From Kofleriaceae bacterium (GTDB taxonomy: Bacteria > Myxococcota_A > Polyangia > Haliangiales > Haliangiaceae), in the NCBI GenBank assembly GCA_046597055.1, contig JBKJLC010000015.1:1-34885 (forward strand): a DNA stretch of 34,885 nt. The letters run 5' to 3'. Below, one piece after another: positions 1-34,885 of this stretch. Positions within the stretch are counted from its first letter, which is position 1; each line of letters opens with the position of its first letter. The position numbers and the translations under genes were made by a program. The notes below the pieces were generated by a model, which was not told the origin of the DNA, ran no database searches, and saw only the letters and a list, made by a program, of their open reading frames with translations.

Positions 1-303
1 CCCGAAGCGGTCGACGCCGACGGCGCGGTCACCTTCCTCTTCAACGCCAACCTGCTCGCCACCTCGGTCACCGCTGCCGACTTCGAAGTGGTCAACAGCA
101 CCGGCACCGTGGTTCCGACCACCGTGGTCGTCGACGACGAGAACGGCGACACCGACGCGGTTCGCATCAGCGCGGCGGCCCCGACCGGCTTCGCGGCCGG
201 CACCTACACCGCTCGCCTGAAGTCGGGCGCCGTGTTCACCGAGGTGAATGGCGGAATGCTCACCCTGACCGCGAACAACGATGTTCGCTTTGTCGTCGAG
301 TAA
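1..303 (+). CDS. 3' end of a protein with a bacterial Ig-like (Big_5/SbsA-type) domain, truncated by the window edge
   Basis: Frame 1 is open from base 1 (PEAVDADGAVTFLFNANLLATSVTAADFEVVNSTG...GTYTARLKSGAVFTE...VRFVVE*). The beta-rich 'TFLFN...SVT...F.V' and 'GTYT' pattern is typical of Ig-like domains. The stop lies 13 nt before the next gene. Confidence 0.6.
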   Translation, partial: PEAVDADGAVTFLFNANLLATSVTAADFEVVNSTGTVVPTTVVVDDENGDTDAVRISAAAPTGFAAGTYTARLKSGAVFTEVNGGMLTLTANNDVRFVVE

Positions 304-316
304 AGGAGACCGCACC

Positions 317-3300
317 ATGAAGCGCATTGGTATTTCATTAGCAATGGCGGTGGGGCTCCTCGCCGGCGTTGGCGTGGTCCACGTCGACACCGCGGCGGCG
401 CAGAGCAACACCACCGGCGCCGTCCGCGGCCGGGTCATCGACAAGGGGACCAAGGAGGCCGTCATCGGCGCCACCGTGGTCGTCCAGGGACCGGCCCTCC
501 AGGGGCAGCAGGCCGAGATCTCCGACGAGAATGGCTCGTTCCAGATCTCGAGCCTTCCGCCTGGCGTTTACACGCTGACCATCTTCTACAACGACGCGCA
601 GTTCAGCCGGCCCAACGTCATCATCGAGGTCGGCAAGCAGGCCTTCGTGAGCGTCCGCATCGACACCACGGTGACCACCACCGAGGTCATCGAGCTCGAG
701 GGCCGCGCGCCGATCGTCGACCAGGGCTCGACCAAGACCGGCACGACGATCACCGACGAGTACACCACTCGCATCCCGACCGGCCGTACCTTCGGCGCCG
801 TGCTCGGCACCGCCGCCGGCACCCAGGGCGACCAGTACGGCGTGTCGTTCAGCGGATCGACGTCGTCGGAGAGCACGTACATCATCGAGGGTATCAACAC
901 CACCGATACCGCGTTCGGCGGCCAGTCGACCAACCTCCCCAACGAGTTCGTCGAGGAGACTGAGGTCATCGCCGGTGGTTACAACGCCGAGTTCGGTCGC
1001 TCGACGGGTGGCGTGATCAACGTCGTCACCAAGCAGGGCTCGAACAAGCTCAAGGGCTCGATCTTCGGCTACTACACCCCCGGTTCGCTGGCCGCTGACG
1101 CCAAGCTGATCGCGCGTGAGGGCAGCGCCATCGGCTCCGAGCTGAACCTCGACTACGGTGCGGATCTTGGCTTCGAGGTCGGCGGGCCGATCATCAAGGA
1201 CAAGCTCTGGTTCCACGTCGGTTACAACCCCTCGTTCACCGGCGACACCCTCGACCGCATCACCTCGCGTCAGACCGACAACGTCGATGAGAATGGCAAC
1301 AGTGTCCTCGACAGTTGCGAGGACGACGCGAACATGAACGACATCGCCGATCCGGACGAGCAGGTCCGCGGCGACTGCATTCCTGACCGCACCGAGGAGA
1401 CCGGCCTGCTCGTGCAGGAGGAGGTCGCGCGGCTGTCGCGCGCGCGGTTCCGGCAGACGCACTTCTTCACTGGCAAGATCAACGGCGCGGTCTCCGAGAA
1501 CCACCAGTTCCAGGTCTCGGGCTTCGGTAACCCGCGCTCGTTCGACAAGGACTTCTTCCGTCTGACTGGTGATCCGAGCTCTACGCTCTACAAGCTGGAG
1601 GACGGCGCCTACGACGTCTCCACCAAGTGGACGTCCAAGTTCAACGACAACAAGACCCAGGTCGACATCGTTGCCGGCTACCACCTCGGCTACAACAACG
1701 AGGATCCGTACTTCGAGGGTGGCGCAGGCGCTGCGGCCATGCAGTTCACGAACATCCGCTCGCTCGGCGACCTCTCCAGCGGAGAGATCGGGTACGACCC
1801 GCGGTGCACGGACAGCTCGGACGCGATGCTGGATAACTTCCCGGGCATCCAGAACTGCCCGGTGCAGGGCTACACCACGAACGGTCTCGGCTTCCTCGAG
1901 CGCCGCGAGAACGCCCGCAGCTCGGTCAACGTTGCCCTGACCCAGCGTGTGAAGGCCCTCGGCCAGCATGCGTTCAAGCTCGGCGCTGACGTCGAGTTGA
2001 CCACCTACGACTCGACGCGCAGCTTCACGGGTGACACCGCTTACTCGTGGCGCCGTCAGGTCGCCGGTGGACCGCGCAAGTGGCGGCGCCGGTCCCTCAT
2101 CAAGCTGGACCCCACCGGTGCCCTCGATTGCCTCGGCGACGAGAAGTGCTCGAAGGCCGTTGGCGGCTATACGGCGGAGACGAACAACCGGAACCTGGGC
2201 CTGTATCTGCAGGATTCTTGGCAAATCCGCCCCAACCTGACTCTCAACGCCGGCGTGCGCTGGGAGAAGCAGACCGCGTACGTCGCGGACGGACTCGGTG
2301 GCAACCTGTCGCCCGACGGCGAGATCATCCCCGACGTCGCGTTCGACCTCTCGAACATGATCGCGCCGCGCATCGGCTTGATCTGGGACCCGACACAGGA
2401 GGGCCGCGCCAAGCTGTTTGGCCACTGGGGTCGCTTCTACGAGTCAGTGCCGATGGACATCAACGTCCGCGCGTTCGGCGGCGAGATTCAGGACCAGTCC
2501 TTCCTCGAGTGCCCCGATGCCGGGATCAACGCGAGCCAGGCGACGCTCGACGCGTGCCAGACCTTCAGCGGCACGTCGGTCCTCGGTGGCGGCACCGAGT
2601 ACGTCGCGCCTTCGATGAAGGGCCAGTACATCCAGGAGCTCATCCTCGGCGTCGAGTACGAGCTCATGGCCGACTTCAAGATGGGCGTCAACTTCGTCGC
2701 TCGTAACCTGCCGGTCGCGATCGAAGACGTCTCGACGGACGGCGGTAACCATTACCTGATCGCCAACCCGGGCGAGGACTTCAGCGCCGACGCCGACCAG
2801 CTCCGCATGGACGCCGAGGCAATCCGCGCGACCAACCCCGACCTCGCCGACCTTTACGATTCGCGCGCGACGCAGCTCGACAGCGTGGGCGACTTCGACA
2901 AGCCCGTCCGCGACTACCAGGCACTGCAGGTGACGGCGCAGCAGCGCTTCTCCAAGAACGCGCTCCTGCTGGCGTCGTACACCTACTCGCGGAGCAAGGG
3001 TAACTACCCCGGTCTGTTCTCGACGGAGACTGGCCAGCTCGACCCGAACCTGACCTCGCTGTACGACCTCCCCGAGCTGATGTCGAACCGCTACGGCGCG
3101 CTCGGCCTCGACCGGCCGCACCTGGTCAAGATCGACGGCTTCTACCAGTTCGACCTCAAGGCGGCCGGCATCATCATCCTCGGCGGCAGCTTCCGTGGTC
3201 AGTCGGGCATCGCGCACAACACGCTGGGTGCGCACCCGGTGTACGGCGCGGACGAGAGCTACCTGCTGCCGCGCGGCGTGGCGCCGCGCTCGCCCTTCAC

Positions 3301-3589
3301 GATGACGACCGACGTCAAGTTCACCTACGGCCGCAAGCTGGGCGGCGCGCAGACCCTCGAGGCGTTCGTCGACATCTTCAACCTGTTCAACGCCCAGGAC
3401 GAGACTGACGCCGACGAGACCTACACGGCCGAGTTCCTCGACCCGATCGTCGGTGGCGACCAGAGCGACCTCAAGCACATCAAGCTCAATGGCTCGGGCA
3501 CGACCCCGGAGCTCAACAAGAACTACCTCAACCTGAACGCCCGCCAGGCTCCCCTGTCGATGCGCTTCGGCGTCCGGTACACGTTCTGA
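317..3589 (+). CDS. TonB-dependent outer-membrane receptor, Oar-like (carboxypeptidase-regulatory-like N-domain, plug, beta-barrel)
   Basis: AGGAG at 304-308 precedes ATG 317. Signal peptide ends AAA-Q; N-domain TTGAVRGRVID...LPPGVYTL; plug motifs YIIEGINTTD and GGYNAEFGRSTGGVINVVTKQGSN; barrel motifs YLQDSWQIRPNLTLNAGVRWE and APRIGLIWD; C-terminal RFGVRYTF with terminal Phe. Confidence 0.92.
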   Translation: MKRIGISLAMAVGLLAGVGVVHVDTAAAQSNTTGAVRGRVIDKGTKEAVIGATVVVQGPALQGQQAEISDENGSFQISSLPPGVYTLTIFYNDAQFSRPNVIIEVGKQAFVSVRIDTTVTTTEVIELEGRAPIVDQGSTKTGTTITDEYTTRIPTGRTFGAVLGTAAGTQGDQYGVSFSGSTSSESTYIIEGINTTDTAFGGQSTNLPNEFVEETEVIAGGYNAEFGRSTGGVINVVTKQGSNKLKGSIFGYYTPGSLAADAKLIAREGSAIGSELNLDYGADLGFEVGGPIIKDKLWFHVGYNPSFTGDTLDRITSRQTDNVDENGNSVLDSCEDDANMNDIADPDEQVRGDCIPDRTEETGLLVQEEVARLSRARFRQTHFFTGKINGAVSENHQFQVSGFGNPRSFDKDFFRLTGDPSSTLYKLEDGAYDVSTKWTSKFNDNKTQVDIVAGYHLGYNNEDPYFEGGAGAAAMQFTNIRSLGDLSSGEIGYDPRCTDSSDAMLDNFPGIQNCPVQGYTTNGLGFLERRENARSSVNVALTQRVKALGQHAFKLGADVELTTYDSTRSFTGDTAYSWRRQVAGGPRKWRRRSLIKLDPTGALDCLGDEKCSKAVGGYTAETNNRNLGLYLQDSWQIRPNLTLNAGVRWEKQTAYVADGLGGNLSPDGEIIPDVAFDLSNMIAPRIGLIWDPTQEGRAKLFGHWGRFYESVPMDINVRAFGGEIQDQSFLECPDAGINASQATLDACQTFSGTSVLGGGTEYVAPSMKGQYIQELILGVEYELMADFKMGVNFVARNLPVAIEDVSTDGGNHYLIANPGEDFSADADQLRMDAEAIRATNPDLADLYDSRATQLDSVGDFDKPVRDYQALQVTAQQRFSKNALLLASYTYSRSKGNYPGLFSTETGQLDPNLTSLYDLPELMSNRYGALGLDRPHLVKIDGFYQFDLKAAGIIILGGSFRGQSGIAHNTLGAHPVYGADESYLLPRGVAPRSPFTMTTDVKFTYGRKLGGAQTLEAFVDIFNLFNAQDETDADETYTAEFLDPIVGGDQSDLKHIKLNGSGTTPELNKNYLNLNARQAPLSMRFGVRYTF

Positions 3590-3612
3590 GCTGACGCGCT
3601 TCTGATGTTCTG

Positions 3613-3649
3613 ACGGCGGAGGCTTGAACCCCTCCGCTGTTTGTATTTT
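3613..3649 (+). terminator. Rho-independent terminator after the Oar-like gene
   Basis: Stem ACGGCGGAGG (3613-3622) pairs with CCTCCGCTGT (3631-3640) with one G-U pair and an 8-nt loop, followed by TTGTATTTT; it starts 23 nt after the stop codon. Confidence 0.8.
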
Positions 3650-3750
3650 CGGGTGGTTGCGTCCCGAGAACGTCTCCGGCTGAGGCATCGACGCCCGTCC
3701 TATGCCCGTGCGCTAGATCGGCCTGCGCCCTGGCGCGTCTGGAAGCGACC

Positions 3751-4785
3751 ATGAGCCTGTCGCTCCGGTTCGACGATCACCCTGGTTACCACCGCTCCTT
3801 CCTCGCCATGACGGCGGGCGCCGCGCTGGGGGGAGGGGTGGCGACGCTGGCCGGGCTGAGCGCCGGGCCCTGGGTCGGGGGCCTGGTGGGTGTGGCGGCG
3901 GGGCTGTCCTGGGTGGATCGGCCGCGCCGCGCGTGGCTGATGGGTGCGCGGCTGACCGCGGCCGCGGTCGGGTTGGCGGCGGTCTCGATCGGGGCCGGGC
4001 CCTGGGGGCTCGCCTTGGCGCTCGGCGTCGGGCTGGCGGTCGGGGCCACCGCGCGCCGGGCCTTGCTGGTCCTGGCGGCCGGCGTGGTGACCGGGCTGTG
4101 GGCGGGATGGGCCGCGTCGACGGTCGTGGCGGCGCAGGCGCTGACGTCGCTGCCGGGCTGGGTCACCGGCGCGCTGGCGGCCACCGGGATCGGCCTGGCT
4201 GCGGGCCTGGCTCGGTCGCTTCGTCACGTCGCGGTCGCGGTCGATCCGGTGGCCGCTGCCTATCGCGCGCTGCCGCCGCTGTCGGGCGAGGCCCGCGACC
4301 TGGTGGACCGCGGGCGCTCGATCTGGGTCGCGAGCGCGAGCCTCAGCCTGCCCGGCGACGAGAACGGTGATCTGGTGAAGGACGGCGTGCTGAAGCTGTT
4401 CGGCGTCGCCAGCAAGCTGGCGGCGAATCCGGCGATCGATCCGACCGACATCGACCGCCGCATCACCGAGGTCGAGGCGCGGATCGAGGCGTGTACCGAC
4501 GCGGTCGCGCGCGAGCAGTACAAGGATGCTCGGGGTGCGCTGGTCGATCAGCGCCGCTACGCGGACCGGGTCGGCACCGCGCGCGAGCGCATCATCGCGC
4601 GCATGCACCACTGCGTCGCGACGCTCGAGAAGTTCCGCATGGCGTGCGCGCAGCTCGACGCCACCGCGGCCGCCCGCGAGGCTGCCGACGCGCGGTCGGC
4701 GATGAGCGTCCTCGGGGATCTCGGCGACGGCCTCGCGATCGTCGGCGAGCCGCCCGCGCTGCCCGCGGCGGCGCCCCCCGGGTAG
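3751..4785 (+). CDS. Hypothetical membrane protein (N-terminal multi-TM region, C-terminal helical/coiled-coil domain)
   Basis: 344-aa ORF with GC3-biased codons. Gly/Ala/Leu-rich hydrophobic segments fill the first ~155 aa, followed by a charged helical region (DRRITEVEARIEACTDAVAREQYKDARGALVDQRR). Confidence 0.7.
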   Translation: MSLSLRFDDHPGYHRSFLAMTAGAALGGGVATLAGLSAGPWVGGLVGVAAGLSWVDRPRRAWLMGARLTAAAVGLAAVSIGAGPWGLALALGVGLAVGATARRALLVLAAGVVTGLWAGWAASTVVAAQALTSLPGWVTGALAATGIGLAAGLARSLRHVAVAVDPVAAAYRALPPLSGEARDLVDRGRSIWVASASLSLPGDENGDLVKDGVLKLFGVASKLAANPAIDPTDIDRRITEVEARIEACTDAVAREQYKDARGALVDQRRYADRVGTARERIIARMHHCVATLEKFRMACAQLDATAAAREAADARSAMSVLGDLGDGLAIVGEPPALPAAAPPG

Positions 4786-4932
4786 CCGCGAGCGCGCCGG
4801 CCGTACCACGGGTCCATCGGTCGCGACGGTGCGATGCGCGAGGTCGCGCGCCGCGAACCCATGGGAGCGCGGGCCGGTGCCGCCCGCCGGGCGGTGGTAG
4901 GCTCACGTCCACCGTCACCGAAGGAGGTCCTC

Positions 4933-5874
4933 GTGCGCCGCACCCTGCGCTCCGCCGCTGTCCGCTGGTTCCTGGGCGCCGCCGCCCTCGCGATCCCCGC
5001 CACCGCTGTCGTCGCGCCGTCACCGGCCTGGGCCGACGGCGCGGCCTCCGCCCACTACAAGCAAGGGCTCGCGTTCAAGAGCCAGGGCAAGGACGACGAG
5101 GCGATCGCCTCGCTCGAAAAGGCGGTCGCCGCCGATCCCCGCCACGGCATGGCGTGGGCCTCGCTCGGCCACCTCTACAAGAAGCGCAAGGACTACCCGA
5201 AGGCGGTCGACGCCTACGAGAAGGCGTCCCAGATCATCACCAAGGACGCGGTGGTGTGGGCCAACCTGGGCATGGCCTACTACCGCGTCGACCGGATCGA
5301 CGACGCGCTGGCGGCGCTCGAGAAGGCGTGTCGGCTCGATCCCAAGGACGCCGAGACCCGCTCGAACATCGGGGTCATCCGGCGCAAGAAGGGCGATCAC
5401 GCCGGCGCGGTCGTCCAGCTGAAGTGGGCGGTGAAGCTCGCGCCGGGCGAGGCGACCTATCACAACAACCTCGGGGTCGCGCTGCGCGGCGCCGATCGGC
5501 TCGACGAGGCCGCGGTCGCGTTCAACCGCGCCATCGAGCTCGCGCCCAACCAGGCCGAGTACCACTTCAACGCCGGCGTCGTGTTCCGCCGGCAGGAGGA
5601 GGTCGACAAGGCGATCGCGGCCTACGAGAAGGCGGTGACGCTCGACCCGAGCGCGGCCGACGCCTGGTACGACCTGGGCCACATGTACAAGCTCGACCAC
5701 GACAACGCCAAGGCGGTCGAGGCGTTCAACACCTTCCTCGAGCTGAACAAGGGCAAGGACGGCGAGGCGCAGAAGGCGATCGAGGGTGAGGTCGAGGCGC
5801 TCGGCGGCAAGCCGGTCACCGCGGGCACGCCGAAGAAGGCGCCGCCCAAGCCCAAGAAGAAGGGTACGAAGTAG
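4933..5874 (+). CDS. Secreted tetratricopeptide-repeat protein
   Basis: AAGGAGG at 4921-4927 precedes GTG 4933. Signal peptide ends PAWA-D; about 7 TPR units (AWASLGHLY, VWANLGMAY, YHNNLGVAL, YHFNAGVVF, AWYDLGHMY); Lys/Pro-rich tail. Confidence 0.88.
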   Translation: MRRTLRSAAVRWFLGAAALAIPATAVVAPSPAWADGAASAHYKQGLAFKSQGKDDEAIASLEKAVAADPRHGMAWASLGHLYKKRKDYPKAVDAYEKASQIITKDAVVWANLGMAYYRVDRIDDALAALEKACRLDPKDAETRSNIGVIRRKKGDHAGAVVQLKWAVKLAPGEATYHNNLGVALRGADRLDEAAVAFNRAIELAPNQAEYHFNAGVVFRRQEEVDKAIAAYEKAVTLDPSAADAWYDLGHMYKLDHDNAKAVEAFNTFLELNKGKDGEAQKAIEGEVEALGGKPVTAGTPKKAPPKPKKKGTK

Positions 5875-5983
5875 CCGACGCTCGGGGCGGTCGGTCGTCC
5901 GATCGCCGGACGCAGGAAGCCGCAACCGCGCGCCACGCCCGAGCGGCGAGGCGGTGATTCGGACGACATTTTGATCGACCCTC

Positions 5984-7384
5984 TCAGTCGAGGGCGGCGA
6001 GGGCGGCGGCGAGGCGATCGACCGGGATGAGCTCGAGGCCGAGGTCGGACTCGAGCCGGGCCCGGTTCTGCGCGGGCAGGATGCAGCGGCGGAAGCCGAG
6101 CTTCTTGGCCTCGGCCAGGCGCAGCTCGGCGAGCTGGACCGCGCGGACCTCGCCGGCGAGCCCGACCTCGCCGAACACGACGGTGTGGGCGTCGATCGCG
6201 CGGCCGCGGTGCGAGGACGCCAGCGCGCACGCGATGCCGAGATCGATCGCGGGCTCGGCCAGGCGGAGGCCGCCGGCGACGTTGACGAAGACGTCCTGGC
6301 CGAGGATGTCGTAGCCGGCGCGCTGGGCGAGGACCGCGAGGAGCAGCGCGACCCGGTTGGCATCGACGCCGGCGACGGTGCGGCGGCCGAAGCCAGCCGT
6401 GGCCGGCGCGACCAGGGCCTGGACCTCGACCAGGAGCGGCCGGTTGCCGTCGGCCGAGGCCACCACCACCGAGCCGGGCGCGCCCTTGGGACGCTCGGCG
6501 AGCAGCAGGGCGGAGGGCTCGGGCACCTCGAGCATGCCGGCGCCGCGCATCTCGAAGACGCCGATCTCCTGGGTCGAGCCGAAGCGGTTCTTGTGGGCGC
6601 GGACCAGGCGGTACGGGCTGCCGCCGTCGCCCTCGACCTGGAGCACCACGTCGACCAGGTGCTCGAGCGTCTTGGGCCCGGCCAGCGAGCCGTCCTTGGT
6701 GACATGGCCGACCACGATGACCGGCACCCCGGTGGTCTTCGCGTAGCGCATCAGGCGCCCAGCACACTCGCGGACCTGACCGACCGAGCCCGGGATCGAG
6801 TCGAGCTCGCTGGTGTAGACGGTCTGGATCGAGTCGACCGCGAGCACGGTCGGCGGGGTCGCGCGCGCGTGGCCGAGGATCACGTCGACGTCGGTCTCGG
6901 CGCACAGCCGCAGGGTCGGCGTGGCCGCGCCGATCCGACGCGCGCGCATCGCGGTCTGCGCGACCGACTCCTCGCCGGTGGCGTAGAGGACGTTGCCACC
7001 GCCGGCGCCGCGATCGCGCTGGGTGATCAGGCCGGCCAGGAGCTGGAGCAGGAGGGTCGACTTGCCGATGCCGGGCTCGCCGCCGAGCAGGACCAGCGCG
7101 CCGGGCACCAGCCCGCCGCCGAGCACGCGATCGAGCTCGGCGATGCCGGTCGCCAGCCGCGAGCGCGCGTCCAGCTCGATGACCTCGGTCGCCGGGACCG
7201 GGGCCGCGCCGTCGGAGACCAGGGCTGACGACACCCGGGGCGGAGCGCCACCCTGGAGCTCCTCGACCAGCGTGCCGAACTCGCTACAGGCGGGGCACTT
7301 GCCGAGCCAGCGGGCCTCGACGTGCCCGCAGCTCTGGCACCGGTGGACCGTGCGCGGCCCCTTGCCCTTCGCCTTGACGGTCAC
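5984..7384 (-). CDS. radA: DNA repair protein RadA/Sms
   Basis: N-terminal C4 zinc finger (CQSCG...WLGKCPAC), Walker A GGEPGIGKST, Walker B VDSIQT, GHVTKDGSLAGPKTLEHLVD, KNRFG signature and C-terminal Lon-like domain (FGEVGLAGEVR). Confidence 0.97.
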   Translation of the reverse strand: MTVKAKGKGPRTVHRCQSCGHVEARWLGKCPACSEFGTLVEELQGGAPPRVSSALVSDGAAPVPATEVIELDARSRLATGIAELDRVLGGGLVPGALVLLGGEPGIGKSTLLLQLLAGLITQRDRGAGGGNVLYATGEESVAQTAMRARRIGAATPTLRLCAETDVDVILGHARATPPTVLAVDSIQTVYTSELDSIPGSVGQVRECAGRLMRYAKTTGVPVIVVGHVTKDGSLAGPKTLEHLVDVVLQVEGDGGSPYRLVRAHKNRFGSTQEIGVFEMRGAGMLEVPEPSALLLAERPKGAPGSVVVASADGNRPLLVEVQALVAPATAGFGRRTVAGVDANRVALLLAVLAQRAGYDILGQDVFVNVAGGLRLAEPAIDLGIACALASSHRGRAIDAHTVVFGEVGLAGEVRAVQLAELRLAEAKKLGFRRCILPAQNRARLESDLGLELIPVDRLAAALAALD

Positions 7385-7399
7385 CGGCGCGGGTCCGGA

Positions 7400-9172
7400 T
7401 CAGAACTCGACGCCGAGCCGGATCTGGAACGTGTGCGCGTTGGAGGCGTCGCCGGTGTTGCCTTCGCCGAACACGGGCTCGGTCGGCGAGCCGTCCTGCA
7501 GCAGGTTGGCCGGGTGGTTCATCGCGCCGAGCGGGAAGAAGCCACCGTAGGCGAGGCCGGCGGTGAAGCCGTTGCCGCGGTACGCGATGTCGGCGTCGAG
7601 CTCGAGGCCCCACAGCGCGTCGTTGCCCGGGGTCGCGATCGGCCGGACCGCCATCGCGGTGACGTTCTGGCCGTGGAACGTGATCGAGTTGGTGAGCTGG
7701 TAGCTCACCCACGGCCGCACGTAGGCGGAGTTGGTGACCGTGCCGAGCAGCTCGCGGAACAGGATCAGGTCGAGCTTGTACTCGGGGTTGAACCGGAACC
7801 GGCGGATGGTGTCCTCGCCCGGGCCGGGCAGGACGCCGAGGTTGCGCACGTGGGTGCGGCCCTGCACCGCCGACTCGGAGGCGTCGCCACTGGCTGCGCC
7901 CACCTCGACGCCGAAGCCGAGCTTGTCCTCGAGCGCCTTGGCCGAGACCCGGGCGATGCCGCCCAAGGTCAGGATGTCGAGCGCGCCGTCGCGGCCGAGC
8001 GGCGCCGCGTTGCCGATCGAGCCGACCTCGACCGCGCCCTCGGCCTCGAGGAGCAGCTTCTTCCAGCCGAGCTTGAGCCAGGTCGACGCGAGGTAGCTCG
8101 CCTGGTCGATCGGCACCGCGGTCGGCGGGTCACCGGCGACCGTGGGGTCGCTGTAGGCCCAGTTGACCGTGGTGCGCTGCACGCGGGCCGCGACGTTGAC
8201 CGCGACGTTGCCGCGGGCGAGCCGGTCGGCGAACTCGGTCGGCGCGTCGATGCGCGCGATCGACACCATCCACTGGTTGATGTCGTCGTTGTCGTCGCGG
8301 TCGTGGTCCTGGCCGGTCGGATAAGCGGTGGTCGAGACCTGACCGCCCCAGTCGAGGGCGGCGGCCGCGCGCAGCGGCGTGCCGGGGATCATCGCGGTGA
8401 ACATCACGCGATCGACGGTCGAGCCTTGGTCGGCGTCGAGGTCGTAGTCGACCGGGTTGTCGCCGCCGATGTTGGCCAGGTTGCCCGGCTGCCACAGCGT
8501 CTCCCAGCTCGCGTAGTCGGTGTTGGCGCGGCGGCCAGAGTTCCAGATCATGCCGAGGCCGAAGTGGTCGGGCATCCGACCGAACTTCAGGTAGCCGAGC
8601 GCGGTCGAGACCTCGGCCCAGGCGCGGTTGGCCTTGATCGTCGGCTCGTCGGGGTTGGCCGCGAGCGAGCCCAGCACGTAGTTGTCGAACACGTCGACCT
8701 GGCTGTGGACGGAGATCGTCTCGCTCAGCTGCATCGTCGGCTCGAGCCGCATCCGCATGTTCGCGGTCTTGATCGAGTCGCTGCAGGGCGCGCCCGCGGT
8801 GGCCTGGGCGCAGTTCGACGGCGGCGGGAACGGCGCGCCGCCGAGGTCGGCCGAATCGTTATGGCCGAGGTGCAGGTTCTTGAACCAGTCGGCACGGGTC
8901 CGCATGTAGCCGTCGATCGAGACGACCTCGAACTTCTTGCGGCGGTCGCGCGGCGGCGGCAGCGTCGGGGTGGTGGTCAGGAGGCCCACCGCCTTGGGGG
9001 CGGCCTCGGCGATCCCCTCCGGCTTGGGCTCCTCCTCACCGGCCCCGCCGGGGCCGCCGGTAGGCATCGGGCTCGGCTGGGCCAGCGCGGTGCCAGTGCC
9101 CGAGACGAAGAGAGCGCCGGAGAGGAGCGCGGCGAGTCCGGATCCGGACGAGGCGAGGTGGCGTGGGTGCAT
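7400..9172 (-). CDS. Outer-membrane beta-barrel protein, myxobacterial TIGR04551-like family
   Basis: Signal peptide ends ALA-Q; motifs GYMRTRADWF, ANMRMRLEP, GYLKFGRMPDHFGLGMIWNSG and FRFNPEYKLDLILFRELLGTVTN; C-terminal FQIRLGVEF beta-signal. The family name is from recollection of these motifs. Confidence 0.75.
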   Translation of the reverse strand: MHPRHLASSGSGLAALLSGALFVSGTGTALAQPSPMPTGGPGGAGEEEPKPEGIAEAAPKAVGLLTTTPTLPPPRDRRKKFEVVSIDGYMRTRADWFKNLHLGHNDSADLGGAPFPPPSNCAQATAGAPCSDSIKTANMRMRLEPTMQLSETISVHSQVDVFDNYVLGSLAANPDEPTIKANRAWAEVSTALGYLKFGRMPDHFGLGMIWNSGRRANTDYASWETLWQPGNLANIGGDNPVDYDLDADQGSTVDRVMFTAMIPGTPLRAAAALDWGGQVSTTAYPTGQDHDRDDNDDINQWMVSIARIDAPTEFADRLARGNVAVNVAARVQRTTVNWAYSDPTVAGDPPTAVPIDQASYLASTWLKLGWKKLLLEAEGAVEVGSIGNAAPLGRDGALDILTLGGIARVSAKALEDKLGFGVEVGAASGDASESAVQGRTHVRNLGVLPGPGEDTIRRFRFNPEYKLDLILFRELLGTVTNSAYVRPWVSYQLTNSITFHGQNVTAMAVRPIATPGNDALWGLELDADIAYRGNGFTAGLAYGGFFPLGAMNHPANLLQDGSPTEPVFGEGNTGDASNAHTFQIRLGVEF

Positions 9173-9220
9173 CCTGAGCTCGCGAAATATTGAAGAGTTT
9201 CAGCGGAGTAAAGCCGGCGG

Positions 9221-9250
9221 ACTATAGGGGGACGTTTCGACCGCCGTCAA
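9221..9250 (-). promoter_or_regulatory. Putative sigma70-type promoter for the beta-barrel/radA operon
   Basis: The minus strand reads TTGACG-N18-TATAGT (5/6 match to both TTGACA and TATAAT), 48 nt upstream of ATG 9172, in a locally AT-richer intergenic region. Confidence 0.6.
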
Positions 9251-9338
9251 CGCCTGGGCCGGCGCTTTGCGACGTGAAGCATCCTCGGCGACGTCATCAA
9301 ACTCGCGGGGTCCGAACCGGTGGCGTAGGGTTCATGCG

Positions 9339-10268
9339 ATGTCATTCGACCTCGAGACGCGGCGCAGCGTTGCCCGGTGTGTGCTGGGGGCTGCGCTGTT
9401 CGCGATCGCGGGCTGCCGTCCGGCCATCGTGCCCGAACCACCCGGCGACGAGCCAACGCCGCCGCGGGTGGTGAAGCGCGCGGCTCCACCGCCTGGTCGG
9501 CAAGCGCTGCTGGGCGAGATGTGCCCGCAGGGCGCTGGCGGCCGGCCCGGCCTGTCGCCGCTGGCCGTGCGCGCGATCTCGTGGTCGAGCGACCGGGCCG
9601 ACCTGACCCCGCCGCTCGCGCGCGGCACCGCCGCGCAGTTCGCGGTGCTGGCGGTCGATGGTCGCCGCGCCGGGCTGTTCTCGGCGATCGGCACCGCCGA
9701 CGTCGACGGGACCGAGGTCGCGGTCGGCTCCTACGCCGGCGCGCCGCCGTGCTCGCGGCTCACCGGCACCGAGGCCGCGGTCGACCCGGTCTGCGTGAAG
9801 GCGCAGCGCGGCTGCGGCCTCGCGGTCGCGACCCTGGGCGAGCCCGGCGGCGCGTTCGGCACCGCCGAGGCCCCGGTGATCGCGGTCGGCGGCGCCTGCC
9901 AGACCGGCGACGCCCTGGCGATCGACATCGACGGCGACGGCGCGCCCGAGGTGTTTCCGCTGGCGGCGTTCGTCGATCCGGTCCGCGCGCCGGCCGAGGA
10001 GGTCACCGCCGCGGCCCAGGTCGCCGCCACCTGCACGCCGGGGTTCGCCCGCCACGGGATGATCCCCGCGATCGCACCGGGCCCGACCCTCGACGCGCGC
10101 CACAAGGTCGAGCTCGATCTGCTCGGGGTGCTCGACGTCGACCGGGACGGGCGCCACGAGGTGGTGATGGCGTTCCGCTACGCCGAGCGGCGCACGATCG
10201 CGGTGTACAGCGCGATCGAGTCACCGGTCCGGCTCGAGCTGGTCGGCGAGACCGTGCCGTGGCCATGA
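9339..10268 (+). CDS. Hypothetical lipoprotein with Dx[DN]xDG-type (FG-GAP/VCBS-like) motifs
   Basis: MSFDLETRRSVARCVLGAALFAIAG-C lipobox, Pro-rich linker, DIDGDGAPE and DVDRDGRHE motifs, several Cys. Confidence 0.7.
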   Translation: MSFDLETRRSVARCVLGAALFAIAGCRPAIVPEPPGDEPTPPRVVKRAAPPPGRQALLGEMCPQGAGGRPGLSPLAVRAISWSSDRADLTPPLARGTAAQFAVLAVDGRRAGLFSAIGTADVDGTEVAVGSYAGAPPCSRLTGTEAAVDPVCVKAQRGCGLAVATLGEPGGAFGTAEAPVIAVGGACQTGDALAIDIDGDGAPEVFPLAAFVDPVRAPAEEVTAAAQVAATCTPGFARHGMIPAIAPGPTLDARHKVELDLLGVLDVDRDGRHEVVMAFRYAERRTIAVYSAIESPVRLELVGETVPWP

Positions 10269-10294
10269 CCGGCCGCGGCCCTGGCTGACGTGCT

Positions 10295-10789
10295 CTAGCG
10301 GCTCGGGCTGACCGGGGCGGGCACGGGGCAGGCGGGGCAGGCCGGAGCCCGACCGAACAGCAGCGCGCCGATCACCATGCCGACGGTGAGCGCGGTCAGC
10401 GCGAGCAGCACCGAGAACAGCCACGGCGGGGCCGCGCGGGTGGCCGCGACCGCCGGCGGATCGCTGACCGCGATGGCGCCGCTCGGGCGCACCGGCGTCG
10501 CCCCCGGCGCGCCCGGGTGGGTCGGCACCTGCTCGAACCAGCGGTCGGCATCGTCCGCGGCCGGTGAGGGTGGCAGCGGCGCCGGCGTCAGGTCGGCGCT
10601 GCGGCGATCCAGCCGCGCGGTGACCTGGACGTCGCTGGGGGCATCGCCGCGCCGGCCCGGGCGGGCGCCGACCTCCGTGGGTCGCAGCGGGGACGGCGGG
10701 ACCCCGGCGCCGGGTGGTCGCGGCAGCCGCGGGGGCGTTGGCTTGGACGGCGTCTTGCCGTCCAGGTGCTTGTCGCTGCGGCGGGCCAT
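10295..10789 (-). CDS. Hypothetical Pro-rich protein with a C-terminal transmembrane helix
   Basis: ATG 10789 (MARRSDKHLDG...); disordered Pro-rich body then WLFSVLLALTALTVGMVIGALLFG and a CPACP tail. Start codon uncertain. Confidence 0.55.
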   Translation of the reverse strand: MARRSDKHLDGKTPSKPTPPRLPRPPGAGVPPSPLRPTEVGARPGRRGDAPSDVQVTARLDRRSADLTPAPLPPSPAADDADRWFEQVPTHPGAPGATPVRPSGAIAVSDPPAVAATRAAPPWLFSVLLALTALTVGMVIGALLFGRAPACPACPVPAPVSPSR

Positions 10790-10965
10790 CAGGTGCCGGG
10801 CGGCCGGCGCGGGCAATTATCATCGACGCCTTCTGTGCCGTCACCTGTGCGATCGACGGATCGCGTGCCGGGCCGCACGGGGTGGGCGCGTGTAGGCGCG
10901 GGGAAGGCTCGGAGACCGGCGGCGGCGGCGCTATGCTGGCTCCCTAGCTTCGTCCGAGGTCTGCC

Positions 10966-12864
10966 ATGTCCGTCGTACCGACTCGCCTCCGCGCGCCTGC
11001 GCGCCCTGCCTTGCACGTGTCTGCGTTCGGGCTCGCGCTGGCGCTCGCCGGCAGCGCGTGTGGCAGCCAGACCGGCATCATGCTCGAGGTCCACAAGGAC
11101 GACGGCGTGTCGTCCGAGGTCTACGAGCTCAAGGTGTTCGTCGGCGTCGGCCACGACCCCGACCTGTACGACCCGGCCTGGCGCGTGGCTGCGACGCTCG
11201 ACGCCGACGTCGCCCAGGTCATGCTCGACGGCGAGCTGGGCGCGGGCATCTACCGGGTGCTGCTCGAGCCGGGCGCGGCGCTCGCCGGTGATCAGGACCT
11301 GGTGTTCGCGGTCGCCGGCTACAAGACCGGGCAGACCAAGCCGGTGGTGTTCGGCCACGCCGAGCGACCGGTGCAGTTCGCCGATGGCCAGGTCCGCGTG
11401 ATCGATCTGCCGCTGGCGACCTTTCGCGACGCGCGCCACGGCGTGACCGCGACCGGCTGCGCGTGGTGGAACGACGGCGGCGATCGTCGCAAGGACGCCG
11501 CGATCGTGCCGCGCGAGGACGGCGACTGCGACGCGTTCAAGGAGGGCCACGACGAGGCCACCGGCTGTCGGCTCGACTGTGACGACGGTGATCCCGCGGT
11601 GCACCCGGGCGCCACCGAGATCTGCGCCAACGGCGTCGACGAGAACTGCTGCGCCGACAACGACGGCAGCCTCGACCTCGACGCCGATGGCTTCGCGACC
11701 TGCGGCGCCGGCCCGCGCGACTGCGTCGATGGTCCGCGCGGCGGGGTCGGGCTCGCCACCGTGTTCGGCGACAACCTGCCGCCCGAGGCGATCCACCCGG
11801 GCGCGCCCGAGGCGTGCGACGGCGTCGACAACGACTGCGACGCCGCGTGTGACGAGGTCGACAGCTTCGACGGCGACCGCGACGGCTATCTGAACTGCGT
11901 GCGCCAGGACGCCAGCGGGATCCGGACCGCCGGCGTCCACCGGGTCGGGCCGGCCGGGGCGACCTGCGCGCCCAGCGCGCTCGACTGCGCCGACCAGGGC
12001 CGGGTCGGCGCGATCGCGGCCGACGCCATCCACCCGGGCGCCGCCGACAACCAGTGCGACGGCGTCGATCAGGACTGCGACGGCAGCTGTGATCAGCAGC
12101 TGGTCGGGATCGACGGCGACGGCGACGGGTTCGACGTCTGCACCACCGAGGACGGCTACCTGACCGCCGCGATCCCGCAGTGCGCGCGCGGCGTCGGCGA
12201 GGACTGCGGCGGCGACGACTCGCGGTTCGAGTATCCCGGCGGCGCCGAGCGCTGCGACGGGATCGACTTCGACTGCGACCGGGTCTCGTTCCCGGCGCTG
12301 TCGCCGTGCTTCGTGGTCGCGACCGACGGCATGGCCACCCGCTGCGAGGTGGGACGGCGCACCTGCAACGACGTGGCGGGCGCGGTCGATCCCGGCTTCG
12401 GCGCCTGCGTCCACGATCCGCTGGGGCCGGCGATCGCGCTGCCGATGGCGTACTGCCAGGAGGCCTGCGGTCCGACGCTCGATCCGATCCAGTGCCTGTC
12501 GATCGATCGGGTCGACTGCACCGTGCGCTTCCAGGTGGGGGCCGGCGGGGTGCCGAGCCAGGAGGCCTGCGCGACCCCGGTCACCGAGGTGGCGCTGCCG
12601 GCCGACGCCGGCCCCGGCGGCTGCAACTACACGCTGATCGGCGGCCGCGATCAGGGCGACTGGGCGGTGACGCTGGCCAACCCGGTCGGTGTCACCGGCA
12701 CCACCGCGACCGGGTGTGGCTCGACGTTGCGCGTGGTGAGCGCGAGCCCCGACGCCGAGCGGCGCACGGTCCTGGTGGTCAGCGGCCAGGCCCCGCACGT
12801 GTTCCGGCTCGAGCGCCTCGACGGCTGCAGCGACACCGCGAACATGCGCTGCGGCGGGCCCTGA
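10966..12864 (+). CDS. Cys-rich lipoprotein with four putative metal-binding (MopE-like, DC.D...HPGA.E.CDG.D.DCD) repeats
   Basis: Lipobox-like LALAGSA-C; repeats DCDDGDPAVHPGATEICANGVDENCC, IHPGAPEACDGVDNDCD, IHPGAADNQCDGVDQDCD and YPGGAERCDGIDFDCD, interleaved with DxDxDG motifs. Confidence 0.82.
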   Translation: MSVVPTRLRAPARPALHVSAFGLALALAGSACGSQTGIMLEVHKDDGVSSEVYELKVFVGVGHDPDLYDPAWRVAATLDADVAQVMLDGELGAGIYRVLLEPGAALAGDQDLVFAVAGYKTGQTKPVVFGHAERPVQFADGQVRVIDLPLATFRDARHGVTATGCAWWNDGGDRRKDAAIVPREDGDCDAFKEGHDEATGCRLDCDDGDPAVHPGATEICANGVDENCCADNDGSLDLDADGFATCGAGPRDCVDGPRGGVGLATVFGDNLPPEAIHPGAPEACDGVDNDCDAACDEVDSFDGDRDGYLNCVRQDASGIRTAGVHRVGPAGATCAPSALDCADQGRVGAIAADAIHPGAADNQCDGVDQDCDGSCDQQLVGIDGDGDGFDVCTTEDGYLTAAIPQCARGVGEDCGGDDSRFEYPGGAERCDGIDFDCDRVSFPALSPCFVVATDGMATRCEVGRRTCNDVAGAVDPGFGACVHDPLGPAIALPMAYCQEACGPTLDPIQCLSIDRVDCTVRFQVGAGGVPSQEACATPVTEVALPADAGPGGCNYTLIGGRDQGDWAVTLANPVGVTGTTATGCGSTLRVVSASPDAERRTVLVVSGQAPHVFRLERLDGCSDTANMRCGGP

Positions 12865-12867
12865 CGG

Positions 12868-14331
12868 TCAGGCGGCGGCCGGGGCCCGGCGGAGCACGCC
12901 CTTGCCGAGGCGGATGAGCTCGCGCGCGGTCGCGGGCACCAGCACCAAGGCGGACCCGACGTAGACCAGGCCGCCGACGGCCAGCTGGATCGCGAGTGAG
13001 GCGAGGGTGGGGACGCCGAGCGCGGCGAACCCGGCCTCGGTGGCGCGGACCGCGGCGTACATGGGCACGCAGGCCAGCAGGGGCCGGAACACGCCGTCGA
13101 GGTAGCGGACCATCGGCAGCTCGGTGACCCGGCAGGTGACGATGATGGTGGCGACGGTGTGGACGCCGTAGCCGAGGCAGGCCCCGACGCACGCCCACGC
13201 CGGTCCGCCGGCCGCGCCGAGCCCGGCGACCAGCGGCAACACCAGCAGCGCGCGGGCGAAGCTGATCAGCATGATCAGGCGGGTCTGCTGCACCGCCTGC
13301 AGGTAGGCGGTCGACGACCAGGTCATCGGGCGGAACACGGTCATGACGCTGAGGATGGTCAGCAGCGGGGCCATGCCCGACCAGCGCGCGTCGAAGAACG
13401 CGGCGACCACGGTCGGGGCGATCGCGGCCAGCCCGACCCCGAGCGGCGAGACCACCAGCGCCATCATCGCCGCGGCGCGCACCACCGCGGCCCGGCGCTG
13501 GGCATCTTCCATGAGCGAGAACGACGGCATCAGGACCTCGCCGATGTGCTCGGCGACGTGGCTGACCGGCATCTCGGCCAGGCTGTAGGCGAGGTTGTAG
13601 CGCGCCATCACGGCCGGCCCGAACAAGCCCGACACGACCATGCTGTCCCAGCGGGTCGCGGCGCGATCGGCGACCGCGCCGATCATGATCGGCAGGCCAT
13701 AGCCGAACAGGCCGCGCATCACGTCGGCCGAGAGCCGGGCGGGCACCAGCCACGCCGCCCGCGGCGACGACGCGAGGTACAGGGCGGCGGTCATGACCGC
13801 GCGGACCTGCACCGCGATCACGATCGCGTGGGCGCCCCAGGACGGCGCGAGCGCGAGCGCGACCGCGGTGAAGACCAGCTCGCCGGCGCCGTTGATGGTG
13901 GCGATCACCCGGAAGCGCAGGTCGCGCATCAGCAGGCGCTCCGGCACGTAGCGGGCGCGATCGATGATGTGGGCCAGCGCGTACCAGGCGACGAACGGGG
14001 CCATCTCGGGGGTGCCGAGCAGCTCGCCGATCGGGTGCCGCAGCACCACCAGCACGGTCATCGCGATCAGGCCCAGCCCGAGGTGGAGCTGGGCCGCCTG
14101 CGACGCGACCGCGGGCGGCGCCTTGCGCGCGATCAGGTACTGGCCGAAGGCGAAGCTGGTCAGCACCGCGAACGTCGACGTGCTGATCGACGCGGCCAGC
14201 ACCGCGCCATAGTCGGCGGGCGCGATGAATCGGGTGAGGATCAGGGTCGCGACCAGCGTGAGCACGCGCGAGCCGACCCCGAAGACCATGTTCCACGCCA
14301 CCCCGTGGGCGGCCGCGCGGGCGATCGACAC
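12868..14331 (-). CDS. Oligosaccharide flippase, Wzx/WzxC-like (MOP superfamily, PST type)
   Basis: GTG 14331 lies 2 nt after the upstream stop. SIARAAAHGVAWN...ILTRFIAPADYG start, LLMRDLRFRVIA, LFGYGLPI, RWDSMVVSGLFGPAVMARYNLAY and VLMPSFS motifs; about 12-14 hydrophobic segments. Confidence 0.85.
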   Translation of the reverse strand: MSIARAAAHGVAWNMVFGVGSRVLTLVATLILTRFIAPADYGAVLAASISTSTFAVLTSFAFGQYLIARKAPPAVASQAAQLHLGLGLIAMTVLVVLRHPIGELLGTPEMAPFVAWYALAHIIDRARYVPERLLMRDLRFRVIATINGAGELVFTAVALALAPSWGAHAIVIAVQVRAVMTAALYLASSPRAAWLVPARLSADVMRGLFGYGLPIMIGAVADRAATRWDSMVVSGLFGPAVMARYNLAYSLAEMPVSHVAEHIGEVLMPSFSLMEDAQRRAAVVRAAAMMALVVSPLGVGLAAIAPTVVAAFFDARWSGMAPLLTILSVMTVFRPMTWSSTAYLQAVQQTRLIMLISFARALLVLPLVAGLGAAGGPAWACVGACLGYGVHTVATIIVTCRVTELPMVRYLDGVFRPLLACVPMYAAVRATEAGFAALGVPTLASLAIQLAVGGLVYVGSALVLVPATARELIRLGKGVLRRAPAAA

Positions 14332-14333
14332 GG

Positions 14334-15200
14334 TCAGCGCCGGCGATCGATCCACGCGGTGACCAGCTCGAGCAGCGCCGTCTGCGCCGCGAGCTCGGTG
14401 AACGTGTGGTTGGCTGCCGGGAAGTACGCGGGCTCGATGCGACCGCGGAGCTCGGGGAACAGCTCGAACAGCTGACCGGCGTGGTTGTAGCGCTCGCCGA
14501 GCGCGCCCGAGAACACCGCGAGGATCGCCACCCCGCGGTCGACCAGCGCGGTGAGCTGCGCCCGGTACGCGTCGGGAGGTGGCATCTCGCGACCCCCGGT
14601 GACCGGCGGGTCGGTGGCCGGCGCCAGGTCGGGACTCGTCAGCGCGCGCAGCCGCGTCTGCACGCGGTGGACGATCCGACCCGCACCCCAGGTCGCCACC
14701 GCCCGCGCGCCGCCGAGCCCGCGCACGCGCGCCGTCAACCGCCGGGCCCGGGCCCGGCGGGTGCCGTACGTGGGCGGATCGATGACGACCAGCCCGACCA
14801 CGCGCTCGTCGGCGACCGCGGTCGCGAGCGCGTTGTCGGCGCCCGAGCACAGCCCGAACAGCACGAACCGGCGCGCGCCGGTCTCGGCGGCGAGGTGGTC
14901 CATCGCGAGGCGGGTATCGGCGACCGCGCTGTCCCGGAACGACAGCGCGCCCGGCACCGGCCGGCTGTCGCCGACGCCCGACAGGTCGAGGCGCAGCGAG
15001 GTCACCCCGCATCGGGCGAGGCGCCGGGCCAGGTTCACGTGCAGCCGGTGCGGGCCGATCCGGTGGAGCACGCCCGCGTTCAGGATGATCACGGTGGGTG
15101 GCGCCAGCGGGGCCGGGTCGACGGTGGTGCGCACGTCGGGGCCGGCGAGCATGCCGACCAGGTGGCCCTCGAGCCCCAGCTGCAGCGGAGACTCCCGCAC
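14334..15200 (-). CDS. Alpha/beta-hydrolase-fold protein with Cys nucleophile elbow (similar to exosortase-A-associated hydrolase 1 type)
   Basis: ILNAGVLHRIGPHRLHVNLARRLA, LRLDLSGVGDS, elbow GLCSGA and C-terminal ANHTF His. Alternative in-frame starts at 15242 and 15251. Confidence 0.82.
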   Translation of the reverse strand: MRESPLQLGLEGHLVGMLAGPDVRTTVDPAPLAPPTVIILNAGVLHRIGPHRLHVNLARRLARCGVTSLRLDLSGVGDSRPVPGALSFRDSAVADTRLAMDHLAAETGARRFVLFGLCSGADNALATAVADERVVGLVVIDPPTYGTRRARARRLTARVRGLGGARAVATWGAGRIVHRVQTRLRALTSPDLAPATDPPVTGGREMPPPDAYRAQLTALVDRGVAILAVFSGALGERYNHAGQLFELFPELRGRIEPAYFPAANHTFTELAAQTALLELVTAWIDRRR

Positions 15201-15241
15201 CGCGGGAGCACCGATCGTGGGCACGACGTGCCCGGTGCGCA

Positions 15242-15290
15242 TTGCTGGCATCGGCGCCCGGACAGTAAACTGAAAAGCACTCCGTTGAAA
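15242..15290. promoter_or_regulatory. Putative bidirectional promoter of the NRPS-PKS locus
   Basis: Short AT-rich island between the divergent hydrolase genes. Plus strand TTGCTG-N18-TAAACT (15242-15271); minus strand TACTGT (15267-15262). The two -10-like hexamers overlap the small inverted repeat CAGT-AA-ACTG. Confidence 0.35.
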
Positions 15291-16075
15291 ATGTTCCACT
15301 TCGGACCGAGCGGGCGGCGGTTGCTGGGGTCGCTGCACGTGCCGCAGCGCTTGCGACCGCGCAGCGCGGCCATCCTCCTGTGCAATCCTTTTGGCGAGGA
15401 GGCGGCGCGCGCCCATCGCATCTACCGAGTGCTCGCGACGCAGCTCGAGCGCCGTGGCTATGCCGTGCTGCGCTTCGACTACGGGAGCACCGGCGACTCG
15501 ATGGGCGACGGCGACGAGGCCTCGGTCGCGGACTGGCTGGCGGACGTCGAGCTCGCGGCCCGCGAGCTGACCACCGCGAGCGGCGCCCGCAAGCTGGTCG
15601 CGGTCGGGCTCCGCCTCGGCGCCACCCTGGCCGCGCTGGCCACGTCGCGCGGCGGGCTGCGGCTGCGCCACCTGGTGATGTGGGATCCGGTGGTCGGGGG
15701 CGCCGGGTACCTGCGCGAGCTGGCGACGATGCACCGCAGCTACCTGCAGCACGAGCTGGGCGCCCCGGTGCTGGCGTCTGCGAGCGGGGTGCCGACCGAG
15801 GCGCTGGGCACGCCGATCAGCCGCGCGCTCGCCGCCGAGCTCACCGCGATCGACCTCGCGGGCGAGCCGGTGCGCACGGACCACGTGACCGTCATCAGCA
15901 CGCGCGATCCGGCGGCCATCGCCCCGCTGCGCGAGGGCTGGGGCGGGTCGCCGTCGGCGCGCTGGATCGAGCTGCCGGCCAGCGCGGCGTGGAACACCGA
16001 CGCCGCGCTCAACGCCTCGGTCGTGCCCATGGACGTCGTGCAGGCAATGCTGGAACGGATCGAGGAGCTGAGCCC

Positions 16076-16079
<4 letters not shown>
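15291..16079 (+). CDS. Alpha/beta-hydrolase-fold protein lacking the nucleophile (similar to exosortase-A-associated hydrolase 2 type)
   Basis: [35 protein letters not shown], elbow GLRLGA and [10 protein letters not shown]. The stop overlaps the NRPS start (ATGA). TTG 15285 is an alternative start. Confidence 0.85.
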
Positions 16080-29034
<12,955 letters not shown>

Positions 29035-29038
<4 letters not shown>

Positions 29039-30546
29039 CCCCACGCCGCTGGGCGCTCGCGGCGGCGGCGACGATCCTGGTGTGGTGCGGCCTCGAGCTC
29101 GGGCTGCGCCGATCGACGTCGATCACCGACGACTGGATGGGATGGCGGCAGGCCGACACCCAGGCGATCGCGCGCAACCTGGCGTTCGAGGAGCTCGATC
29201 CGCTGCGCCCACGCATCGACTGGCGCGGCGATGGCCCCGGCTACGTCGAGACCGAGCTGCAGGTCTATCCAACGCTGATCGCGCTCGCGATGCGGGCCAC
29301 CGGCGAGAGCCTGTGGCCCGGTCAGCTGATCTCGCTGGGGTGCGTCGCGCTCGCCGCGGCGATCCTGTTCGCGGCCCTGGCCCGGCGCTTCGGCGACCGT
29401 GCCGCCTACCTGGCCGTCCTCGCCATGCTGACCGGGCAGGGCGTGGTGGTGGCGGGCACCTCGATCCAGCCCGATCCGCTCGCGCTCCTGCTGTTCACGA
29501 TCGGCTTCGTCGGGTTCGCGGCCTACCTCGAGACGCCGAGCCGCGGTCGGCTGCTGATGTGGGTCGCCGCCACCGCCCTCGCCGGGCTGGTCAAGCCGAC
29601 CACGCTCGAGCTCGGCATCGCCCAGGGTGTGCTGGTGGTCCTGGCCCACCGCGGCGCGCTGCGCCGGCCGGCGCTGTGGCTCGGCTGGGCGGCGGTGCTG
29701 ATCGTCGTCGGCGGGTTTCTCCTGCACGCGCGCGGCCTGTACCTCGCATACGGCAACACCTTCGGCGTGCTCAGCGGCGGCGACAGCAAGCTGCCCGCGC
29801 TCGCCGCGATCGCGCGACCGCAGCCGTGGATCGATCTGGTCCGCTTCGCGGTGATCTGGGGCGTCGGGCTCCCGGCGGTTCCGGCCGCGCTGGTCCTGGC
29901 CTGGCGTCGCCGGCTCGGCGCCGAGGAGGCCGCGCTCGCGGCCGGCGCGCTGGTGCTGTCGCTGCTGGCGCTGCGCTACACCTCGGGACCCTTCGGCACC
30001 CACTACCACCTGCCGCACGTCGTGCTGGGCGCGTGGCTGGTCGCCCGCGCCACCGCGGAGCTGGATCGCGCGACCACCGCGCGGCCGGTGCGCATGCGTG
30101 CTGTGGTCGTGATCGCGGCGGTCGCCGCGCTGCTCCTGTACGCGCGCGCCATCGCCTATGTCCGCGCCCTGCCGCCCGAGCCGGAGACCACCGTCGGTCG
30201 CCTGCTGGCTGGGGCTGCCGCCCCCGGCACGCTGGTCGCGGTCCGGGCGCGCGCGCCGCGCCACGATCCGCAGTGGCACACGGTGAACAACTGCGAGGAT
30301 CCCCGGGTGTTCTATCTGTCCCGCACCCACGGCTGGGTGCTTGCCAACGACGAGCCCGGCGCCGCCCGGCTCGCCGAGCTGGCCGCGCGCGGCGCCCGCT
30401 TCTACGCCCACGTCGAGCAGATGGCGCCCGACCCGGCGCTGGCCGGCTGGCTGGCCGCGCACGCTGACCTGGTCGCCCGCGCGCCCGCCGGCGCGGTCTA
30501 TCGGCTGCGCGCGTCGGCGTCGTCGGGGTCGTCGCGCACGAAGTAG
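29035..30546 (+). CDS. Polytopic membrane glycosyltransferase, GT-C fold (ArnT/PMT_2, 'family 39'-like)
   Basis: GTGA overlap with the NRPS stop. First TM is followed by the loop [12 protein letters not shown]...LRPRIDW.G...ETELQVYP; then [14 protein letters not shown] and HYHLP motifs; about 11-13 TM segments and a small C-terminal soluble domain. Confidence 0.78.
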
Positions 30547-31334
30547 AAGCCGCTGTAGGCCTCGATGTCGCGGCCACGCGTGAAGGGGATCGTGCACGAA
30601 CACTCGCGATCGGCCCAGTCGTCGACCATGCGATAGCCAAGGTCGGTCACGCTCGTCACCAGCCCGGCGCGGTTGTCGATGCGGTACGGGTGGAACGCGC
30701 GGCCGGTCGACTGCACGGTCACGAACGACTCGCCGTCGTACACGGGCATCTTGTTGAGGATGACGTGGCGTGGCCGCGAGCCAATCCGGGCCAGGATCGA
30801 CGGCAGCGGCTCGTCGACGTACTGGAGCGCGCCGGCCGAAAAGAAGACATCGCAGCCGCGGGCGTCGGCGACCTCGGTCGTGAACGCGAGACCTGGGCTG
30901 TCGCGCTCGGCGGCGAGCTCGGCGCCGACCTTGATGATCGCCGCCACGTCCTGGACCAGCCAGCGCGTACCCGGCGGGTAGCCGAGGTAGCGCCGCCAGC
31001 CGTGGTAGCTCACCCCGACGTGGCCGCCAAAGTCGAACACGAACGACCCCGGCGCGAGGATCCCGCGCAGCCAGAACAGCACGCTGTAATCGCTCTGGTT
31101 GGCCTTCTCCATGCGGTGGCGGTAGAGGCCGGCCAGCTCGGCGTGATCGTAGCCGACCCGCGCACCCGCCGGGATCGACCGCTCGGCCTCGGCGAAGCTG
31201 GCGTAGACGCCGCGAAAGCGGTTGGGCGCCCGCCGCGCGAACGTCCGCTCGTAGTCGAGGGCCAGCACCTGGCCGACCCCCGGGATCCGCCAGGCGTTGC
31301 GGGCGATGCGCTTGCTGACGTCGATGAGCCCCAC
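30498..31334 (-). CDS. Putative SAM-dependent methyltransferase, TIGR04325-like
   Basis: FRGVYASFAEA, SAM motif VFDFGGHVGVSY, WLVQDV, FSAGALQYV and FVTVQ...HPYRI. Start uncertain (GTG 31334 or 31379). Confidence 0.78.
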   Translation of the reverse strand: MGLIDVSKRIARNAWRIPGVGQVLALDYERTFARRAPNRFRGVYASFAEAERSIPAGARVGYDHAELAGLYRHRMEKANQSDYSVLFWLRGILAPGSFVFDFGGHVGVSYHGWRRYLGYPPGTRWLVQDVAAIIKVGAELAAERDSPGLAFTTEVADARGCDVFFSAGALQYVDEPLPSILARIGSRPRHVILNKMPVYDGESFVTVQSTGRAFHPYRIDNRAGLVTSVTDLGYRMVDDWADRECSCTIPFTRGRDIEAYSGFYFVRDDPDDADARSR

Positions 31335-31456
31335 GGACGCCGATGGTAGTCCGGTATCCGCCGCCGGTGCCGCATCCACCGCGACGCGCCCGCCTTTGAT
31401 CCGCCGCCCGCCACTGCCATGCCGATCTTCACCGCCGGCTCGCGTTAGGCTGCGGC

Positions 31457-32596
31457 ATGGAGCGCGCATCGCTTGCCGACGACGTCGGCCAGGTCCTCTG
31501 GTACGGATTCCACGGCACCACCGCGTCGGCCCCGCTGCTGGCGGCGATCGGCCGGGGCGAGGTCGGCGCGGTCGTGCTGTTCAAGCGCAACCTCGTCATC
31601 CAGGTCGTCGACGGGGGCGCCGCGGTGCCGCAAGAGGTGGTCGACCTGGACCGGCTGGTCGCGCTCAACCACGCCCTGCACGCGGCGGCCCCGCCGGCGA
31701 GCCCGCTGCTGATCGCGGTCGATCAGGAGGGCGGCGCGGTGCAGCGCGTGCGCGCGCCCGGCACCCAGTGGCCCCCGATGCTCACGCTCGATGGCCACCC
31801 GGCTCCGACCGACGAGCTGCTGGCCCGCGAGGTCGGGCGTGCGCTCGGGCGCGAGCTGGCCGCGCTCGGGTTCGACATCGACTTTGCCCCGGTGCTCGAC
31901 GTGCACACGAATCCGGCCAACCCGATCATCGGCGATCGCGCGTTCGGCACCGAGCCCGAGACGGTGGCGCGGCGCGCGCTGGCGCTGGCGGCCGGGCTCG
32001 CCGACGCTGGCGTGCTCGCGTGCGGCAAGCACTTTCCCGGTCACGGCGACACCGCGACCGACAGTCACCTCGAGCTGCCGCGGCTCGATCACGCCTGGGA
32101 CCGGCTCGACGCGATCGAGCTGGTCCCGTTCCGGCGCGCGGCCGAGGCGGGCCTGCCGATGATCATGACCGCGCACGTCATCTTCGCCGCGCTCGACCCC
32201 GACCAGCCAGCGACGCTGTCGGCCCGGGTCATCCACGAAGTGCTGCGTCAGCGGCTCGGCTATCGCGGCGTGATCGTGTCCGACGATCTCGACATGCGCG
32301 CGATCGCCGATCACCACGGCGTCGGCGACGCGGCGGTGCGCGCGCTCCGCGCCGGCTGCGATGCGCTGCTGCTGTGTCGCGACGAGGCCCACCAGGCCGA
32401 GGCCCGGGCCGCGCTGCTGCACGCCGGCGCCGGCGACGCCGACCTGCGCGCGCGGCTGGCCGAGGCGGCGGCCCGGGTCCGCGCGATGAAGGCTGCCCAT
32501 GCCGCGGCCCGCGCGACCCGACCGCCCGACAGCGTCGACGTGGTCGGCTGCCCCGCGCATCGCGAGCTGGCCGACCGGCTGGCCGGTCGGACCTGA
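31457..32596 (+). CDS. nagZ: Beta-N-acetylhexosaminidase (GH3)
   Basis: AVDQEGGAVQR, FAPVLDV, IGDRAFG, NagZ signature KHFPGHGDTATDSH, MTAHV and nucleophile region SDDLDM; no signal peptide. Confidence 0.93.
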   Translation: MERASLADDVGQVLWYGFHGTTASAPLLAAIGRGEVGAVVLFKRNLVIQVVDGGAAVPQEVVDLDRLVALNHALHAAAPPASPLLIAVDQEGGAVQRVRAPGTQWPPMLTLDGHPAPTDELLAREVGRALGRELAALGFDIDFAPVLDVHTNPANPIIGDRAFGTEPETVARRALALAAGLADAGVLACGKHFPGHGDTATDSHLELPRLDHAWDRLDAIELVPFRRAAEAGLPMIMTAHVIFAALDPDQPATLSARVIHEVLRQRLGYRGVIVSDDLDMRAIADHHGVGDAAVRALRAGCDALLLCRDEAHQAEARAALLHAGAGDADLRARLAEAAARVRAMKAAHAAARATRPPDSVDVVGCPAHRELADRLAGRT

Positions 32597-32722
32597 AGAG
32601 GTGGCGAGGCTTTGATCGACACCTCTCGCGCCAGCGCGGCGAGCGCGCCACGCGATCGGCTCGCCCGACATGCCGCCGGCGGCCTGAGGATGAGGCCGGT
32701 CCATGGGTATGCTCGGGCCACC

Positions 32723-34546
32723 ATGCGATCCCGCCACCTGATAGCCGTCGTCGCGCTCGTCACCACCAGCGCAGGCTGTGGCGATGACATCGGGCCGCCA
32801 CCGTCACCTCCGCCGGGCGCGCTGATCGCGGTCTCCATGGCGACCGAGGTCGGCGTGCTCCTCGACGAGCTGCCGCCCGCGGCACGCGACCGGTTGGCCG
32901 CCGATCTGCTGGCCCGCCCCGCGGCGTTCTGGGTCGCGCGCGCCGAGCGGCAGGTCTCGACCGCGCTGTACCGGCTGGTCTATCGCAACCTGTTCGACGA
33001 GACGCTCGGCCAGCTGCCGCTGCCGCCGGTCGAGCAGTGGGACCTCGAGGTCGCCGCGGCCCAGCGCAAGATCATCGATGGCCACGACCTGGTGGTCGCG
33101 CCCTACACGTTCTCGAGCACGCTGCTGACGCCGACCGAGGAGCCCGAGCTCGCCGACCCGATCCTGGCGACGATCGGCGGCGTGGTCGAGGAGGTGTTCG
33201 TGCTGCCGGTCGATCCCGAGCACTTGCTCGAGCGCACCGGCTACGCCTGCATGGACGAGGCGGACTTCCCGCCCGGCAGCGTCGACACCGAGAACGCGCC
33301 GGCCTTCTACGACGACAGCTGCGAGCCCGGCGTGTCGGCTGACGGCTGCCACCTCACCGCGCCGATCCCGTCGGTGTCGTGCGTCGACGCGCTGGCGGCC
33401 TCGGTCGGTCGCGCCGACGCCACCTTCCGGTTCGAGCGGGTCGAGTTCGACCGCGCGCGGGCGGATGCGGTCCGGGTCGGACGCGCGCGCACCGGCGGGC
33501 CGCAGCTGGCCGCGGTCGAGGCGGGCGTGCGCGACCACCGCATCGTCTACCGCTACTTCGAGCCGAGCTCGTGTGCGATCGCGGAGGGCTGCGTGGGCGG
33601 AGCGGGCTGGCGCCGGCTGCTGCAGTTCACCGCGACGATGGAGAACCTCGGCGACGAGGACATGGTGCTCGGCGAGGTCGGGGCCGGCAGCCCGGCGGTC
33701 CGCAACTACCTGGTCTCGTACAGCGCTTGCCACGAGCACATGCACTTCAACCACTACGGCAACTTCAGCTTCGGAGATGACGCGGCGCTCGGCTCGAAGC
33801 GGGCGTTCTGCCTCGAGAGCACGTCGCGCTACTCCAACAACGAGACGACGCCGCTGGTGCACCCGTACAGCTGCCACTTTCAGGGCACCGCGCGTGGCTG
33901 GGGCGACGACTACATCGCCGGGCTCGACTGCCAGTGGATCGACATCACCACGGTCGACTCGACCACGCCGGTCACCGCGCCGCTCGGCTTCGAGGTCAAC
34001 CCCGACGCCTTCCTGTGCGAGGGCGCGCTGATCACCGACGACCGCGGCGAGCCGCTGTTCGAGCCGACCGCGTTCACCAACGAGGACGACATGATCGAGA
34101 ACCGGTTCCAGTGCGAGGCGTTCGCGGATGCCGCGGCCGACAACCTGGTGACCGCCGACGTGACCGTGCCAGTGCCCGGCCGCGGCCTGGTGACCGAGCC
34201 GTGCGGGCGCTTCCAGGTCGGTACCACCCGCAACTGCGGCTTCGCGCCGACCGGCCCGGTGGTCACGTGCCTGCCCGGCGCCGAGGTCACGCTCCGCTGC
34301 GTCGGCGGCTCCGAGGCGGTCCCGGCCGCGGTGCGGGTGTGCGAGGCGAGCCACGCCCTTGGCGCGATCCCGTGTCTCTACAACGATGCCCGGGTCCAGG
34401 TGACCCAGCGCGGGGTCGCGCAGGACGTCACGTTCACCTGTCCGGCCGCGCGCTCGGCGATCGAGCTGGGCGGACGCGCCGGCGTCTACCTCAGCCCGCT
34501 GGTCGGGGGTGACGACGTCAGCAGCGTGCGCTGCGCGGTCCGCTAG
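32723..34546 (+). CDS. Lipoprotein with a lysyl oxidase (LOX)-like catalytic domain
   Basis: Lipobox TSAG-C after MRSRHLIAVVALV; LOX motifs CAIAEGC, RRLLQF...NLG, YSACHEHMHF, KRAFCLES, GWGDDYIAGLDCQWIDITTV and EVNPD; Cys-rich C-terminal domain. Confidence 0.85.
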   Translation: MRSRHLIAVVALVTTSAGCGDDIGPPPSPPPGALIAVSMATEVGVLLDELPPAARDRLAADLLARPAAFWVARAERQVSTALYRLVYRNLFDETLGQLPLPPVEQWDLEVAAAQRKIIDGHDLVVAPYTFSSTLLTPTEEPELADPILATIGGVVEEVFVLPVDPEHLLERTGYACMDEADFPPGSVDTENAPAFYDDSCEPGVSADGCHLTAPIPSVSCVDALAASVGRADATFRFERVEFDRARADAVRVGRARTGGPQLAAVEAGVRDHRIVYRYFEPSSCAIAEGCVGGAGWRRLLQFTATMENLGDEDMVLGEVGAGSPAVRNYLVSYSACHEHMHFNHYGNFSFGDDAALGSKRAFCLESTSRYSNNETTPLVHPYSCHFQGTARGWGDDYIAGLDCQWIDITTVDSTTPVTAPLGFEVNPDAFLCEGALITDDRGEPLFEPTAFTNEDDMIENRFQCEAFADAAADNLVTADVTVPVPGRGLVTEPCGRFQVGTTRNCGFAPTGPVVTCLPGAEVTLRCVGGSEAVPAAVRVCEASHALGAIPCLYNDARVQVTQRGVAQDVTFTCPAARSAIELGGRAGVYLSPLVGGDDVSSVRCAVR

Positions 34547-34885
34547 ACCAATGCCCATCGGATCGGCGCGAGCGATCGCGATCGAGGTTCTCCGTGGCTC
34601 CTGAGCGCACTTGTGATCAATCCCGAGGGGTGTCCTTTGGCTCCGGCGCTTCGTGACCGACTGCGCCCAGGTCAAATGGTGGATGGACTCAGGACGTACG
34701 GTACGGGCTGTCGCACGAGAGGCATCTCCGTCGAGCACGGGTCGGGTATTCGAGGCCAGCACGGAGGGCGAGCCGAGGCGGGGACGAGGTCCCAGGCGCG
34801 CTCGTAAATTCCCCGGCCGGGTGGTGCGTGCGTCGGCGGGTTGGGGCAATGGCACCGGCGTGCGTCACGCCCGGGGACCCCGGAT

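Follow-up and report, generated by a model that had tools for sequence, protein, structure and literature searches.

How does an assembly line that ends in a bare carrier domain part with its product, and what ties it to a flippase and a membrane glycosyltransferase? These questions are raised by a 34,885-nucleotide stretch of DNA (the window), one whole contig of ∼74% G+C and soil myxobacterial origin. Its six genes of interest (Table 1) are real and lie on the strands that a sequence-only reading had given them, as judged from the sequence and from Pfam and NCBIfam searches. The junctions it had described are also present: a 2-nt gap between the hyd1 stop (TGA, 14334–14336) and the wzx GTG (14329–14331), an ATGA overlap of hyd2 with the megasynthase gene (16076–16079), and a GTGA overlap of the latter with the GT-C gene (29035–29038). 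The convergent GT-C and methyltransferase genes overlap by 49 nt. Our best explanation, to which we give an even chance of being right, is that a heterodimer of a Cys-type and an Arg-type hydrolase passes the peptide made by this NRPS–PKS, which lacks a thioesterase (TE), to a lipid-linked sugar, and that the peptide then reaches the envelope through the Wzx-type flippase and the ArnT-like GT-C. A literature search found no described counterpart, in keeping with the earlier claim that the system is undescribed.

Table 1. Features of the locus and domains of the megasynthase (nucleotide positions in the window unless residues are given)
Feature	Position	Strand	Description
wzx	12868–14331	−	487 aa, MOP/PST-family flippase-like membrane protein, GTG start
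hyd1	14334–15254	−	Hydrolase_4 (Pfam), alpha/beta hydrolase
hyd1/hyd2 spacer	15255–15290		36 nt, divergent, between back-to-back start codons
hyd2	15291–16079	+	Hydrolase_4 (Pfam), alpha/beta-fold paralogue of hyd1
NRPS–PKS hybrid megasynthase	16076–29038	+	4320 aa; Pfam domains
A1	residues 13–∼510		
T1	Ser549		
KS	residues 606–981		motifs TACSTS/HGTAT/GNVGH
AT	residues 1133–1421		motifs GHSVG, HAFH
T2	Ser1561		
AMT	residues 1781–2081		Aminotran_3
C1	residues 2193–2639		
A2, T3	T3 Ser3189		A2 then T3
C2, A3, T4	T4 Ser4245		C2–A3 then T4; LGGHSL at residue 4241
T4 terminal carrier domain and tail	28718–29038	+	PP-binding, assembly line's end
GT-C membrane glycosyltransferase	29035–30546	+	503 aa, PMT_2
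SAM methyltransferase	30498–31469 (longest ORF)	−	TIGR04325 family

The domain order of the megasynthase can be read directly with Pfam as A-T-KS-AT-T-AMT-C-A-T-C-A-T, comprising three AMP-binding, four PP-binding and two Condensation domains together with KS, AT and Aminotran_3. Pfam found no TE or reductase (R) family in its 4320 residues and no domain after T4, so the line was rightly described as TE-less and ending in a bare carrier. T4 is trailed by a Pro/Arg-rich tail of ∼40 residues. Alignments of the 111-residue T4 piece reach at most residue 74 in four of six same-genus loci, and residues 105–107 in the remaining two; because those four end so early, the tail is mostly not conserved. 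Each of the six loci keeps every one of the 12 domain pieces. Core motifs are intact, with the four carrier serines in [LF]Gx[DH]S[LI], along with 12 further motif residues. A motif search of the starter domain, A1, found the aspartate of FDxS as well as a C-terminal lysine, which we take to mark an amino-acid-activating A domain rather than a fatty-acyl ligase. We propose that the megasynthase makes a short peptide with a β-amino acid. A1 would load an α-amino acid, KS and AT would add malonate, and the in-line aminotransferase would convert the 3-keto group to an amine, giving a 3,4-diamino-acyl unit to which C1/A2 and C2/A3 would add two residues, the last one probably Gly. The β-amino module of the MycA type (mycosubtilin/iturin) runs acyl ligase-ACP-KS-ACP-AMT-C-A-T. 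Ours resembles it in its loading domain, PKS extension, in-line class-III aminotransferase and condensation into NRPS modules, but differs in its amino-acid-type A starter, integrated AT, only two further modules, absence of TE or macrocyclization, and glycan-type neighbors.

In three relatives (L100, L103 and L184) the hydrolase pair directly follows the last C-A-T, which is the position of a TE, and in one genome (L101) hyd1 and hyd2 are fused. The nucleophile elbow of hyd1 carries a cysteine (G-L-C136-S-G), which a profile alignment places at the serine of G-L-S-M-G in PDB 9pjb. The corresponding position of hyd2, aligned with the nucleophile serine of the same structure, is Arg108 (G-L-R-L-G). 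Cys136 and His283 of hyd1, like Arg108 of hyd2, are invariant in 7/7 genus and 6/6 distant sequences. The invariant cysteine and arginine at the nucleophile position are new here, as are the fusion and the predicted pairing of the two proteins. We predict that hyd1 is the acyl-transfer subunit and hyd2 its noncatalytic partner. The two are also predicted to form a heterodimer: modeling of the complex gave an ipSAE of 0.92 in three runs (best of three controls, 0.00), a mark reached in the calibration of the predictor by 116/157 solved complexes and by 2/215 mismatched pairs. Partner pLDDT was at least 89, and at least 85% of contacts were common to the runs. Under our preferred explanation, the T4 peptidyl thioester would pass to Cys136 of hyd1, complexed with a catalytically dead hyd2, and from there, at the cytoplasmic face, to a polyprenyl-phosphate-linked sugar that would accept it on an amine or hydroxyl group.

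The best NCBIfam matches of the two hydrolases fall far under the cut-offs (hyd1, TIGR03100 hydr1_PEP, 80.3 bits versus 168.45; hyd2, TIGR03101 hydr2_PEP, 87.2 bits versus 202.75). Like these "hydrolase 1/2, exosortase A system-associated" families, hyd1 and hyd2 are paired paralogues beside adenylating and carrier proteins. Unlike them, found with the acyl-CoA ligase TIGR03098 and an ACP, they partner a megasynthase rather than a stand-alone ligase and ACP. One relative (L102) has the order Asn synthase, ACP, TIGR03098-like ligase, NAD-synthase-like gene, hyd2, hyd1. The only exosortase-family match in the source genome lies on a different contig, and the text of the 2006 PEP-CTERM paper makes no mention of the TIGR03100/TIGR03101 hydrolases.

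The loaded carrier would then be flipped by Wzx. The wzx product scores 132.6 bits against Polysacc_synt_3 and 67.4 bits against Polysacc_synt in Pfam, a scoring that points to PST/Wzx and not MATE and that ranks Polysacc_synt_3 above MurJ; its best NCBIfam match is NF007773 (MOP flippase, 119.9 bits, under the 273 cut-off). Of the genes that come after hyd1 in assessable metagenome loci, a wzx orthologue is the most frequent (28/50); it is absent from 22/50. Among same-genus loci it occurs in two of seven (one of the six fetched) and is missing from five, and genomes without it at the locus hold only 34–35% identical paralogues elsewhere. Some loci have a PPTase in its place, and in 4 of the 50 a CE4 deacetylase takes that place next to hyd1. 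In such relatives the CE4 enzyme would provide a free sugar amine, comparable to ArnD in the Arn pathway.

In NCBIfam these CE4 neighbors come closest, always below cut-off, to deacetylases of the sporulation type (PdaB, PdaA) or of peptidoglycan-GlcNAc, and to NodB. Together with the MOP family of the flippase, these matches would suit a cell wall target, in which the peptidyl group goes to a lipid II or muropeptide amine, the MOP protein flips the precursor so modified in a MurJ-like manner, and a wall sugar is added or moved by the GT-C. A NagZ-like GH3 β-N-acetylhexosaminidase gene (Pfam, NCBIfam) adjoins the methyltransferase gene, and NamZ/β-lactamase fusion genes adjoin two orphan GT-C homologues (L056, L058), both of which fit this alternative. 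However, the GH3 gene is not kept in the six same-genus loci, Pfam scores favor Polysacc_synt_3 over MurJ, and relatives carry Wzy_C, GT4 and Bac_transf genes of the EPS/O-antigen type, not wall-synthesis genes. We consider a peptidoglycan target very doubtful.

What the GT-C enzyme would do at the other face is suggested by its fold. It matches PMT_2 in Pfam (41.3 bits versus a 26.1 cut-off) and no NCBIfam family. Foldseek with its AlphaFold2 model (pLDDT 88.2, pTM 0.90) returned ArnT first (5f15/5ezm, E 4e-8, TM 0.62), followed by ALG12, PglB and OST, at only 15% identity to ArnT. The ITDDWxGWRQADT loop (D33, D41), KPT, GGDSK and HYH are invariant. GT-C enzymes use lipid-linked donors and act at the outer face. 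In our preferred explanation, this one would move the decorated sugar to some acceptor (LPS, EPS, peptidoglycan or protein), and the TIGR04325 enzyme would methylate some position. The methyltransferase scores 192.6 bits against TIGR04325 (cut-off 80) over residues 85–311 of the longest ORF; its start codon is uncertain because that ORF overlaps the GH3 gene start. Its gene is present in all six fetched same-genus loci and in 17 of the 22 loci with close GT-C homologues, and the family adjoins GT-C/NRPS genes in L053, L027 and L049.

The GT-C gene adjoins the assembly line in 20 of the 22 close-homologue loci, the other two having no upstream DNA to assess, and lies beside an NRPS in 9 of the remaining 40, some of them in MAGs of Ignavibacteriaceae and Pseudomonadota. 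Seven homologues (37–44% identity) have no NRPS and no glycan genes around them. The cross-phylum linkage, the GTGA overlap with the synthetase, the outer-face action with lipid-linked donors expected from the family and the Foldseek fold, and the lack of a cytoplasmic glycosyltransferase in the window would also accommodate a peptide that is itself the acceptor, released and exported or membrane-anchored, then glycosylated by the GT-C from a polyprenyl-phosphate sugar to give a glycopeptide natural product. We regard this as distinctly improbable. We know of no GT-C that glycosylates a small diffusible metabolite, and the CE4, GlmS, Wzy, GT4 and Bac_transf neighbors of relatives are left unexplained, as is the transfer-type Cys/Arg pair.

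Synteny mostly favors the association that the sequence-only reading had proposed, though less strongly than stated for wzx. NRPS/PKS genes adjoin the hydrolase pair in 11 of 12 further Myxococcota hyd2 loci; Wzx, GT-C, Bac_transf or GT2/GT4 genes accompany 7 of the 12, and 5 have no glycan genes within 20 kb. In L027 the set is flanked by GT4, Wzy_C and GT4, and L049 carries wzx, GT4, sugar dehydrogenase/epimerases and GlmS. Since synteny is conserved, the arrangement is not chance. Mere adjacency of separate units, with an unlinked release enzyme for the megasynthase, would accord with the variable wzx and with the unrelated genes at the window flanks (MopE-repeat protein, GH3 and lysyl-oxidase-like protein by Pfam), but start/stop overlaps and a linkage kept in many lineages and gene orders make it next to negligible.

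An ordinary secondary-metabolite cluster deserves more weight, although we still think it unlikely. The hydrolase pair would be a trans thioesterase freeing a probably cationic peptide, the MOP protein would export it, and the GT-C would alter the producer's own envelope as self-protection or be functionally unrelated. Diffusible products are normal for NRPS–PKS clusters, and the lines of two relatives (L051, L046) end A-T-TE. L053 has an ABC transporter in its vicinity. It carries the same carrier-ended line, GT-C and methyltransferase, but its genome, which may be incomplete, yielded no hyd2-type gene at E ≤ 1e-8. Among 301 sampled Myxococcota genomes, 21 have hyd2-type genes, 9 have the GT-C type and just 5 have both; 16 of the 21 thus lack the GT-C, whose distribution is narrower than that of the pair. 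The claimed absence of an ABC/MFS exporter, Wzy or soluble (GT-A/GT-B) glycosyltransferase holds across the window ORFs scanned (14 with Pfam, 12 with NCBIfam), and because there is no other exporter the MOP protein could serve as one. The Arn LPS system is reported to shield Dickeya oryzae against zeamine, the polyamine antibiotic that this bacterium itself makes (PMC10632790), and we count this for the alternative. Against it, the flippase scores as PST/Wzx, a GT-C without donor-synthesis genes would be an incomplete self-protection, and translational coupling ties the GT-C to the synthetase, as does their linkage in different phyla. Moreover, GT4, Wzy, Bac_transf, CE4 and GlmS genes surround relatives, and a thioesterase that only hydrolyses would be odd in pairing a Cys nucleophile with an inactive subunit.

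Because there is no release domain, and because the line is linked across phyla to the hydrolase pair, the GT-C, the methyltransferase and often Wzx, we think it likely that the product ends up on a lipid-linked cell-surface sugar and is not released. We infer the chemical steps (transfer to the lipid-linked sugar, flipping and attachment) from gene association and family knowledge. For grafting we count the missing release domain, the invariant Cys/Arg, the predicted heterodimer, the family matches of hyd1 and hyd2, the pair at the TE position, the ArnT-like fold and the glycan-gene linkage. Against it we count the absence from the window, by Pfam and NCBIfam, of any polyprenyl-phosphate or initiating sugar transferase or sugar-nucleotide gene, the lack of Wzy, the patchy wzx, hyd2 without GT-C, the hyd2 loci that lack glycan genes, the seven GT-C homologues in other contexts, L053 with its missing hyd2, and the TE-ended relatives. 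The scales are evenly poised.

It is useful to contrast this scheme with known envelope modifications. The Arn pathway of lipid A modification comprises ArnC, ArnD, ArnE/F and ArnT. As in Arn, the GT-C would use a polyprenyl-phosphate-linked amino sugar after flipping, relatives' clusters contain a CE4-family enzyme comparable to the deformylase ArnD, and the predicted substituent would be cationic. Unlike Arn, the window has no ArnA/B/C-like genes, its flippase is of the Wzx type rather than ArnE/F, and the 4320-residue NRPS–PKS and hydrolase pair have no Arn counterpart. Dlt carries out D-alanylation of teichoic acids, and AlmEFG places glycine on Vibrio cholerae lipid A. There too an adenylating enzyme loads a carrier and the acyl group goes to an envelope polymer instead of being released, but those systems move single amino acids through MBOAT/DltD or LpxL-type acyltransferases, families that Pfam did not find in the window, whereas here the product is that of a multimodular NRPS–PKS and a Cys/Arg hydrolase pair and a GT-C take part.

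One relative (L100) has UbiA, FAD_binding_4 and SDR genes beside its NRPS–hydrolase pair, a set resembling that for polyprenyl-phosphoribose synthase and epimerase in three-component GT-C systems. Three-component glycan modification includes polyprenyl-phosphate pentofuranose systems (PMC11127046). Our scheme shares with such Gtr-type systems the flippase and GT-C logic and a substituent added at the outer face. It differs in that the window has no polyprenyl-phosphate glycosyltransferase, the flippase is Wzx rather than a small GtrA-type protein, and what is added would be a sugar that carries a peptide made on an assembly line. In two of the 12 further hyd2 loci (L184, L195), a different PMT_2 GT-C directly follows hyd1.

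A carrier-ended assembly line, a pair of alpha/beta-hydrolases bearing Cys (hyd1) and Arg (hyd2) at the nucleophile position, and membrane enzymes of lipid-linked sugars form a recurrent linkage. Since this linkage recurs in varied gene orders and in several phyla, neither chance nor a purely local rearrangement explains it. In the window, a single complete 34,885-nt contig with a G+C content of ~74%, genes were called from codon-position G+C and translation (see the table). The tight junctions described by the sequence-only reading are all present: the hyd1 TGA is followed by 2 bases and then by the wzx GTG, ATGA and GTGA overlaps join the other unit, and a methyltransferase gene converges on the GT-C gene, their 3′ ends overlapping tail to tail by 49 nt. 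That reading had also reported no ABC/MFS exporter, Wzy or soluble glycosyltransferase, and indeed neither Pfam nor NCBIfam finds an ABC or MFS exporter, Wzy or a GT-A/GT-B enzyme among the scanned window ORFs.

Coordinates of the cluster, its neighbours and related loci (L, locus from another genome or metagenome; G000, the window's genome; plain positions refer to the window)
Feature	Location	Strand	Remark
wzx	12868-14331	-	PST/MOP protein
hyd1	14334-15254	-	
hyd2	15291-16079	+	
ATGA overlap	16076-16079		
Megasynthase	16076-29038	+	4320 aa
GTGA overlap	29035-29038		
GT-C membrane protein	29035-30546	+	503 aa
Methyltransferase	30498-31469	-	convergent with GT-C
RadA-like protein, then TIGR04551-family protein	5984-9172	-	
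MopE-repeat protein	10966-12864	+	632 aa
GH3 beta-N-acetylhexosaminidase	31457-32596	+	NagZ-like
Lysyl-oxidase-domain protein	32612-34546	+	644 aa
CE4 match	G000:C293:29666-30307		other contig
hyd2-hyd1 fusion	L101:10017-11843	+	608 aa
PPTase to UbiA set	L100:5334-10894		Pseudomonadota MAG
Asn-synthase/NAD-synthase/ligase set	L102:108-6963		
Asn-synthase/NAD-synthase/ligase set	L046:11537-16838		
N-terminal extension of megasynthase	L012:4331-4885	-	185 aa
Beta-lactamase-family/NamZ fusion (813 aa) next to orphan GT-C homologues	L056:11488-13929, L058:11487-13928	-	Polyangiaceae-type MAGs

The megasynthase holds three AMP-binding, four PP-binding and two Condensation domains, a KS, an AT and a class-III aminotransferase (Pfam), in the order A-T-KS-AT-T-AMT-C-A-T-C-A-T. 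A motif scan finds the cores intact (KS Cys/His/His, AT GHSVG, four carrier serines and the A-domain cores), and the translation also shows two HHxxxDG motifs. With A, T and C domains beside a KS-AT-T module, the protein is a type I hybrid NRPS-PKS. Its Aminotran_3 domain (residues 1781-2081) lies between T2 and C1 (2193-2639), so that a class-III aminotransferase stands in line behind a PKS carrier with a C domain next, as in the beta-amino modules of the MycA/iturin type. The proposal that the enzyme ends in a bare carrier domain holds: PP-binding comes last, ~40 low-complexity residues follow, and Pfam detects no terminal thioesterase or reductase family (Thioesterase, NAD_binding_4) at E<=0.001.

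What the line makes can be sketched from its domains. A1 carries FDAS and the GK[LIV]DR lysine, which we take to mark alpha-amino-acid activation and which bear on the question of a fatty-acyl starter. Pocket residues were read at Stachelhaus anchor positions rather than computed by a tool, and so carry low weight: A1 reads D-A-L-W-F-G-G-T-F-K, presumably Val-like; A2 reads D-I-S-D-I-T-G-V-W-K, left unassigned; and A3 reads D-I-L-Q-L-G-M-V-W-K, identical at 8/10 positions to the Gly code DILQLGLIWK. At that weight, the codes suggest Val-like specificity for A1 and Gly for A3. Judged from the domains, a 3,4-diamino-acyl unit extended by two residues would result. In two same-genus genomes (G005, loci L015/L016; G016, loci L017/L018), orthologous megasynthases have ~3 kb extra between C2 and A3; this fits one additional C-A-T module, so chain length would vary within the genus. 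More distant same-genus orthologues, such as that at L012 in G015, have an extension ahead of A1 that begins at the hyd2 stop and by eye resembles a condensation-domain tail; the window's enzyme begins directly at A1.

Each hydrolase is nearest its own member of a known family pair but falls far under the cut-off: hyd1 scores 80.3 against 168.45 for TIGR03100 (“hydrolase 1, exosortase A system-associated”), and hyd2 scores 87.2 against 202.75 for TIGR03101 (“hydrolase 2, exosortase A system-associated”). They are the sole matches of this kind in the window's genome, which has no over-cut-off match to either family anywhere and only one Exosortase_EpsH match (47 bits), on another contig. The two families belong to exosortase A/PEP-CTERM EPS loci, whereas hyd1 and hyd2 do not lie in one. 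Shared with those families is the arrangement of paired paralogues adjacent to genes for adenylation and for a carrier protein, which we find in the window, at six same-genus loci, at L100, L102 and L103, and at 11 of 12 further loci. At L100 and L103, hyd2 and then hyd1 directly follow the last C-A-T module, in the position of a TE (at L103 after KS-AT-T-AMT, a 289-aa ORF and C-A-T); at L102, they come after an ACP and a TIGR03098-like ligase. At L101, the pair is fused, hyd2 N-terminal and hyd1 C-terminal (103.5 bits for TIGR03101, 127.9 bits for TIGR03100), with no carrier-protein gene seen nearby in the annotated part of the locus; a GH2-like protein adjoins the fusion.

The nucleophile elbow is kept in all seven same-genus sequences as G-L-C-S-G in hyd1 and G-L-R-L-G in hyd2, and profile alignments to solved alpha/beta hydrolases place the Cys and the Arg on the catalytic serine of G-L-S-M-G. 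Cys136 and His283 of hyd1 and Arg108 of hyd2 are unchanged in Pseudomonadota-MAG pairs at 20-36% identity. Complex prediction gave hyd1-hyd2 an ipSAE of 0.92 in three runs, versus 0.00 for the best of three controls, with a partner pLDDT of at least 89 and at least 85% of contacts shared between runs; in calibration, 116 of 157 solved complexes and 2 of 215 mismatched pairs attained the tool's mark. The predicted interface comprises residues 61-70 and 280-291 of hyd1 and 35-46, 67-69 and 148-175 of hyd2; in hyd1 it thereby reaches positions 282-283, at the invariant His. The models support, rather than show, a heterodimer. We infer that the pair combines a catalytic Cys/His subunit, working through a thioester intermediate, with a dead partner, and acts on a carrier-bound chain. 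Separately, an Asn-synthase-like amidotransferase, an NAD-synthase-like protein and an AMP-ligase recur at L102, with an ACP and hyd2-hyd1, and at L046, with a GT-C homologue and an A-T-TE protein; this could be a related but smaller system.

The GT-C protein exceeds the PMT_2 cut-off (41.3 versus 26.1; Pfam), and all 33 Foldseek matches listed at E<=0.001 for its AlphaFold2 model (pLDDT 88.2) are GT-C enzymes, headed by ArnT (E 4e-8, TM 0.62) and followed by ALG12, PglB and OST. Score and fold both place it in the GT-C family. It shares the ArnT fold but only 15% identity in the structural alignment, which leaves it outside ArnT at the sequence level. No NCBIfam family matches at E<=0.01, and a profile search finds no PDB relative at E<=0.001; its sole match at E<=1, an unrelated chain at E 0.071, was discarded as a chance match, the relationship having come from the fold search. 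An ITDDWxGWRQADT loop, KPT, GGDSK and HYH are conserved across twelve homologues with identities as low as 39%, and D33 and D41, directly after the first helix, are invariant in 12/12 sequences. Wzx is a PST/MOP family member (Polysacc_synt_3 132.6 versus 23, Polysacc_synt 67.4 versus 28.2), with the flipping of an undecaprenyl-diphosphate-linked glycan as its putative function. The methyltransferase is a clear member of TIGR04325 (192.6 against a cut-off of 80), a family also found beside GT-C/NRPS genes at L053, L027 and L049.

The sequence-only reading had proposed synteny as a check on whether the megasynthase keeps company with wzx, the hydrolase pair and GT-C, and the outcome mostly favoured it. 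Of 16 same-genus genomes, 11 have a GT-C orthologue; none of 24 other relatives searched does. All six fetched same-genus loci have hyd1, hyd2, all 12 megasynthase pieces, GT-C and the methyltransferase; only one has wzx. The five wzx-less genomes have Wzx paralogues elsewhere, only 34-35% identical. At two of these five loci, a CE4 polysaccharide deacetylase follows hyd1, and at one, GlmS lies near the methyltransferase. At 58% identity, the hyd1-adjacent CE4 of G015 is matched elsewhere in the window's genome, so the cluster-linked CE4 may have moved rather than been lost.

Scanning metagenomes with the hyd2 alignment yielded 80 loci, of which 50 were assessable (divergent hyd1|hyd2, at least 400 nt beyond hyd1) and 30 were not (24 with a short flank, 5 with no hyd1 match, 1 oddly arranged). 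Next to hyd1 stood a wzx orthologue (51-75% identity) at 28 loci and CE4 at 4; the other 18 had something else there or no detected gene. These counts are not independent, since some contigs are near-duplicates. We had considered wzx a lineage-specific add-on, from its presence at 2/7 same-genus loci, and dropped this idea on the metagenome count. Among 10 inspected loci of the 18, a PPTase adjoins hyd1 in four, and one has GT2, Acyl_transf_3 and a NodS-like methyltransferase. A species-genome scan with the GT-C alignment gave 62 loci. NRPS/PKS pieces lie at 20 of the 22 with at least 55% identity, the other two having <200 nt of upstream flank; the methyltransferase is at 17 of the 22 and GlmS at three (L033, L035, L037; tblastn).

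NRPS/PKS pieces occur at 9 of the 40 remaining GT-C loci. An Ignavibacteriaceae locus (L051) has KS-AT-T-AMT-C, A-T-TE, a TylF-type methyltransferase, GT-C, GNAT, ATP-grasp and GT2; a Pseudomonadota MAG (L059) has GT-C, A-MT-T and KS-AT-T-AMT; and L053 has AT-T-AMT, C-A-T-C-A-T, GT-C and the methyltransferase. The set at L027 is flanked by GT4, Wzy_C and GT4, and L049 has wzx, GT4, sugar dehydrogenase/epimerases and GlmS. GT-C homologues also stand in NRPS-free polysaccharide loci (L055, L062, L060), and seven others have no NRPS or glycan genes around them. Of 301 evenly sampled Myxococcota genomes, 21 carry hyd2-type genes and 9 the GT-C type; in the five with both, the two types share a contig in three genomes (one family) and are split between contigs in two (one genus). 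Eleven of 12 further hyd2 loci from this sample adjoin NRPS/PKS genes, and seven have lipid-carrier/glycan genes within 20 kb: a different PMT_2 GT-C directly after hyd1 at L184 and L195 (the latter with an STT3-like protein too), Wzx, GT4 and GT2 at L186 and L188, Wzx at L187, a Wzx-like fragment at L189 and a Bac_transf gene at L193. The other five have none within 20 kb. At L100, a PPTase, two SDRs, a FAD_binding_4 protein and a UbiA-family prenyltransferase lie downstream of NRPS-hyd2-hyd1, which presumably resemble genes for the polyprenyl-phosphate pentofuranose donors of GT-C enzymes.

The best-supported route from these data would run from T4 through the hydrolase pair to a polyprenyl-linked sugar. 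The chain would be taken off T4 by hyd1/hyd2 and passed to that sugar, possibly to an amine exposed by the CE4 enzyme; ArnD plays a comparable deacylating role in the Arn pathway. The loaded sugar would then be flipped and transferred by GT-C. More broadly, and with more doubt than confidence, we propose a multi-phylum pathway in which a cationic diamino-acyl NRPS-PKS peptide is never released: a Cys/Arg pseudo-dimer would graft it onto an undecaprenyl-linked amino sugar, Wzx would flip it, and an ArnT-like GT-C would install it on the envelope. A rival that we consider unlikely has the product diffusing, the MOP protein exporting it and GT-C serving self-protection. It nonetheless stays serious on five counts: neither an initiating nor a polyprenyl-phosphate sugar transferase appears among the scanned window ORFs, related loci often lack wzx, the window's GT-C type is rarer than the hydrolase pair, a TE ends two relatives, and the genome of L053, possibly incomplete, has no hyd2-type gene at E<=1e-8. 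As to the sugar transferase, the GT2 near relatives (L168, L051) scores as TuaG/EpsD-like chain-building rather than ArnC, and the L168 GT2, itself a TuaG-like query, has only weak matches in the window's genome (at most 54 bits).

It is useful to contrast the proposed envelope-grafting pathway with two known kinds of system to which it is related. Carrier-dependent envelope decoration (Dlt/AlmEFG) employs an MBOAT/DltD or LpxL-type partner, whereas no such Pfam family occurs among the scanned window ORFs. GT-C/flippase modification systems are the second kind; the three-component Gtr/Arn systems include a GtrB/ArnC-like GT2 polyprenyl-phosphate glycosyltransferase, whereas Pfam and NCBIfam find none among the scanned window ORFs. 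No published description of the combined NRPS-PKS/hydrolase-pair/GT-C/flippase architecture was found in the literature searched, and the main text of the 2006 PEP-CTERM paper lacks the words “hydrolase”, “acyl carrier”, “acyl-CoA” and “decarboxylase”, so that the hydrolase families go unmentioned there.

If true, the grafting pathway would give a bacterial surface glycan the first covalent decoration made on an assembly line, and would bring a new class of chain-release enzyme. First, megasynthases would supply covalent substituents for cell-surface glycans besides diffusible natural products, so that the Dlt/Alm/Arn idea would cover assembly-line peptides as well as single residues. Second, a Cys-nucleophile alpha/beta hydrolase with an Arg-bearing dead paralogue would be a release device for many “TE-less” clusters that genome miners cannot now interpret, and the absence of product in culture extracts of such clusters would be explained. 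Finally, it would make envelope charge remodelling open to testing in soil Myxococcota that are uncultured and, via related loci, in Ignavibacteriaceae and Pseudomonadota. Even with a diffusible product, the hydrolase pair, together with its conserved GT-C and methyltransferase partners, points to a BGC family that is uncharacterised and occurs in several phyla.

Several neighbouring genes deserve mention. The GH3 gene (NF003740, 238 bits, over cut-off) starts within the longest methyltransferase ORF and is not kept beside the cluster in the six same-genus loci. The flanking genes, one encoding four MopE-type putative metal-binding repeats and the other a lysyl-oxidase domain, are likewise not conserved next to the cluster in relatives. 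Farther out lies the RadA-like protein (AAA_25, zinc ribbon, Lon_C/ChlI), followed by the TIGR04551-family protein (345 bits, over cut-off). The orphan GT-C homologues at L056 and L058 (43-44% identity) neighbour an 813-aa fusion of a beta-lactamase-family domain and an exo-beta-N-acetylmuramidase NamZ, which hints at a peptidoglycan link for that GT-C branch.
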